Assembly (NCBI GenBank): GCA_049976505.1
Contig: JBMFIC010000003.1
Coordinates: 25,304-89,303, forward strand
Reading direction: 5' to 3'
DNA length: 64,000 nt
Source of the DNA: Nitrososphaeria archaeon
GTDB taxonomy: Archaea > Thermoproteota > Nitrososphaeria > Conexivisphaerales > UBA164
The notes under the pieces were generated by a model, which was not told the DNA's origin, did not search any database, and saw only the letters and a list, made by a program, of their open reading frames with translations. The position numbers and the translations under genes were made by a program. This document shows positions 1 through 64,000 of this stretch, in pieces (within the stretch, counting starts at the first letter, position 1; the number at the start of each line of letters is the position of its first letter).

Positions 1-72
1 GACGTTCCGCGCAACATCATCAGACTGCTGCAGCAGGGCAGTCCAGGAAGGATGATAATAAGAATCCAGTGA
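1..72 (+). CDS. 3' end of an unidentified CDS entering from upstream (partial)
   Basis: Open frame from position 1 (..DVPRNIIRLLQQGSPGRMIIRIQ*) ending at TGA 70-72. Too short to assign. Confidence 0.2.
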   Translation, partial: DVPRNIIRLLQQGSPGRMIIRIQ

Positions 73-81
73 GCTGGCCAG

Positions 82-1080
82 TTACTCCCATTTTATATCC
101 TCTCCAAGAAGCCTCAGCGCGTCTATCAGGCCTTCTGCGTATGCGGCCTGCATAAGTGCCGTAGATGGATCCCCCTGCGCCAGAAGCTCCTCGGCGTCCC
201 TGAGATATAGCTCGGAGTTCTCGAAAACGTCCCTGTATTTATCGATCAGCCGCTGATCCGCCTTTTTAACGGCGTTCCTGGTCTTCTTGATGATGGTAAA
301 GGCCCTTAGCTCTGCGGTGCTTTTCTTTACGTTGGATTTAACCTTAAAACCTAGAGCCTCCAGCGCTTCCTCCTCAGTAAAGTGAAGCTCCCCAGGTATC
401 ACCAGCGAGAAGGGCTCCTTTATCTGAGGCTTCTCCTTCCCCAGCTCTCCCAGAGTGCCCGCCATAATATGCTGATCCTTCCTGCCGGCTCTGCTGACCG
501 CGATCAGATATGTATCGTCGGAAAAGAAGCCCTCCTTGAAGTTCTTTTCGGCGGCAGATAGATCTTCAAGAAGGTCTCCCAGGCTGCCGTTGTATCCCGT
601 GGGTATAATTACTGAGTGCCTTCTTAGCTCAAGCGTCCTGCCAACCTGTCTGTAGATATAATTTCTTGAGCCGACGTCTCCCCTGAGAATGGAGCCGATA
701 AACCCGAGCTTGTACGCGTGCAGCCCACACTCACCAAGCACGGCGTTGATAAAGCTTGAGGAGTAGACTGTTCTCACCTGGATGCCCCTTCTCATGGCCA
801 GAACCCTCAGAGACTGGTGAGTGGTTGCTATGTACGGATCCCCATACACCAGCAAGCACACCACCCCTTCAGATGCTTCGCTGAGGATTTTCTCCGGGCT
901 TTCAAGATCCTCCCTGTCTGCGCGGATCGCGCCCAGGGCCTCCTCCAGCCATCCTATTTCGTCTTCGTCCATATGTGTGGTGTAAACGTCAACGTACGTT
1001 CTTGCTCCCCTGCACAGCTCAAACAGGCTCATAGGGGCGGTTGTTCTTGGGCTTACTCCCAGTCCCGCAATTATAAGCAT
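82..1080 (-). CDS. dphB: Diphthine synthase (Dph5/DphB, tetrapyrrole-methylase fold) with an extra ~85-aa C-terminal helical extension
   Basis: ORF 82..1119. N-terminus MLIIAGLGVS and the VYGDPYIATTH motif are typical of diphthine synthase. Start moved to the ATG at 1080 (the upstream 13 codons are unlikely). The tail after ..PGELHFTEEEALEALGF is additional. Confidence 0.8.
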   Translation of the reverse strand: MLIIAGLGVSPRTTAPMSLFELCRGARTYVDVYTTHMDEDEIGWLEEALGAIRADREDLESPEKILSEASEGVVCLLVYGDPYIATTHQSLRVLAMRRGIQVRTVYSSSFINAVLGECGLHAYKLGFIGSILRGDVGSRNYIYRQVGRTLELRRHSVIIPTGYNGSLGDLLEDLSAAEKNFKEGFFSDDTYLIAVSRAGRKDQHIMAGTLGELGKEKPQIKEPFSLVIPGELHFTEEEALEALGFKVKSNVKKSTAELRAFTIIKKTRNAVKKADQRLIDKYRDVFENSELYLRDAEELLAQGDPSTALMQAAYAEGLIDALRLLGEDIKWE

Positions 1081-1136
1081 GAGGGTTAATGGTCTGGCTC
1101 GCTTAATATGTTTCTTCAAGAAAATGCTTGAGCTGT

Positions 1137-1367
1137 TCAGTCCATAACTATCATTGAAAGCGTTGATCTTACCTTCTCAAGCCTTCTGATCTTCCACGTT
1201 ATGATCTCCTTTACCTGTTCCATGGACTCTGCCTCTACCTTAGCTATGATGTCATATACGCCATATACAAGGTATACCTCCTTTACGCCTGGTATGTTCT
1301 TGAGCTCCTTCAGCACATCCCCCTCGTATCCCATGTCCGTGTTAATTAATACGTAGGCGGTAGCCAT
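1137..1367 (-). CDS. Stand-alone Lrp/AsnC-type ligand-binding (RAM) domain protein
   Basis: 76 aa, AYVLINTDMGYEGDVLKELKNIPGVKEVYLVYGVYDIIAKVEA. This is the beta-alpha-beta-beta-alpha-beta RAM pattern with no HTH. Confidence 0.7.
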   Translation of the reverse strand: MATAYVLINTDMGYEGDVLKELKNIPGVKEVYLVYGVYDIIAKVEAESMEQVKEIITWKIRRLEKVRSTLSMIVMD

Positions 1368-1500
1368 AAAAATAATAAAGAGGTTTCTGTTATAAACTTT
1401 GCCTTTAATAAAAACGCAGCTTTGTTTTTATAAGTTGTCCGTTTCGAAGGTCAGCAAACGGGATATGTTTTTATTTGTTCAAAAAAAGAGTGCTTTTGGT

Positions 1501-2034
1501 ATGATTGTCAGCGGTAGGGAGCTGCTTGAGGCGGACATGTTCATAAGGCTGTTAGATGCTAATTCTCTCAGCGTCCTTGCCCTTATAGGGACAAGAGTTG
1601 CGCTGGTTCGTGATCTCGAAGCTAAGCCGAGCCGGTCAGGGAAGGTTAAGCTATACAGGTACAGGTATGACCCCGAAAGCGATTTCAGGGCGCCTCTGAT
1701 TGTTGCTTCTCCTAAAAACTATAGGGATGCCCTTGCCTACGTCAGAAAGCACCCAAACAGGGTCCTTGCGGTGATCGCCGATCTGAATGGCTTTACGATG
1801 GATCCAAAAGCCCACGGCGATTTCATAAAGCTCCTCAGAGAGACCTACAGGATACCCCTGCTTTACGCAAGCGGCGCCAGGTCCGCCATGGATCTTGCTC
1901 CGCCGCCGGTCCTCAGAAGAGCTCTTACCCTGTACTTCGAAGAGGATGGGTTTGAAAGAAAGAAAATGTACAGGGGTCTCTTTGAATCCCTTCCCGCGCT
2001 TCTGGAGGATGGGAGGTTCTTTGAAGAGGTTTAG
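1501..2034 (+). CDS. rnp3: RNase P protein component 3 (Rpp30-like), divergent and short
   Basis: C-terminal half (..IPLLYASGARSAMDLAPPPVL..) resembles archaeal Rpp30. Its end overlaps the Pop5-like gene, the usual pairing. Start uncertain (ORF opens at 1399; ATG at 1501 chosen). Confidence 0.55.
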   Translation: MIVSGRELLEADMFIRLLDANSLSVLALIGTRVALVRDLEAKPSRSGKVKLYRYRYDPESDFRAPLIVASPKNYRDALAYVRKHPNRVLAVIADLNGFTMDPKAHGDFIKLLRETYRIPLLYASGARSAMDLAPPPVLRRALTLYFEEDGFERKKMYRGLFESLPALLEDGRFFEEV

Positions 2035-2338
2035 AACAAGGTACGTTCTTGCTCTCGTTGATGATGCCGATCCTAAAAGGATCCTCGAGGCCCTCAACAG
2101 CGCAATAGCTACGCTTGGGGGCGAGTCCTTAGTCTACAGGGTTGAGGCCAGGATCGTAGGGCTCTTTGGAAGAAACAGGGTCTTGTTAAAATTCAATTAC
2201 CAGGAGGCCAGGAAGGAGGACCTGTTGTTTGCCGTGTTTCTTATGAGAAGGTTCGGGGTCAGGGCGGTACCGCTGAGGACCTTCGGCACGATAAAGTCAG
2301 CAAAGGAGAAGGCGCGAAATTTAAAAACAAAACTGTAA
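2009..2338 (+). CDS. rnp2: RNase P protein component 2 (Pop5-like)
   Basis: Inside ORF 1895..2338 from the ATG at 2009. RTRYVLALVDDADP...LLFAVFLMRRFG is a Pop5-type pattern. Overlaps the Rpp30-like stop by 26 nt. Confidence 0.6.
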   Translation: MGGSLKRFRTRYVLALVDDADPKRILEALNSAIATLGGESLVYRVEARIVGLFGRNRVLLKFNYQEARKEDLLFAVFLMRRFGVRAVPLRTFGTIKSAKEKARNLKTKL

Positions 2339-2418
2339 ATCGTTTTGTTTCTCTTGCGGTTCGTTGCTCTGCTTTTAGCTAAGCTTTTATATGCTGTTTG
2401 AAATTATTAATAGTGTAA

Positions 2419-2982
2419 ATGCAGCTGCAGAAAAAATATGAGAGCGTAGCGTATGTTTTAGATTTCAAGCTAAATGCTGAATCTGTTACTGTAAGGGGAA
2501 AGAGAGGAACGATAATTCAGTCTATAGGTAGTGATTATTTCATGCTCCTGGAGCTACTGGGCATGCCAAACACAAGCTTCGTAATTTTGGAGAAGGTCAA
2601 CATAAGCAAAGAGAAGAGAGACAAGATACTCAGCGTCCTTGGCAGGCTGAAGTACGAGGATCTCAGCCCCATAGCCAAGAACACGCTTCCGCAGGCCGTT
2701 GAGCTTATAGTAAGGGAGAACGAGCAGAGGTTCGTTAGCTTCTTCAACATGGCAATGCCAGTAACCCCAAGGCTGAACTCACTTGAGCTTATACCGGGCA
2801 TAGGCAAAACCCTGATGAACGCGATCATAAAGGAAAAGGAAAAGAAGCCCTTCTCGAGCTTCAAGGACATAGAGGAAAGGATTGGGCTGAAGGATCCCGC
2901 TAAGAAGATTACGGAGAGGATCATTGAGGAGCTCAAAGGAAATCAGCAGATCTACCTCTTCGTAAAACAGTTTAAGGAGTGA
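2419..2982 (+). CDS. DUF655/COG1491-type protein (OB-like N-terminus plus helix-hairpin-helix C-terminus)
   Basis: 187 aa. ..AYVLDF..., LELIPGIGKTLMNAIIKEKEKKPFSSFKDIEERI is HhH-like. Conserved archaeal family usually found near translation/RNA-processing genes. Confidence 0.6.
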   Translation: MQLQKKYESVAYVLDFKLNAESVTVRGKRGTIIQSIGSDYFMLLELLGMPNTSFVILEKVNISKEKRDKILSVLGRLKYEDLSPIAKNTLPQAVELIVRENEQRFVSFFNMAMPVTPRLNSLELIPGIGKTLMNAIIKEKEKKPFSSFKDIEERIGLKDPAKKITERIIEELKGNQQIYLFVKQFKE

Positions 2983-3030
2983 ACGGGGTTTTAAATTACC
3001 GTTAAATATTACCAAGCTGGATGATAGTAA

Positions 3031-3969
3031 ATGAACGAGCTGCAGATCATTGAGATTATCAGGCAGCTCTTCGAAACTAAAGATTACCCGCTGACGGACG
3101 ACGTTGCATACCTGCCAAACGGCCTGGCCTTTAAGGTTGATATGCTTGTTAAGAGCACGGACGTCCCAAAGGGCATGAGCTGGTATCAGGTGGGCAGAAA
3201 GGCTCTGGTTTCGGTTCTCTCGGATGTTTCGACCAAGGGAGTTAGGCCTGAGTTTATGATGCTCAGCTTGGCGCTCAGAAAGGGAATCACGGAAGAACAG
3301 ATAAGGGATATGCTGAGGGGCATAAAGGACCTGTCGGTTAGGTATAAAATAAAACTCATAGGAGGAGACGTTAACCGGGCCAAGGATCTTGCCATCGACT
3401 GCGTTGTTTTTGGAAGCTATAAGAACAGGGTCTTCAGAGGAGGAGCAAGACCGGGAGACCTGATATACGTTACTGGCGAGTTTGGCCTGACGGCTGTTGG
3501 CCTTGACTTTCTTCTCAAGGGAAAGGATATCAAAAACAGCAGGCTTAAAGAGCTGGCCCTTAAATGGGTTTATGAGCCTGAGCCTCCAATTGAGTTCAAT
3601 CTTGATGTAGTTGAATCGGGGCTCATAACTTCCTCTATGGACTCCAGCGATGGTTTGGCTTTTACGCTAAACGAAATGGCCGAGCAGAGCGGCCTGCGTT
3701 TTCTGATTGAGAACTATCCGATGAGTGAAGAAATAATAAAAATGATAAAAGAGGAAGGAAGAGATCCCCTTTCCGATGCAATGTACGGGGGAGAAGAATA
3801 CCAGATGGTATTTACCGTGCCTCCTGAAAAAGAGCAGGAAGTGATAGAAAAGGCAGAGGAACACCACGTAGTTATTCACAGGATAGGCCACGTAGTTCAA
3901 GGAAAAGGCGTCTACTTTGCAGGCGCTAACAGGAACATTAGGAAAAGAGGATGGATCTTCACTTTTTAA
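3031..3969 (+). CDS. thiL: Thiamine-monophosphate kinase (AIR-synthase-related fold)
   Basis: 312 aa. DDVAYL...DMLV..TD, LIGGDV.., SSMDSSDGL motifs are typical of ThiL/PurM-like proteins. Confidence 0.75.
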   Translation: MNELQIIEIIRQLFETKDYPLTDDVAYLPNGLAFKVDMLVKSTDVPKGMSWYQVGRKALVSVLSDVSTKGVRPEFMMLSLALRKGITEEQIRDMLRGIKDLSVRYKIKLIGGDVNRAKDLAIDCVVFGSYKNRVFRGGARPGDLIYVTGEFGLTAVGLDFLLKGKDIKNSRLKELALKWVYEPEPPIEFNLDVVESGLITSSMDSSDGLAFTLNEMAEQSGLRFLIENYPMSEEIIKMIKEEGRDPLSDAMYGGEEYQMVFTVPPEKEQEVIEKAEEHHVVIHRIGHVVQGKGVYFAGANRNIRKRGWIFTF

Positions 3970-4378
3970 CTTTTTTCTTCAGGAGCGTTACGTTCTGAAT
4001 TTCTCTCAGCTGGTATACCCATTCCCTTCCCTCCTTTCTTCTCACCAGTTCTCCTCTGTCGTTCATTCTTCTGAGATACGTTGAAATTATAGGAAGCTTG
4101 ACGCTTATACTGTACCTGTCCTCAAGAACGGATTGGATGTCCTTTGACGTGAACCCCGTTAGGGGCATTTCCCTTATTATCTTTCTTAAAAGGCTGTAGA
4201 GGTCGCCGTCCGCCACTGTAATATCCTCGGCCTTCTTTTCCTGTTCACTTTCGGAAATAAGCTCGTAAAGCTCGAGAAGCCTGAGAACCTTATCCTTTTC
4301 TATATTCCCCTCTACTTTAAAGAGGTATTTCGCTCCATTCTCGTCCTCAAATTCCAGCTTTATTGCCTTCCTCGGCAA
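3959..4378 (-). CDS. Small winged-helix DNA-binding protein, origin-adjacent (function unknown)
   Basis: 139 aa with an acidic linker, then FTSKDIQSVLEDRYSISVKLPIISTYLRRMNDRGELVRRKEGREWVYQL (wHTH pattern). Divergent from orc1/cdc6 across the origin. Confidence 0.45.
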   Translation of the reverse strand: MPRKAIKLEFEDENGAKYLFKVEGNIEKDKVLRLLELYELISESEQEKKAEDITVADGDLYSLLRKIIREMPLTGFTSKDIQSVLEDRYSISVKLPIISTYLRRMNDRGELVRRKEGREWVYQLREIQNVTLLKKKVKK

Positions 4379-4519
4379 CTTTTACTTAATATTTGTTAAC
4401 AGCCCTTTAAAATAAAATTAAAGGCAAATTTTTGTTAACAAGTTATCAATCGCCTTTCTTTTAACTTCTGACCTTAACATACTTTAACAACAGCTATATT
4501 ACTGTGTTCTATCTTTGAG

Positions 4520-4550
4520 GCTCCACAGGCTCCAGAGGAAATGTAGGGGT
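4520..4550 (+). repeat. ORB element 1 (long form)
   Basis: GCTCCACAGGCTCCAGAGGAAATGTAGGGGT. 25/31 identical to ORB2. Confidence 0.75.
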
Positions 4551-4578
4551 CGATTAACGGTTAATGACGGATAACAGA

Positions 4579-4609
4579 GCTCCAGTAGCTCCAGAGGAAA
4601 CTAAGGGGT
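4579..4609 (+). repeat. ORB element 2 (long form)
   Basis: GCTCCAGTAGCTCCAGAGGAAACTAAGGGGT. Confidence 0.75.
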
Positions 4610-4674
4610 TCTCTTAATCATGTATAATCACTCAGATTAACAGAATCTTAACACATAGATTAATTAGACCCTCG

Positions 4675-4697
4675 CCCCCCATTTCCTCTGAATCCTC
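4675..4697 (-). repeat. ORB element 3 (inverted orientation)
   Basis: Plus strand CCCCCCATTTCCTCTGAATCCTC, which is the reverse complement of GAGGATTCAGAGGAAATGGGGGG. Confidence 0.7.
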
Positions 4698-4832
4698 TTA
4701 AAATCAGCCTTTCTATTATAGAATGATTTTTTGTTCATAGAAATTAGGTTAATTTTATTTTATTGATGGTGAATATTTTTTGTTTTTATGTTTTTAATTT
4801 ACTGATATTATAAATATTCATCGTTAAAAAGA

Positions 4833-4856
4833 TGCAGAGGAAAACAAGGGGTGTAG
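4833..4856 (+). repeat. ORB element 4 (mini-ORB), immediately before the orc1/cdc6 start
   Basis: TGCAGAGGAAAACAAGGGGTGTAG. Ends 7 nt before the ATG at 4863. Confidence 0.65.
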
Positions 4857-4862
4857 GGGTTA

Positions 4863-6068
4863 ATGTCCGATTTTCTTAATGAAATCTTCAATAAGGTAGC
4901 TTCTGGAAAATCGATATTCAAGAACAGAGAGGTTTTAAGCATAGATTATATTCCGGACAGGATACTTTTCAGAGACGAGCAGATAAAAAGAATAGGAGAG
5001 GCCCTCTCACCCATCATAAAGGGCTCCAAACCTTCGAATCTGCTTCTTTATGGAAAAACGGGCACCGGAAAGACCATGGTGGCAAGGTACGTCATTAACA
5101 GGTTGATGGGTTACGTTAAGGAAGCATCAACAGTCTTTGCTTATGTTAACTGCCGAATCAGTGGAACCCCCTACAGGGTTCTTAGTGAGGTAGCTGAGTT
5201 TATGGGACTGAAGATACCGTTTACTGGCCTCTCTATAAGTGAAGTTCAGAAAAGAATATTCGACCACATGATCAAGGAGAAGCTTAAGCTCCTTCTGGTC
5301 TTGGACGAGATAGATTTTCTTCTCAACTCACCAACAAAAAAAGACGTTGGTAACGACATACTCTATCAGTTAACAAGGTACGACAGCATATATTTCGTGC
5401 CGGGAAGCTTTATTACGCTGGTCGGGATCTCAAACGATCTCAAATTCGTCGAATATCTGGAGGGAAGAGTTTACAGCAGTATCAGAGCAGAGGAGATACT
5501 TTTTCCTCCTTATACCGCCGACGAGCTCCGCATGATACTTAAGGAAAGAGTTAAGGAGGCTTTTGTGGATGGAGCAGTAGGAGATGAGATAATTAACCTT
5601 ATAGCCGCCTATTCAGGCAGTGAGCACGGAGACGCGAGAAGGGCTGTAGATCTGCTGAGGGTTTCTGGAGAGCTCGCTGAAAGGGAGGGATCACAGAAAA
5701 TCCTGGAAAAACACGTTCAGGACGCATTGAAAAGCATAGAAAAGGACAAGGTCTTTGAAGCAATATCCTCGCTGCCAATCCACGAGAAGGCCGTTATTTA
5801 TTCCATTGCCAGCTTCCCGTCCGGAGAAACCACAGGTCACGTCTATCTTAAATACCAGGAAGTATGCGAAAAGCTCGGGCTTGATCCTCTAACGCAGAGA
5901 AGGATCAGCTCCATAATAAACGAGCTCGACATGCTGGGCCTCGTATCAGCTCCAATTATAAACAGGGGCAGGCACGGAAGATCTAAGAAGATACAGCTGG
6001 TAGTCGACAGAAGTCAAGTCTATGAAGCGTTGAAGAACGACGAGACCTTTAAGCTTCTGCTGACTTGA
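4863..6068 (+). CDS. cdc6: Orc1/Cdc6 replication initiator (AAA+ plus C-terminal winged helix)
   Basis: 401 aa. Walker A LYGKTGTGKT, Walker B LLLVLDEIDFL, typical DYIPDRILFRDEQI N-terminus. Confidence 0.95.
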   Translation: MSDFLNEIFNKVASGKSIFKNREVLSIDYIPDRILFRDEQIKRIGEALSPIIKGSKPSNLLLYGKTGTGKTMVARYVINRLMGYVKEASTVFAYVNCRISGTPYRVLSEVAEFMGLKIPFTGLSISEVQKRIFDHMIKEKLKLLLVLDEIDFLLNSPTKKDVGNDILYQLTRYDSIYFVPGSFITLVGISNDLKFVEYLEGRVYSSIRAEEILFPPYTADELRMILKERVKEAFVDGAVGDEIINLIAAYSGSEHGDARRAVDLLRVSGELAEREGSQKILEKHVQDALKSIEKDKVFEAISSLPIHEKAVIYSIASFPSGETTGHVYLKYQEVCEKLGLDPLTQRRISSIINELDMLGLVSAPIINRGRHGRSKKIQLVVDRSQVYEALKNDETFKLLLT

Positions 6069-6381
6069 TTATTTCGTGTATTTTATTCAGCGTCTCCGTT
6101 GGAACGATCTTCTTCCATCCCAGAAGATAAGTTCTTATCTCCTCTGCAGTCCTCGGAAGTATGTTAACTAGCTGAATAGCATAATCCTCTTCGAGTCCAG
6201 CCTCCTTGACTAACCTTTCAACAAGCTCCTTGGCCTTCTCAGCGCTTAGCTTCGAGAAAGCGTTAACGTAGTCGAACGTTCTTCTCTGCAGCTCGTCCAT
6301 TTCTTCTGGGGAGCCCGCTAGGATTTCCTTTGCCTCATGAATTGTTATCTTTTTGCTTTTAACTAGCTTCATTCGTGCCAC
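6049..6381 (-). CDS. rpoF: DNA-directed RNA polymerase subunit F (Rpo4/Rpb4-like)
   Basis: 110 aa. ITIHEAKEIL...LSAEKAKELVERL...LVNILPRTAEEIR pattern. Overlaps and follows the L21e gene, as in many archaea. Confidence 0.75.
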   Translation of the reverse strand: MARMKLVKSKKITIHEAKEILAGSPEEMDELQRRTFDYVNAFSKLSAEKAKELVERLVKEAGLEEDYAIQLVNILPRTAEEIRTYLLGWKKIVPTETLNKIHEIIKSAEA

Positions 6382-6658
6382 CTTTCAGGGGCACTACGTG
6401 CTCGAGCCTGGTATATATGAGCTTCTTCTTGTTTCCAACCTCTATTTCAACCACCAGCGATCTCTTCCTGACTTCCTTTACTACGCCCACGCGCCCATGA
6501 TACCTCCTGTGCGGCATCCCCTTATGCTGTGAAGGATCAATCTTGATAACCACCTTATCTCCAACCCTATACTCCTGAAGGAGGTATGAAAGGCCTCTCT
6601 TGCCCTCAAGCGTTAAAAGCTTCCTGGTCTTTCTTCTGTACCCCTTATAATGAGGCAT
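6359..6658 (-). CDS. rpl21e: 50S ribosomal protein L21e
   Basis: 99 aa. MPHYKGYRRKTR...GDKVVIKIDPSQHKGMPHRRYHGRVG is the L21e signature. Confidence 0.9.
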   Translation of the reverse strand: MPHYKGYRRKTRKLLTLEGKRGLSYLLQEYRVGDKVVIKIDPSQHKGMPHRRYHGRVGVVKEVRKRSLVVEIEVGNKKKLIYTRLEHVVPLKGGTNEAS

Positions 6659-6722
6659 ATCGCTTAAAATTTGTGAACATCCGTTTAAAAACTTATTCCC
6701 ATTAATGAGGCTCCATCTCGTT

Positions 6723-8768
6723 CTACAACAGCATAAGCAGCACTCCTATAAGCTTGATCGCTATAAAGGGGAGAACTACTCCACCTAGTCCATAAACCAG
6801 AACGTTTTCAAGAAATATCCTCCTTGGGGACTTGGGCTTAAGAGAGATCCCCTTGACGGCCAGCGGAAGCAGTATTGGTATAATAAAAGCGTTGTAGATA
6901 AGCGCTGCCAGAACGGCCACATCGAGGGGCAGCCGCAGTATGTTGAGATACCTTGCAGCTACGAGGAAGCTTATGAGAGCAGGCAGAACCACGAAGTACT
7001 TTGAAATGTCGTTGGCAATCGAGAAGGTTGCTATTGATCCCCGGGTAATCAGGAGCTGTTTGCCAAGCTTTATAACCTCAATGATCTTTGAGGGGTCGGA
7101 CTCCAGATCGATCATGTTCGCTGCTTCCTTAGCTACTTCAGTGCCGTTGTACATTGCCAGCCCAACGTTTGCTCTGGCAAGAGCTGGCGCATCGTTCGTG
7201 CCATCTCCTACCATCGCTATCGTTTTTCCCTGCTGCTGCTCCTCAACCACTTTTTTGTACTTATCCTCCGGCTTTGCTTGAGGTATAACGTTCTTTATTC
7301 CCACCTCGGCAGCTATCTTCTGTGCTGTGAGGGGATGATCGCCTGTTATCATGTAGATCTCGATGCCCATGCTCTGCAGCCTCTTTATTTCTTCCCTCAC
7401 GCCCTCCTTGATTATGTCCCTCAGCTCCAGCAGCCCTATAATTTCATCTCCAACGGCCACCGCAAGAGGCGTTCCGCCGTTCCTTGCGATTTCGTCGACT
7501 TTCTCTTCAAAGTCTGGGGGCGCATAGAAGAGCGTTTTCATTACGTCAGGGGCGCCCTTGAATATCGGGACCTTTTCGTTAAGGTACACGCCATAGAAAT
7601 CCGCCTTTTTAATCAGTCTAACCTCCTTGAAGAGGTCGCGGCCCGGAAGCCGCAGCGGCCTGTAAAGGATGCCGCTCCTCCGGGTCTTTGCAGAGAACTC
7701 TTCATAGAACGAGAGGACTGCCTGATCTATGTTCTCTGCTACGTATCCCATCCCCTCAAGATATCTCAGTATGGCCTTTCCTTCCTGAGTATCATCCTGC
7801 AGTGAGGCCAAGAAGAGGGCCTTTGCAACCTCCTCTTCCGTGTGCGAGTTAAGAGGGATAATCCTGATGGGCTCCCTTCTTCCTATGGTGATCGTGCCCG
7901 TTTTATCTAGAAGAACGACGTCGGTATCACCCGCCGCCTCTATCGCCTTTCCTGACTTTGATATCACCTTGATCTTCCAAAGCCGGATAAGCCCGGATAT
8001 TCCTATGGCTTCCTCTAGCGCACCTATTGTGGTTGGCAGAAGACAGACATAAAATCCCATAAGGACGGGGACGTTCAAAGGATAGCCCAGCAGATAGAGC
8101 GTAAGGCCTAGCGACACAATAACTAGCGAAAGCAAAACGGTCAAACCGTACAGTAAGGAGTCCAGCTGCCTTTCGCTTTCGCCCTTAGGTCTCTTGGTCC
8201 TTTCGATCATGCCTGCTATCCTGTAGACATATGACTCCTTCAGCGTCTTTGTTACCCTTATCTTTAGGTAGTCGCTCACAACTTTGCTGCCCGAAATCAC
8301 CTCGTCGTTTATCGATTTTATGACCGGCAGGGATTCGCCGGTCACGAGCGACTCATCGATGGCGGCAGTGCCCTCAACGATCACTCCGTCCAAAGGTATA
8401 ATTTCCCCTACCCGCACAAGAATTATATCTCCAACGCTTACGGCATCAGGAGGGACGTAGACCTCAGATGAATCAGGAAGGATCTTTCTGACGTTTATTG
8501 TGGAGGTTATTCTTATCAGTGAGGAAGCTGTTATTTTTGCCTGGTGTTCTGCATACGAATCCGCAAGAGTTCCAAACCAGACCGTTAAGAAGATCAGGAG
8601 AGCTATCCACGCATAGAATTCGCTGAGCTCGCGCGTCACTATCATGTAAATAAGAACTATAAAAAATGAAATCTCGCTGAGCAGCATAACCGGGTTTCTC
8701 TTCAGATAAAGCGGGCTCAGGCGTAATAACGAATTTTTAACTATGAAAAGATAATCCCTGAGCTCCAT
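6723..8768 (-). CDS. kdpB: Potassium-transporting P-type ATPase, subunit B
   Basis: 681 aa. DKTGTIT phosphorylation motif, MITGDHPLTA, VGDGTNDAPALA. Length and TM pattern match KdpB. Confidence 0.95.
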   Translation of the reverse strand: MELRDYLFIVKNSLLRLSPLYLKRNPVMLLSEISFFIVLIYMIVTRELSEFYAWIALLIFLTVWFGTLADSYAEHQAKITASSLIRITSTINVRKILPDSSEVYVPPDAVSVGDIILVRVGEIIPLDGVIVEGTAAIDESLVTGESLPVIKSINDEVISGSKVVSDYLKIRVTKTLKESYVYRIAGMIERTKRPKGESERQLDSLLYGLTVLLSLVIVSLGLTLYLLGYPLNVPVLMGFYVCLLPTTIGALEEAIGISGLIRLWKIKVISKSGKAIEAAGDTDVVLLDKTGTITIGRREPIRIIPLNSHTEEEVAKALFLASLQDDTQEGKAILRYLEGMGYVAENIDQAVLSFYEEFSAKTRRSGILYRPLRLPGRDLFKEVRLIKKADFYGVYLNEKVPIFKGAPDVMKTLFYAPPDFEEKVDEIARNGGTPLAVAVGDEIIGLLELRDIIKEGVREEIKRLQSMGIEIYMITGDHPLTAQKIAAEVGIKNVIPQAKPEDKYKKVVEEQQQGKTIAMVGDGTNDAPALARANVGLAMYNGTEVAKEAANMIDLESDPSKIIEVIKLGKQLLITRGSIATFSIANDISKYFVVLPALISFLVAARYLNILRLPLDVAVLAALIYNAFIIPILLPLAVKGISLKPKSPRRIFLENVLVYGLGGVVLPFIAIKLIGVLLMLL

Positions 8769-8774
8769 TTTTAT

Positions 8775-10292
8775 TCACCTCATGGACAGAGGACCAAGAG
8801 CTAGAAACGGAAGCACGGAGATGAAAACAAGCAACACAATGAAGAACGCCAGCACCAGCGAGAAAAGAGGCGTATTCGTTCTTATATCTGTCATTGAGAA
8901 GGACGGCTCCTTCTTAGAAAACGATTCAGAAAGCTTAAGTGCCAGATAAATCGGGACATATCTCCCCAAAACCATCAGCACGGAGGTTATTAGATTCAGG
9001 CTTATCGTGTTTCCTAAGAAGCCGTAATAATCGGAGCCGTTGTTAACCGCCGCAGAGACGACCTCCCACAGAAGCTGCGTAAAATTGAATCCTACAGAAA
9101 AGCTGAAGCCCTTTACAGAGATCAGGCTTATCGGTATTGCAGAAAGGACCAGAGCAAAATGAAATATATAGCCTATAACCGATAAGTTGATGTCCCTCGT
9201 ATCCAGCCTGAATCCAAGGTATTTCGGCATCCTGCCGCTCATCAGCGAGGAGAAGAATATCGTTATTATTATGATAAATAAAAGCGAAATGAATCCAGTT
9301 CCGACTGTACCTGGCAGGCTGTCACTCAGCATCAAAACAATGAATATCGATGTCTGTAGTGGGGAAAGGGCGCTGATGGGAAAGACCGAAGCCCCGGTAT
9401 TAGTAGCTATGGAGGCATAGAAGAGCGAGAGGGCGGAGATCGTGCTCATCTGCGAAGCTATGTTCTGTTTCAACGCAAGGGGCGTGGAGGCCAACAACAA
9501 TAACATCAATAAATAGTAAAACAGGCCAACAACAATGAACATTGTCGTGGAGTTCTGGAGATCTCTTGAAACAAGCCCAAAAAGAAAAACAACGCTGAAT
9601 GGGAAAAGATACAACAAAACGATGTAAAAATAAGCTACTGCAGCGCTTGGCATAGAGGACGCGGCAGCAACGCCTTGGGCAAAGTAGGCTCCACCGTTGT
9701 TGCCTAGAAGCGTAATGCTGTTATAATAAGCAAGAGGGGAAGGCAGAAAACCAGCCAGCCTTGAGAACGGATAACCAAAAGGCACGCCTAGCAACAGCGC
9801 GATTAGGCTTGAGACAAACGATGTCAGTGAGAAGATCAGCAAGGAAATAAAAAAATCGCTGTAGAAATTCCCGAGTTTTTTGAAAAAGATCCCCCTAATA
9901 GTTGCCACAACTGCGGACAGCCCAGTTGACGGCGCAACAAACTGCAAAAAGGTTAGACCGATGGTCTGGATGATGAACGGTATCTGTTGATTAACGTAGT
10001 GCTGAAGGTTCGTATTTGTGATATATGATGTGATGATGTTTAACCATAGCAGCCTATAATGTGATGTTACAAAGCCGAGCCAGATTGAAATCAACGCAAT
10101 AGCTGAGGCAAGCAGATTCACCAGCAGAAGGCTTCCGAAGTACTGAGTCGCATTCATATCATATCTGAATATGTAAAATAATTTGGAATCAAAGAACATC
10201 TTTTTAATTATTAGCGCAAGCATAAAAGATGATACTAGGGCTAAAATATTAGGCCCTATGAGCCAGACAATGTAGCTGAGTATTATGTTCAT
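8775..10292 (-). CDS. kdpA: Potassium-transporting ATPase, channel-like subunit A (divergent)
   Basis: 505 aa polytopic protein. The four KdpA selectivity-filter-like motifs are recognisable (SYITNTNLQHY, LGNNGGAYF, ATNTGAS, SAAVNNGSDY). Sits directly upstream of kdpB. Confidence 0.85.
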   Translation of the reverse strand: MNIILSYIVWLIGPNILALVSSFMLALIIKKMFFDSKLFYIFRYDMNATQYFGSLLLVNLLASAIALISIWLGFVTSHYRLLWLNIITSYITNTNLQHYVNQQIPFIIQTIGLTFLQFVAPSTGLSAVVATIRGIFFKKLGNFYSDFFISLLIFSLTSFVSSLIALLLGVPFGYPFSRLAGFLPSPLAYYNSITLLGNNGGAYFAQGVAAASSMPSAAVAYFYIVLLYLFPFSVVFLFGLVSRDLQNSTTMFIVVGLFYYLLMLLLLASTPLALKQNIASQMSTISALSLFYASIATNTGASVFPISALSPLQTSIFIVLMLSDSLPGTVGTGFISLLFIIIITIFFSSLMSGRMPKYLGFRLDTRDINLSVIGYIFHFALVLSAIPISLISVKGFSFSVGFNFTQLLWEVVSAAVNNGSDYYGFLGNTISLNLITSVLMVLGRYVPIYLALKLSESFSKKEPSFSMTDIRTNTPLFSLVLAFFIVLLVFISVLPFLALGPLSMR

Positions 10293-10293
10293 T

Positions 10294-10824
10294 TTACCTT
10301 TTTAGTAGCGTTCTACCCTTATCACTTATAGTGTATTTAAAAGGTTTTTTGTCGTTTGTTCTGATTAAATAGCCTTCAGCGTAGAGCTGAGCTAGAAGCC
10401 TAGATGCGTGTTCTCTTGTAACATTAAGCAGAGACATCACATCACGTGCTGTAATCTCATGTTCCATTGCTACAGAAAGAACCCTCAACTTGCTGTCGTT
10501 AATCTGAGGCGCTTTTTCCTTTGTTTCAACTAGGTGAATAGTGGAATCAACGTTGGTTATTGCAGGCGAGGTCGGTTTATGCACTTCCGAGCGTCCTTTG
10601 TTTATCTCGCCGAGCAAATCTTCGAGGACCTTAGCATTTGTAGCATAGCTTTTAACTATCTGATGAATTAAATCGATGTTTTCGGCGTACACTCTGTAAA
10701 TATAAATAAAAAAGGCTAGATCGATGGCTGAGATTATAAGCGCAATTACAGAGAGTATTAGTGATGTTGTGATAACTACCATGATATCCATATTGTGATT
10801 TGACATCAAAATAAGCTTTTGCAT
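10294..10824 (-). CDS. Membrane-anchored winged-helix (MarR/TrmB-like) protein, first gene of the kdp cluster
   Basis: One N-terminal TM helix (IMVVITTSLILSVIALIISAIDLAFFIYIY). C-terminal wHTH ITARDVMSLLNVTREHASRLLAQLYAEGYLIRTNDKKPFKYTISDKGRTLL. Its stop TAA is 1 nt from the kdpA ATG (TAAAATG). ATG at 10824 preferred over TTG at 10842. Confidence 0.5.
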   Translation of the reverse strand: MQKLILMSNHNMDIMVVITTSLILSVIALIISAIDLAFFIYIYRVYAENIDLIHQIVKSYATNAKVLEDLLGEINKGRSEVHKPTSPAITNVDSTIHLVETKEKAPQINDSKLRVLSVAMEHEITARDVMSLLNVTREHASRLLAQLYAEGYLIRTNDKKPFKYTISDKGRTLLKR

Positions 10825-10874
10825 CCTAATGATAACAACCAAAAAAGAGCTGCCATAAAGCCTGAAACATTTAT

Positions 10875-10892
10875 CTATACAAATTTGTATAG
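10875..10892. promoter_or_regulatory. Perfect 18-bp palindrome in a divergent promoter region (candidate operator)
   Basis: CTATACAAATTTGTATAG reads identically on both strands. It lies in the gap between the wHTH-kdp start (10824 or 10842, so 56-74 bp) and ORF 10899. Confidence 0.45.
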
Positions 10893-10898
10893 TACTTT

Positions 10899-11303
10899 AT
10901 GCCTACTATAAAAGATCATGAAATTGATAACACCGTATTAGACTATTTTCTGCAGAGCAGTTGTTTAACAAAATTGGAATTTATAGCTCTTTTTAATGAT
11001 TATTTGATGAACAATTCGCAGTTAAAAGAGCATTTTAAACACGATTTAGACAAATTTCTCAAAAAACCATCCGGCGAAAGATCAACTTTAAAAAGGAGGG
11101 GAATCGAAAACCTGACCAGCTGTTTTATGACGGTCGTTGCACTTTTAGCTTTGCAGGCGCTGAGCGGCGATGACCTGCAGCTTTTGATAAAGCTAGGTGA
11201 GACGCTTAAGGATGTGCTACTATTGGAGAATAGTGATGAAGTAGTTTATAACTTAAGATCTATATTGAAAAGAATAATAAAAAGGAAGGACACAGCTGAA
11301 TAA
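10899..11303 (+). CDS. Hypothetical helical protein (no recognisable family)
   Basis: 134-aa ORF in an AT-rich segment, divergent from the wHTH-kdp cluster. No motif recognised. Confidence 0.35.
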   Translation: MPTIKDHEIDNTVLDYFLQSSCLTKLEFIALFNDYLMNNSQLKEHFKHDLDKFLKKPSGERSTLKRRGIENLTSCFMTVVALLALQALSGDDLQLLIKLGETLKDVLLLENSDEVVYNLRSILKRIIKRKDTAE

Positions 11304-11312
11304 CTTGCTAAG

Positions 11313-12074
11313 TTAAACGTCTTGGCTTTTTATCTTTGATATTTCTTTGCAGATTTCATTAAATCGCTCAGGTCCATCTTTTCTTTCTATAAGATTTCCT
11401 ATTATGAGACCGTTCGCACCAGCTAGCGCAAGCTCACGAGCCTTTTCTGAGCTAGTTATTCCTCCACCAACAAACAGCAGCCCCGGGAACCACTTTTTGC
11501 TCTCCTTAACTATCTCTGGGGTTATTGGGCTGTTCGTTCCTGAGCCGCCTTCCAGATACACAACTTTGAATCCATAATGCTTTGCAGCTATCACGTATAA
11601 TGATACAAGCTCAGGTATTGGAGGAATCGGTCTTGCATGGCCAATGAAGGAAACCGCGCTGTCGGCGTTAATCACTATATAACCGGTTGGGATTGTCTCC
11701 AGCCTATATCGCTCTATCAGAGGAGAAGCCAGGACCTGTGCTTCAACCAAATAGTAGGTAAGGGACGAGTTCATCAACATCATAAAAAGTATGGCGTCGG
11801 CTTTTTTTGAAATCGAACCCACGTTGTTGGGAAATATTATCAGCGGACGATCTACTCTGCCCTTCATAAATTCCAGAACTCGGTCTATGTCCTCCTGAGC
11901 TGCAAGTGTAGATCCCCCCACAAGAAAGGCGTCAATAAAGCCCAAATCGAGGCTTGATATTACGGTCTCAAGCCTGCTGACATCCATGAATTTAACTGGA
12001 TCTATTAGGGGGAGACAGAGCTTCTTGCTTTTGCTCTTTTCGAGGAGCAGTAGATAAACTGATCCCTTAGACAT
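11313..12074 (-). CDS. Geranylgeranylglyceryl phosphate synthase (PcrB/GGGPS family)
   Basis: 253 aa. ..AFLVGGS.., ..YLEGGSG.., ..FVGGGITSSEKARE.. TIM-barrel phosphate-binding motifs of GGGPS. Confidence 0.85.
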   Translation of the reverse strand: MSKGSVYLLLLEKSKSKKLCLPLIDPVKFMDVSRLETVISSLDLGFIDAFLVGGSTLAAQEDIDRVLEFMKGRVDRPLIIFPNNVGSISKKADAILFMMLMNSSLTYYLVEAQVLASPLIERYRLETIPTGYIVINADSAVSFIGHARPIPPIPELVSLYVIAAKHYGFKVVYLEGGSGTNSPITPEIVKESKKWFPGLLFVGGGITSSEKARELALAGANGLIIGNLIERKDGPERFNEICKEISKIKSQDV

Positions 12075-12117
12075 CTAATATGGTAGGAATACGTATAATA
12101 TAAAAACCCTGCGAAAT

Positions 12118-13962
12118 CTACAGCTCGTCAGTAAGTGGCAGGCCCAGTATCTGCATTGCATCTGATATGACCATTTTGAACGCAAGAACTAGCGCCAGCC
12201 TGAATTTCTTCGTCTCAGGGTTGGGCTCATCCAGAACTCTTCTTTTTTCATAAAACACGTTGAACTTGAAGGCCAGATCATGAGTGTAGCTGGCTATAGT
12301 GGTGATCGATAAAGATCTGAGCGCCTTATTGATTACATAATCAAGCTTGCTCATCTGCAGCGCAAGATCTCTCTCCTCAGGAGAAAGCGCTATCGGTGCA
12401 AGATCAAGCTTCTGTTCCCCGGCTTTTTCAAGTATTTTTACTGCCCTCGCATAGGAGTACTGTATATATGGTCCCGTATCTCCCTCCAGCTTCAGGGCCT
12501 CGTCTATGTCAAAGACGATCTGTTTATCAAGATCGGGCCTAACGAGCGAGTATCTTATGGCAGCGACGGCCACTTTTTCTGCTACCTCCTCCTTATTTTC
12601 AAGGCCTGGGTTTCTTTCGTTTACGATCTTAAGGGCCGCCCCCTTTATGGCGTCCATCAAATCATCCAAATTATAATATATGCCGCTTCTGCCGGACATG
12701 TGGACGAACTCCTTCTCCACGGGCCGTTTCATCACCTTCTCTGCTGTGTTCTTTGAAAGCGCGACCAGACCGTATGCTATAACGTTGTAATTCATCTTTC
12801 CGGACAATGCGCCAAGCGTTTCCTTAATAAGCTCCTGCAGGGGCAGCTGTCTTTGATCGATTAATATATATGTTTCATCCGCAGGCCTGTAGAGCCCCTT
12901 TTCCCCTTCAGAGAGATCTGTGGTGTATAGAGGCGTTCCGTCTGGCTGGACTTCGTACACTTTGTAAAAGAAGTCATCCTTAATTATACCGAGCTTCCAT
13001 GCAGCATAGGTTAGGTCCTTTGCAGTGTAAACGGCCGTTCCATCGCTCCTCACCAGTATCTTCCTGTCCAAAAGCACCCAGCAGTTCTTATACTTACCCT
13101 CTGTAACAAACTTTAGGAGTCCCTTTTCCTTGAGCACCTCGAACATCTTATTCCAGTACCCCCCGTGAACAAAATGGCTTTCCCAGTTTAGCAGATCGTA
13201 TCTTGCCCCGATTCTCCAGGCGCTTCTTAGCTGCTCCTTTACTATCCTGTTAATTATGTTCTGCGCAAACGCGTAGATCTCCCCGCCCTTTTCGAGATCC
13301 TTAAGGACTTGGCTCCTCATCTTTTTAAGCTCCTCGTTCTCCTCAATCGCCCTGTTGGCGTTGACGTACACCACGTCACCGCAGTAATGATCGTACTTAA
13401 GATCGCTCTCTGTTGGGAACCCAAGATACTTAAAACCAACTATTAGATCGGCCACCTGTACACCTGTATCGTCGATGTAGTTTAACACGGTCACTTCATG
13501 TCCAACCCTTTTAAACAGTCTGTAAAAAGCATCGCCCAGAACGACGTTACGCGCGTGTCCAACATGCAGCGCCTTGTTGGGGTTCACGCTTGTGTGCTCG
13601 ATTATGATCCTCTTTCGCGGGCCCACGTTGATCTCTCCAAATCCTCCACGGTCTATCAGCTCCTTGACGAATTTAAAATAAAATATATTGGTAAAGGTAA
13701 AGTTGATGAACCCGCTTCTGTGGGCTTCGGCGTTGATTTCCTCCCTATTAATGTTAATCTGCCCCAATAATTCCTGCGCGATCTGAGAAGGAGGCCTCCT
13801 CAAGGCTTTAGCCATGAGAAATGCAACATTGGTCGTAACGTCCCCAAACCCCTTCTCTGTTGGCTCGCCCACGTAGAACTCCTTAACCTCAGGCGAAATC
13901 CTCTGAACTGCTTCCCTGATAGCGCTCTCTACCTCGGCAACCTTAGTAAGGAATGAGATCAT
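12118..13962 (-). CDS. argS: Arginyl-tRNA synthetase
   Basis: 614 aa. HTSVNPNKALHVGHARN (HIGH region), class-I ArgRS architecture with a DALR-type C-terminus. Confidence 0.95.
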   Translation of the reverse strand: MISFLTKVAEVESAIREAVQRISPEVKEFYVGEPTEKGFGDVTTNVAFLMAKALRRPPSQIAQELLGQININREEINAEAHRSGFINFTFTNIFYFKFVKELIDRGGFGEINVGPRKRIIIEHTSVNPNKALHVGHARNVVLGDAFYRLFKRVGHEVTVLNYIDDTGVQVADLIVGFKYLGFPTESDLKYDHYCGDVVYVNANRAIEENEELKKMRSQVLKDLEKGGEIYAFAQNIINRIVKEQLRSAWRIGARYDLLNWESHFVHGGYWNKMFEVLKEKGLLKFVTEGKYKNCWVLLDRKILVRSDGTAVYTAKDLTYAAWKLGIIKDDFFYKVYEVQPDGTPLYTTDLSEGEKGLYRPADETYILIDQRQLPLQELIKETLGALSGKMNYNVIAYGLVALSKNTAEKVMKRPVEKEFVHMSGRSGIYYNLDDLMDAIKGAALKIVNERNPGLENKEEVAEKVAVAAIRYSLVRPDLDKQIVFDIDEALKLEGDTGPYIQYSYARAVKILEKAGEQKLDLAPIALSPEERDLALQMSKLDYVINKALRSLSITTIASYTHDLAFKFNVFYEKRRVLDEPNPETKKFRLALVLAFKMVISDAMQILGLPLTDEL

Positions 13963-14656
13963 TAACCATCAGCCACTCCACTGATTCAATAACCCCCATA
14001 GGGCCTTGTCTTTTCGTTGTTATTAATTTTGTCAAACTCCGAACCTCGTCCCCTACGCTGAAGTTGTTATTGACCAGGAACGAATAGCCAGACTCACAAA
14101 ACATAGGCACGTCCACCTCGCTGTCTCCAATGCTGGCGACTTCTTCCTTCTTCAGCTGAAGCTTATATATTATGTATTTAAGCGCTGCACCCTTGTTTAC
14201 TTCAGTGGAGGAAAGGTGATAAGCAACTCCGCTGTCAAGTATCTTGGCATTTATTCCGCCACTTCTGAGAAGCTCGTTTGCGGCGGATATATCAAAATTC
14301 CTCTCGAGCAGTATCTCCGTTAGCCTGGGCATCCTCTGGTTTATTTTAACTCCTTCAATCCTTTCGGACAGGTAGTTGAAGGCCTTGAGCGAATCCTCGT
14401 ATCTGCCAAATATCTTAACGCGCGTGGGCTCCTTGTGGAAGACGACCCCACCATTTTCGCTGATTCCGAAATTCGCTAGGCCAAGAAACCTTGATAGCGT
14501 ATAAGTCTCAAAAACGCTTCTTCCAGTGGCAAGTATAACATTAAGACCGTTTTCCTGCAGCTTTCTTAAAAGAGAAACGGCTTCAAGATTCAGTTTCCCA
14601 TCCTTTTCTGTAAGCGTTCCATCTACGTCAACCGCAAGCAGCTTTATCATTCTCAC
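13943..14656 (-). CDS. HAD-IIB (Cof-type) phosphatase, phosphoglycolate-phosphatase-like
   Basis: 237 aa. LLAVDVDGTLT (DxDGT), ATGRS, GDSEVD motifs. Confidence 0.75.
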   Translation of the reverse strand: MRMIKLLAVDVDGTLTEKDGKLNLEAVSLLRKLQENGLNVILATGRSVFETYTLSRFLGLANFGISENGGVVFHKEPTRVKIFGRYEDSLKAFNYLSERIEGVKINQRMPRLTEILLERNFDISAANELLRSGGINAKILDSGVAYHLSSTEVNKGAALKYIIYKLQLKKEEVASIGDSEVDVPMFCESGYSFLVNNNFSVGDEVRSLTKLITTKRQGPMGVIESVEWLMVNDLIPY

Positions 14657-14709
14657 AGATCTAAAGATTATTAATTTAAATCAATAACTAATGATTTGTT
14701 CGCTTACAA

Positions 14710-14749
14710 TTAGCTAAAGCCCCGCCCTTCAGGGCGGGGAGGAGGTCAG
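14710..14749 (+). mobile_element. 40-nt solo-hairpin (MITE-like) derivative of the TnpB IS found at 38.4-39.9 kb
   Basis: TTAGCTAAAGC-CCCGCCC-TTCA-GGGCGGGG-AGGAGGTCAG. The 5' part matches the IS left end (CTTAGCTAAAGCC..) and the 3' part matches the IS right end (..GAGGAGGTCAG). It is preceded by TTACA, as IS copy 2 is. Confidence 0.55.
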
Positions 14750-14840
14750 TAGCTGAGTGTAAAGGAGGCATCTGGCAGATATAAAACTGCAATATGTTTG
14801 ATGCTTGCCCTGTGTGCGTTCGTTTTAAACTGGGGAAAAA

Positions 14841-14848
14841 TTTATAAA
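14841..14848 (+). promoter_or_regulatory. Candidate TATA box for the 5S rRNA gene
   Basis: TTTATAAA centred ~25 nt upstream of the inferred 5S 5' end. Confidence 0.35.
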
Positions 14849-14868
14849 AGCACCAGCCAATCATAAAA

Positions 14869-14985
14869 CAGCCGGCCATAGGGGTAGGGTCCTACCCGGT
14901 CTCATCCGAACCCGGAAGTAAAACCTACCACCGCCGCTGTGTTAGTGAGGTGCGAAAGCCCTCGCGAAGCAGCGGTGCCGGCGCC
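14869..14985 (+). rRNA. rrf: 5S ribosomal RNA (stand-alone, not linked to 16S/23S in this window)
   Basis: ..GCCGGCCAUAGGGGUAGGGUCCUACCCGGUCUCAUCCGAACCCGGAAGUAAAACC.. carries the conserved archaeal 5S loop-B/helix-III core. The terminal GCCGGC (14871-76) pairs with GCCGGC (14977-82). A T-run follows. Ends are +/- 3 nt. Confidence 0.8.
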
Positions 14986-14987
14986 CT

Positions 14988-15749
14988 TTATTTCTTAATT
15001 GCCTCGCTTATCCTCGTGTGTATTGCATCAACTATGTTGCCCTTTATGGTTCTCTTGTTAAACTCGTGCAGTATTTTTATCGTTATACCTGAAGGGGTGG
15101 TCACCTTCTTGGAAAGATCATAATATGTAATATTTCTCTTTAACAGATAGTACGAGGTCGAGTATGCCGTGAGGTTTGCGATCTTATCCGCAAGATCCCT
15201 CTCGACCCCAGCCAAGACCATGTACTCAGAGAGGGAATCCAAAAAGTACGCGAGAAGCGCAGGGCCGCTTCCCACGATCGGCACAAGCATATCCAGCGTT
15301 TTTTCATCAACGAGGAACGGTACTCCAAACCGGCTCAGGATGTCTTTGAGGCTCTGGAAGTCATCCTTTTCACAGTAAGCAAGAACTGGGGCCTTGCCGG
15401 TCTCTGATGCGACGCTGGTCATTATTTTACAGATTTTAGCGCCCTGAAGGTTCTGTCTCAGCTTTTCGAACGGATACAGCGCCACAACAGAAACGATGGT
15501 CTTTCCTGCGACATGGTTCTTTAATCTTTCCAGGAGGTCATCAACGTCGGCTGGCCTGACCGCTATAAATATAATTTCCGATGACTTGGCCAAATCTTCA
15601 ACAGAGGAGGCCCTGACGACGTTCTTCTTCCAGACCCTCCTGAGCTCAGATCCTCTATCATATATAATAATTCTATCCTGGCCCCCTCTGGAGAGGGCTA
15701 CGCTAAAAGCACGGCCCATGTTGCCTATCCCTATTATGCCTATGTTCAT
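14988..15749 (-). CDS. proC: Pyrroline-5-carboxylate reductase
   Basis: 253 aa. MNIGIIGIGNMG Rossmann N-terminus, ..TTPSGITI.. C-terminal motif. Confidence 0.8.
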   Translation of the reverse strand: MNIGIIGIGNMGRAFSVALSRGGQDRIIIYDRGSELRRVWKKNVVRASSVEDLAKSSEIIFIAVRPADVDDLLERLKNHVAGKTIVSVVALYPFEKLRQNLQGAKICKIMTSVASETGKAPVLAYCEKDDFQSLKDILSRFGVPFLVDEKTLDMLVPIVGSGPALLAYFLDSLSEYMVLAGVERDLADKIANLTAYSTSYYLLKRNITYYDLSKKVTTPSGITIKILHEFNKRTIKGNIVDAIHTRISEAIKK

Positions 15750-15816
15750 TCGATTATCAGATAACCATGAGGATGCATTTTTAAATATTACATAAGGATA
15801 TTTCTATGCTAGAACC

Positions 15817-16422
15817 ATGAGTACGAAAAATAATTATTCTCTGATAGTGCTTGCGGCAGGCGAGTCAACCCGTTTCGGCGAAAACAAGCTTCTGTTTAAA
15901 ATAGACGGCAGACCCATCATAAGAAGGGTTGTCGAAGAGTGCTCTCTGAAGGGTCTGGAGATAGTGGTTGTTACCGGGCACGAAAAGGAGAGGATCATGG
16001 AGGAGCTGAAAGGGATGGATGTTGTTTTCGTTTATAATCCGAAGTATCACGAAGGGGGAATGAGCTCCTCAATAAAAGCGGGAGTAGCCTACGCAAGCCC
16101 ACTCAAAGCCTACCTAATAACGCCCGGCGACATGCCGTACCTCAGCGGGTGGATATGCACGAGGATCATAGAGGAGCACGAGCGCACGGGCAGTAGGATA
16201 ATCGTGCCCACGTTTGAGGGAAGAGGAGGGCATCCGATCCTCGTTGACGTAAGCTTAAGGGAGGAGCTGCTAGGAATAAACGAGGAGTCGAGGGGCCTCA
16301 AGGGGTTTCTGGGCCAGCACGAAAAGGAAATACACAGAGTGGAGCTTGGAACCTCAAGGATCCTTATAGACATAGATTACAGGGAGGACGTCGTAAACAG
16401 AAAGCCGATAGACAAGCCCTGA
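15817..16422 (+). CDS. MobA/MocA-like molybdenum-cofactor nucleotidyltransferase
   Basis: 201 aa. LIVLAAGESTRFGENKLL (NTP-transferase P-loop-like motif), ..ITPGDMPY... Located upstream of the molybdo-hydroxylase genes. Confidence 0.7.
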   Translation: MSTKNNYSLIVLAAGESTRFGENKLLFKIDGRPIIRRVVEECSLKGLEIVVVTGHEKERIMEELKGMDVVFVYNPKYHEGGMSSSIKAGVAYASPLKAYLITPGDMPYLSGWICTRIIEEHERTGSRIIVPTFEGRGGHPILVDVSLREELLGINEESRGLKGFLGQHEKEIHRVELGTSRILIDIDYREDVVNRKPIDKP

Positions 16423-16495
16423 GCTTTAACTCTTTTTAAGTCTTAAAAGACAAGCTGTTAAAACAGTTTGAAAAATTTTATATTAGCTAAAAATA

Positions 16496-16978
16496 ATGTT
16501 ATCAGCAATGGAGATCACAGTCTCTTTTTTCCTTAATGGAAAAAGGGTAACGGTGACTGCTCCTCCTGCCAAAAGCCTTCTGAGGGTTCTTAGAGAGGAT
16601 CTTGGTGTAACCAGCGTCAAACCGGGATGTGAGGCAGGCGAGTGCGGCGCCTGCACCGTGCTTCTGGATGGTCAGGCAGTTACTTCATGTCTGGTTATGA
16701 TATCACAAGTAGAGGGCAAGCAGGTCACAACCGTCGAGGGTCTGGAGAGAAATGGAGCGCTAGATCCGATACAGGAGGCTTTTATTGAGGAGGGTGCCCT
16801 TCAGTGTGGCTACTGCACTCCCGGGTTCATAATGGCTGCGAAAGGCCTCCTGAACGAGAACCCGAACCCGACAGACGAGGAAATACTGGAGGGTATAAGT
16901 GGGAACATATGCAGGTGCGGGGCCTACCCCAGGATCGTCAGCGCGATAAAGAAGGTGGTGAAGAAGGGTGTCGTATGA
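16496..16978 (+). CDS. Xanthine-dehydrogenase-family enzyme, small [2Fe-2S] subunit
   Basis: 160 aa. CEAGECGACTV and QCGYCTPG..C.C dual [2Fe-2S] motifs. The start may be the ATG at 16508. Confidence 0.9.
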   Translation: MLSAMEITVSFFLNGKRVTVTAPPAKSLLRVLREDLGVTSVKPGCEAGECGACTVLLDGQAVTSCLVMISQVEGKQVTTVEGLERNGALDPIQEAFIEEGALQCGYCTPGFIMAAKGLLNENPNPTDEEILEGISGNICRCGAYPRIVSAIKKVVKKGVV

Positions 16979-17867
16979 AAGCATCATAGTTTACTCCCCT
17001 AGGAGCCTTGCCGAAGCGCTGGACATACTTGCGCAGAGGAGAGAACAGATCAGGCCCATCGCAGGAGGAACAGACGTGATGGTGATGATAAAGGACGGCG
17101 TTCTAAAGGAGAAGGAGCTCCTTAACCTCTCATACGTTCCGGAGCTCAGCTACATTAAGGAAAACGATTCCAGCATACTTATAGGTGCGGCCACAAAGTA
17201 CAGGGAAATACGGAGATCTCCCATAATAAATGCCTATGCCCCAATATTAATTGAGGCGGTCAGACAGATAGGCTCTCCGCAGATTCAGAACCTTGGCACA
17301 ATAGGCGGAAACCTGGGGACAGCAAGCCCTGCAGGCGACAGCATACCACCGCTATACGTTCTTAACGCCACCGTCAAGCTACAGAAGGTTGGCGGAAGCA
17401 GAGAGATCCCCATCGACAAGTTCTTCCTAGGTCCCAGGAAGACAGTAAGGGAGCCCGATGAGCTGATAACTGAGATAAAAATCGAGAAGATGGAGCCCGG
17501 CACGTATTACTTTTTCCAGAAGCTTGGCCTGAGAAGCGCCAACGCGATATCAATAGTCAGCGCAGCAGGGTCGCTGCTGTTGCAGGAGAACACAATCAAG
17601 TACCTGCGGCTGGCTCTCGGAGCCGTTGCTCCGACCGTCATAAGGGCAAAGGAGGCGGAGGAGGCCGCCAAGGACCAGCCCCTTACGGAGCAGCTGATAG
17701 ATAGGATAGCTAGGCTTGCATCCGAGGCTACCAGGCCGATAACTGACATAAGGGGAACCGCTGAGTACAGAAGGAAGGCAACCTACGGCGTAGTTTACGA
17801 GGCGCTATATTACATAATGAAAGGAATGGGAAAGAAGGTAGAATATGGCGTTGAGAGTGGAAGTTGA
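16968..17867 (+). CDS. Xanthine-dehydrogenase-family enzyme, medium FAD-binding subunit
   Basis: 299 aa. ..IAGGTDVMV.., ..GTIGGNL.. are FAD-binding-5 motifs. Overlaps the small-subunit stop. Confidence 0.9.
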   Translation: MSYESIIVYSPRSLAEALDILAQRREQIRPIAGGTDVMVMIKDGVLKEKELLNLSYVPELSYIKENDSSILIGAATKYREIRRSPIINAYAPILIEAVRQIGSPQIQNLGTIGGNLGTASPAGDSIPPLYVLNATVKLQKVGGSREIPIDKFFLGPRKTVREPDELITEIKIEKMEPGTYYFFQKLGLRSANAISIVSAAGSLLLQENTIKYLRLALGAVAPTVIRAKEAEEAAKDQPLTEQLIDRIARLASEATRPITDIRGTAEYRRKATYGVVYEALYYIMKGMGKKVEYGVESGS

Positions 17868-18081
17868 ATTGGCGGGCCCCTACATATATCAGTACGGAGG
17901 AAGGCTGCATACAGTAGAAGTTGACGAAGGGGCCAAGGTAGAAGACGTCTTAAAAAAGCTCGGAATAACCGAGAGGATTTATATTGTGATTATAAAAAAC
18001 GGAAAGGCAGCTAAGCTGGACGACCCGCTTTCCGAAGGAGATAAGTTAATAGTGTTCCCACCGGTTGGTGGTGGCGCATGA
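17845..18081 (+). CDS. MoaD/ThiS-family beta-grasp (ubiquitin-like) small protein
   Basis: 78 aa. ..VEDVLKKLGI....SEGDKLIVFPPVGGGA*. This is the typical MoaD/ThiS C-terminal pattern (D-x-[IV]-x-[FI]-x-PPV-GG) but with 2 extra residues. Overlaps both flanking subunit genes. Confidence 0.65.
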   Translation: MALRVEVELAGPYIYQYGGRLHTVEVDEGAKVEDVLKKLGITERIYIVIIKNGKAAKLDDPLSEGDKLIVFPPVGGGA

Positions 18082-20321
18082 CCTCTACAGAATACGTGGT
18101 TTCCAGGTACGAGTCAATCAACAGGTCCATTCCAAGAATTGACTCCGAGGACAAGGTCAGGGGAACGCTGCTGTACGTTACTGATATAAGGCTTGAAAAC
18201 GCCCTCTATGCGTTTACCTTCAGGAGCAAAGTAGCGCACGGCAAGATAAACAGGATAGAGACAGATGATGCTGAAAAGGTGAACGGGGTAAAGGCGGTTT
18301 TAACATACAAGGACATTCCATCCCTGAACGGCTATGGGGCTATCGTCCCTGAAATTCCCGTGCTTGCTTACGATAAAGTCAGGTACTATGGAGAGCCCAT
18401 AGCCCTCGTGGCCGCTGAGACCGTTGAGGCCGGCCTAGAGGCGCTGAGCAGGATCAAGGTCGACATAACCCCGCTGCCCGTTATAAGGACCATAGAGGAG
18501 GCCCTGGACGATAACGCGCCAAAACTACATGAGAAGGGAAACATAGCAAGGCATACAATAGTAAAGAAGGGCAACACTGAAAAGGCAAGGGCGTCGGCCT
18601 ACGTTGTCCTTGAAAGGACATACGAGACGCCAATGCAGAAGCACATGTACCTTGAGCCCGAAGGAGGGGTTGCCTACATAGATGAGGACGGAATCCTGAA
18701 CGTCATAGCTGGCGGTCAGACCCCCTACAGGGATAAGCTTCAGATAGCAAGGGTTCTGGGAATACCCCCGGATAAGATAAGGGTGAAGAACTCGCCCACG
18801 GGAGGCGCCTTTGGAGGCAAGGACGACGTAACGGTGCAGATACACTTGGCCCTTCTTGCTTACAAGACAAAGAGGCCGGTCAGGCTCGCGTGGTCGAGGG
18901 AGGAAAGCGGCATAGCAGGGTTTCACAGAACCGCCTCAAAGATAAAGCTCAGGACAGCTGCCGCCAAGGACGGAACGCTTCTTTCAAACGAGGCAACCAT
19001 ATATCTTGACTCGGGGGCATACCAGAGCTTTGGTCCTACGATACTTGACGTTAGCATAGAAACGATAAACGGCCCCTACAGGGTTCCAAATTACTACATA
19101 GACGCTTACCTCGTATATACCAACAACGGTCTCGCTTCGGCCTTCAGGGGTTTTGGCGCTCCGGAGAGCAACTTTGCAATTGAGAGCATGATGAACGAGC
19201 TTGCGGACGAGCTTAAGATGGATCCAATAGATCTGAGGCTTAAAAACATACTGAGGACCGGCGAGACGGGACCGTTTAACAACATCATCAGGCACAGCGA
19301 AGGACTCGAGGAAGCTCTTAAGAGAGCGAAGGAGGTGTTCTACAGGCCAGATCCTTCTACACCATTTGCCAGAACCGGCGTTGGAGTGGCAGTGGCAATC
19401 AAGGGCGTTGGATATGGAACGCTCCCTGACTTCTCAACAGCTGCCATAGAGGTGGTGCCTGAGGGCAAGGTGAGGATAATGTTCAGCAACGTGGATTACG
19501 GTCAGGGAATAAACACAGGGAACGCTCAGCTTGTGGCGGAGAAGCTTCAGATCCCCGTATCCCAGATAGAGGTCTACCACTCTGATACTAAATATTCTCC
19601 GGACACCGGAGGCTCAAACGCCTCAAAGTCCACCTTCAACGCTGGCAACGCGCTTCTGGCCGCCTGTGAAAAGGCCCTCTCTGAGCTCAGGCTTGAGGCC
19701 GCGTCGTATTTCATGACCTCAAGCTCATCGGTCACTTACAGGGGAGGCAACTTTTACTACAAGGACAGGTCGATAAACATATATGAGCTCGCAAAGCGGC
19801 TGAGAAGCAGAGGCAAGAGCGTCTTCTTCGAGGCAACCTACGAGGTGCCCAGATATCCAGAGCCGGTTGAGGGAACGCTTGAAGTGCCTCACATGGTCTA
19901 CATATACGGAGTAATGGTCTCAAAGGTGGAAATAGACGAAATGTTAGGAAAGATTAAGCCGCTGGGGGTGGACTTCATAGCTGATATTGGAAACGTAATC
20001 AACCCTGCTATAGCCGCAGGACAGATAGAGGGCGGCGTGATACAGGGGCTTGGATATTCATTAACTGAGTACTACAGCTACGACAAGGATGGCAGGCCCC
20101 TGAACATAAACTACACGACCTACATAGTGCCGACGGCAAAGGACTCCCCGAGGATAAACGTCGAGTTCGTTAGAACGTATGAGGAGCTGGGCCCATTTGG
20201 CGCCAAAGGAGTAGGCGAAATAGGAATCATACCGGTTGGCGCGTCAATATCAGATGCCGTGGCAGACGCTATAGGCAAGAGACCCTACAGGCTTCCGATC
20301 CTGCCCTGGGATTTTATTTAA
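18078..20321 (+). CDS. Xanthine-dehydrogenase/aldehyde-oxidoreductase-family enzyme, large molybdopterin subunit
   Basis: 747 aa. GGAFGGK, SAFRGFGAPES (XDH/aldehyde-oxidase-type active-site loop, not the CODH VAYRCSFR loop), GAKGVGEIG. Confidence 0.9.
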   Translation: MTSTEYVVSRYESINRSIPRIDSEDKVRGTLLYVTDIRLENALYAFTFRSKVAHGKINRIETDDAEKVNGVKAVLTYKDIPSLNGYGAIVPEIPVLAYDKVRYYGEPIALVAAETVEAGLEALSRIKVDITPLPVIRTIEEALDDNAPKLHEKGNIARHTIVKKGNTEKARASAYVVLERTYETPMQKHMYLEPEGGVAYIDEDGILNVIAGGQTPYRDKLQIARVLGIPPDKIRVKNSPTGGAFGGKDDVTVQIHLALLAYKTKRPVRLAWSREESGIAGFHRTASKIKLRTAAAKDGTLLSNEATIYLDSGAYQSFGPTILDVSIETINGPYRVPNYYIDAYLVYTNNGLASAFRGFGAPESNFAIESMMNELADELKMDPIDLRLKNILRTGETGPFNNIIRHSEGLEEALKRAKEVFYRPDPSTPFARTGVGVAVAIKGVGYGTLPDFSTAAIEVVPEGKVRIMFSNVDYGQGINTGNAQLVAEKLQIPVSQIEVYHSDTKYSPDTGGSNASKSTFNAGNALLAACEKALSELRLEAASYFMTSSSSVTYRGGNFYYKDRSINIYELAKRLRSRGKSVFFEATYEVPRYPEPVEGTLEVPHMVYIYGVMVSKVEIDEMLGKIKPLGVDFIADIGNVINPAIAAGQIEGGVIQGLGYSLTEYYSYDKDGRPLNINYTTYIVPTAKDSPRINVEFVRTYEELGPFGAKGVGEIGIIPVGASISDAVADAIGKRPYRLPILPWDFI

Positions 20322-20522
20322 GCTCTTAATTTTTTCTAACGTCGTGCTTATTTGAGAACGTTGTAAAAGCTCCGTAATCCAGTTTAGAGAAATTAGATAA
20401 TTCTATTCATTTTATTTAAATTTTTGCAAAGAGAATGCTTATAAGCTCACTAATTTTATACATCTTGAGCCAAATTGACGAACTCTGCTTCTGCTCAAAA
20501 AGAAAAACAGACGCCATGGCAG

Positions 20523-21749
20523 ATGGCTCTTCAGCAGCTCGACAAGGTGGCAGCCGTTATAAACCTCGAGGACGATATAAAGGAAATTCTTTCGCATCCT
20601 CAGAGAGAAGTTCAGGTGTCTCTGCCGGTTCGCATGGATAACGGAAAGATAAAGGTCTTCATAGGCTACAGGGTTCAGCACAACAACGCCAGAGGCCCCT
20701 ACAAAGGAGGAATAAGGTACCATCCTAACGTATCGCTGGACGAGGTAAGGGCCCTTGCAATGTGGATGACCTGGAAGACGGCGGTCCTTGATCTGCCTCT
20801 CGGAGGCGCGAAGGGAGGCATAATCTGTGATCCAAAGAGCATGTCACAGGGCGAGATCGAGAGACTGACGAGAAGATACGCATATGCGATCTCGAGCATA
20901 ATCGGTCCCTACGAGGACGTCCCTGCACCAGATGTCTATACAGGGCCACAGCACATGGCCTGGATAATGGACACCTACAGCATACTCAACGGCCACCTGG
21001 AGCCAGGGGTGATAACTGGCAAGCCGGTCGAAGTAGGAGGAAGCCTCGGAAGAAACGAGTCAACGTCAAGGGGCGTGGCAATAGTAGTGGCTGAGGCAGC
21101 GAAGAAGCTTGGCATAAAGGTCAAGGGGGCCACCGTTGCGATCCAGGGGTTTGGCAACGTGGGATCTAACGCAGCGCTGATAATGGCAAAGGAGTACGGG
21201 ATGAACGTTGTCGCCGTAAGCGATTCAAAGGGCGGTATATACAACAGGAACGGCCTGAACGTGGACGAGGTCCTTAAGGAGAAGGAGAAGAGCGGAACGG
21301 TTACCACTTACAAGAACGCTGAGAAGATTTCAAACGACGATCTTCTTACCCTTGACGTCGACGTCCTCGTTCCAGCAGCGCTGGAGCAGGTGATAACTGA
21401 AAAGAACGCCGACAAGATAAAGGCAAAGATAATAGGGGAAGGAGCAAACGGCCCCACTACGCCCGAGGCCGATGAAATCCTGTACCAGAAGGGAGTTTTC
21501 GTCATCCCGGACATTCTGGCAAACAGCGGCGGAGTCACGGTGAGCTACTTTGAATGGGTCCAGAACCTTCAGAGGCTTCAGTGGTCCCTCGAGCAGGTGA
21601 ACAAGATGCTTGAGGAGAGAATGGTCAAGTCATTCAACGACGTCTACGACATCAGCAAGAAGTACAAGGTCGACATGAGGACCGCGGCGCTGGTGCTTGC
21701 GGTCTCAAGGGTGGCCGAGGCAATAAAGCTCAGGGGCATCTGGCCATAA
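20523..21749 (+). CDS. gdhA: Glutamate dehydrogenase
   Basis: KGGIRYHP, GGAKGG, GFGNVG motifs. In-frame ATG at 20523 preferred to TTG at 20475. Confidence 0.95.
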   Translation: MALQQLDKVAAVINLEDDIKEILSHPQREVQVSLPVRMDNGKIKVFIGYRVQHNNARGPYKGGIRYHPNVSLDEVRALAMWMTWKTAVLDLPLGGAKGGIICDPKSMSQGEIERLTRRYAYAISSIIGPYEDVPAPDVYTGPQHMAWIMDTYSILNGHLEPGVITGKPVEVGGSLGRNESTSRGVAIVVAEAAKKLGIKVKGATVAIQGFGNVGSNAALIMAKEYGMNVVAVSDSKGGIYNRNGLNVDEVLKEKEKSGTVTTYKNAEKISNDDLLTLDVDVLVPAALEQVITEKNADKIKAKIIGEGANGPTTPEADEILYQKGVFVIPDILANSGGVTVSYFEWVQNLQRLQWSLEQVNKMLEERMVKSFNDVYDISKKYKVDMRTAALVLAVSRVAEAIKLRGIWP

Positions 21750-21811
21750 ATTTTACAATTTTTAGTTTAAACGTTAAAAATATTTTTAAATGCCCATTCT
21801 GAAGTCAACTT

Positions 21812-23470
21812 ATGGTGCTTGTTGAGGAAAAGCAGATTGAGGCTCAGCAGCCGCGGGGCAGGCTTCTGAGGAAGACAAGAAGCATATGTCCCGAGTGCAA
21901 CAGGGTTATAGATGCTGAGATATTTGAAAGGGATGGAGTAGTTTACATAGGGAAGACGTGTCCAAGGCATGGTTACTTTGAGGACGTTTACTTTGGATCC
22001 TATGAGATGTATGAAAGGTTTTCAAAGTACGCCAGGGATGGAAGGGGTATAGAGAACCCTAGAACCGTTGTTCCCAACATAACCTGCCCTGCCAGCTGCG
22101 GCCTCTGCAGCAACCATCTGAGCCATACGGCGCTCGCTAACATAGTGCTTACAAACAGATGCGATCTGAACTGCTGGTACTGCTTCTTCTACGCAGAGAA
22201 GGCCGGGTACATCTATGAGCCAACCATAGATCAGATCAGAAGGATGGTGAGGAACCTTCTGAACGAAAAGCCCATACATGGAGTCGCTGTGCAGCTGACA
22301 GGTGGCGAGCCGACGCTGAGAGAGGATCTCATAGATATAATAAAGGCGATAAAGGAGGAAGGGGTAACCCACATTCAGCTTAACACTGACGGAATAAACC
22401 TCTCGAGGAAGCCAGAGCTCTGCAAACAGGTTAGAGAGGCAGGGGTGAACACGCTCTATGTAAGCTTCGATGGGGTCACGCCAGAGACGAACCCGAAGAA
22501 CTACTGGGAGATACCAGGCCTTCTGAACAACTGCAGGCAGGCAGGGCTTGGCATCGTGCTTGTCCCAACTGTAATAAAAGGGGTTAATGACCACGAAGTA
22601 GGAGACATGCTCAGGTTCGCTTTCTTTAACATGGACATCGTCAGGGGAATTAACTATCAGCCGGTATCCCTGACCGGCAGGGTTCCCAGACACGAAAGGG
22701 AAAGGTTCAGGATAACGATCCCCGAGGTGATCCAGAGGATAGAGGAGCAGACAAACGGAGAAGTCAAGCAGGAGGACTGGTTTCCAGTTCCTGCGGCGAT
22801 GCCGCTCTCAAGGTTTATAGAGGCATGGACGGGGGAGCCAAAGTACGAGCTTACGACGCACTTTGCCTGTGGAGCCGCCACATATATCTTCAACGACAAC
22901 GGAAGGATGGTCCCCATAACAAGATTCGTCGACGTTGACGGCCTTCTCAAGTTCTTTGAGGATAAGGCGGAGAAAATAGAGAGAGGGGAGAACAAGTACC
23001 TTGTGGGGCTTTCTGTAATGTTGAACCTTCACAGATTTATTGACAGGTCCAAGATGCCGTCAGGCCTGAACCTCACAAGGCTGCTCATAAACATAATACT
23101 GAAGCACGACTACAGCGCTCTGGGACAGCTGCAGATGAAGTCGCTCTTCGTTGGCATGATGCACTTCATGGATAAGTACAACCACGACGAGGAGAGGGTG
23201 AGGAGATGCGACATACACTACCTCACGCCGGACGACAGGATCATCCCCTTCTGCACCTTCAACGTGATCCCGGAGTGGTACAGGGACAGAATCCAGAAGA
23301 AGTATGGCATAAGCATTGAGGAGTGGGAAAAGAGAACGGGAAAGAAGCTGAAGAACGACTACTACGTAAGGCCCAGCTCTTATTATCACTATCCAAAGGA
23401 CGAGAACCTCTTCAAGAGGATGGGAATTAACTACACCCCGAGAAGCCTCCAGCTTGCTCAGAGCTCCTGA
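21812..23470 (+). CDS. Large radical-SAM protein (COG1964-type); possible tetraether-lipid (GDGT/MAS, Tes-like) synthase
   Basis: 552 aa. CDLNCWYCF (CxxxCxxC), N-terminal CPEC..CPRHG zinc-ribbon/rubredoxin-like motif, additional CPASCGLC cluster. Radical-SAM assignment is firm (~0.9). The Tes assignment is by remembered architecture only. Confidence 0.55.
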   Translation: MVLVEEKQIEAQQPRGRLLRKTRSICPECNRVIDAEIFERDGVVYIGKTCPRHGYFEDVYFGSYEMYERFSKYARDGRGIENPRTVVPNITCPASCGLCSNHLSHTALANIVLTNRCDLNCWYCFFYAEKAGYIYEPTIDQIRRMVRNLLNEKPIHGVAVQLTGGEPTLREDLIDIIKAIKEEGVTHIQLNTDGINLSRKPELCKQVREAGVNTLYVSFDGVTPETNPKNYWEIPGLLNNCRQAGLGIVLVPTVIKGVNDHEVGDMLRFAFFNMDIVRGINYQPVSLTGRVPRHERERFRITIPEVIQRIEEQTNGEVKQEDWFPVPAAMPLSRFIEAWTGEPKYELTTHFACGAATYIFNDNGRMVPITRFVDVDGLLKFFEDKAEKIERGENKYLVGLSVMLNLHRFIDRSKMPSGLNLTRLLINIILKHDYSALGQLQMKSLFVGMMHFMDKYNHDEERVRRCDIHYLTPDDRIIPFCTFNVIPEWYRDRIQKKYGISIEEWEKRTGKKLKNDYYVRPSSYYHYPKDENLFKRMGINYTPRSLQLAQSS

Positions 23471-23491
23471 TCGCGGCAATTTAGGGATAAC

Positions 23492-23502
23492 CTTTTTAAT
23501 AT
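23492..23502 (+). promoter_or_regulatory. Candidate TATA box for the rps6e / EF-2 unit
   Basis: CTTTTTAATAT centred ~31 nt before the ATG at 23528. Implies a very short leader. Confidence 0.3.
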
Positions 23503-23527
23503 CCTAGCATTAGGATTTTACCGGCAT

Positions 23528-23896
23528 ATGGGCGATTTACAGTTAGTGCTCTCGGACCCAAAGACAAGGACGGCCAAGAAGATTGAAATAAAGGGCAATC
23601 TCAGCTCAGTCCTGATAGGAAGGAAGATCGGGGAGATAATAGATGGAAGCGTTCTCGGCCTTGGCAACGTGAAGTTCAAGATAACTGGCGCAACGGACAG
23701 ATCCGGAATTCCGCACATACCTTACATCGAGGGCCCAGTGAAGAAGTACGTTCTTCTATCAGGGCCTCCGGGCTTTAGGCCAAGGAGAAAGGGGGAGAGG
23801 AAGAGAAAGCTCGTAAGGGGAAACACAATAGCCGACGACACATATCAGGTGAACGCGGTCATAGTTGAGGGTGAGCTGAAGGATGCCAAGGTTTAA
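23528..23896 (+). CDS. rps6e: 30S ribosomal protein S6e
   Basis: 122 aa. ..ITGATDRSGIPHIPYIEGP..RPRRKGERKRKLVRG.. is the S6e signature. Confidence 0.9.
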   Translation: MGDLQLVLSDPKTRTAKKIEIKGNLSSVLIGRKIGEIIDGSVLGLGNVKFKITGATDRSGIPHIPYIEGPVKKYVLLSGPPGFRPRRKGERKRKLVRGNTIADDTYQVNAVIVEGELKDAKV

Positions 23897-26075
23897 GACA
23901 ACGGCAGAAGCGCTCAAGGTAATCTCGAACAAGGAGCAGATCAGGAATTTTGGTATAATAGCTCACGTGGACCACGGGAAGACAACCACGTCGGACTCCC
24001 TCCTTGCAGCCGCTGGGATGCTTAGCCCATCGGTAGCAGGTCAGGCGTTGGCTCTCGACTATATGGAGCTGGAGCAGAAGAGGCAGATGACTATCAAGGC
24101 GGCCAACGTGACTCTGTACTATGAGCATGAGGGCAGGCCGTACGTTTTCAACATGATAGACACCCCGGGACACATAGACTTTACTGGCAAGGTAACCAGG
24201 TCCCTCAGGGCTCTCGATGGGGCAGTGGTAGTGGTTGACGCGGTTGAGGGCGTCATGACGCAGACTGAAACGGTGCTGAGACAGGCGCTGGACGAGAGGG
24301 TCAGGCCCGTTCTTTACATAAACAAGATTGACAGGCTGATAAAGGAGCTCAGGCTGACGCCCGATAAAATGCAGGCCTGGCTGTCGAACATCATAAACGA
24401 CGTCAACAGGCTTATAGACATATATGCCGAGCCGGAGTTCAAGAACGCTTTCAAGGTAAGCATAACCAACGACAGCGTGGCGTTTGGAAGCTCAAAGGAC
24501 AGGTGGGGCTTTACGCTCAGCATGGCAAAGGCCAAGAACATGGGATTCAAGGACGTCTACGAGGCCTACAGCACAGGAGATCTGGCTCATCTTATTGAGA
24601 GCTTCCCGCTGCACGAAGCTATTCTGTCCATGGTTATTAAGCACATTCCTCCGCCTCATCTGGCCCAGAAGTACAGGATACCCAAGATCTGGAAGGGCGA
24701 TCCCAACAGTGACATTTACAACTCGCTCATTGAGTGTGACGACAACGGGCCCACCGTTATGATGGTAACTAACGTGGTGGTGGATCCGCAGGCAGGCCCG
24801 GTGGCCGTTGGAAGGCTGTTCAGCGGCACCGTCAGGGACGGGGACCTGCTTTACCTGATAAACGCAAGAAGGCAGGAAAGGGTCCAGAGCGTCAGCATGT
24901 TCATGGGGCCCTTCAGAGAAATAGTTGGCTACCTGCCGGCTGGCAACGTGCCAGCACTGCTCGGGCTTCAGCACGCAACGGCCGGCGAGACGCTCTCAAG
25001 CGTTAAGGACATAGTCCCGTTTGAGAGCATCAAGTACGTAAGCGAGCCAGTTGTCACCATAGCAATAGAGCCAAAAAACCCAAGGGATCTGCCAAAGCTC
25101 ATAGAGATCCTGCAGAACATGCACATAGAGGATCCGAACCTTGTCGTTACTATAAACCAGGAAACGGGCGAGACCCTGCTCTCTGGCATGGGCGTGCTCC
25201 ATCTTGAAATAGCTACCACGCTCATTCAGGAGCAGGGAATAGAGATAATCACCAGCAAGCCCCTGATCAACTACAGGGAGACTATAATGGCCAAGGCTGG
25301 ACCCGTGATGGCAAAGAGCCCCAACAAGCACAACAAGGTGTTCATAAGGGTTGAGCCCCTGGACGAGGACACAATCAACCTGATAATTACAGGCCAGATC
25401 AACGAGAACATGGACAGGAAGCAGATAGCCAAGATACTGAGGGACCATGGCTGGGACGCCGAGGAGGCTAAGGGGGTGGTGGCCATTGATCCCAGAGGGA
25501 ACGTATTTGTGGATCAGACAAAGGGTGTACAGTTCCTGCAGGAAAGCATGGACAGCCTCAGGGCTGGCTTCGTTGATGCCATGACCAACGGCCCGCTTGC
25601 ATACGAATACGTGAGGGGGGTCAAGGTAATACTTCATCACTTCATACCTCACGAGGACCCGGCTCACAGGACCTATGCACAGCTCATGCCCGCTGCCAGA
25701 AGAGCCATCCTTGGTGCTATGCTTCTCGCCAAGCCAACGCTTCTTGAGCCCATACTCTCGATAGAGGTGAAGGGCGTCTCGGACATACTCGGCCCAGCAA
25801 TTGGCGTGATAACCAGCAAGCGCGGAAAGGTGGTTAACATGACCCAGAGGGATGTATTTGCGATAATACAGGGGGAGATCCCGGCGGCAGAAACCTTCGA
25901 CCTTGCTGAAGTGATGAGAGGAGCTACGGCAGGAAAGGCCGTGTGGACGACAAGCTTTAAGGGATGGGCTCCAGTGCCAGCCAACATGCTGCCACAGATC
26001 ATCGCTTCAATAAGAAAGAGAAAGGGACTTCCGCCGGAGGTTCCAAAGCCCGAGGAGTTCATCGACGAGGAGTAA
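23883..26075 (+). CDS. fusA: Translation elongation factor 2 (aEF-2)
   Basis: 730 aa. IIAHVDHGKTT, DTPGH, NKIDR GTPase motifs plus the full EF-2 domain set. The diphthamide-region residues ..HEDPAHR.. are present. Confidence 0.97.
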   Translation: MPRFKTTAEALKVISNKEQIRNFGIIAHVDHGKTTTSDSLLAAAGMLSPSVAGQALALDYMELEQKRQMTIKAANVTLYYEHEGRPYVFNMIDTPGHIDFTGKVTRSLRALDGAVVVVDAVEGVMTQTETVLRQALDERVRPVLYINKIDRLIKELRLTPDKMQAWLSNIINDVNRLIDIYAEPEFKNAFKVSITNDSVAFGSSKDRWGFTLSMAKAKNMGFKDVYEAYSTGDLAHLIESFPLHEAILSMVIKHIPPPHLAQKYRIPKIWKGDPNSDIYNSLIECDDNGPTVMMVTNVVVDPQAGPVAVGRLFSGTVRDGDLLYLINARRQERVQSVSMFMGPFREIVGYLPAGNVPALLGLQHATAGETLSSVKDIVPFESIKYVSEPVVTIAIEPKNPRDLPKLIEILQNMHIEDPNLVVTINQETGETLLSGMGVLHLEIATTLIQEQGIEIITSKPLINYRETIMAKAGPVMAKSPNKHNKVFIRVEPLDEDTINLIITGQINENMDRKQIAKILRDHGWDAEEAKGVVAIDPRGNVFVDQTKGVQFLQESMDSLRAGFVDAMTNGPLAYEYVRGVKVILHHFIPHEDPAHRTYAQLMPAARRAILGAMLLAKPTLLEPILSIEVKGVSDILGPAIGVITSKRGKVVNMTQRDVFAIIQGEIPAAETFDLAEVMRGATAGKAVWTTSFKGWAPVPANMLPQIIASIRKRKGLPPEVPKPEEFIDEE

Positions 26076-26077
26076 AG

Positions 26078-26647
26078 TTGAGCTATTATTACGGTATAAG
26101 GCCCGGAAAGAGAGAAGCGCTGAACCTTTTAATTGGAGCGATAATCGTCTGGATAGTCGGCATAACCTGGATATACTACTTCTCTCCTTCTGGGCTTATA
26201 ATCAACAGCATTCTTTTCATACTCGCGTTCATTTTGCACGAATACGCCCACAAGGTATCAGCCATAAGAAGCGGTCTCTATGCCGAGTTCAGGCTTCAGT
26301 GGATATGGGCCATCCTAACTCTGATAACCGCGTTTCTTCCGTTCAAGATCATAGCTCCGGGCGCAACCGTGGTTTACGGGTTCGCCGATGAGGAGACGAT
26401 GGGGAGGATCTCGGCCTGGGGTCCTATAACTAACATCATAATGGGCCTGATCGTCCTGCCGTTTTCCATGCTGTATGGGTTTCTGATAACGGCCGTCTAC
26501 TTTAACGCGTTCATAGCTCTCTTCAACCTCCTTCCCTTCGCTATACTTGATGGCAGGAAGATATTCAGGTGGAGCAGGAAAATCTGGGCGATCCTTTTCA
26601 CGATTTCAGCCGCTATGTATGCGATGGCCCTGTTAAGCGTGATCTGA
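26078..26647 (+). CDS. M50-family (site-2-protease-like) membrane metalloprotease, small form
   Basis: HEYAH (HExxH) in a TM helix and NLLPFAILDG (NxxPxxxLDG) motif. The only plausible start is TTG at 26078, just after the EF-2 stop. The ORF-track N-terminal extension overlaps EF-2. Confidence 0.7.
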   Translation: MSYYYGIRPGKREALNLLIGAIIVWIVGITWIYYFSPSGLIINSILFILAFILHEYAHKVSAIRSGLYAEFRLQWIWAILTLITAFLPFKIIAPGATVVYGFADEETMGRISAWGPITNIIMGLIVLPFSMLYGFLITAVYFNAFIALFNLLPFAILDGRKIFRWSRKIWAILFTISAAMYAMALLSVI

Positions 26648-26746
26648 ACGTTTAATCATAGAAATGGGGGTTCAGAGGGGCGCATCCCCACCCTTTAGGA
26701 CAGGAAAAAGTCAGGCTCAGCGAATGAGCAGCACTAATATATACTT

Positions 26747-26895
26747 TTCATGCAAAAATTTAGAATTTTGCGTTTCTGCTTATTCTATATTTAAGCTTAT
26801 CTCTCCTTAGATATATCATAAACAGCTCCTTTGCATGCAGGATGCATAGTTTTAAAACTTTGCAAGTTAGACAATGAGTAGAAGTTTTGCATGAA
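26747..26895. repeat. 11-bp inverted repeat pair TTCATGCAAAA / TTTTGCATGAA with a third TTTGCATG copy between them
   Basis: TTCATGCAAAA at 26747-26757, TTTGCATG at 26830-26837, TTTTGCATGAA at 26885-26895, plus the variant TTTGCAAG near 26860. All lie in the ORF-free region upstream of the CRISPR repeats. Confidence 0.6.
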
Positions 26896-27052
26896 GTGTG
26901 TTTTGGAATAACGCTGTTATAAGTTTAACAAGAAGGTAAAAACGTGAGGTCTTTTCCGCATGAGACGTTTTTGGACGTGCACGCACGAGCAGGATCGACT
27001 TTCTGCCGTCCAAAGGATTCTGATGGGAAAAAGCTTATATTCACGGGACGCT

Positions 27053-27161
27053 CTTGCAGTAATGTCCTCTAAAAATGAGGATTGAAAGATGGTATCCGCG
27101 GATCCATATGGTTTCGATCATCTGCCTTGCAGTAATGTCCTCTAAAAATGAGGATTGAAAG
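27053..27161 (+). CRISPR. Orphan CRISPR mini-array: two identical 36-nt repeats, one 37-nt spacer
   Basis: CTTGCAGTAATGTCCTCTAAAAATGAGGATTGAAAG at 27053-27088 and 27126-27161. Internal hairpin TCCTC-N7-GAGGA and a 3' ATTGAAAG handle typical of type I/III repeats. Spacer ATGGTATCCGCGGATCCATATGGTTTCGATCATCTGC. No cas genes in the window. Confidence 0.6.
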
Positions 27162-27267
27162 CAACTATGAACGTAACTGCAACGCGAAAGCTGCAAGGTC
27201 CATCAGGATATTTCTGGACCTGCATGGAGCACCTCACTGCTTTTAAGATCTGGCAGAAAAACGATAG

Positions 27268-27298
27268 GCCTCATCATTCAGGGCGGGAAGGAGGCCAG
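27268..27298 (+). mobile_element. Decayed right-end relic of the TnpB IS (half hairpin plus RE tail)
   Basis: ..TTCAGGGCGGGAAGGAGGCCAG matches 20 of 22 positions of the MITE/RE sequence TTCAGGGCGGGGAGGAGGTCAG. The 5' stem arm is degenerate. Lies 48 nt upstream of hel308. Confidence 0.45.
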
Positions 27299-27345
27299 AT
27301 AATACTAAATCAGTTTATAAGCAGCACAATAATAGATTTTGAAGG

Positions 27346-29460
27346 ATGCTTGTAGAGGATCTGAGCCTTTCGCCTCTTATCAAGGAGAAGCTCAAGGAAA
27401 GCGGCTATGCCTCCCTGTGGCCCCCTCAGGAGAAGGCGATCAAAAAGGGCCTTCTCGAGGGGAAGAGCCTTCTTGTGGTTACTCCCACTGCCAGCGGTAA
27501 GACGCTGATTGCTCTCATGGCCATTGGCAGGACAGTGCTTGATCTTGGCCTTAAGGCCATATACATAACTCCACTGAAGGCCCTTGCCAACGAAAAGTAC
27601 GAGGAGTTCAGGTCCTTCTTTGAGGGTATATATAAAAGCGATGGCAAACAGGTCAGCGTTGCGCTGAGCACCGGAGATGACGTCGCTCTTGATCCTGCCG
27701 GGCTGGGGGCATTTGACATAATAATAACAACTAACGAAAGGCTGGACTCGATAATCAGACACAGGGTAAAGTGGATGGAAAAGGTCGGTCTCTTTGTCTT
27801 TGACGAAGTTCATCTTCTGGACGACGAATCAAGAGGAGGAACGCTTGAGTTCGTCCTAACGGAGATAAACTCCTGGTACAGTAACGCTCAGCTGCTGGCT
27901 CTTTCGGCCACGGTTAAAAATTACAGCGAGATAGCCTCATGGCTGGGCCTTGATGTCGTCTATGACGAGTGGAGACCCGTAACGCTTCTGGAGGGCGTGG
28001 CGTACGATGACCGCATTATATTCAGCAGTGGGGACGTCGATCTTATAGAGCGAAGGGGCACCCTGCTTCAGGACGTGGTATACAACGAGCTTAAGGATGG
28101 TGGCCAGTGCCTAGTGTTTGCTGAGACGAGAAAGAAGGCCCTAGAGCTGGCCAAGAGCCTCTCCACAGTGACTAAGAAATTTTCTCAGGTTCCCCTCGAG
28201 CAGTCCTATCCGGAGGAAGAGGAGGACACCTCTATTACGAGGACCCTCAGATCGCTCATCCCGCTGGGGATAGCATTTCATCATGCTGGGCTGCCAGCAA
28301 GCTACAGAAGGCTAGTCGAGAGCCTCTTCAGGGATAACAGGATCAAGGTCATATGCAGCACTCCGACGCTTGCGGCTGGGGTCAACCTCCCCGCACGAAC
28401 CGTGATAATTAATTCGATTTACAGGTTTAACGAGGACCGAAGGGAGCCAATAAAGGTCATGGAATACAAGCAGATGGCGGGAAGGGCCGGAAGGCCAAAG
28501 TACGACAAGGTCGGAAAGTGCATACTTCTTGCGCAGGACGAGTACCAAGTGGACCTCTACCTGGACAGGTACGCAAGAGGAGAGCCGGAGCCTATTTCAT
28601 CAAAACTTCTTCTCAAGGACTTCTCAACCATGGTGCTAGCATTAATATCAATACTCGGGTATGCCTCGTACGAGAAGATCAAGGAGTTCTTCGACAGAAC
28701 GCTCTACGTAAAGCAGAACGGGCCCCTTGACGTCCCTGTAAGGGAATCAATAGAGTTTCTTAGCTCTAACGGGTTCATACTTATGGCAAAGAACGGGAAG
28801 TACAGGACGTCCCCCCTTGGGGACCTCACCGCGAAGCTGTACGTGTCCCCCCGCACGGCCCTTTCGTTCATAAGGGCCGGGGATGAGCTGAAGAAGTGGG
28901 ATGATCCTACGCTGCCGATAATCTGTCTGCTGGCATCATCGGAGGACATGGATCCAAAGTTAGTCTCAAGAAGAAAGGACGAGGTTGAGCTGTATCAGCT
29001 GCTCAGCGTTGAGTACGAGCTTGAGCCGTTCCTAAGCGACGATTGCTCCTCAAGAACCTTTCTCGCGCTATATGGATGGGTCAACGAGCAATCAGAGCAG
29101 GAGCTGCTGGACAGGCTTGGCGTTGAGCCAGGAGATATGTACAGGATGATAGAGTCCGCCAGATGGATAGTCTACGCGTACTCCAGGCTTGCGAGAATAA
29201 TAGGGATGAGCTCGGAGGCCTTTGAGCTGCCCATGATAAGAATACAGAAGGGCGTGAGGAAGGATGTGGCCAGCCTGGCATCGCTTAGCGGCATCGGAAG
29301 GAGAAGGGCCAGGGCGCTTTACGAGGCTGGCTATCATAACCTTCTTGAGCTCTCCCAGGCAAACGAGGTTGAAATAGCTTCCAAGGCAAAGGGGTTCAGC
29401 CTAGTTCTCGCAAGAAAGGTCATCAGAGAGGCCAGGGAGAAGCTTGGCCTTGAGGCTTAG
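27346..29460 (+). CDS. hel308: Hel308/Hjm (Ski2-like) DNA helicase
   Basis: 704 aa. TPTASGKT (motif I), FDEVH (motif II), SAT, HHAGL, QMAGRAGR, C-terminal HhH domain GIGRRRARALYEAGY. Confidence 0.9.
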   Translation: MLVEDLSLSPLIKEKLKESGYASLWPPQEKAIKKGLLEGKSLLVVTPTASGKTLIALMAIGRTVLDLGLKAIYITPLKALANEKYEEFRSFFEGIYKSDGKQVSVALSTGDDVALDPAGLGAFDIIITTNERLDSIIRHRVKWMEKVGLFVFDEVHLLDDESRGGTLEFVLTEINSWYSNAQLLALSATVKNYSEIASWLGLDVVYDEWRPVTLLEGVAYDDRIIFSSGDVDLIERRGTLLQDVVYNELKDGGQCLVFAETRKKALELAKSLSTVTKKFSQVPLEQSYPEEEEDTSITRTLRSLIPLGIAFHHAGLPASYRRLVESLFRDNRIKVICSTPTLAAGVNLPARTVIINSIYRFNEDRREPIKVMEYKQMAGRAGRPKYDKVGKCILLAQDEYQVDLYLDRYARGEPEPISSKLLLKDFSTMVLALISILGYASYEKIKEFFDRTLYVKQNGPLDVPVRESIEFLSSNGFILMAKNGKYRTSPLGDLTAKLYVSPRTALSFIRAGDELKKWDDPTLPIICLLASSEDMDPKLVSRRKDEVELYQLLSVEYELEPFLSDDCSSRTFLALYGWVNEQSEQELLDRLGVEPGDMYRMIESARWIVYAYSRLARIIGMSSEAFELPMIRIQKGVRKDVASLASLSGIGRRRARALYEAGYHNLLELSQANEVEIASKAKGFSLVLARKVIREAREKLGLEA

Positions 29461-30436
29461 AGTAGTTGATGTCAAGGGTGGGGTTCAGAGGCTTAAAGCG
29501 CTCAGGGGCAGGAGCGTTGATCTTTCCGAGCTGCTTAATGAGCTCTTTGCCGAGGAAACCCAGTACATGCTTACTGCCGAAGGCGAAATAAGGGTTGAGG
29601 CATACGACTTTACAGGAGCTTTCATGCAAGATTTCATTATGCGCCCTGAGCCACAGTTCGGGGAGGTGACGGTCTATTCACGGAGCAGCATTAATATGCT
29701 GGCTCATGACCTAAGACCCGAAACAGCACAGCTTAGCGACCTTGCAGGCATTATGAAGAGCTATGGAAGTATGATCGGGAAGGCCGCCGTGGCCTACTCG
29801 GGTGGACTGGACAGCTCCGTTCTGGCTCACGTCCTACGTGATAGCTCTCCGCTGCTGATTACAGTGGGATTTGAGCAGGGGCAGGACATAGAGAACGCGA
29901 GGAGCGGCGCGAGGGAGCTTGGTCTGGAGCACCTTGTACACATAATAAGCCGCTCCGAGCTCAAGGAAGCCGTGGAAACAGTTAAGCCCTTCTGTCACAC
30001 ACTAATGGATCTCTCCCTGGCATCGGGATTCTTTATATTTGGAAGGACGGCCAAGGAGAACGGCTACAACAGGGCCGTCGTTGGGCAGATGGCGGATGAG
30101 CTGTTCGGAGGATATGCGAGGCACAGGCGGGCCCCTCCTGAAGCGTTGGAGGGCCTGCTTCGTGAGGACATAAAAAGAGGCATATATGGATTGAGAAGGG
30201 ATACAAGGGCCATCCTTATGGCTGGGGTTGAGCCGCTGTACCCATACGCATTCAGATCGTTCTTCAGAAAGGCACAGGGCCTTCCTCTAAGTCTGAGACG
30301 GGAAAAGCTTGGTCTTAGAAAGATCGGGGAGCTGCTTGGAGTTCCTCAGACGATCGTTTGGAAGCAGAAGAAGGCGTTTCAGTACGGAAGCGGCATAGAG
30401 AGGGCGGTCAGGGAGATAATCAGGTTAGGCATCTAG
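29444..30436 (+). CDS. Asparagine-synthase-type PP-loop ATP pyrophosphatase domain protein lacking an N-terminal glutaminase domain
   Basis: AYSGGLDSSVLAHVL (SGGxDS PP-loop) and GQMADELFGGY (AsnB-type motif). No Cys2 Ntn-glutaminase N-terminus. True start probably downstream of 29444 (overlap with hel308). Confidence 0.55.
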   Translation: MALRLRVVDVKGGVQRLKALRGRSVDLSELLNELFAEETQYMLTAEGEIRVEAYDFTGAFMQDFIMRPEPQFGEVTVYSRSSINMLAHDLRPETAQLSDLAGIMKSYGSMIGKAAVAYSGGLDSSVLAHVLRDSSPLLITVGFEQGQDIENARSGARELGLEHLVHIISRSELKEAVETVKPFCHTLMDLSLASGFFIFGRTAKENGYNRAVVGQMADELFGGYARHRRAPPEALEGLLREDIKRGIYGLRRDTRAILMAGVEPLYPYAFRSFFRKAQGLPLSLRREKLGLRKIGELLGVPQTIVWKQKKAFQYGSGIERAVREIIRLGI

Positions 30437-30481
30437 AAAAACGAAAAAGATTATAAAGTTCGCATAACATTTAATCTGGGA

Positions 30482-30560
30482 AGCGGGGTGGGGGAGCCAG
30501 GTCTACCCCGCCGGGCTCATAACCCGGAGATCGGTGGTTCAAATCCACCCCCCGCTACCA
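30482..30560 (+). tRNA. Initiator tRNA-Met (CAT) with encoded CCA
   Basis: Cloverleaf AGCGGGG/CCCCGCT acceptor stem (A1:U72), D stem GGGG/CCCC, anticodon arm CCGGG-CTCATAA-CCCGG (three G:C pairs next to the loop, an initiator hallmark), T arm GGTGG-TTCAAAT-CCACC, then A-CCA. Confidence 0.9.
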
Positions 30561-30610
30561 CTTGTTCTCAGCGCTTTAGCACATTAAAGGGATCTTTCCA
30601 AAGACAGCAG

Positions 30611-31366
30611 CTACTCAACTACTTTCTGATCCTCCTCAACTTCCTCGTACCACTTCTTGCTCTCTCCTATAGCAGCTCTTATCTTCCAGTTCATGCTCTT
30701 TGGTCTTTCCTCGATCTCCTTCAGCATCGCCCTGAGCCTCTCCTCAGCCCTCGCCAGCTCGTCGTCCCTGAGCCCCAGGCTTCTCAGGTAATCGAGCGTT
30801 TTGTTGATGTTTATGGTGAAGGTCTTGTAAACGCCCCAATCAGTGGAGGTTACCTTTGTAAGGTAATCCAGCTCAAGGTTCTTGCACGGATCCTTTCCAA
30901 ACTCATGATCCAGAACCAGAGCAACTATGTCCTTCAGGTCCTTCTCGTTTATCTTCACTATCTGCAGCTTTGTAAACAGCAGATCTGTGATGGGCAGATG
31001 CTTGTCGCAAAGCCCTATCCTCTGCTTGAAGTCAAATTTGTGGGCCATCTCGAATACATCCAGAAAGACGTCAACCCTTCTCATGTTTTCAAAGTCGTTG
31101 AAGATTAGCCTTTTATAGCCATAAAGCGCGTTGAACCTCTCCCGAGGCTTGTAGCCCAGGTCCCTGAACAGAGCGGAAATTTCCCTTGACTGCTTGCTGT
31201 ATCCGATAAGGTCTATGTCGCCATAGGTCCTGGATAATGGTCCCTCCCTAGCTGATGGACAGGCATACCATATTGCCATGCCTCCGAGAAGCCTTAGAAC
31301 GACGCCCCTCCTGTCTGCCTCTTTGAGGATCCTTTCAGCCTCCTCCCTGACGTCCTTCAGAGGCAT
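30611..31366 (-). CDS. Pol-beta-superfamily nucleotidyltransferase-like protein (uncharacterised)
   Basis: 251 aa. LLGGMAI...YGDIDLIG is the G[GS]-x(n)-DxD minimal NTase signature. The helical C-terminal half is unassigned. Starts 5 nt after the phosphoesterase stop. Confidence 0.5.
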   Translation of the reverse strand: MPLKDVREEAERILKEADRRGVVLRLLGGMAIWYACPSAREGPLSRTYGDIDLIGYSKQSREISALFRDLGYKPRERFNALYGYKRLIFNDFENMRRVDVFLDVFEMAHKFDFKQRIGLCDKHLPITDLLFTKLQIVKINEKDLKDIVALVLDHEFGKDPCKNLELDYLTKVTSTDWGVYKTFTININKTLDYLRSLGLRDDELARAEERLRAMLKEIEERPKSMNWKIRAAIGESKKWYEEVEEDQKVVE

Positions 31367-31371
31367 CTAAA

Positions 31372-32322
31372 TCACCCTGTTGTGAGCATATAGCTCTTCA
31401 GTCTGCCATCTTCGAGGTTTATTACGGCGCCCCTAAGTATTCCGTACGGGTAGTCGCTTCCGGGATTTATTATAAGCGTTCTTCCTAAGTACTTGGCCCC
31501 CCGGGATTCGTGAACGTGCCCGTGGAGCCCGAGCATGGGCTGATACTTTTCAATGAGCTTTCTTACAGAAACGCTTCCGACTGGCACCATTACTACGGTA
31601 CCGGGAAGGGTAACAGGCCTGAGGTTTTCATCAACCTTGGGGGCCATATCAAGCCCAGTGTTATACGGTGGGGGATGTATGTTGAAGATGGCCGACTGCA
31701 TGTTTCTGACTTTGCTGGCCATTTCCTCTATCTTTTTCTCCAGCTCCTCCTCTGGAATATCGCGCGGCGCATGCCACGGGGTCATGTTTGCATATCCAGT
31801 GCTTATCATTTCATAGCCGTCCAGCTCAACGACCCTTCCCTCAGGATGTATGACAAAGCCCGAGGAGTCCAGAACCTCATCCAGCTCAAGAGCGTCATCG
31901 TTTCCAGCGTTTATAATTACCTTTACACCGGTTCCCTTCAGCCTTTCCTCGGCCAGCCTCAGCCACTGCTCCAGTCTCTCCTTCATAAGCTTGAGGAAGA
32001 CCTCGTTCAGCTTCTCCTTGTTGGCCGAGAGCTCCTCGTGCTCCTTCAGCGTTAGCTTCAGCGGGTAATAGCCAGAATCGGAAATCTCCTTCATAAGGTT
32101 TTCCTCCTGCTCCTTGTTCTTTATTTCAACCTTCTGTCCCAGGTAGTCTGCAAACTCAGTGCCATCCTCTCTGAGGAGTATGGGCACGATTGCCTTCCCG
32201 GTGAGATCGCCCCCAATTATCAGCACGTTGGCGCCGTACACCTTTGCAGCGTTTATGAACTTTCTGAAACACTTATCGCTACCGTGAAGATCCGTGGCAA
32301 AGAACACCCTTAATTTACTCAT
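31372..32322 (-). CDS. Calcineurin-like metallophosphoesterase
   Basis: 316 aa. FFATDLHGS (DxH), IIGGDLTGK (GD), NAGNDD (GNH/D-like), GHVHE motifs. Confidence 0.75.
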   Translation of the reverse strand: MSKLRVFFATDLHGSDKCFRKFINAAKVYGANVLIIGGDLTGKAIVPILLREDGTEFADYLGQKVEIKNKEQEENLMKEISDSGYYPLKLTLKEHEELSANKEKLNEVFLKLMKERLEQWLRLAEERLKGTGVKVIINAGNDDALELDEVLDSSGFVIHPEGRVVELDGYEMISTGYANMTPWHAPRDIPEEELEKKIEEMASKVRNMQSAIFNIHPPPYNTGLDMAPKVDENLRPVTLPGTVVMVPVGSVSVRKLIEKYQPMLGLHGHVHESRGAKYLGRTLIINPGSDYPYGILRGAVINLEDGRLKSYMLTTG

Positions 32323-32526
32323 TATTCAACCTACTATGGGCCACGGCACATATAAGCGTTTATCAAAAGTGCAAAAGAAGGGCAACATAGAACTTCTGTT
32401 GTTGAAATTTTTAACGATAAACGCAGTTTTTCACGTTAAAAATACTAAAATTTGTAAAATAATAACTAAAAGTAAAGGCTGAAAAAACAAAAGTTAATAT
32501 GTAGGTATGCGTTATACTTTTACAAA

Positions 32527-32767
32527 TTGGCTGAAAAGCCAGGAGTCTTTCTCAGGAACGCCACAGGCCTGGTCAGAACCATATCGCCAACGAACATATT
32601 TCTGATAAACCTGGGCGAGATCGGCTTTGGAACCGCGCTGATAACTCTGAACGAGGCCGACAGCTTCTTCCCCAACGGGAACCCGGGAGGATACGTGACC
32701 CTCGCCATACTTCTCATGACCGTAATTGTGCTCTTTGAAGCGTATATCTGTTATTACCAATTATTAC
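32527..32767 (+). pseudogene. N-terminal ~80-codon fragment of an APC-family amino-acid permease
   Basis: ..FFPNGNPGGYVTLAILLMTVIVLFEAYICYYQL aligns with ..AFPEGSILFGTLSMLAVSIPFFYSYYTL of the intact paralog 35783..37264. The reading frame breaks at the IS junction. Confidence 0.55.
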
Positions 32768-32770
32768 CAA
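32751..32770 (+). repeat. Perfect 10-bp tandem duplication at the IS copy-1 left junction
   Basis: TTATTACCAA TTATTACCAA. Each unit contains TTAC. Confidence 0.8.
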
Positions 32771-32859
32771 AGCAGAAAGCTTAGCCGTTCACCGCGGAGA
32801 TGGAAAAATTTTATCAACAATAACAACAGTTAAATAAGCCTTTTCGCTCCTTATCGTTT

Positions 32860-34219
32860 ATGGCGATGGCCGGTCAACTTGAATTCGGTGGGGCGCCTGA
32901 GCCGACTCCTCAGGCCATACCGGCCGTCGCCGAAAGACAGGTTGTTGAGGTAAAGCCCAGCAACAGAAGAATCAACAAAGTGCGCCTGCTGCCGAGGGGA
33001 AGCACTGAAAGAAAGCTAAAAAGGCTCGGGGAGCTTTTCTCAAAGGCCTTCAACGAGCTGAACTACATCAGGAGGCAGCAGCTCTTCTCAGGGCAGAAAA
33101 TAGACTTTGAGGGCACCGCCAGGGCCGTTTATGAAAAGTACAAAAGCATCCTTGGTTCAGCCAACGTCCAGCAGCTGATCAACAAGAACACCGAGGCATG
33201 GTCCTCATTCTTCAGCCTGCTCAAGGCGAAGAAAGAAGGAAAGCTCCTAGGCTGGCTCAAAGTTAAGCCTTCCGGCTACATGAAGGAGAATAAAAGGAGA
33301 AGGCTCCTGCTAGTGATAAGGAACGATGGCTACGCCGTTGATGAGCAGAACAGAGCGATCCTTTTCAAGCGTTTCAAGCTCAGGATCCCCTTTGCAGGGA
33401 GGCTTCAGTGGTACGGAAAACAGGGAAGGCTTGAGATCTACTACGATGAAACGAAGCAGGCGTGGTACGCATCGATACCTGTGGAGGTTGGCGTCGAAGC
33501 AATAAAGAACGTCGTAAAAGGTGAGAGAAAGGGAATTCAGAAAGAAAGGCCTAAAGGAAACAAAAGCGCCTCGATCGACCTCGGGATAAACATACTAGCC
33601 TCGGTCATTGTTTCTGATGGAACCTGGCTTTTTATACAGGGGCTCCAGAGCTAAGGAGGACTTCTTCTATCTGCAGAGAAGGATTTCAGAGGTCCGATCG
33701 CTCGAGGACAGAGCAAAGAATCTGCGGCTGAAGGAATGGTCTGAGGAGCTCAGGCTTGAGAGGAGGAGGCTCGAGGGAAAGCTGAACAGAAGGATTACCC
33801 ACCTGTACAGGACATTGGCGTCACATCTGATCAGGAAGCTCTGGTCTTTTGGCGTTTCAGCGATCTATCTGGGCTACCCATTTGAAATTGCTCAGGATAA
33901 AGGGAACAGGCTCACTGAGAACCTGTGGTCATATCGCGAGCTTATGGACGCACTCGAGCTTGAGGCGCAGGAGTATGGAATGAAAGTGTATGAGGTGATA
34001 GAATATAACACATCAAAGATCTGCGCATACCATAGCGTCAAAGTGATCAGAAGTCCAAGAGGCGTTGTGAAGTGTCCTCTTGGTCATAAGCTTCACTCAG
34101 ATCTCAATGGCGCGCTGAACATACTGAAGAAGGCAGCGGGCTTGATGGTCAGGAGCACAGCAAAGCCCCTTTCATATCTGGTGTTTCATGACGGAGTAGC
34201 TCCCGTTAAAGGGGAGTAA
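32860..34219 (+). pseudogene. tnpB: tnpB (RuvC-like RNA-guided nuclease family), frameshifted
   Basis: ORFs 32860..33654 and 33608..34219 are two halves. KVRLLP.. N-terminus, SIDLGIN (RuvC-I D), YEVIEYNTSKIC (RuvC-II E), CAYH..CPLGH zinc ribbon, HSDLNGALNI (RuvC-III D). There is one extra T in the run GGCTTTTTATA (~33625) relative to copy 2. Confidence 0.8.
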
Positions 34220-34268
34220 CCCCTGAGACCTCGGGAACCTCCGCCATTTATGGCGGAGAGGAGGTCAG
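34100..34268 (+). ncRNA. Putative omega (RE-derived) guide RNA scaffold of TnpB, copy 1
   Basis: The tnpB 3' end plus RE region. A 54-nt block (34169-34222) is identical between the two otherwise diverged copies, followed by conserved GAGACCTCGGGAACC, a hairpin and GAGGAGGTCAG. The 5' boundary is not determinable. Confidence 0.4.
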
Positions 34269-34602
34269 GAACTGGTTATACCTGTACTCCACGACCGCCC
34301 TTTGAATGGTCTTCTTTGCCTTTGTTGGTATAACAGCTATAGTCCACGGAATAAGAAAGAGGGACGAAGCCGGGCCTCACGCGTTACCGCTTATAATAGC
34401 CGGTATAGTCGATGCGGCCGGCTTCCTGTACCTGTCATACCAGTTCCTGTTTCTCCCATATTATGGAATAAATGCTCTGTCCTGGGGCCTTATAATATTC
34501 TTCTGGGTGCTAGGCGCGCTGCTCTACCCGATATCCAAGAGCTACTTTGCGAGGAGAGGTCTGGACATAAGCCTGATATTCAAGGAGCTGCCTCCCGAGT
34601 AA
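34269..34602 (+). pseudogene. C-terminal ~110-codon fragment of an APC-family permease (in-frame TGA at 34303)
   Basis: NWLYLYSTTAL*MVFFAFVGITAIVHGIRKRD... aligns with the IWLYLI...ILGVKRRS... C-terminal region of paralog 35783..37264. Begins right at the IS right end. Confidence 0.5.
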
Positions 34603-34658
34603 TAGAGCTAAGCCTTTATCTATTTTTTATTTTTAGAGTCGTTAAGGGTTGAATTGAG

Positions 34659-35786
34659 CTACAGGCCGTAGGAATCGAAGACCTCGTTGACAGCCTTTAC
34701 AGCCCTCGTGATATCGGCATCAATGCCCAAATGGTTAAGAGCTGCCCCTAGGGCCGCGATGCCCTCCGCTACGAACGCCCTCTGCGCGGTATAGCCCATG
34801 TGACCAATTCTTATCAGCTTGTCTCTCAAGGGGCCCCAGGATCCCGCAAGCATGACGCCAAGCCTTCTCCAGGTAAAGTTAAGGACGTCATCAGGCTTTA
34901 CGGGCGAGTACACAGCAGTTACGGTGGGCGCCGAGTACCGCTCGTCCTTGACGAAGAGCTTAAGGCCCAGCGCCTTAATTCCCTCAACAGCAGCTTTGCC
35001 TGCAGCCTCGTGTCTTCTGTAAACGCGATCAAGGCCCTCCTGCAGCATGAGCTTAAGCGATTTATGCAGCGCCAGTATGTCGTTGGCCGCTGGCGTGTAC
35101 GGGAACATGCCCTGCGCCAGATTTTCATCCCATGCCTTTATGCTCATGTAATAGCCCCTGTAATTGGTCCTTTCAATAACCTCCTTTGCTCTCTTTGAGA
35201 CGGCAACGATTGCCAACCCAGGAGGCGAGCTGAACGCCTTCTGGCTGGCCATAAGGCATATGTCCACCCCGAGCTCTTCACAGTTTACCCTGACACCTCC
35301 AACGGCTGATACGGCGTCAACAATAAATAGCGGGCCCCTGCCCCTTATCTTCTCCGAAACGGAGACTATGTCGTTTATCAGGCCCGAGGGAGTTTCCACG
35401 TAAACAAACGTTACAGCCTTGTATTTTTCCACGTCCTCTATCAGCTCCGCATTAAAAGGCTCATCGTATGGCGAGCTTAGCACGTCGACAGATGCCCCGT
35501 ACCTTCTGGCCAGATCGGCAAACGATTCACCAAACACGCCGTTTGATAAGGCAAGGACCCTGTCACCCGGGGCTATGGTGTTGGCTATCGCTGCCTCAAG
35601 CCCAAGCATTCCCTCACCGCTCATTATGTAAACATCGCCGCTCATTCCTATCATGTTCCTTATCATGTCAGCCGTCTCCCTGTACGTTCTGAAGAACTCC
35701 TCATCAAGATCCGGGTTAACCGATCTGAGCATCTCCTTAAGCACCTCATAGTTCATCTCGGTTGGTCCCGGCGTCAGGATCGTCAT
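34659..35786 (-). CDS. Class-V aminotransferase (alanine/serine--glyoxylate/pyruvate aminotransferase type)
   Basis: 375 aa. ..SGEGMLGLEAA.., ..DAVSAVGG.., ..ASQKAFSSPPGLA.. (PLP-lysine motif). Confidence 0.8.
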   Translation of the reverse strand: MTILTPGPTEMNYEVLKEMLRSVNPDLDEEFFRTYRETADMIRNMIGMSGDVYIMSGEGMLGLEAAIANTIAPGDRVLALSNGVFGESFADLARRYGASVDVLSSPYDEPFNAELIEDVEKYKAVTFVYVETPSGLINDIVSVSEKIRGRGPLFIVDAVSAVGGVRVNCEELGVDICLMASQKAFSSPPGLAIVAVSKRAKEVIERTNYRGYYMSIKAWDENLAQGMFPYTPAANDILALHKSLKLMLQEGLDRVYRRHEAAGKAAVEGIKALGLKLFVKDERYSAPTVTAVYSPVKPDDVLNFTWRRLGVMLAGSWGPLRDKLIRIGHMGYTAQRAFVAEGIAALGAALNHLGIDADITRAVKAVNEVFDSYGL

Positions 35787-37264
35787 TCTCTGATCACCTC
35801 TGTCTCCTCCATAATCCTTATGGCCTCCTCAAAATAAAATCCACGCTTTTTCTTAGCCCACATGTCCCTGAGGACGTAATACAATGCCGCCGCTCCAGTC
35901 ACTCCAGCAACGACCTCGGCCGATATTCCTGAAGTGAATCCGAGCTGAGGGTATGCAATGTAGAGGTATGCGATGAAGGAATTCAGCAGAAGACCCGCCG
36001 CGCTAGCTCCGATAATTCTGTTCGATCTTCTTTTAACGCCCAAGATCACTCCGGCAAGCATAGTGAAAATCCACGTCATCTGGGTTGCAAAGACGACAGA
36101 CACAAAATAAGGTCCTATTGCAGGAACAAAAACTATAAGATATAACCATATCAGGGACAGGACAAGCCCGAATACAGCAGCCGGCACAGGGGACCTGCTC
36201 CTGTCGCTGACGACCGATAGAGAGGACGGCAGGATCCCGTCGAGAGCCTGCGAAAGCACAACCCTCGAGGCACCTATCATTATAGCTATTATGACCTGAA
36301 ACATCGAGGCTATGGCTCCCACCGATAGAAGCAGAAAAAGGATGGGGTTTGGCCTCAGGAAGATCATCATGGCAGTATAATAGGGGCCTCCAACGTAGCT
36401 GTAAATGCCGCTCATGTTGCCTGAGTACCAGTCCTTTGAGATCCTGCTTATGTACTCATAGCCGAGGCTTGCCTTCAGTCCCTCCCAGAGGGCGATGACG
36501 AACATCACATTAAGCACGGCAGCAGCTGACATGGCAATAAAGTACTTTCTGCTTCTGACCTCCATTATCTCCTCGTTGTTCATCACAGACCACATACCAT
36601 AACCAAGGGCACCCCAGCCAAGGGACCAGGTTCCAACCGTCTCCCACAGGGACCTGTATGAGGTCGGAAAGCCGATCGTCACGGCATACCTGACATGTGA
36701 AAACGCTATCAGAATTGCGGAAAATCCGCCCAGAACCATAAGCGCAAATAGGGCCTTCTGGGCCTTGACGTACAGATCAAGGCCCTTCACAACTATTCCG
36801 AACGCCAGAACGAACAGAGCGACGGTTAAGCCAAAGACAGAGTACGGCGATGAAATGACCTCGATCAGATACGGGCTTACGTTTAAGTAGTAAATCGTGG
36901 GGATCAGAACAACGTCAACAATATAGTACCCGAACCATGCCAGGAAGAAGAACTGCCAAAGGACCCATCCGGTAAAGGTCGTAACGAATCCCACCCCAGG
37001 ATTTATGAGCCTGCTCTGGAACACGTAGTCTCCTCCAGCAAGGGGCATCTCCCTGCTCAGAGTGTAATAGCTGTAGAAGAAGGGAATCGAAACCGCTAGC
37101 ATCGACAGGGTTCCAAAGAGAATGCTTCCCTCAGGAAAGGCCACAGGCTGGAAAGCGTAGAGCAAAAACCACATCATAGAGAAGAACGATATAGTAAGAG
37201 AATTATACATGAAAACGTCAGAAAGCTTCATGGATTTTCTGAGGCCAGAGGCTCTTCTTTCCAT
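35783..37264 (-). CDS. APC-superfamily amino-acid permease (intact paralog)
   Basis: 493 aa, ~12 predicted hydrophobic segments. Overlaps the aminotransferase start by 4 nt. Confidence 0.8.
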   Translation of the reverse strand: MERRASGLRKSMKLSDVFMYNSLTISFFSMMWFLLYAFQPVAFPEGSILFGTLSMLAVSIPFFYSYYTLSREMPLAGGDYVFQSRLINPGVGFVTTFTGWVLWQFFFLAWFGYYIVDVVLIPTIYYLNVSPYLIEVISSPYSVFGLTVALFVLAFGIVVKGLDLYVKAQKALFALMVLGGFSAILIAFSHVRYAVTIGFPTSYRSLWETVGTWSLGWGALGYGMWSVMNNEEIMEVRSRKYFIAMSAAAVLNVMFVIALWEGLKASLGYEYISRISKDWYSGNMSGIYSYVGGPYYTAMMIFLRPNPILFLLLSVGAIASMFQVIIAIMIGASRVVLSQALDGILPSSLSVVSDRSRSPVPAAVFGLVLSLIWLYLIVFVPAIGPYFVSVVFATQMTWIFTMLAGVILGVKRRSNRIIGASAAGLLLNSFIAYLYIAYPQLGFTSGISAEVVAGVTGAAALYYVLRDMWAKKKRGFYFEEAIRIMEETEVIRE

Positions 37265-37427
37265 AAATTAGGCTCTAGAGCCGCTATATATAAAAAATCG
37301 TTTATATATAAATTATAAGTTATGCATAAAAATGGTTAGTCATGCGTTTAATTATTTCGTAATCATCCTTCCTTGTCTCGTATTTGATCGAAAAAGTTTA
37401 TTAAAGTCAGGCTTTTAAAGCGCTGCG

Positions 37428-38366
37428 ATGTCCCCGGATGAGGCCCAGTCTTCAGAGGTCAAGGCCAAGAAGTATGATCAGGGCTTAGTCAAGGGGCTCT
37501 CTGACTTTGATCTTCTGATGCTGGTTATAGGCTCAGTTCTCGGGGGCTCATGGCTGTTTGGGGCGTATTACTCGGCCATGTATGTGGGCCCGGCCTCCAT
37601 CCTTTCGTGGATAATTGGAGGGGCGCTTCTGATCTTTGTAGCGATAGTGTGGGCCGAGGTTGGATCCATATTCCCGAAATCAGGGGGGCTTGTAAGAATT
37701 CCGCAGTACACAAGCGGCACATTTGCCTCTTTTGTTATGGGCTGGGCGTACCTCCTGGGCATAATAACAGTTGCGCCAACTGAAACGCTGGGGGCCGTTC
37801 AGTATCTCTCTTCCTTTATCCCAGGGATATTCGTTAACGGCACGATAACGCTCAAGGGAGGACTGATAACGTTTGCGCTTCTGACCGTCTTCTTCTTTCT
37901 CAACTACTTTGGGGTGAAGCTCTTTGGAAAAGTAAACGATTCCTTTGGAGTCTGGAAGCTCATAATACCCACGATGGCGGTGATTCTGCTTATTGCATTT
38001 TATCCACACCCTGAGAACTTCACATCGCTGCCCGGAGGCTTTGCTCCTTACGGATACTCCTCCATGTTCCTTGCTGTTTCCGCAGGCGGAATAATTTACT
38101 CGTATCTTGGATTCAGGGAGTCAATAGATTATGCTGGCGAGTCGAAAAACCCGGAAAGGGCGATCCCGCTCTCAACGATAGGAGGTTTGGTGATCATGAT
38201 GATCCTGTATGTGCTCATTCAGGTAGCATTTATTGCTGGCCTTGACTGGAAGGCCTTGGGTCTGAGCCCCGGTGACTGGTCGGGCCTGCAGAGCACAGTT
38301 CTGTCGAACGGCCCGTTCTTTGAAATATTCAGGCTTTCCGGCATAGCGATACTGGTTGCATTTACA
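37428..38366 (+). pseudogene. APC-family amino-acid permease, 5' part (313 codons), interrupted by IS copy 2
   Basis: ORF 37428..38375 terminates 3 codons inside the IS left end. The permease frame resumes at 39851. Confidence 0.75.
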
Positions 38367-38447
38367 CTTAGCTAAAGCCTCGCCTTTTCAAGGCGGGGAT
38401 GATCAACACATAAAACATTTATAAGTACTTTTTTAAATTTTATTTTC

Positions 38448-39802
38448 ATGGCGAAGGCCGGTCAACTTGATGCTGGTGGGGTGCCTGAGCCGACTCCTCA
38501 GGCTATACCGGCCGTCGCCGAAAACACAGTTGAGGTAAAGCCCAGCAATAAAAGGACTAACAAAGTACGCTTATTGCCGAAAGGAAGCATAGAAAGAAAG
38601 TTCAGAAAGCTCGGAGATTTATTCGCAAAGGCTTTCAACGAGCTGAACTACATGAGAAGGCAGCAGTTCTTTTCAGGGCAGAAGATAGACTTTGAAGGAA
38701 CGGCAAAAACAATATACGAAAAATACAAAAGCCTGTTAGGATCGGCAAACGTCCAGCAACTGATCAAGAAGAACAATGAAGCTTGGCTCTCATACTTCAG
38801 CTTGCTCAAGGCAAGGAAGGAGGAAAGCTTCCTGGCTGGCTCAATCCTAAGCCTCCAGGCTACATGAAGGAAGACAGGAAGAGGAAGCTTTTGCTCGTAA
38901 TAAGGAACGACAGTTATGCAGTGGATGAGCAGAACAAAGCCATTTTCCTGAAGTGGTTTAACATAAAAATTCCTTTCGCTGGACGTCTGCAGTGGTACGG
39001 GAAGCAGGGCAGGCTCGAAATACACTACGATGAAACTAAACAGGCGTGGTACGCATCAATTCCAGTTGAAGTTGGAGCCGAAACGACAAGAAAAATCGTG
39101 AAAGGAAAAAGAAAGGAAGTCCAGAAAGAGAAGCCTATAGGAGAGAAAAGCGCCTCGATCGATCTCGGAATAAACATGCTCGCTTCAGCTGTCATTTCGG
39201 ATGGCACATGGTTGCTTTATAAGGGAACGAGGGCAAAGGAGGACTTTTTCTACCTGCAGAAAAAGGTTTCAGAGGTTAAGTCGCTTGAAGACCGAGCAAA
39301 AAATCTAAAGCTAACAGAATGGTCTGAGGAGCTCAGGCTTGAGAGGAGGAGGCTTGAAGGGAAATTGAAGCGAAGAGAAGCTCACCTGTACAGAACATTG
39401 GCATCGCACCTAATTAGAAAGCTCTGGTCTCTTGGTGTTTCAGCACTGTACATCGGCTATCCCTATGAAATTGCTCAGGAGAAAGGAAACAAGCTCACTG
39501 AGAACTTATGGTCATATCGCGAGCTGATGGACGCAGTTGAGCTTGAGGCTCAGGAGTACGGAATGAAAGTATACGAGGTTATTGAGCACAGCACCTCAAG
39601 GCTCTGCGCGTATCACGATGCTGAAGTAACCCGAAGCCCAAGAGGAGTAATCAGGTGTCCTCTTGGGCACAGGCTTCACTCTGATCTAAACGGCGCGCTG
39701 AACATACTGAAGAAGGCAACAGGCTTGATAGTCCAGGGCACTGCAAGACCGCTTTCATATCTGGTGTTTCATGACGGAGTAGCTCCCGTTAAAGGGGAGT
39801 AA
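38448..39802 (+). pseudogene. tnpB: tnpB, frameshifted at a different position from copy 1
   Basis: ORFs 38448..38867 and 38783..39802. SIDLGIN, YEVIEHSTSRLC, CAYH..CPLGH and HSDLNGALNI are all present. One nt is missing around 38806-38820 (AAGGAAGGAGGAAAGC) relative to copy 1. Confidence 0.8.
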
Positions 39803-39850
39803 CCCTCGAGACCTCGGGAACCCCGCTCTGAAGGGCGGAGAGGAGGTCAG
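39680..39850 (+). ncRNA. Putative omega (RE-derived) guide RNA scaffold of TnpB, copy 2
   Basis: Same conserved block as copy 1 (39752-39805 identical), ending in GAGGAGGTCAG at 39850. The 5' boundary is not determinable. Confidence 0.4.
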
Positions 39851-40336
39851 TTTGTTTATTCCGCGAGAAAATACGGAAGAAAGCTGTCGGTGGCGCTCTC
39901 ATCTTCAGCTGTTTACCTGGCCGTCCTTTTCCTCATAACTTACTTCCTCGCATATCGGAGCATAGCGCTTCCCTACTCGGAAAGCATATCGGAGCAGATA
40001 GGCTTCATATTTCCATTCCTTGAGTTCTGGAGCGCCCTTGTGGTTCTGCTGATCGCCTACATCTCTGTGAACTATTACGCAATAAACGAAAATGGAAGAA
40101 AACATGTGAGGTCAGGGCTGTGGATAGTAGCGCTGCTGGTTGCTTTGATTCTGATCTCGTTCTTTGGGCCCTACGGTCCTCTTGAGTCGCCTCTTATAAC
40201 CTTCCCTGAGGACAACTTGGTTGCTATAGCCATCGGGATCATCTTTTACCTGTGGTCGGTCAGGGTCTCCTTCTTCACGGAGGACCTTGAAGCGGTGCTA
40301 AGCGAGTACAGGGAAAGCGCCAAAAAACCGAACTAA
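39851..40336 (+). pseudogene. APC-family amino-acid permease, 3' part (161 codons)
   Basis: The frame is open from 39851 (FVYSARKYGRKLSVALSS...) through ORF 39890..40336. Hydrophobic TM pattern. Confidence 0.7.
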
Positions 40337-40380
40337 TCGCCTGCGCTAATGCTTTTATGCGCCTGCAACCAATACAGTTC

Positions 40381-41073
40381 ATGTTAAAGTACTCGATAGA
40401 AGGAAACGATTTCCAGCATCTGAGAGTAACTCTTGAGCCGGGTGAGAGGATATACGTGGACGGGGGCCATCTTATATCAAAGGATTCCAGCGTAGCCATG
40501 AGAACGGTGATGCAGGGAGGATTTCTTTCAGCGTTAAAGAGGACATTAACAGGAAGCACATTTTTCGTTACTGAGCTTGAGGGACCAGGCGATGCGGTCC
40601 TTGCAGACGTGTTTCCTGGAAAGGTGTTCGAGGTTGACCTAAACGGGAACTCGGTGCTGGCCGAGTCACATTCTTTCCTGGCTGCAGAGGAGGGCGTTAA
40701 CTACGATGCTAAGATGGTAGGAATAGGGGCCGGCATACTCGCTGGGGAGGGCCTCTTCTTCGCGAGGTTCAGCGGGCACGGAAGGCTCTTCCTTCACGCC
40801 TATGGCGGCCTTGTTGTAAGGGAGCTAAGACCAAACGAAAGGATCTAGGTTGAGGCAGGGCATCTTCTTGCGTTTGACGATGGAATGAAGTACTCTGTAT
40901 CCACCGTCGGGGGAATAAGGTCGATGCTTTTCTCTCATGAAGGGTGGTTCTTCGTGAGCCTAGAGGGTCCCGGAAGAGCTTATCTTCACACCGTGACGGC
41001 CCAGCAGCTCGCCTACGTTATTGAGCCATTTCTGCCAAGACAGGGAGGCGGGGGTATTCAGATAAGCTTCTAA
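40381..41073 (+). pseudogene. AIM24/DUF124 (TIGR00266-like) family gene interrupted by a single in-frame TAG
   Basis: ORFs 40357..40848 and 40885..41073 are in the same frame. ..LRPNERI*VEAGHLLAF parallels the internal repeat ..LEPGERIYVDGGHLIS, so TAG at 40846-40848 replaces a Tyr codon. Confidence 0.65.
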
Positions 41074-41132
41074 ATGGGCAGAGCTCCGCCCGTTTAAAAG
41101 GCCTAAGATAAAATAAAATAAGAAGGATGTTT

Positions 41133-41666
41133 TTATGAAATTTGGGTCGCGGTTATTACCGGGGAGAGAATGTACTGTCCCCGTCCGTTTTGTATGAGGT
41201 GAGGTCCTATAAGTATCTCCAGCTTTGCCGTCTTGCCTCCCTGCACTTTGAGCCCTCCTGGAACTATTGGAATCTTGATTACGCCGCTGGGAACGGTAAC
41301 TGTCACGTTAACTCCAGCTATGGTAACTGTCGCGGAGCTTATAACGAGCCTGACTTCAGTATAGTTGCCTGGAGGTATTGATGCTGAGGCAAGGAAGGAG
41401 AGGTTAGACGATAGAAGCACTGTCTTCGTCTGGTTTGAGACGGTTATCCACTGGCCGCTCTTTGAGTGAAGCATAATAGATGAAATGGTAAGATAGATTG
41501 GATCTGCGTTGCCCGTAGTCACGTAGATGTCTACCGTTCCGTGCGAAGCAACATAATAATAGTATCCTCCGGCCGCAGCAATTACTATTATTGCGATTAT
41601 GCCCAGAGCTACGCCCGTGTTCATATCACTGTTTTTGAACGGATAAAAATAAGCTCTTCGCATCAA
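41133..41666 (-). CDS. Membrane-anchored extracellular protein, DUF4382-like
   Basis: N-terminal TM (GVALGIIAIIVIAAAGGYYYY), then a beta-rich domain with PGNYTEVRLVISSATVTIAG..VTVPSGVIKI pattern. Start may be the ATG at 41624. Confidence 0.45.
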   Translation of the reverse strand: MMRRAYFYPFKNSDMNTGVALGIIAIIVIAAAGGYYYYVASHGTVDIYVTTGNADPIYLTISSIMLHSKSGQWITVSNQTKTVLLSSNLSFLASASIPPGNYTEVRLVISSATVTIAGVNVTVTVPSGVIKIPIVPGGLKVQGGKTAKLEILIGPHLIQNGRGQYILSPVITATQIS

Positions 41667-41681
41667 CCATTTACTTTTTCG

Positions 41682-42551
41682 TTAGAGCGCGCTCATAATA
41701 GAATTTATGATTATCAGAACAAACACGATGCCTAGATAAAGATTCGAAAATATAAATAGCTTCTTGGAGTCTCCCTCTATGTCCGAGCTAACAAGGAGCT
41801 TTATTGAGAGATAAAGTATCACGAGGCCAGCGGCCACCATAATAACCGAAAAAATTGTGCTCATGAACTTGAGCGCATATGAAAATGCGACCGCAAACAA
41901 CATGACCGCCGATGCGGCTATCGCATAGGACGCGCTTCTTACCCCTTTAACCACGGGCAACATGGGCACGTTAGCGTTGCGGTAATCCTCCCTGTACTTT
42001 ATAGCTATGCTCCATATATGAACTGGCGTCCAAATTATGATAAGAAGCATAAGAAGAAACGGCGCAGGCGCGAAGAGGATTCCGGAGGCTAAGCTGTACC
42101 CAGCCATCACGGGTGTACCGCCTGCTATTGATCCTATCAGTATGTTGTAATACGTTCTCCTCTTGCTCAGGAAATTATAAAGAACCGGATCAAATATGAC
42201 CCCCATAACGATCCAGAAAAGCTCGTAAATGCTGGAATACAGCGCCAGTAGGAGACCTACTGAAAGGACCACGAAGGAAAACCTCAGTGCCTCCTGCGGG
42301 GTTAGCTTTCCTGATGGAAGCGCCCTGTTGCAGGTTCTTTTCATTTTGGCGTCTATGTCCCTGTCTATGTAGTTTGAAAGAGCGTTCGCGCCAGCTATTG
42401 AAAGGTAAAGGCCTATCATTCCAACAAGGAATCGAAAAACGTGCGCAGCAATGGGCCTGAGGGCCATAAATGCACCAGTAATGCCTCCCAGGAAGAGGAG
42501 GAAGGAGACCTGAGGCTTTGTGAGGTTTAGATAAGCGCCGGGCTTTCCCAT
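41682..42551 (-). CDS. ctaB: Protoheme IX farnesyltransferase (heme O synthase, UbiA family)
   Basis: 289 aa. NALSNYIDRDIDAKMKRTCNRALPSG (NxxxDxxxD UbiA motif), polytopic. Confidence 0.85.
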   Translation of the reverse strand: MGKPGAYLNLTKPQVSFLLFLGGITGAFMALRPIAAHVFRFLVGMIGLYLSIAGANALSNYIDRDIDAKMKRTCNRALPSGKLTPQEALRFSFVVLSVGLLLALYSSIYELFWIVMGVIFDPVLYNFLSKRRTYYNILIGSIAGGTPVMAGYSLASGILFAPAPFLLMLLIIIWTPVHIWSIAIKYREDYRNANVPMLPVVKGVRSASYAIAASAVMLFAVAFSYALKFMSTIFSVIMVAAGLVILYLSIKLLVSSDIEGDSKKLFIFSNLYLGIVFVLIIINSIMSAL

Positions 42552-42596
42552 TCGAAGCTCTTAAGAGCTGATCAAAGATAACCTTTTCCCAGAAAG

Positions 42597-42671
42597 TGGG
42601 CCGGGCCGGATTCGAACCGGCGACCTCCGCCGTGTGAGGGCGACGTGCTAACCAGGCTACACCACCGGCCC
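42597..42671 (-). tRNA. tRNA-Val (CAC)
   Basis: Reverse complement GGGCCGG-TG-GTGT..AGCAC-G-TCGCC-CTCACAC-GGCGG-AGGTC-GCCGG-TTCGAAT-CCGGC-CCGGCCC-A. CCA is not encoded. Confidence 0.9.
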
Positions 42672-42708
42672 TGTAATCTTTCATTTTTAGATCCGTATAA
42701 AAGCGTTT

Positions 42709-43632
42709 CTAGTCCCCCTTTTCCTCCTTGCCCTTTCCCCTGAACAGCTCAAAGTGCTTGGGAGGAGGCTTCTCTCTTTCATATAGCTCCTTTCTCTTTG
42801 CCTCAAGCAGGCTATCCTCTCTGCCCAGCAGTGATGCGTACGTCGTGTAGCTGATTCCCTCAGGGAGCGCTTCTTTCCAGTTCGTGCTCCTTAAAAGATG
42901 ATGCGCTATGATGAGCTGATCCGGCTTTGTCCTTTTAACGATCTCCTGCAGAAGCTCTTTTGAAAGCTTCAGATCATCCTCATCGAACGCGTAGCCAAGC
43001 AAATAGTAGGGAAATCCTCCCACGATGATAACATCGGGTTTAGTTTCAGTGGCAAACTTGACCGCGGCCTTGGATAGCGGGCCCTGAACATCAGGAAGAT
43101 AGGTCATCGAATAGCCCTTGTGCTTTATGGAGATCCCGATGACGTAGCCCGTCCTGCTTCCTTCCCTGCCATGCGGTATGGGGTCCGAGATCCTGATCTT
43201 TACCTTACCGGCATTAATCGTCATGCCGTCAGCGAATATCCATTCCCTGGCCATGGATGAGGCGCTTTTGTGCAACATGTATCCGCGCACCCTTTGGCTG
43301 TAGTTTGCGCTTTTGAAATCCTTGGCAAGAACTACCTTTCCAGAGTATATGTTTTCGCCCCTGGTTCCCATGTACACGCTGCTGTAAGTTGGCGTGTAGT
43401 GGTCCCTGTGATAGTGAGAAATAAAGAGATATTCGGCGTTCTCAAGCTCCTTCTCAAGCCTCCTTCTGAACTCAGCAAGCGCCTCAAGCTCCCGTGGATG
43501 GGGTGGAAGACCATACCTTCTGGGCGCAAGGCTTGCGCCCGGATCAAGTATGATCTCCGTTCCGTCCGCATCGACCTTAATGCACATTGACCTTATCCCC
43601 AGGGATTCCTCCCCCAGCGGAGTTATCCTCAA
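42709..43632 (-). CDS. Metallo-beta-lactamase-fold protein (archaeal UPF0282-like)
   Basis: 307 aa. ..ILDPGASL.., FISHYHRDHY (HxHxDH). Confidence 0.6.
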   Translation of the reverse strand: MRITPLGEESLGIRSMCIKVDADGTEIILDPGASLAPRRYGLPPHPRELEALAEFRRRLEKELENAEYLFISHYHRDHYTPTYSSVYMGTRGENIYSGKVVLAKDFKSANYSQRVRGYMLHKSASSMAREWIFADGMTINAGKVKIRISDPIPHGREGSRTGYVIGISIKHKGYSMTYLPDVQGPLSKAAVKFATETKPDVIIVGGFPYYLLGYAFDEDDLKLSKELLQEIVKRTKPDQLIIAHHLLRSTNWKEALPEGISYTTYASLLGREDSLLEAKRKELYEREKPPPKHFELFRGKGKEEKGD

Positions 43633-43696
43633 GACAAGATGCTCATGCTCTCATCTTAAATATAAAATTATTAAGGCGGGAATTCTAATCGGTTAT

Positions 43697-44260
43697 GTGA
43701 ACGGCAACTCATACCTGGAGCGCGCAGGGGTTATAACCTTTGTAGGGACCTTTCAGTTCATAATCATGATGATTGTAGCGGAGGCGGAGTACAAAGGGTA
43801 CAGCATAAGCTCCAACTACATAAGCGATCTTGGAGTGGGCTCTACGGCGCCTATATTTAACTTCTCTATAATGATCTTCGGAATGGCTGTTATGATTTCA
43901 TCATACCTAGTTTATAAGGGCCTGAAAACGAAGCTCTTCCCGGCCCTCATGTTCATAGGAGGTCTGGGCGCTTTTCTGGTGGGGGTGTTTCCGGAGTACA
44001 CTCCTTATCACATACACACGATCGTCTCGTTTATTACGTTCCTGTTCGGCTCGCTTGCTGTCATAAGCTCCTATAGGCTTCAGGGATCTTTAATGAAATA
44101 CGTATCGGTCCTTGTAGGCCTCTTCTCTCTTATCTCGCTTTTCCTCTTTGCATCAGGGGTCACGCTTGGGCTTGGGGTAGGCGGCATAGAGAGGATGATA
44201 GCTTATCCGGTTCTTTTATGGATACTTTATTTCAGCGGATACCTCTACAGATCGTCTTAG
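43697..44260 (+). CDS. DUF998-like integral membrane protein
   Basis: ~6 hydrophobic segments, ..ISDLGVG.. motif. The ORF-track N-terminal extension overlaps the MBL gene on the other strand. GTG at 43697 chosen. Confidence 0.45.
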   Translation: MNGNSYLERAGVITFVGTFQFIIMMIVAEAEYKGYSISSNYISDLGVGSTAPIFNFSIMIFGMAVMISSYLVYKGLKTKLFPALMFIGGLGAFLVGVFPEYTPYHIHTIVSFITFLFGSLAVISSYRLQGSLMKYVSVLVGLFSLISLFLFASGVTLGLGVGGIERMIAYPVLLWILYFSGYLYRSS

Positions 44261-44299
44261 CTCAGCAAAGCTTTTAGATGCTCGTGGCTGATACATATT

Positions 44300-44701
44300 A
44301 TGAGCCTGGACTTTCTCAAGGAGATCTTAGAGAGCGACCCGTTTCTCAAGCACGTTGGGATTAAGGTCAAAAACATCCAGCAGGGAGGGTGCGAGCTCTA
44401 TATGGACTTCAGGGAGGAGATAACGAGGTTCGGAGGCTTCGTTAACGGAGGGGCCATAGCAACGCTTGCCGACGCCGCTGGCGGATGCGCGGCGCTGACC
44501 AGCAACCTCGGTTACAACGAAGTGACAGTAGATCTTGAAATTACGTACATGAGGCCGATAACAACGGGCCCCATAGTTGCAAGATCTAGGATTATCAAGA
44601 GCGGAAAGAACCTGGCCTATGCGCTGATTGAGGTCTATGACGGGAACAACGCGCTGTGCAGCATCGTAAAGGGCACGTACTTTTATACAGAGCGATTTTA
44701 G
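44300..44701 (+). CDS. PaaI/hotdog-fold acyl-CoA thioesterase
   Basis: 133 aa. ..GGFVNGGAIATLADAAGG.. motif. Confidence 0.75.
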   Translation: MSLDFLKEILESDPFLKHVGIKVKNIQQGGCELYMDFREEITRFGGFVNGGAIATLADAAGGCAALTSNLGYNEVTVDLEITYMRPITTGPIVARSRIIKSGKNLAYALIEVYDGNNALCSIVKGTYFYTERF

Positions 44702-45819
44702 GAAGCATTGCTTCTTGTGATGTGTTTACTAAGAATTCTGTTGAGAAGCACGACCAGCACAAGCGTGATGGCGGAGGAGGCTCCCATCAGGGCCCAGGAA
44801 TAAAGAGTCCCTATGGCAGACACGTATCCTATTACAACGCTGCCCAGAACTCCTCCTACGGTCTTACCTGTATAGAGTACGCTCGTAATTGATGTCGAGT
44901 ACGCTTCTCCCAGATAGTCCCCCACGAGTGAAAAATAGAGAGGGATCATGGCCCCTCCCAGAAATCCAATTACTATCTCAGGGATCAGCGGCACCCCCAG
45001 AGCTCCTAGCGCCGCCGATGCCGTTATCAGGACGAATGAAGCGATCATGGTCCTGAGCCTCCCGAAGCTGTCGGAAATCCTTCCCATAACTGGCCTTCCC
45101 AGCCCGCTCATCAGAGGAAATACGGCGGCGGCCAGATAGAAATAGGATACGTTCTTCAGAGCGAACATGCTGGATGACAGCGAAAGAAGCGGAACCGTGC
45201 CTAGCGCGTACGAAATGTATATAATGAGAAAGATTTTTGAAAGGACGGCCTCCTTCGGTTTTACGCCACGAAGGCCGGCAGGATAGGACACGTTTAAAAC
45301 AAGCGGCGGAAGAACTAAGGCCTCCGCGGCGAACATCGTTATGCCTATGGTCTGAAGGCTCTTTACAGCTAGGAACAGGGGGTTAAACATGGTGGCCCCT
45401 GCACCAAAGCCAAAGGACACGAGCCCCACCGCGAGCCCTCGGTTGTTTCTGTGCCACTTTAGCGCGGCGTTAGTCGCGATTCCGTAAAGAATGCCCTCGC
45501 CAGCAGAACCCAGTCCCCACAGAGCTATCCTCAGAGCAAGTCCTACGTCCCGGAGAAACGAAAGATATCCGCTCGCGGATAAAAAAGCTGCAAGGATTCC
45601 TATTTTTCTGGGTCCGTAGTTATCTGCAACAAAACCTCCAGCTATCTGAAACAAAGTGCTCATAAGGACGAAGACAAGGAACATGAGCTCGGTGTACATT
45701 AGATTGACGTTGTAGTACTTTGTTAGATAAACAGCGAAGACGTTCCACGAGTACTGGTATACAGAATTAAAGACCATGATTGCGGTGGCGGAGGCAAGAA
45801 TCCTGAGTTTTATTTCCAT
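44698..45819 (-). CDS. MFS transporter (oxalate/formate-antiporter-like)
   Basis: 373 aa, 10-12 TM segments with MFS loop motifs (..GRISDSFGR..). Confidence 0.7.
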   Translation of the reverse strand: MEIKLRILASATAIMVFNSVYQYSWNVFAVYLTKYYNVNLMYTELMFLVFVLMSTLFQIAGGFVADNYGPRKIGILAAFLSASGYLSFLRDVGLALRIALWGLGSAGEGILYGIATNAALKWHRNNRGLAVGLVSFGFGAGATMFNPLFLAVKSLQTIGITMFAAEALVLPPLVLNVSYPAGLRGVKPKEAVLSKIFLIIYISYALGTVPLLSLSSSMFALKNVSYFYLAAAVFPLMSGLGRPVMGRISDSFGRLRTMIASFVLITASAALGALGVPLIPEIVIGFLGGAMIPLYFSLVGDYLGEAYSTSITSVLYTGKTVGGVLGSVVIGYVSAIGTLYSWALMGASSAITLVLVVLLNRILSKHITRSNAS

Positions 45820-45902
45820 TTACCACATAGAAAACCAAAATCTGGCTTAAACTTTTTTGATGTTGGCATAAGTTTAAATAAAAACGTTATAATTTTTAAA
45901 AT

Positions 45903-48629
45903 GTGAGCAAGGTAGAGGTTCCAAAGCGCATCTACAGAAAGTACCACGAGCTTTTTGGTGAGAAGGTTGTCAACGGAAGACGGCTTGTCGTTGAAGACGT
46001 CATAGGACAGGTCTACGACGAAGTTAAGGACCTCTGGAAGGAATGTCTGAGGCAGAGAAGGGAAACTCTCGACAGCACGCTTAGCGTCAGAGAAAAGTAC
46101 GCCATCCCGGAGCTGGATACTGTATATGAGGACCCGGTAACGGGTGAAAGAAGGACCTACGGGGAAATCCTGAAGGGACTTATAGACAACTTTCTCGGGA
46201 GGAAGACGAACCTTGCATGGAGGCTCAACGACGAGTTTCCAATACCCGACTATGCCCATCCTCTAAAAAATCCAGGTCTTGAAATAACAGGCCCATGGAA
46301 CCCGCCAGATATGGCGATCAAGCAGATAAACGCGGACGTCGCTGCAACCATGGGTCCCGATGACGAGGATGCGGCGCCTCCTGACTACGTGCCATACGGC
46401 TTCCCCAGCAGAAATACCGTGGGGCTTTTTGAGTCCAGACTTAACGAAAAGAAAATACTTGCTGGAGAGCTAACGGAGGTTAAGATCGTTAAGAAAGGTC
46501 AGCTGAGGACCTATAAGATCAGCAAGCCCATGGAAAAATGGCCAGCCAGCTTTCATCGAATACCAGGCATACATCTGCTTACATTCAACGTTCTGATCGA
46601 TGGCAGGCCCGCCCCCTCCTTCATAGTGGATCTTGTTATACACGCCCTGAACGACTTTGAGAGCCTGAAGAAGGCCGGAAGGATGCTTCTTTATTACATA
46701 CCAAAGACTCAGACGCCGCAGGAGGCCTACATGATAGCAAAGGCAATATGGAAGCTTGAAAGACTGATGGGCGCTGAGAGGCCTGGCAGCCTGATTAAGT
46801 TCAAGGCGCTTTATGAGGAGGCAAACGCCGGAAGGTTCCTGCCAGTAATAATGTGGATGTGGAGATACTGGCTCATAGGAACCAACGTAGGAAGATGGGA
46901 CTACACCGGAAGCCTGATTGAGATGTGGAAGAATGAAAGGGTTCTTCCTGACCCTCAGAACGGCGCCCGCATGGGCATGGTTTCACCGCACATGATGGCA
47001 TATCAGAGGTACAACGCGCTACTTAACGTGATGGCAGGAATCAAGGACGGCGAGCTTGTTAATGGCGCACCTATAGGTGGCATGGCCGCGGTGATGCTGT
47101 ATCAGCGTACAGATGCTTACAGCAGGTACAGACACAACGCAGTGACTCTCAGGGCCATGAAGCTGGACAAGCTCAGGGAGAGGCTCATAGGGCTGATCTT
47201 TGTGCCCGATGAGGACGTAAGCGGCAGAAAGGTGACGCTGAGCGACATCCTGGAGGGAAAGGTAAGGGGAAGACTTTACGACGCATACAGGCAGAGCTGG
47301 GTGGCATCTCCAGATGAACAGTACGTCGCGGCCGGAAACGAGCCACTCAGAGCCGATCTCAGAAGGCTTCAGGAAATGCTGAAAGCGCCTGTCTTGTGGG
47401 AGGAGGTCGACGGGGAGAGGATAGCTCCAAAGCTTGAAAGCGGGCTCACGGAGGACGAAAAGAGGCTTTTGAGCAGCCTTGGGCTCATCGATGAGAACGC
47501 CAACATAACTCCATGGGTGATTACACGGGAAACAATTGATTCTCCGGAAAAGCTGCTTAGCTCAAGGGATCTGTGGATGGGAAGGGATCTCTGGAGTAGC
47601 CTGTACGATGTAGCAGAGGGTGACATCACGGTAGAAAACATACAGCACGCTTTTTACATGGCTGCCAACTATGGCTTTCAGGTTCTTAACGGAAACCTAG
47701 CTGCAGCAATAGACGACTACCGCGCCTTTCCAAACAGGCTTGTGAGGTTCATGAACGACCTTGCAACGTACAGAATCTTCGTCTCCTGGCTCTGGACGCT
47801 CTATAATCGTGGTGCGGTGATAACGAAGGACGGATACATTAAGGGACCAAAGCTGACGAGGGATGGTGTAATACCAGAGGAGAACGTTTACCTCATAAAG
47901 GCCGGAACGCCATTTGACAGAGAACTTCTGGAGAAGATATGGGAGCAGCACTACAGGTGGACGGAGGAGTTCTACCGGGATTACGACAGGCTGGTGGCGC
48001 TCAGGCTGGTCATAGCTGCAGTGTCCAAGCTAGGAGGAAGGAGCGAGGAGGGTCTTCAGCAGGCGTCTGACGAAGCTCTTAAGACTTTCGCAATGGAGAC
48101 CAACCTAACGGAGCCCGTTGTGAGAAGAATAGCAGAGGCGATGGGGGTCCAGTTCAGGAGGAGGATGCTGGTGCTTTCCAGAAGAATTGTGAGGGTTCAG
48201 AACATAGTTTCACTGGCTTACGGAAAGCCTCCCACTTACAGGTCTTACATAACTTTACACCAGGCCGCAAGGAGGATATCAAGAGAGCTTGGTCTGAGCG
48301 TCAGGTACGTCAAAAGCGTTCTTGTGGCGAACAGGCCAATGTTCGACAGGAGCAAGGCCCCTATCATAATGGACGTTCTCAGGAGACAGATAGCGTCTCC
48401 TATGTACATACAGCACAGCGGAAGGGTGCTATTTTCAATAGCGGACAAGGAGCGCAGCTTGAGGGACAAGATACTTGATGCGGTATACCATCTGGACAGG
48501 AATCTAAGACCCATCTACAGGGATTCTAGTGGAAATCCGTCACGCGAGGAAATTCTGAAGGCCGGCAAGGGAAAGCGGATACCAAACATAGTGGTTCAAA
48601 TATACGATTATGTTTACGACAGGTATTAA
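45903..48629 (+). CDS. Malate synthase, unusually long archaeal form (908 aa)
   Basis: Core malate-synthase motifs LYYIPKTQTPQEA (YxPK), ..LYEEANAG.. and NVGRWDYTGS (GRWDY) in the middle. Long N- and C-terminal regions without a recognisable family. Confidence 0.7.
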   Translation: MSKVEVPKRIYRKYHELFGEKVVNGRRLVVEDVIGQVYDEVKDLWKECLRQRRETLDSTLSVREKYAIPELDTVYEDPVTGERRTYGEILKGLIDNFLGRKTNLAWRLNDEFPIPDYAHPLKNPGLEITGPWNPPDMAIKQINADVAATMGPDDEDAAPPDYVPYGFPSRNTVGLFESRLNEKKILAGELTEVKIVKKGQLRTYKISKPMEKWPASFHRIPGIHLLTFNVLIDGRPAPSFIVDLVIHALNDFESLKKAGRMLLYYIPKTQTPQEAYMIAKAIWKLERLMGAERPGSLIKFKALYEEANAGRFLPVIMWMWRYWLIGTNVGRWDYTGSLIEMWKNERVLPDPQNGARMGMVSPHMMAYQRYNALLNVMAGIKDGELVNGAPIGGMAAVMLYQRTDAYSRYRHNAVTLRAMKLDKLRERLIGLIFVPDEDVSGRKVTLSDILEGKVRGRLYDAYRQSWVASPDEQYVAAGNEPLRADLRRLQEMLKAPVLWEEVDGERIAPKLESGLTEDEKRLLSSLGLIDENANITPWVITRETIDSPEKLLSSRDLWMGRDLWSSLYDVAEGDITVENIQHAFYMAANYGFQVLNGNLAAAIDDYRAFPNRLVRFMNDLATYRIFVSWLWTLYNRGAVITKDGYIKGPKLTRDGVIPEENVYLIKAGTPFDRELLEKIWEQHYRWTEEFYRDYDRLVALRLVIAAVSKLGGRSEEGLQQASDEALKTFAMETNLTEPVVRRIAEAMGVQFRRRMLVLSRRIVRVQNIVSLAYGKPPTYRSYITLHQAARRISRELGLSVRYVKSVLVANRPMFDRSKAPIIMDVLRRQIASPMYIQHSGRVLFSIADKERSLRDKILDAVYHLDRNLRPIYRDSSGNPSREEILKAGKGKRIPNIVVQIYDYVYDRY

Positions 48630-48649
48630 AAACTTGGTTTTTTATTGAT

Positions 48650-49807
48650 CTAGAGCCCTTTCTTGAAGAGCAACTCCTCGGCTGCAGCTATTCCCTTGCC
48701 GAGATCAACGTCGTAGCCGTTCTTCTTTAGGGCCCTTTCAATTGCTCCCACCGCTATCAGTACCTCCGACGCCGTTATGCTGCCCATGTGTCCTATCCTG
48801 AAGTACCTCTCTTTTATCTCCGGCACAAGCCCTCCCGCAAATACAGCTCCAAAGCGCTCCGCATCGCTCAGAAAGCTTGACTGCTTAACCATTTCGGGCA
48901 GGAACTGAACGCTGATGGTGTTGGCATAAGCGCCTTCCTCAGGCATCATCTTTAGCCCTAGGCTTCTTATCGCAGCTCTAATGCTTTCAGCTACGACCTC
49001 ATGCCTTCTTACTCTGTTATCTAATCCCTCATTTAATATGCTGTTCAGGCTTGCATCAAGGGCGTATATCAGGTTCACCGCGGGCGTTGCGAAATAGGCC
49101 GCCTTCCCTTGCATATAGCTGTTAAGAATATCCCTCCATTTTCTCAGATCCGAATAGAAGGTAAGAGGCTGAACCCTTTCCATAGCCTTAAGAGCCTTAG
49201 GCCCCACTACACCCACAGCAAGCCCTGGAGGCGTTCCCAGGGCCTTCTGGGATGCCGTGAAAGCCACGTCCGCACCCCACTCCATGCTGAACTCCTCGCC
49301 TCCTATGGAGCACACCCCATCAACAACCAGGATTGTGTCCAGATCTCGGAAATAATTCGCGATTTCCTTTACGTTGTTTCTCACGCCGGTGCTGGTGTCA
49401 ACGTGCGTAACGGTAACCAGATCGTAGCCACCCTTGCTTGCTCTCTCATAAACTTCCTTGGGATCTGCTGGACGACCTAGAGGAGTCCTGTAGACGTCAA
49501 CTTTCTTGGCGAACCTCGAAAGAAGGTCCACAAACCTGTCTCCGAAATATCCCGTGCTGACCACAAGAACGCTAGAATCGCGTTTTATGAAGTTAACAGT
49601 CGCTATCTCCATAGCCAGGGTTCCGGAGCCGGCGATTACAAAGGGCAGGCCCTCTTTAGCGCCAAATATCTTCATCGTGTTCTCAAGGGCTCGTTGGAAA
49701 ATTTCTGTGAACTCCCTTGATGTGTGCGCGTAAGTCGGCCTTGACATTGCGGCAAGAACGTCGTGTTCGTACTCTACCGGGCCGGGGATCATCAGAATTT
49801 TCTTCAA
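48650..49807 (-). CDS. Class-V aminotransferase (serine/alanine--glyoxylate aminotransferase type)
   Basis: 385 aa. ..GSGTLAMEIA.., ..DGVCSIGG.., ..ASQKALGTPPGLA... Confidence 0.8.
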   Translation of the reverse strand: MKKILMIPGPVEYEHDVLAAMSRPTYAHTSREFTEIFQRALENTMKIFGAKEGLPFVIAGSGTLAMEIATVNFIKRDSSVLVVSTGYFGDRFVDLLSRFAKKVDVYRTPLGRPADPKEVYERASKGGYDLVTVTHVDTSTGVRNNVKEIANYFRDLDTILVVDGVCSIGGEEFSMEWGADVAFTASQKALGTPPGLAVGVVGPKALKAMERVQPLTFYSDLRKWRDILNSYMQGKAAYFATPAVNLIYALDASLNSILNEGLDNRVRRHEVVAESIRAAIRSLGLKMMPEEGAYANTISVQFLPEMVKQSSFLSDAERFGAVFAGGLVPEIKERYFRIGHMGSITASEVLIAVGAIERALKKNGYDVDLGKGIAAAEELLFKKGL

Positions 49808-49848
49808 CTTGATTTTTAATTTTCAAAAAACATATTTAAACTTTTAAT

Positions 49849-50895
49849 CTAGATCCTGAAGGCATCCTTTGAAATGAGATCCGTAGAGGCAGTCCTCATG
49901 TCCCTGAGATAGTTTGAAGTAAGAAGCGTCAGGAACATTGAGTCCCGATACAGCCTTTCGATACCCACGTCCTCCAGATATCCGTAGCCTCCGTGTACCT
50001 GAAGGGCTATGCGGGAGGCCAGCCTAGCAATCTCAAGAGCGTGGAGCTTGAACATAACTGCGCTCTCCCCACCTTCCGATGCCGTAAGCGCATCTTTCAT
50101 GTGACCTATTCTGCTCTTCATGTCGCTCAGAACCGCAGCTATGGGCTGAAACTCATACAGATAGCTCTCGAACGCCCTTCTCTGCTTGGAGTACTCTATT
50201 GCTTTATCGATAGCGGATTCGGCAATTCCAAGGGCCATCGCTCCCACCTGTAGTGATGAGGAGTCAAGGTGTCTAGCAAGGGCCTCCTCTGCTTTCTCCT
50301 GGATCAGCACATTATCGCTGGTAACTTCAGCATCGTAAAAGCTCACGCCAAACTCCAGCGCTCTTAAACCCAGGGGCTTCTTTCTATCAACCCGGCTTGG
50401 CTTAGCAAGCACCAGCAGGGATCTTTCAGCTGATCTGGCTAGAACTATGTGATAGGCCGCGCTGGGCAGCACCACGTACTCGTTCTCTCCCTGCAGCCTT
50501 CCTCCCTCGACCTTCACGTTGTGCTGAGAGTTCATGTTTATGTCGTGGACCAGCGTTCCTGCAGTTTTTCCGGATGCTATTGTTGGGATCAGGTCTGGCC
50601 TTCCGTTCTGATGAAGAACCTCGTTAACAAGCGTGTTTTGCACATATATGTAATATGCAACCGATGGCGAGTACTTTGCTATCGTATAGAGAATCAGTGA
50701 AAACGACCTTCCATCTATGCCAGAGCCTCCTTCAGACGGAGGAACCGTCGCTGCAAGCAGACCAAGCTCAGCCAGCCTGCTAACTAATGACTGCGGCAGC
50801 CCCTCCTTCTCTATTTTAAGTGATATGTTCTCAAGCTCCGACCTGGCGAACTGCTCTATTACGCTCATAAGCAGCTTCTGCTCCTCTGAGGGCAT
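49849..50895 (-). CDS. Acyl-CoA-dehydrogenase-fold protein, degenerate (lacks the FAD and catalytic-base motifs); candidate non-catalytic partner subunit
   Basis: ACAD-like ends (..VHGGYGYLEDVGIERLYRDS..). However, MFLTLLTSNYL replaces the I(Y/W)EGTNEI catalytic-Glu motif, and there is no TEPxxGSD FAD motif. The ATG at 50895 is 1 nt after the upstream ACAD stop. Confidence 0.6.
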   Translation of the reverse strand: MPSEEQKLLMSVIEQFARSELENISLKIEKEGLPQSLVSRLAELGLLAATVPPSEGGSGIDGRSFSLILYTIAKYSPSVAYYIYVQNTLVNEVLHQNGRPDLIPTIASGKTAGTLVHDINMNSQHNVKVEGGRLQGENEYVVLPSAAYHIVLARSAERSLLVLAKPSRVDRKKPLGLRALEFGVSFYDAEVTSDNVLIQEKAEEALARHLDSSSLQVGAMALGIAESAIDKAIEYSKQRRAFESYLYEFQPIAAVLSDMKSRIGHMKDALTASEGGESAVMFKLHALEIARLASRIALQVHGGYGYLEDVGIERLYRDSMFLTLLTSNYLRDMRTASTDLISKDAFRI

Positions 50896-50896
50896 G

Positions 50897-52018
50897 TTAC
50901 TTCGCCTCCGCAAGCCTCCTTAGCAGCATCCTCGATATGACTAGCTTTTCTATCTCGTTTGTTCCCTCCCATATTTCGGTAATCTTCGCGTCCCTGTAAA
51001 GCTTCTCAACCCTTGTGCTCAGCCCCTCTATCCCTATTATTTTGAAAGCTTCGTTCGCCACGAAGTTAGCCACATCGGCGGCATAATACTTCGCCATGCT
51101 AGTTAGTACTGGATCCGGATTAAAAGCGAAGACCTTGGAGGCTGCCTTGTAGGTAAGATTCCTAGCCGCCTCAACCATAGTGCTCATCTCAGCAAGCGCG
51201 AACTGTACCGACTCCATTTCCCTGAAGCCCTGCGGCTTCCTCGAAAGGTAATCCATGAGCGCATCCAGCATTCCCTGTGCCGTTCCAACGCTCTGAGCAG
51301 CCACATAAACCCTGCTGATGTTAAAAAAGGTCATTACTATGTAGAAGCCCTTTCCCTCTTCCCCAAGCGTGTTTTCAGCCGGGATCTCAACGTTTTCAAA
51401 GGTTATCTCAGCTGTATCAGTAGCCCTCATTCCAAGCTTCCCCCTTAACTTAACGGGGTTTACACCCTTCCATCTCCTCTCAACTATTACAAGCGTGAGC
51501 CCGTGATGTCTTTTGTCCTTTGGCGGGGGCGACGATCTGGCAAGCAGATAGTAGTGGTCGGCCACAGTACCGTTAGTTATGAACATCTTGTGCCCATTAA
51601 GAATCCATCCTCTTTCCGTTTTCTCTAGACTGGAGGAGATTCCAGCGACGTCGCTTCCTGCTCCGGGCTCCGTTACTGCGACAGCGCTTATCTTCTCTCC
51701 CTTCAGAGTAGGGTACATGTACTTCTCCTTTTGTTCGTCCGTGCCGTAAAGAAGAACCATTTCCGCGCCGAAAACTGAAGCCAGGGAGCTGAGTCCAAGG
51801 CCCGGGTCAACCCTGCAGAACTCCTCCATAGTGACGAGCATGTTCCATGGATTTTCGAGCGTTATAAATCCCGCCTCAAAGACCTTCCTTCTTATCTCAT
51901 TGGGATACTCCTCGGTCTCATCGTAGTGCCTTATCAGGTCGTCCGTGAACTCCCTCAGGGCGAACTCTCTGGCCTTCTTTCTGGTCTGCTCCACCTCTTC
52001 TGGAAGCTCAAAGCTCAA
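50897..52018 (-). CDS. Acyl-CoA dehydrogenase (canonical)
   Basis: 373 aa. AVAVTEPGAGSD, ..YRDAKITEIWEGTNEI.. (catalytic Glu). Confidence 0.9.
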   Translation of the reverse strand: MSFELPEEVEQTRKKAREFALREFTDDLIRHYDETEEYPNEIRRKVFEAGFITLENPWNMLVTMEEFCRVDPGLGLSSLASVFGAEMVLLYGTDEQKEKYMYPTLKGEKISAVAVTEPGAGSDVAGISSSLEKTERGWILNGHKMFITNGTVADHYYLLARSSPPPKDKRHHGLTLVIVERRWKGVNPVKLRGKLGMRATDTAEITFENVEIPAENTLGEEGKGFYIVMTFFNISRVYVAAQSVGTAQGMLDALMDYLSRKPQGFREMESVQFALAEMSTMVEAARNLTYKAASKVFAFNPDPVLTSMAKYYAADVANFVANEAFKIIGIEGLSTRVEKLYRDAKITEIWEGTNEIEKLVISRMLLRRLAEAK

Positions 52019-52020
52019 TA

Positions 52021-53205
52021 TTACTCCACCCTCTCAAGAACCGCAGCATAGCCCTGTCCTCCGCCAACGCATAGCGTGGCCACGCCGTACTTGGCCTTCT
52101 TCTCGTTAAGTATTCTTGCGAGCGTTCCTGTGATCCTGGCCCCCGTAGCCCCCAGCGGATGCCCTATGGCTATAGCGCCTCCGTGCACGTTGACCCTATC
52201 AGGATCGAGCTTCAGCTCCTTTATTGCGTAGAGAGTAACCACAGCAAAGGCTTCGTTTATCTCCCAGTAATCTATGTCCTCAACGCTGAGCCCAGCCTTT
52301 TCAAGCGCTTTTCTGCTGGCCGGAACGGGTCCCTTGCCCATGAGGTAGGGCTCAACTCCAGCCCATCCAATAGACTTTATCTTCGCGAGAGGCTTAAGGT
52401 TATACTTTTCAACGGCTCTCTCAGATGCAAGAAGCACCGCCGAAGCTCCAGCGTTTAGCGGCGATGAATTTCCTGCTGTTATCACGCCCCCAGGCTTGAA
52501 CGCAGGAGGCAGGGAAGCTATGGCCTCGAGTGAAGTATCGGGCCTTATGCTCTGATCCCTGTCTACCACGATTTCCTTTCCCTGATACTCGGTCTTAACT
52601 GGAAGGATTTCCCCCGAGAACCACCCATCCTGAAGAGCTCTGGATGCGAGGACGTGGCTTCTGTACGACCACTCGTCCATCTCCTTTTTGGTTATCCCGC
52701 TGACCTCGGCGAGCTTCTCAGCGGTCAGGCCCATCACATAGCCGACGTTCATCTGGTACTTCATGTACTCAGGTCTTATCAGGAGCTTGTAGTTTGGCAC
52801 GACGTGGGGGTTATCGCTCATAGGAACGTGAGTCATGTGCTCCATGCCCCCGGCAATTACCAGCTCTGAGTTTCCAGTCTGAATTTCCATGGCCCCTATT
52901 CCTATTGCTGTAAGAGATGACGAGCAGGCCCTGTCAACAGCCATAGAGGGGACCTCCCATGGGAGGTTTGCGAGAAGAACGGGATGTCTTCCCCCATATA
53001 GCCAGTTCTCGTGGACCTGGAAGGCGCAGCCGGTAATTACGTCTCCTATATCGTTAGGGTCAACGTTGGTTCGCTTTATTATCTCCTTTATCAGAAGCGC
53101 GAGAACCTCATCCATCCTGAGGGCGTTGAAGACGTCTCTCTCGGGCTCTTTAGGTCTTGACCTCGAAAACGGGCTCCTAAGATAATCCGCTATATATACC
53201 TCCAC
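52021..53205 (-). CDS. 3-ketoacyl-CoA thiolase / acetyl-CoA acetyltransferase
   Basis: DRACSSSL (active Cys), NVHGGAIAIGHPLGATG, LCVGGGQG. GTG at 53205 preceded by GGGGGAGATAAA, 1 nt after the upstream stop. The ORF-track extension to 53292 overlaps that gene. Confidence 0.9.
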   Translation of the reverse strand: MEVYIADYLRSPFSRSRPKEPERDVFNALRMDEVLALLIKEIIKRTNVDPNDIGDVITGCAFQVHENWLYGGRHPVLLANLPWEVPSMAVDRACSSSLTAIGIGAMEIQTGNSELVIAGGMEHMTHVPMSDNPHVVPNYKLLIRPEYMKYQMNVGYVMGLTAEKLAEVSGITKKEMDEWSYRSHVLASRALQDGWFSGEILPVKTEYQGKEIVVDRDQSIRPDTSLEAIASLPPAFKPGGVITAGNSSPLNAGASAVLLASERAVEKYNLKPLAKIKSIGWAGVEPYLMGKGPVPASRKALEKAGLSVEDIDYWEINEAFAVVTLYAIKELKLDPDRVNVHGGAIAIGHPLGATGARITGTLARILNEKKAKYGVATLCVGGGQGYAAVLERVE

Positions 53206-53206
53206 T

Positions 53207-55207
53207 TTATCTCCCCCTGTACTTTGGCTTTCTCTTCTGGAAGAGGCTTGATATTCCCTCCTTGAGGTCCTCCGTGTTGAAGAGTATGCCAAAGGCCGTT
53301 GACTCCCACTCGAGACCCACGTCCATAGGCACCTCGGATGCCTTGTTTATGAGCCTCTTCGCAAGAACCTCTGCTATTGGGGCGTTGTTTGTCGCGATCT
53401 CCTTTGCAAGCCTGATCGCCTCTTCATCCGCGGTGGCCCTGTCAAATGCAAGAGATGCTATTCCGAGCTTAACCGCCTCCTCCCCTGAGATCCTTCTTCC
53501 TGTAAGTATGAGCCAGAGGGCCGTGTTCATCCCCGCAAGCTTGGCAAGCCTCTGGGTTCCTCCCCATCCCGGTATCAGCCCCAGCGTAGTCTCTGGAAAA
53601 CCGATAATGGCATCCTTGGTTGTAACCCTTATATCGCACGCAAGGGCCAGCTCAAACCCACCTCCAAGAACGTAGCCCTTCATTTCGGCAATTGTCACCT
53701 TTGGTATCTCAGCAAGCTTTCTGAACACCCTTTCCCCTCTTCTTGAGAACTCTATGAACTGCATGGCGTCAGATATGTAAGTTGAGAGGTCTGCGCCGGC
53801 CGAGAAATCATCGCCTGCTCCGGTAAGCAGTATTACCCATATATCCCTGTCATTCCACATGCTCTCGATGGCCCTGTCCAGCTCATCTATTACTTCCGGG
53901 CTGAGGAAGTTCCTCTTCGGTCTGTCTATCAGCACCCTTACTACATGATCTCCTAAGTTCTCAATCCTTATGAACTTGAAGCCTTGAGGAGAAGCCTGTG
54001 CCGCCGGCTTAGCGGACTCCTTTGCTTCAGCCTGTGGAGCGTATCTTCCCTCTATAACATCCCTAAGCCTTCCCTCCTGTATGCTCCTTGCTGGTTTGAA
54101 GACCTCACATTCAAAAGCCTTCGATAGCTCCTCAAGCTTGCTCTTTACCTCCTCGTTCGTGAGGGACTTGGCAACAGTAATAGGGCCAAATGGTCGGTTT
54201 AGTCCCAGCTTAACCGCGGTCTCTATATCGTCTGGCCCTGCAACGCCTTCCTCTATAAGCTTTACGGCCTCGTTAACCTCCAGGACAAGAACGTCAAGAA
54301 GGCCTATCTTATCCGTCTCCTTGGAAGGAGGCATCTTCGCCCTGCCTCCCTCCCATTCGTAGAACCCCCTTCCGCTCTTTTTGCCAAGCCTCCCCTGCCT
54401 GACCAGCTCGCCTATGGTTCTGCACTTGGCGTAGTCAGGCGATAACGTCTTTGCATAGTACTCAAGGGAATCATATACCACGTCCAGCCCGACAAAGTCC
54501 ATGAGCTCATATGGCCCCATTGGAAGGCCCTGGGATCTAGCGAATGCATCTACCTCCTCGGGCTTTGCAATCCCCTTGTCCGCCACAAGGCAGAAGAAGA
54601 GGAGCTCAGGCGCGCTCACCCTGTTAACTATGAATCCCGGGGTGTCCTTCAGGACCTTGATGGGCTCCTTTCCAAGCTTCTTCATTATTTCGTAAGCTCT
54701 GTCAAGCACTGCGTCCTCCGTCAGCTCGCCCTTGACCAGCTCCACGAGCTTCATTATAACCGGAGGGTTAAAGAAGTGGGTTCCAAGGAACCTTCCAGGC
54801 CCGCTGACATATTGGGAGAGCTCCGTAATCCTGATGTTTGATGTATTGGTGCCGATTATAGCATCAGGCCTGGCGGCCTTGCTTGCTCGTGAAAGAACGT
54901 CGGCCTTTATTTCAATCTTCTCAGGAACCGCCTCTATAATTATATCAGAATCGCCCACGGAGCTCTCAAGATCCGTGGAGAGCCTGAGCCTTGAGAGGAT
55001 CGAACTTACGTCCTCTGCCTTTATCTTTCCCCTTTCAGCGAACCTTTTAAGGCTGTCCTCTATGAGCGCTTTAGCCCTGTTCAGAGCCTGTTCGCTCACG
55101 TCAACGAGGGTAACCTCATATCCTCCAAGAAGAAATACCTCAGCTATGCCATGTCCCATCTCGCCGGCTCCTATAACCGTAGCCTTTCCACCGCTTATCA
55201 CAATCAC
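53207..55207 (-). CDS. Fused 3-hydroxyacyl-CoA dehydrogenase (N-terminal) / enoyl-CoA hydratase (C-terminal)
   Basis: 666 aa. VIGAGEMGHGIA Rossmann motif and HFFNPP at the N-terminus. Crotonase motifs ..GAGDDFSAGADL.. and GGGFELALACD at the C-terminus. Domain order is reversed relative to bacterial FadB. Confidence 0.9.
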   Translation of the reverse strand: MIVISGGKATVIGAGEMGHGIAEVFLLGGYEVTLVDVSEQALNRAKALIEDSLKRFAERGKIKAEDVSSILSRLRLSTDLESSVGDSDIIIEAVPEKIEIKADVLSRASKAARPDAIIGTNTSNIRITELSQYVSGPGRFLGTHFFNPPVIMKLVELVKGELTEDAVLDRAYEIMKKLGKEPIKVLKDTPGFIVNRVSAPELLFFCLVADKGIAKPEEVDAFARSQGLPMGPYELMDFVGLDVVYDSLEYYAKTLSPDYAKCRTIGELVRQGRLGKKSGRGFYEWEGGRAKMPPSKETDKIGLLDVLVLEVNEAVKLIEEGVAGPDDIETAVKLGLNRPFGPITVAKSLTNEEVKSKLEELSKAFECEVFKPARSIQEGRLRDVIEGRYAPQAEAKESAKPAAQASPQGFKFIRIENLGDHVVRVLIDRPKRNFLSPEVIDELDRAIESMWNDRDIWVILLTGAGDDFSAGADLSTYISDAMQFIEFSRRGERVFRKLAEIPKVTIAEMKGYVLGGGFELALACDIRVTTKDAIIGFPETTLGLIPGWGGTQRLAKLAGMNTALWLILTGRRISGEEAVKLGIASLAFDRATADEEAIRLAKEIATNNAPIAEVLAKRLINKASEVPMDVGLEWESTAFGILFNTEDLKEGISSLFQKRKPKYRGR

Positions 55208-55548
55208 TGCACCAGCTTCTTTACCTCGTTAACGAGGCTCTGGGCGAACAGCAGATCGCCCGAAACCTTCAGCTTTCCAAGAAACATTGACCTTACCGGG
55301 TCCGCCTTTCCAAGTATTATGTCAGCTATCAGCTGATCTGCACCGGAAACGGTTGCGTTTGGGCTCTGAGCCGCCCCATCAGAGAGCTTTATGCTTCCGT
55401 CTTCAGCAAAGTACACATAGAAGTTCCTTCCCTCGTTCAGCTTGAACTGAAGAGTCTTTCCGGCGAACTTTTTCAGAATCTGTTTGCTGTTCTGATCGCT
55501 GTTGATTTTCTGAGAAAGCTCAGCTAGAAGTTCAAACGTTGTCATCAA
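55204..55548 (-). CDS. SCP2 (sterol-carrier-protein-2-like) lipid-binding domain protein
   Basis: 114 aa. ..FKLNEGRNFYV..., ..MFLGKLKVSGDLLFAQSL.. SCP2 C-terminal pattern. Overlaps the fusion-gene start by 4 nt. Confidence 0.6.
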   Translation of the reverse strand: MMTTFELLAELSQKINSDQNSKQILKKFAGKTLQFKLNEGRNFYVYFAEDGSIKLSDGAAQSPNATVSGADQLIADIILGKADPVRSMFLGKLKVSGDLLFAQSLVNEVKKLVQ

Positions 55549-55638
55549 TCTTTTAATTTTGTTCTACAAACTTATAACGTTTTTGTGAGCTGTGTGAGAC
55601 AAGCATTTATTAGGGGCCTTTATGAATAGAGAAGTGGG

Positions 55639-56373
55639 ATGCCATACAACATAGCCGTACTTATAAAGGCCGTCTATGAGGATGTAAAGATAAATCCTGA
55701 AACGCTCGAGCCCAGCACGGCCGGCATTAAGTTTAAGATGGACGATATAAGCAGAAACGCGGTGGAGGAGGCGGTAAGAATTAAGGAGAAGCATGGAGGA
55801 AAGGCCACCGGCATAATGTTCGGAAGGGACGATCAGGTTCTTGTAATGAGAGAAGCCCTCGCAATGGGCCTGGACGAAGGCATCCTGATAAAAGGGTACT
55901 CCTACAGCGATCCGGAGCTGACGGCTAGGATCCTTTATGAGAAGGTAAAAACAGGATACGACGTAATTCTCCTTGGTTACTCCTCAGCGGACTCGTACAC
56001 GGCGCAGATACCGCCAAGGCTTGCGGCCCTCATGGGCGTGCCGCTAATTGGGAACGCCGTACAGCTATCCTTTGAGGGCAGGAAGGTGATAGCAGTAAAG
56101 TCACTGGACGAGCGTAGCGTGAAGGTTGAATCTGAGCTTCCTGCGGTGATATCCGTGGCCCAGGAGATCAACACCCCAAGAATACCTCCTCTCATACAGA
56201 TAATGGCAGCTTCAAGAAAGCCCCTGAAAATGGAGTCCGCGAACGTCCCTGCAGAAACGTATTACAGGGTTATCGAACATAAAGCTCCTCCCTCATCCAG
56301 GAAGAAAATAGTCTTCGAGGACGTGAACAAAGGCGTTGAGGAGATATTAAAGATTTTGAAACAGAAGGGTTAA
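55639..56373 (+). CDS. etfB: Electron-transfer flavoprotein, beta subunit
   Basis: 244 aa. N-terminal ..AVLIKAV.., ..DVILLGYSSADSYTAQIPPRLAALMGVP.. EtfB pattern. Confidence 0.85.
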   Translation: MPYNIAVLIKAVYEDVKINPETLEPSTAGIKFKMDDISRNAVEEAVRIKEKHGGKATGIMFGRDDQVLVMREALAMGLDEGILIKGYSYSDPELTARILYEKVKTGYDVILLGYSSADSYTAQIPPRLAALMGVPLIGNAVQLSFEGRKVIAVKSLDERSVKVESELPAVISVAQEINTPRIPPLIQIMAASRKPLKMESANVPAETYYRVIEHKAPPSSRKKIVFEDVNKGVEEILKILKQKG

Positions 56374-56378
56374 CCCTT
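56365..56378. repeat. 14-bp perfect palindrome containing both etf stop codons
   Basis: AAGGGTTAACCCTT. The etfB TAA (56371-73) and the etfA TAA (complement of 56370-72) share the central TTAA. Both proteins end in ..KG. Confidence 0.85.
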
Positions 56379-57266
56379 GAGCTTCTGTATCAGGATTGGC
56401 AGAACCGTGAACGCATCCCCAACAATCCCGTAGTCGGCTTCGTTAAATATCGGAGCGTTCTTGTCCTTGTTTATCGCTATTACTATCTTCGAGTCCCTCA
56501 TCCCAACGAGGTGCTGTATCTGGCCTGAGATTCCAACGGCTATGTAAATCTTCGGATGAACCTTTTTCCCAGAAAGGCCAACCTGCCTGTCCTCGTCCAG
56601 CAGATGAAGGTCCTGACAAACAGGCCGGCTCCCGGCAAGCTCAGCCCCAAGAACGGACGCTAGCTGTTTTGCGAGCTCTAGGCCCTCTGGTCTTGCTATA
56701 CCTCTTCCAACAGCAACGAGGATTTCCGCCTTTGTAATGTCCACGGAGGCCTTCTCCTTGTTAACGGTTTCTATAAGCCTTGTGCGTGGGATTCCAGATA
56801 GATCCAGCTTGACCTTTTCAGGAGAGCTCTGCCAGGCCTTTTTCACTTCCACAGAGCCTGGCATCAGGGTGAATACCCTGGCTGAAGTCTCCTTCTTGAT
56901 GATCGTCCTCCCTCCAAAGAAGTACCTCGTGATTACTGTCTTTCCGTCTGAAAAGCCCAGGTCAAAGATCTCCGATTCCATGTGGGTTCCCGTGAGATGT
57001 GACACTATGGCTGCCACCTCCCTTCCCAGGACCGAGGCCCCGAAAAACGCCAGATCGTATCCCTGTCTGAAGAGGGAAGCTAGAGCTTCAGAGATCTGCC
57101 AGGGATCATATATCATTTCATCATAAATGAAGGATCTCTCAACCCTGTACTTAGAGGGATCATAATCGCTTCTGTGAACTGCATCTACATGCTCAAAACG
57201 CTCGCTCAAGAAGGTCAGAAGCTCATCCATGAGCTCGTTCCTGTCAGAGAACGCAAGCACTTTCAA
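56370..57266 (-). CDS. etfA: Electron-transfer flavoprotein, alpha subunit
   Basis: 298 aa. ..VAVGRGI.., ..ELAGSRPV.., ..QVGLSGKKVHPKIYIAVGISGQIQH.. FAD-binding C-terminal domain. Confidence 0.85.
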   Translation of the reverse strand: MKVLAFSDRNELMDELLTFLSERFEHVDAVHRSDYDPSKYRVERSFIYDEMIYDPWQISEALASLFRQGYDLAFFGASVLGREVAAIVSHLTGTHMESEIFDLGFSDGKTVITRYFFGGRTIIKKETSARVFTLMPGSVEVKKAWQSSPEKVKLDLSGIPRTRLIETVNKEKASVDITKAEILVAVGRGIARPEGLELAKQLASVLGAELAGSRPVCQDLHLLDEDRQVGLSGKKVHPKIYIAVGISGQIQHLVGMRDSKIVIAINKDKNAPIFNEADYGIVGDAFTVLPILIQKLKG

Positions 57267-57584
57267 CAGTCTGTTTATGTGGGATGGCGCTTATAAGCGT
57301 TAGCGCCTGGCGTTGAATGGCTTCTTAACGCATAAGAGCTCATGAGCACACCCTTGAAGGCTGAAGGCAGTTCACGTTTAGCTTAAGCGTATGCCGTCAG
57401 CTTCTTAGTTCTGGCTAAACCTCGCTCTGAAATCAAGCCCGTCAGACAGCAGAGAGCTCGTCGGCGAGAGATTCCTGGCAGGGCAGTGGCGTCGCATTTC
57501 CGTCTCACGGAAACGCGCACCACATATATAGTATTAATAATATGATGATTAATGCATCAGCGCTCATCAAATTTTTAAGCAGGG

Positions 57585-59588
57585 TTGGACTATAAAGCGG
57601 TGTTGACAGCTCCTCTGTGTTATCCGGAGTACTATTTCCTTCCCCGAACGGCATTCATGGCTATCGTTTACGTTTCCGCCACCGTTTCTGTATTAGCCTT
57701 CTTTTATATGCTCAGGCTGAGGCTAAAGGCCCGCGGAATTGGCCTTCTCGAATTTCTTAAGATTATATTTATTAACTACAGGAGATGGCCGGGCCTTCTC
57801 TACGACTTTATAACCCATAGAAAGCTGCTGAGCCGAAGAAGCGCATCAGGGGCAGCCCACGCGGTCCTAATGTACTCTCTTCTTCTGTCCTTAATAGGCA
57901 CGCTGCTAGTTGCTGCAAGCCAATATTCTGAAATAATAACGGGCACCCCGATCTTCTGCGGCTCCCTGTATCTCTTTTACACGTTTGTAATGGACGTCAC
58001 GGCATGGGCTCTGTTTATTTCGTCGGTTGCGGCCGCGGGGTACGCTTACAGGAGGAGGAAAATAGTTCAGCGAAGCAGCCTTAAGGCCGACATAGTCTAT
58101 CTTGCATCTTTCTTCCTTCTCAGCATAACCGGTGCAATGATCGAATCCTACAGAATAAACGCTCTTTACGGAACGTCGCTTGGCTATCTGGCCTTCAACG
58201 CATACATTTTAAGGGGTCTTCGACTGAGCTGGGACGTATACGCCGCGATTTACATCTTTCACCTAGAGCTCGCGTTCGCGCTGATAGCGTTTATACCAAT
58301 GACCTCCATATTTCATCCTCTGATAGCAGCGGCCAACTACCTGCACGAGAAGAGGCCAACTGGCGAGCTCACGAAGCCCTTCGACCTGATGAGCGTTATG
58401 CAGACCGGCTCATTTGATGTTCAGGTGGGGATAAACAGGACCTCGGACATTAAGGGCTTTTACGCCCTTGAGCTCGAGGCATGTCAGAACTGCTACAGGT
58501 GTCAGGACGTCTGCCCCGCATATTTAGCGGGAAGGCCTCTTTCTCCGACCACGCTCATCAGCAGCCTTCAGAGGGAGATAAACAGGGACGCCCCCATATG
58601 GGACTTCATCTCTGAGGATACCATCTGGTCGTGCACCACATGCGGGGCATGTGTTAAGGCCTGTCCAGTTTACATAAGGCACACGGATTACATAGTTGAC
58701 GCAAGGAGGGCACTCGTAATGAACATGAAGCTGGACGAGAGGAAGAACGCGCTCCTGCTCTCCATGAGCTCATACGACAACTCCTTTGGTGTGTCAAACG
58801 ATAACAGGAACTCATGGCTCTCGCAGGCTGGCCTGAAGAAGGCCTCAGAAACTGGGATCGTTGAAAACCTGCTATGGGTAGGGTGTATGGGCAGCTTTGA
58901 TCCAGAGGCCAGGGACATCGTGAAGAACTTTGTGGAAATACTAAGAAAGGCAGGAGTTATAGACAGCTATGCCTATCTGGGAGAGGAGGAAACTTGCTGC
59001 GGCGACCCGGCCAGGAGGCTTGGAGAGGAGAGCAAGTTTCAGGACCTAGCGATAAAGAACATAGAGATATTCAAAAAGTACGGCGTCAAAACCATAGTAA
59101 CGATATGTCCTCACGGATATAACACGTTCAAGAACGAGTACTCGAAGATAGATAAGTCATTCAGCAGCGTTAAGGTGAAGCACTACGTCGAAGTCATAGA
59201 GGAGCTGATTGATGCAGGGCTCATTAAACCGGAAGCGTCAAAGGAGGTGTTTGTAATCCACGACCCCTGTTATCTGTCGAGACACAACGAGGTCATCGAG
59301 CCGCAGAGAAGGATCCTTAGAAGCTTCGCCGAGCTCCGGGAGCCCATAAGGAGCGGGAGGAACACCTTCTGCTGTGGCGCAGGAGGATCAAATTACTGGT
59401 ACGAGGTTCCAGAAAAAACGAAGATAAGCCATATAAGATTCAGGGAGCTCCAGGACACAGGCGCCAGCTCAATCGTCGTGCTCTGTCCGTTCTGCAACGC
59501 TATGCTTAACGATGCGAGCGCGGTTCTTTCAGATGGCAAGATCAAGGTGAAGGACATAGCTGAGGCGGTTAACGAAAATATAAAATAA
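57585..59588 (+). CDS. Membrane-integral Fe-S oxidoreductase: multi-TM (HdrE/NarI-like) N-domain fused to an HdrD/GlpC-like domain (2x[4Fe-4S] plus 2 CCG motifs)
   Basis: 667 aa. ~6 N-terminal TM helices with conserved His residues. CQNCYRCQDVCP and CTTCGACVKACP ferredoxin motifs. CCG-domain motifs ETCCGDP and TFCCGAGG. Start is TTG at 57585 or ATG at 57657. Confidence 0.7.
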   Translation: MDYKAVLTAPLCYPEYYFLPRTAFMAIVYVSATVSVLAFFYMLRLRLKARGIGLLEFLKIIFINYRRWPGLLYDFITHRKLLSRRSASGAAHAVLMYSLLLSLIGTLLVAASQYSEIITGTPIFCGSLYLFYTFVMDVTAWALFISSVAAAGYAYRRRKIVQRSSLKADIVYLASFFLLSITGAMIESYRINALYGTSLGYLAFNAYILRGLRLSWDVYAAIYIFHLELAFALIAFIPMTSIFHPLIAAANYLHEKRPTGELTKPFDLMSVMQTGSFDVQVGINRTSDIKGFYALELEACQNCYRCQDVCPAYLAGRPLSPTTLISSLQREINRDAPIWDFISEDTIWSCTTCGACVKACPVYIRHTDYIVDARRALVMNMKLDERKNALLLSMSSYDNSFGVSNDNRNSWLSQAGLKKASETGIVENLLWVGCMGSFDPEARDIVKNFVEILRKAGVIDSYAYLGEEETCCGDPARRLGEESKFQDLAIKNIEIFKKYGVKTIVTICPHGYNTFKNEYSKIDKSFSSVKVKHYVEVIEELIDAGLIKPEASKEVFVIHDPCYLSRHNEVIEPQRRILRSFAELREPIRSGRNTFCCGAGGSNYWYEVPEKTKISHIRFRELQDTGASSIVVLCPFCNAMLNDASAVLSDGKIKVKDIAEAVNENIK

Positions 59589-59609
59589 GCGAGAACCTCT
59601 ATAAAGCTC

Positions 59610-60377
59610 ATGAATAGGGAGCTTGATGGAAAGAAAGCCCTTATAACTGGCGCATCAACCGGGATAGGTGCTTCAACAGCTATAACGTTCGCGAGGGAAG
59701 GCGCATCAGTAATAATAAACTACAGAAGCAGCGAGCAGGAAGCCAGGGAAGTAATGAAAAAGGCAAGGGAGCTCGGGGCAGAGGCTTACGTTTTTAAAGC
59801 TGACGTGACAAATGAGGCTGAAATAGCTGAGCTCATGAAGTTCGTTGAAAGCACGTTTGGGTATCTCGACGTGCTCGTTAATAACGCAGGAGGCCTTCTC
59901 GAAAGAAGGGAAATAGCAAGCTCTGACCTTGAGTACTGGAGAAGGCACATCGATCTGAACCTTACATCGGTTTATCTTGTTACGAAGAACGCGCTTCCCC
60001 TCCTGCTGAGGTCGCCATCGAACGAGAGGGTCATAGTTAACGTGTCATCCATAGCAGCGTTTACCGGCGGAGGCAGAGGGGCATTTGCCTATGCCTCAGC
60101 AAAAGGAGGCGTGAAGACCCTGACTAGAGCAATGGCCAAGGAGCTTGCGCAGCATAAGGTCAGGGTAGTTGCGGTCATGCCGGGCCTAATTGTAACTCCT
60201 TTCCACGAAAAGGCCAGGACTGGGGACGTTGAGGGATGGGCCGAGAAACAGGTGCTTCTTAAGAGGGCCGGAAGCGCACAGGAGGTGGCAGAGGTGATAG
60301 CATTTCTTGCAAGCGAAAGGGCAAGCTACGTTAATTCAACTGAGATCTACGTAGATGGTGGATGGCTGTATGGATAA
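59610..60377 (+). CDS. Short-chain dehydrogenase/reductase (FabG-like)
   Basis: 255 aa. TGASTGIG, NNAG, YASAK (YxxxK). Confidence 0.85.
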   Translation: MNRELDGKKALITGASTGIGASTAITFAREGASVIINYRSSEQEAREVMKKARELGAEAYVFKADVTNEAEIAELMKFVESTFGYLDVLVNNAGGLLERREIASSDLEYWRRHIDLNLTSVYLVTKNALPLLLRSPSNERVIVNVSSIAAFTGGGRGAFAYASAKGGVKTLTRAMAKELAQHKVRVVAVMPGLIVTPFHEKARTGDVEGWAEKQVLLKRAGSAQEVAEVIAFLASERASYVNSTEIYVDGGWLYG

Positions 60378-60420
60378 ACGCGCTTTAAAAGCTTAAATAT
60401 AATTAACCGATTTTTAATTT

Positions 60421-62034
60421 GTGAGCCCGTTTTATAAGTACAACCTTAACTTCAGAAACACGTTCTTAACTGCGGTCAGAAACTTTCCCAACAGGGAGAT
60501 AGTTTACAGGGACAGAAAGAGATACACGTTCTCTGAGTTCTACGAAAGGGTCCTGAGGCTCTGCGGGGGTCTGAAGGAGATAGGGGTAAAGGAAGGAGAT
60601 GTCGTGGCGGTAATAGACTGGGACACATACGTCTACATGGAGTCTTATTTTGCAGTTCCCATGAGCGGCGCGACCCTGCACACGGTCAACATCAGATACC
60701 CGCCCGAGCTTATATATCTCACAATGAGCTTTGCTAACGACAAATATGTAATAATAAGGGACGAGTTCGTTCCTATAATTGAGAAGAACGCTCCGCTTTT
60801 TGATTTTGTCAAGGGCTGGATAGTTTACTCTGAAGAGGGAAGGCATGTAGAGACAAAGCTGTCCCCCAGCTATGATTATGAGGATCTCGTAAAAAGGGAT
60901 AGATGCGAGCCCCCTGATCTGGACGAGGAAACCAGGGCAACGCTCTTCTTTACATCAGGAACGACCGGAATGCCAAAGGGAGTAAGCTTTACACAGAGAG
61001 ATCTTATACTTCATGCTCTGTCGCTGTCCGCATCCATGAAGTACAGGCCCATAAGCCTGACCGACCAGGACGTCTTTATGTCCCTGGTTCCCATGTTTCA
61101 CGTGCACTCCTGGGGGATGCCTTACATAGCATTTATGAACGGGAACAAGTACGTGCTCCCGGGGAGGTATGAAATAAAGACCATACTTGAGCTCATAAAG
61201 CGTGAAAAGGTCACTTTTTCGACCATGGTTCCAGCAATACTTTACATGATCCTCAATGACCCCGTGGTTGAGGAGTACAAAGACTATCTCAAAGGGTGGA
61301 AGGTCATCATAGGCGGCTCAGCCCTGCCAAAGGGCCTGGCGCAGAAGGCAATATCCTATGGTATAACCGTAGTGGGCGGATATGGGCTTTCTGAGACCTG
61401 TCCAGTCCTCACGATTTCCGTCATGAACGACTACACGTCGAAGATGAGCTATGAGGAGGCCCTTGACCATCTTATAAGCGCTGGAATACCCATACCGCTG
61501 GTTCATCTGAGGGTCGTTGATCCGAGCGGCAAGGACGTTCCATGGGATGGCAGGTCTGCCGGCGAAGTTATAGTCAGAGCCCCCTGGCTTACAAGGGAAT
61601 ATTATAACGACCCAGAGAAAACGGAGGAGCTGTGGAAGGATGGGTGGTTGCATACAGGTGATCTTGGGGTTATAGATCAGTATGGCTATCTGCACATAGT
61701 TGACAGGGAGAAGGACGCTATTAAGAGCGGGGGAGAGTTCATACCCAGCCTGCTTCTTGAAAACGCAATAAGCGAAATTAAGGGCGTTGGGGAGGTCGCG
61801 GTGGTTGGAATACCGGATCCAAAGTGGGGAGAGAGGCCAGTGGCCTTCGTAGTAAAGAGCGGCGACATTACCGAGAACGACATAATAAACCATCTCAACG
61901 AGCTGGTTAAGCTCGGCAGAATACAGAAATGGTGGATCCCCGACAGGATCATATTCATAGATAGCATGCCGAGAACAAGCACGAACAAGATAGATAAGAA
62001 GGTGCTAAGAAGCAAAATAACCGGAGAAAGCTAA
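60421..62034 (+). CDS. AMP-forming acyl-CoA synthetase (fatty-acid--CoA ligase)
   Basis: 537 aa. FFTSGTTGMPKGV (AMP-binding motif), GYGLSET, TGDLG, ..DREKDAIKSGGE... Confidence 0.9.
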   Translation: MSPFYKYNLNFRNTFLTAVRNFPNREIVYRDRKRYTFSEFYERVLRLCGGLKEIGVKEGDVVAVIDWDTYVYMESYFAVPMSGATLHTVNIRYPPELIYLTMSFANDKYVIIRDEFVPIIEKNAPLFDFVKGWIVYSEEGRHVETKLSPSYDYEDLVKRDRCEPPDLDEETRATLFFTSGTTGMPKGVSFTQRDLILHALSLSASMKYRPISLTDQDVFMSLVPMFHVHSWGMPYIAFMNGNKYVLPGRYEIKTILELIKREKVTFSTMVPAILYMILNDPVVEEYKDYLKGWKVIIGGSALPKGLAQKAISYGITVVGGYGLSETCPVLTISVMNDYTSKMSYEEALDHLISAGIPIPLVHLRVVDPSGKDVPWDGRSAGEVIVRAPWLTREYYNDPEKTEELWKDGWLHTGDLGVIDQYGYLHIVDREKDAIKSGGEFIPSLLLENAISEIKGVGEVAVVGIPDPKWGERPVAFVVKSGDITENDIINHLNELVKLGRIQKWWIPDRIIFIDSMPRTSTNKIDKKVLRSKITGES

Positions 62035-62104
62035 AATTAACGATTTAAATCAGAAAATTGAATAAATTTCTATTTTTAGAGTTAACACGTATAAAATTCT
62101 AAAC

Positions 62105-62170
62105 TAGGATATTAAATCTCATTTAAAAGAAATTTTTCAGTGATAGTTAAATTTTAGGATATTAAGTCAT
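62105..62170 (+). repeat. Direct repeat pair TAGGATATTAA(A/G)TC, 50 bp apart, upstream of the YeeE-like gene
   Basis: TAGGATATTAAATCTCAT at 62105-62122 and TAGGATATTAAGTCAT at 62155-62170, in a very AT-rich 150-bp intergenic region. Confidence 0.5.
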
Positions 62171-62184
62171 AAATTAGACCAAAA

Positions 62185-63561
62185 ATGCAAGAATATGATA
62201 GTACGGGAAAAAAGGTGTACTGGACTGCTAGTTCGATACTCTTTGTCGTAAGCGTACTGATGATGGGGTATGGGATATACCAGCAGGTCGTTCTGCACGT
62301 CTACAAGGCTCCACTGCTTCTCGGAATAGTTGCAGGGATGCTGCTTGCAATCCCGCTCGAGCTGTGGAATTTCTCAGATCCCGACACGCTCTTCAGGGTT
62401 ATGGCGTTCCAGGACAGGTTCCTTATAGTGTGCTTTGGGTTTGCAATAGGCCTTGGCGCAATACTTCTATATGGCCTTAACCTCTTTGTTCCTCATCCGA
62501 ACTTTGGAATCAAGGACCTGTTCGTGCTTGGGATAGTTCTCGGGGGTCTCATATTCGGGCTTGGGGTGGGTATTGCAGGGTACTTCCCCGGAACCGTCTG
62601 GATAGCCCTCGGACAGGGAAGGAGGGACGCAATCTACGCCGTTGCCGGTGGCCTTCTCGGAGCTTTCACGTGGTCAGTTATATTTGGCAGCGTGAGGGGC
62701 CTCCTATGGAACACTCTTAACTTTGGACCTGTTACATGGGCCACTCTGTTTGGGTTTAACACGAGGCTTGGCATGTTCTTGGTGAGCCTGGTCTTCGGGG
62801 CCATACTGTTCTCGGTATTCCTCTTTCTGCCGAGATTTCCAAAGCAGCCAACAAGACAGTCGTGCGCATATCACCTTTCTGGAGCCAATAGGGAAGTCGT
62901 CAGGTTCAATGAAGTGATTGACGAGGAGACAAAGAAGTATCCGAACGCAAGGCCATACATAACTAGGCTGATCAACGAGAGCAGCATAGAAAACGCGAGA
63001 TCAATAATACTTCTAGGGCTTGAGTTCACAATAACTGCAGTAGCAGTAATAATACTGAGGCAGATCTTCGGCGAGTCCACAACGTACTCGTGGATAGGCG
63101 CGCAGATATCCTACCTGATAAATCCAGTATGGGCGGCGTCGAATCCATACTTCCAGCTCTTTGGCGGCATGCATCTGGTGAACGGAATACCAGTAAACCA
63201 TCCGTTCAGCGAGATAGGATGGGAGCCATTCTCAGATCTGGGAACTTTTCTTGGAGGGCTTGTTTCCTCACTGATCATAAGCAGAAGGTTCATGGGATTC
63301 AAGAAGCAGGTTCCATATGTCTGGCAGCACAGGTTCGGGCCATCTGAATCAAAGAGAGCCCTTGGATCCTTCATAGGAGCCTTCATGGTGCTGTTCGGTG
63401 CCAGGATGGCCAACGGATGCGCTTCGGGGCATATACTCAGCGGGGACATACAGATGGCAGTTTCAAGCTTCCTCTTCCTGATAATGGTCACGATAGGAGC
63501 CTGGATAGCTCTCAGATACATACTCCACCTCAGAATAAACGCCCAGGGCTACGTGGATTAA
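62185..63561 (+). CDS. YeeE/YedE-family (sulfur-compound transport-related) membrane protein with a long hydrophilic central loop
   Basis: 458 aa. C-terminal GARMANGCASGHILSG motif typical of YeeE/YedE. Two hydrophobic halves are separated by ~65 hydrophilic residues. Confidence 0.65.
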   Translation: MQEYDSTGKKVYWTASSILFVVSVLMMGYGIYQQVVLHVYKAPLLLGIVAGMLLAIPLELWNFSDPDTLFRVMAFQDRFLIVCFGFAIGLGAILLYGLNLFVPHPNFGIKDLFVLGIVLGGLIFGLGVGIAGYFPGTVWIALGQGRRDAIYAVAGGLLGAFTWSVIFGSVRGLLWNTLNFGPVTWATLFGFNTRLGMFLVSLVFGAILFSVFLFLPRFPKQPTRQSCAYHLSGANREVVRFNEVIDEETKKYPNARPYITRLINESSIENARSIILLGLEFTITAVAVIILRQIFGESTTYSWIGAQISYLINPVWAASNPYFQLFGGMHLVNGIPVNHPFSEIGWEPFSDLGTFLGGLVSSLIISRRFMGFKKQVPYVWQHRFGPSESKRALGSFIGAFMVLFGARMANGCASGHILSGDIQMAVSSFLFLIMVTIGAWIALRYILHLRINAQGYVD

Positions 63562-63686
63562 ATTTTTAAATCCCGTTTTATTTTTTGTTTATTACTTTGT
63601 AAGCGCCCAAACAGCTCAGACCCATAAGCTGTGCGATTTATAGGATTAAATTTATAAACAGAGCATAGCTGTTATATTGACGGAAA

Positions 63687-63962
63687 TTGGAAATATCGGT
63701 TCTTAATAAAACGGAGAACTCAATCGAACTGATGTTCAAGAACGTTGACTTTTCGCTTTTAAGAATAGTGCAGCATGCGCTTCTGGAGGATAAAAGGGTG
63801 AAGAACATCTCGGTTAAGAGAGGGCATCCTCTGACCAAGGAGCTTTACTTGTATCTTCTGACCGATGGCTCAGATCCAAAGCAGGTTCTTAAGGAAGGCA
63901 TAGGAAGAGCAAGGGAGATGACAAAAAGCTTAAAAGCGGAGCTGGAGAAGGCTCTATCTTGA
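63687..63962 (+). CDS. rpoL: DNA-directed RNA polymerase subunit L (Rpo11)
   Basis: 91 aa. ..NSIELMFKNVDFSLLRIVQHALLEDKRVKNISVKRGHPL.. matches the RpoL/Rpb11 pattern. TTG start. Confidence 0.7.
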   Translation: MEISVLNKTENSIELMFKNVDFSLLRIVQHALLEDKRVKNISVKRGHPLTKELYLYLLTDGSDPKQVLKEGIGRAREMTKSLKAELEKALS

Positions 63963-63968
63963 CCTGAA

Positions 63969-64000
63969 TGCCCAAGTTCTGTCCAAAAGATGGAACTCTG
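63969..64000 (+). CDS. 5' end of a CDS (MPKFCPKDGTL..), probably a zinc-ribbon protein (partial)
   Basis: The ATG at 63969 follows the rpoL stop by 6 nt. Only 10 codons are visible. Confidence 0.25.

Follow-up and report, generated by a model that had tools for sequence, protein, structure and literature searches.

The window analyzed here is a 64,000-nt stretch of contig JBMFIC010000003.1 (GCA_049976505.1) from a Nitrososphaeria archaeon of the order Conexivisphaerales (UBA164), and the searches for missing kdp parts covered its whole genome, which is 92% complete. Three co-directional ORFs on the minus strand encode a protein with a transmembrane (TM) helix and a winged helix-turn-helix (wHTH) domain (10294–10842), KdpA (8775–10292, 505 aa), and KdpB (6723–8768, 681 aa). 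The wHTH stop codon (10296–10294) ends 1 nt before the kdpA ATG at 10292, confirming the TAAAATG junction originally read there, and the kdpA–kdpB junction sequence has a gap of 6 nt, with AGGTGA 6 nt upstream of the kdpB ATG. As also stated earlier, rpl21e is the next gene after kdpB, 64 nt away, and no kdpC lies between them at this locus. The 64-nt spacer (6659–6722, minus strand) contains a run of five T residues and a TTTTTAAA box approximately 30 nt before the rpl21e ATG, and probably comprises the end of the kdp unit and the rpl21e promoter. The longest ORF for the wHTH protein begins at a TTG at 10842; however, the protein most likely starts at the ATG at 10782 (gene 10294–10782, 162 aa), because no in-frame start exists farther upstream in the closest relative, the database clusters have a length of 162 aa, and a conserved BRE/TATA-like box falls inside the longer ORF. 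This box, AAAAGCTTATTTTGA (10806–10820, minus strand), is centered approximately 30 nt upstream of ATG 10782, and all 12 related loci have an A/T-rich box, as judged by eye, with the same spacing to the conserved Met codon. We regard AAAAGCTTATTTTGA as probably the promoter of a wHTH-kdpA-kdpB transcript that is leaderless or nearly so.

The identities first given to the two pump subunits were borne out. KdpA matches PF03814 with 231 bits (cut-off 22.6), its filter-like motifs TNTNxQ, GNNGG, TNTGA, and NNGS align with the four loops of Escherichia coli KdpA, and the E. coli protein (6hra_A) aligned with it at an E value of 2e-30. It is a divergent K+-channel-like subunit that scores below the NCBIfam equivalog TIGR00680 (149 bits vs. 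a cut-off of 387.7). KdpB, the P-type ATPase subunit, matches TIGR01497 with 620 bits (cut-off 527.9) and E. coli KdpB (6hra_B) at an E value of 2e-144; TGES, PTTIG, DKTGT, GDGTND, and SIANDxxKYF were all found, and the catalytic and K+-site (TM4, TM5) motifs are conserved. KdpA evolves faster than KdpB, with 49–54% versus 75–78% identity to more distantly related species within the genus, and the closest relative (G004) shares 86% and 97% identity with the two proteins, respectively; the divergence of KdpA may reflect an altered substrate or altered gating. TrkH and Kup were searched for in the genome and neither was found, and Kdp may therefore be the main route of K+ uptake, which would fit expression from a housekeeping promoter. 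The kdp segment had been described as AT-richer than its surroundings and for that reason as consistent with lateral origin. This argument fails, because the kdp genes match their neighbors in composition: kdpB has a GC content of 0.491 and a GC3 of 0.573 compared with a GC3 of 0.576 for the ArgRS gene, and kdpA has 0.44 compared with 0.444–0.449 for its neighbors cdc6, rpoF, and pcrB. The only AT-rich genes are the wHTH gene (0.393) and the divergent gene hyp134 (0.353). These two are the anciently conserved genes.

A kdpC gene is present on another contig (C7) of the same genome, where it encodes a protein of 159 aa that matches PF02669 with 42 bits (cut-off 24.1). The seven best PDB matches to the model of this protein (pLDDT 84) are E. 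coli KdpC chains (E values of 7.6e-5 to 2.4e-3), and the next match has an E value of 0.69. The protein is approximately 30 residues shorter than E. coli KdpC and, as in all relatives searched, positions 65–124 of the Pfam profile are missing. The gene shares 11 nt with the 3' end of a nucleoside-phosphorylase (PNP) gene, and the two are presumably transcribed together. The overlap is found in this genome and in eight of nine fetched loci, the ninth being ended by a contig edge; PriS adjoins PNP-kdpC in this genome and in all six loci from its genus (g1), and the placement at PNP is common to two genera. Thus, the locus does not hold a single contiguous kdp(F)ABC operon, with kdpC on another contig and rpl21e following kdpB, and kdpC is likewise off the kdpAB contig in eight of the nine g1 genomes (this one included) and in four of four genomes of the sister genus g3. 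Among the 14 genomes with the split arrangement, 12 have an identifiable kdpC, and its P-Q-G and VN-N-LN motifs are invariant across these 12; within the genus, KdpC identity is 50–57% for species at a greater distance and 93–94% for G004. The original prediction had proposed a KdpC-independent pump and had itself named a kdpC gene elsewhere in the genome as half of what would speak against it. That the pump works as KdpAB without KdpC is extremely improbable given an intact kdpC with invariant motifs and a KdpC fold in the model, even though kdpC is absent from the locus and unmatched in two of the split genomes, both of which are incomplete (G003, 81%; G011, 84%). The requirement for KdpC stands.

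The protein encoded upstream of kdpA has a single N-terminal hydrophobic helix and a C-terminal wHTH domain, as originally described, although its length is likely 162 aa instead of approximately 176 aa. In the AlphaFold2 model (pLDDT 79.8), a TM-plus-stalk helix (residues 2–65) is followed by a disordered linker (68–93) and the wHTH domain (96–161). A hydrophobic 19-mer has a KD value of 2.75 with basic residues after the helix, and corresponding segments occur in 40 of 40 family members (KD 1.6–3.1). Both the model and the sequence begin directly with the TM helix, and no extracytoplasmic domain is present. As predicted from the model, the N-terminus most likely lies outside, and a long stalk helix and a flexible linker connect it to a wHTH domain in the cytoplasm; a TM region and a DNA-binding domain are thus predicted in one protein, as in transmembrane transcription regulators (TTRs). 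The Pfam models MarR_2, HTH_Crp_2, and HTH_27 all match it below their gathering scores. Assignment to the MarR family is not supported, because MarR_2 scores 24.4 against a cut-off of 27 and the model contains the wHTH core only, after the disordered linker; in Foldseek searches the domain resembles MarR/ArsR-type wHTH proteins with E values from 1e-4. The family alignment contains invariant R/E/H/R/P/Y residues within the motif TREHxSR...KPxxY.

Because this gene is placed where kdpF would be, immediately 5' of kdpA, and its product starts straight with one TM helix, we considered whether the helix replaces KdpF by packing on KdpA as a fourth subunit and tethering the DNA-binding domain to the pump. 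A genome search for KdpC and KdpF had been suggested with the original prediction; it recovered KdpC, as described above, and yielded no KdpF match with PF09604 at E values up to 10, although a model of only 24 positions can easily overlook such peptides. None of three N-terminal segments tested matches PF09604 at E values up to 10, family members from genomes that lack kdp have this N-terminal helix as well, and inspection by eye of the 400 nt preceding kdpA in three canonical kdpABC operons of relatives revealed no ORF resembling kdpF. A role as a KdpF substitute is accordingly very unlikely.

Upstream of the wHTH gene, the divergent promoter region contains a perfect 18-bp palindrome, CTATACAAATTTGTATAG (10875–10892), which precedes the ATG of hyp134 (10899–11303, plus strand, 134 aa) by 6 nt and that of the wHTH gene by 93 nt. 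The genome contains no second copy of the exact 18-mer. A CTATA-N8-TATAG palindrome occurs once per locus in 12 of 12 kdp-linked loci, always in the same intergenic region, and TATACA-N4-TGTATA is found just upstream of the hyp134 homolog in two of five loci where the wHTH gene is not linked to kdp; no genome-wide enrichment of the degenerate motif over the control was found. The palindrome is a candidate operator that the wHTH protein may bind. Given its position at the start of hyp134, it may instead serve hyp134 alone or be a bidirectional TATA element. Searches of Pfam and NCBIfam with hyp134 gave no match; its homologs adjoin the wHTH gene in 11 of the 12 kdp-linked loci, the twelfth being ended by a contig edge, and the five unlinked loci that were read have, directly upstream of the wHTH gene, an ORF comparable to hyp134 in size.

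Each of the 14 family-level genomes with the wHTH gene has kdpA directly after it, and the order wHTH-kdpA-kdpB is found in 12 of 12 fetched loci from three genera; the 12 measured wHTH-kdpA junctions vary between an overlap of 8 nt and a gap of 13 nt. Where kdp is absent from this site, the wHTH gene lies between cdc6 and pcrB (six of six unlinked loci). The family occurs throughout Nitrososphaeria, and 59 database clusters were found, with names spanning Conexivisphaerales to Nitrososphaeraceae. Because the placement between cdc6 and pcrB persists where kdp is missing, the wHTH family predates its link to kdp. The genera with canonical kdpABC either lack the wHTH gene (none of three genomes in g2 and none of seven in g6) or carry it on another contig. 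In a quick tree, KdpB sequences from the three genera g1, g3, and g4 are monophyletic (SH-aLRT 100) and form a long separate branch with 45–48% identity to canonical KdpB of Conexivisphaerales and Nitrososphaeria. The synteny of wHTH homologs, a survey proposed with the original prediction, thus reveals tight coupling to kdpA within the clade but not a family dedicated to kdp.

These observations bear on the proposal that the protein is a membrane-tethered regulator of kdp. The anatomy, a TM helix with a wHTH domain, and the tight kdpA junction agree with it, whereas the family has a greater age and a broader distribution than its link to kdp. Nor is a tethered regulator an undescribed arrangement as had been supposed, because membrane-tethered one-component regulators are a described class, as is evident from the available part of a survey (PMC10269533). 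A narrower version, in which the protein is a dedicated one-component sensor of K+, turgor, or membrane state that switches kdpAB in place of KdpD/KdpE, seems unlikely to us. The genome lacks a match to the KdpD N-terminal domain (PF02702, E values up to 1), in line with the KdpD-type sensor having been reported missing, the wHTH gene heads kdpAB wherever the family-level genomes carry it, the conserved palindrome lies upstream, and TTRs are a known route of membrane signaling according to the same part of that survey (PMC10269533). However, the same architecture, and in two of five unlinked loci a palindrome too, occurs without kdp at the locus, canonical kdpABC genera do without a linked wHTH gene, an extracytoplasmic sensing domain is absent, and kdpC is under a different promoter. 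A related and equally doubtful idea is that the wHTH protein, encoded with its partner hyp134 and the palindrome next to cdc6 and the replication origin, is a sensor-less regulator that responds directly to the membrane's own state (its potential, tension, or lipid packing) and, in three acidophilic Conexivisphaerales genera, captured kdpAB into its leaderless operon. If so, a transcription factor embedded in the membrane would determine how much is made of the pump that generates a reversed membrane potential, a circuit independent of KdpD/KdpE.

The juxtaposition could also carry no regulatory meaning, with kdpAB read from a promoter of its own toward the 3' end of the wHTH coding sequence; the wHTH protein would then act on hyp134 and its own gene alone, or on unrelated targets. 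That the wHTH gene was at this site before kdpAB is compatible with this, as is a TATAAG-like stretch 31–37 nt upstream of the kdpA ATG within the wHTH coding sequence; yet TATAAG codes for conserved residues of the wing, which explains its presence, and the junction is tight or overlapping in all 12 loci from three genera, so we consider the juxtaposition improbable as mere coincidence. The reading that we favor, with moderate confidence, is that the split genes encode a genuine KdpABC pump and that kdpAB lies behind an older TM-wHTH regulator that controls its own promoter region and shares its transcript with the pump genes. Under this reading, kdpAB would have been placed once downstream of the pre-existing wHTH gene, near cdc6 and the origin, in the ancestor of the three genera, as the monophyly of their KdpB sequences suggests. 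The genes wHTH, kdpA, and kdpB would form one operon expressed from the wHTH promoter as a leaderless or near-leaderless transcript, and the wHTH protein would act as a TTR at the conserved palindrome of its own promoter region. It would set the expression of kdpAB too, through the shared transcript, and would not be a dedicated K+ sensor.

To our knowledge, hardly anything is known about kdp regulation in archaea without KdpD/KdpE. The locus links the pump to a conserved, uncharacterized thaumarchaeal TM-wHTH protein, and the palindrome and the downstream operon provide an entry to its function. It also demonstrates that kdp genes can stay conserved while split, with kdpC away from kdpAB, and surveys of kdpABC that rely on operon context would consequently miss or misjudge the pump in this clade. 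In the available parts of two reports, Kdp is a key acid-adaptation trait of non-ammonia-oxidizing Nitrososphaeria, and the canonical kdpABC of Conexivisphaerales/Nitrososphaeria was acquired by transfer (PMC10833072; bioRxiv 10.1101/2025.10.01.679748). The system described here shares with canonical kdpABC the three subunits, the host class, and a presumed function in taking up K+ and reversing the membrane potential in acid habitats. It differs in that 13 of the 14 genomes having both canonical genes carry kdpC after kdpB on one contig, canonical KdpA scores 470–630 bits, and the split-clade operon is instead led by the TM-wHTH gene. Compared with E. coli KdpFABC (5mrw, 6hra, 7bh1, and others), the KdpA filter loops, the P-type and K+-site motifs of KdpB, and the KdpC fold are alike, whereas kdpC is unlinked and located at a nucleoside-phosphorylase gene, KdpF and KdpD were not found in the genome, and KdpA is very divergent.

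In ToxR and CadC, the cytoplasmic DNA-binding domain is N-terminal and the periplasmic sensor C-terminal; the wHTH protein has the reverse domain order and no extracytoplasmic domain. It resembles these TTRs in being a one-component protein with a predicted single TM segment and a DNA-binding domain, and the available part of the TTR survey gives single-pass forms as the commonest and an average of approximately four TTRs per archaeal genome (PMC10269533). Its C-terminal 65–75 residues superpose on the wHTH cores of ZitR, SqrR, HlyU, MarR, and BldR with an rmsd of 1.8–2.8 Å; unlike MarR/ArsR-type repressors, it lacks the flanking dimerization helices, and a long helix with a disordered linker is predicted to anchor it in the membrane. 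The classes of pump and regulator are themselves known, and what is new here is their organization, a split kdp system behind a TM-wHTH gene.

The kdp locus opens with the gene for a predicted single-pass, membrane-anchored winged-helix protein (TM-wHTH; minus strand, 10842 or 10782 to 10294 by ORF calling), followed on the same strand by kdpA (10292-8775), kdpB (8768-6723), and, 64 nt past the end of kdpB, rpl21e (6658-6359), after which comes the Rpb4/RpoF gene; cdc6/orc1 (4863-6068) is convergent with these kdp-side genes. On the other side, a gene for a 134-aa protein (hyp134; 10899-11303, plus strand), which matched no Pfam or NCBIfam model, diverges from the wHTH ORF, with pcrB (GGGP synthase family) and the arginyl-tRNA synthetase gene beyond it. 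The wHTH-kdpA junction reads ...AAAAGG TAA A ATG AAC..., exactly the TAAAATG arrangement claimed for it, and 6 nt lie between kdpA and kdpB, whose ATG comes just after an AGGTGA.

Both pump genes were confirmed as the adjacent kdpA and kdpB with filter and P-type motifs of the original prediction by profile scores and alignments to the E. coli proteins. KdpA matched its Pfam model with 231 bits and the NCBIfam equivalog model with only 149 bits (cut-off 387.7), and it aligned to E. coli KdpA (e value 2e-30) with all four filter loops kept (SYITNTNLQHY, LLGNNGGAYF, TNTGAS, and AAVNNGSDYYG). KdpB scored 620 bits against TIGR01497, over the cut-off, and, aligned with its E. coli counterpart, retained TGES, CLLPTTIGAL, DKTGT, GDGTNDAPAL, and SIANDISKYF.

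A KdpC-independent pump had been proposed from the lack of kdpC behind kdpB; profile searches of the whole 1.32-Mb assembly, which is 92% complete, refute this. They identified one kdpC frame of 159 aa on another contig, C7 (PF02669, 42 bits; cut-off 24.1), encoding an N-terminal hydrophobic helix and an FPxQAxG motif. Because a phmmer search of this sequence against PDB sequences gave nothing at e values up to 1, a fold search was needed: the seven best PDB matches of an AlphaFold model built from 13 relatives (pLDDT 84) are all E. coli KdpC chains (e values from 7.6e-5 to 2.4e-3, TM score about 0.5), and the eighth has an e value of 0.69. On C7, the kdpC ORF shares 11 nt with the 3' end of a PNP_UDP_1 nucleoside-phosphorylase gene (L001:771-1962) and abuts priS. 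This overlap recurs in 8 of the 9 loci fetched from relatives, the ninth ending at a contig edge, and priS adjoins kdpC in all six same-genus loci. The pairing of a pump subunit with a nucleoside-salvage gene is kept in two genera, for a reason that is not obvious.

The separation is conserved among the three genera with the split arrangement, g1 (to which this genome belongs), g3, and g4: kdpC lies off the kdpAB contig in eight of nine g1 genomes, this one included, and in 4/4 g3 genomes, and it was not found in the g1 genome G003 (81% complete) or in the sole g4 genome (84% complete). Outside these genera, kdpC shares a contig with kdpA, no more than about 3 kb away, in 13 of the 14 genomes that have both genes, the exception being G029. 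Given a kdpC on C7 that is kept away from the kdpAB contig across relatives, the pump is a split KdpAB + KdpC system and not a KdpC-less one; the gene anatomy first described for the cluster thus stands, and the absence of KdpC does not.

The subunits differ in how fast they change. The closest species (G004) shares 86% identity in KdpA, 97% in KdpB, and 94% in KdpC, and among more distant g1 species the values are 49-54%, 75-78%, and 50-57%, so that the channel and accessory subunits (KdpA and KdpC) diverge much faster than the ATPase KdpB. In two relatives (G006:C34 and G035:C13) the kdpA matches are fragmented (3 and at least 5 fragments, respectively), one of them with TGA stops, and these may be decaying genes or assembly errors. 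In G018, the canonical kdpA is preceded by a stretch of CTCTTCCTCC(CA) repeats (L034:8700-8860).

The longest ORF of the leading gene is 182 aa from a TTG at 10842, and the roughly 176 aa originally assigned to it correspond to the ATG at 10824. A start at the ATG at 10782, giving 162 aa, is more likely: the nearest relative (66% identity) lacks any in-frame start before this position, homologs align from that Met, a length of 162 aa is shared by database clusters at 94% and 65% identity, and the ESM Atlas record begins at the same Met. About 30 nt before this ATG is the box AAAAGCTTATTTTGA (10820-10806), and comparable A/T-rich boxes are found at equal distance from the Met in all 12 related loci. 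The TATA box of archaeal promoters is centered about 26-27 nt ahead of the transcription start, so the spacing seen here suggests a leaderless or near-leaderless mRNA.

Starting at this Met, the protein has a hydrophobic helix at its very N-terminus (best 19-mer KD 2.75), and 40 of 40 aligned family members have such an N-terminal segment (KD 1.6-3.1). Acidic residues before the segment in many members and basic residues after it lead us to predict that the N-terminus is outside and the C-terminus inside. An AlphaFold model from the 40-sequence alignment (pLDDT 79.8) has a single continuous helix (residues 2-65), a disordered linker (68-93), and a wHTH of three helices and two strands (96-161), in agreement with the N-terminal TM helix and C-terminal wHTH first noted. 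The wHTH matches the cores of ZitR, SqrR, HlyU, MarR, and BldR in Foldseek (e values from 1e-4); the Pfam models MarR_2, HTH_Crp_2, and HTH_27 all scored below their gathering thresholds. Within the motif TREHxSR...KPxxY, the residues R, E, H, R, P, and Y are invariant in the family.

Homologs of this protein occur in 27 of 41 related genomes and 11 of 15 genera, and 59 further database clusters carry names ranging from Conexivisphaerales to Nitrososphaeraceae. At six loci from five genera with no kdp gene nearby, the wHTH gene still lies between cdc6 and pcrB, from which we infer that it is older than its link to kdp; these loci are flanked by hyp134-sized ORFs, an Elf1-like zinc-ribbon gene, and a second, soluble wHTH gene, and one of the genomes carries a canonical kdpABC on another contig. 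In the 17 genomes of the window's own family, the wHTH gene is present in 14 and is followed by kdpA in all 14, with junctions from an 8-nt overlap to a 13-nt gap at the 12 kdp-linked loci fetched. It is missing from all three genomes of g2, a genus with canonical kdpABC, where kdpA matches were found in two, kdpC matches in two, and a contiguous kdpABC in the one genome with both. The synteny of the wHTH gene with kdpA therefore holds within the family, and the gene also occurs without kdp elsewhere.

KdpB of g1, g3, and g4 forms one clade with a long stem (SH-aLRT 100) apart from other Nitrososphaeria KdpB in a quick tree, in which long branches (g4 and the canonical genus g6) make deeper relations unsafe and from which we claim neither donor nor direction of transfer. 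This monophyly fits a single event that would have put kdpAB behind the regulator gene; derivation of the clade from a canonical operon and a separate transfer are both compatible with the tree.

The kdp segment had been taken as AT-richer than its surroundings and hence possibly of lateral origin. Segment 6723-10842 has a GC content of 0.457 (genome, 0.51), at the 6.8th percentile of equal-sized windows, yet it is not below its flanks: kdpB has 0.491 (GC3 0.573), the arginyl-tRNA synthetase gene 0.476 (GC3 0.576), kdpA 0.44 (GC3 0.534), and cdc6, rpoF, and pcrB 0.444-0.449. Low GC is confined to two anciently conserved genes, the wHTH gene (0.393; GC3 0.374) and hyp134 (0.353; GC3 0.378). A recent lateral origin of the kdp genes is unsupported by composition, and their conservation in three genera argues the other way.

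The spacer between hyp134 and the wHTH gene contains a perfect 18-bp palindrome, CTATACAAATTTGTATAG (10875-10892), that precedes the hyp134 ATG by 6 nt and the wHTH ATG by 93 nt. Every one of the 12 kdp-linked loci has a single CTATA-N8-TATAG, and it is always in this spacer. TATACA-N4-TGTATA is also found just upstream of the hyp134 homolog in two of five unlinked loci, with a near-copy in a third, and two further genomes have exact copies no more than about 1 kb from weaker wHTH matches. Judged by this occurrence at unlinked loci, the palindrome belongs to the old hyp134/wHTH module and not to kdp, and it is a candidate operator that the wHTH protein may bind. The 18-mer occurs once in the genome; allowing up to 3 mismatches adds a single match, at a contig end beside apparently fragmentary ORFs. 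The degenerate TATAYA-N4-TRTATA is about as frequent genome-wide as its reversed control. Uniqueness and lack of enrichment together argue against a large regulon. Because the pattern is not enriched, we treated as chance a copy of it at C7:28062, within the PNP gene that precedes kdpC.

The second wHTH gene (about 3995-4378, minus strand) adjoins cdc6. Its product, about 128 aa long and soluble, carries its wHTH at the C-terminus and shares 32-39% identity with L027:3386-3796 and its relatives. In other Nitrososphaeria this gene is a conserved convergent or adjacent neighbor of the TM-wHTH gene; in the window, cdc6, rpoF, rpl21e, and kdpAB separate the two. The hyp134-like ORFs of other families, matched by size and position, lie directly upstream of the TM-wHTH gene and are apparently co-directional, whereas hyp134 here is divergent. 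Between the second wHTH gene and cdc6 is an AT-rich spacer (4380-4860, GC 0.35-0.40) with three direct copies (4520, 4579, and 4822) and one inverted copy (4675) of a CTCCAGAGGAAA...GGGGT element, which we take to resemble archaeal origin-recognition boxes. On the basis of these repeats the spacer is probably the replication origin, 2-6 kb from the kdpAB operon.

Searches of the same 92%-complete genome found no KdpF, no match to TrkH (PF02386) or Kup (PF02705), and, as originally stated, no KdpD-type sensor; Kdp may be its sole dedicated K+ uptake system. None of three N-terminal segments of wHTH proteins matched the KdpF model PF09604 at e values up to 10, no KdpF-like small ORF was obvious by eye upstream of kdpA in three canonical operons, and modeling KdpA together with the first 66 residues of the wHTH protein gave a score of 0.00 with unfolded controls, which speaks for neither side.

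As read from the genes, this lineage has a complete KdpA/KdpB/KdpC set with intact motifs, a split layout, and a conserved wHTH-kdpA-kdpB order. We propose that wHTH, kdpA, and kdpB would be co-transcribed from the promoter of the wHTH gene, with KdpC supplied by a PNP-kdpC transcript, and that the wHTH protein would act as a transmembrane transcription regulator of its own promoter region, its self-regulation thereby setting kdpAB levels. That it is instead a dedicated K+ sensor we consider improbable, because it has no external domain and its gene predates kdp at this site. Two published accounts count KdpABC as part of the acid adaptation of these lineages, in which it serves a reversed membrane potential (PMC10833072; bioRxiv 10.1101/2025.10.01.679748). 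Together with the lack of Trk and Kup matches, this role fits a constantly needed pump able to ride on a housekeeping promoter.

The pump itself is ordinary: compared with KdpFABC, the KdpA, KdpB, and KdpC subunits are all recognizable, one-operon contiguity is lost, and KdpF and KdpD were not found. Titles and abstracts listed in literature searches held no description of an unlinked kdpC or of the TM-wHTH family, and the novelty is mild, an organizational variant connecting kdp with an uncharacterized thaumarchaeal regulator family. By their published definition, transmembrane transcription regulators combine a TM region with a DNA-binding domain (PMC10269533). With its predicted TM helix and wHTH, the protein fits this definition. 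ToxR and CadC, as generally known, carry a sensor domain and have the opposite domain order; from them the wHTH protein differs in its reversed order and in having no sensor domain.
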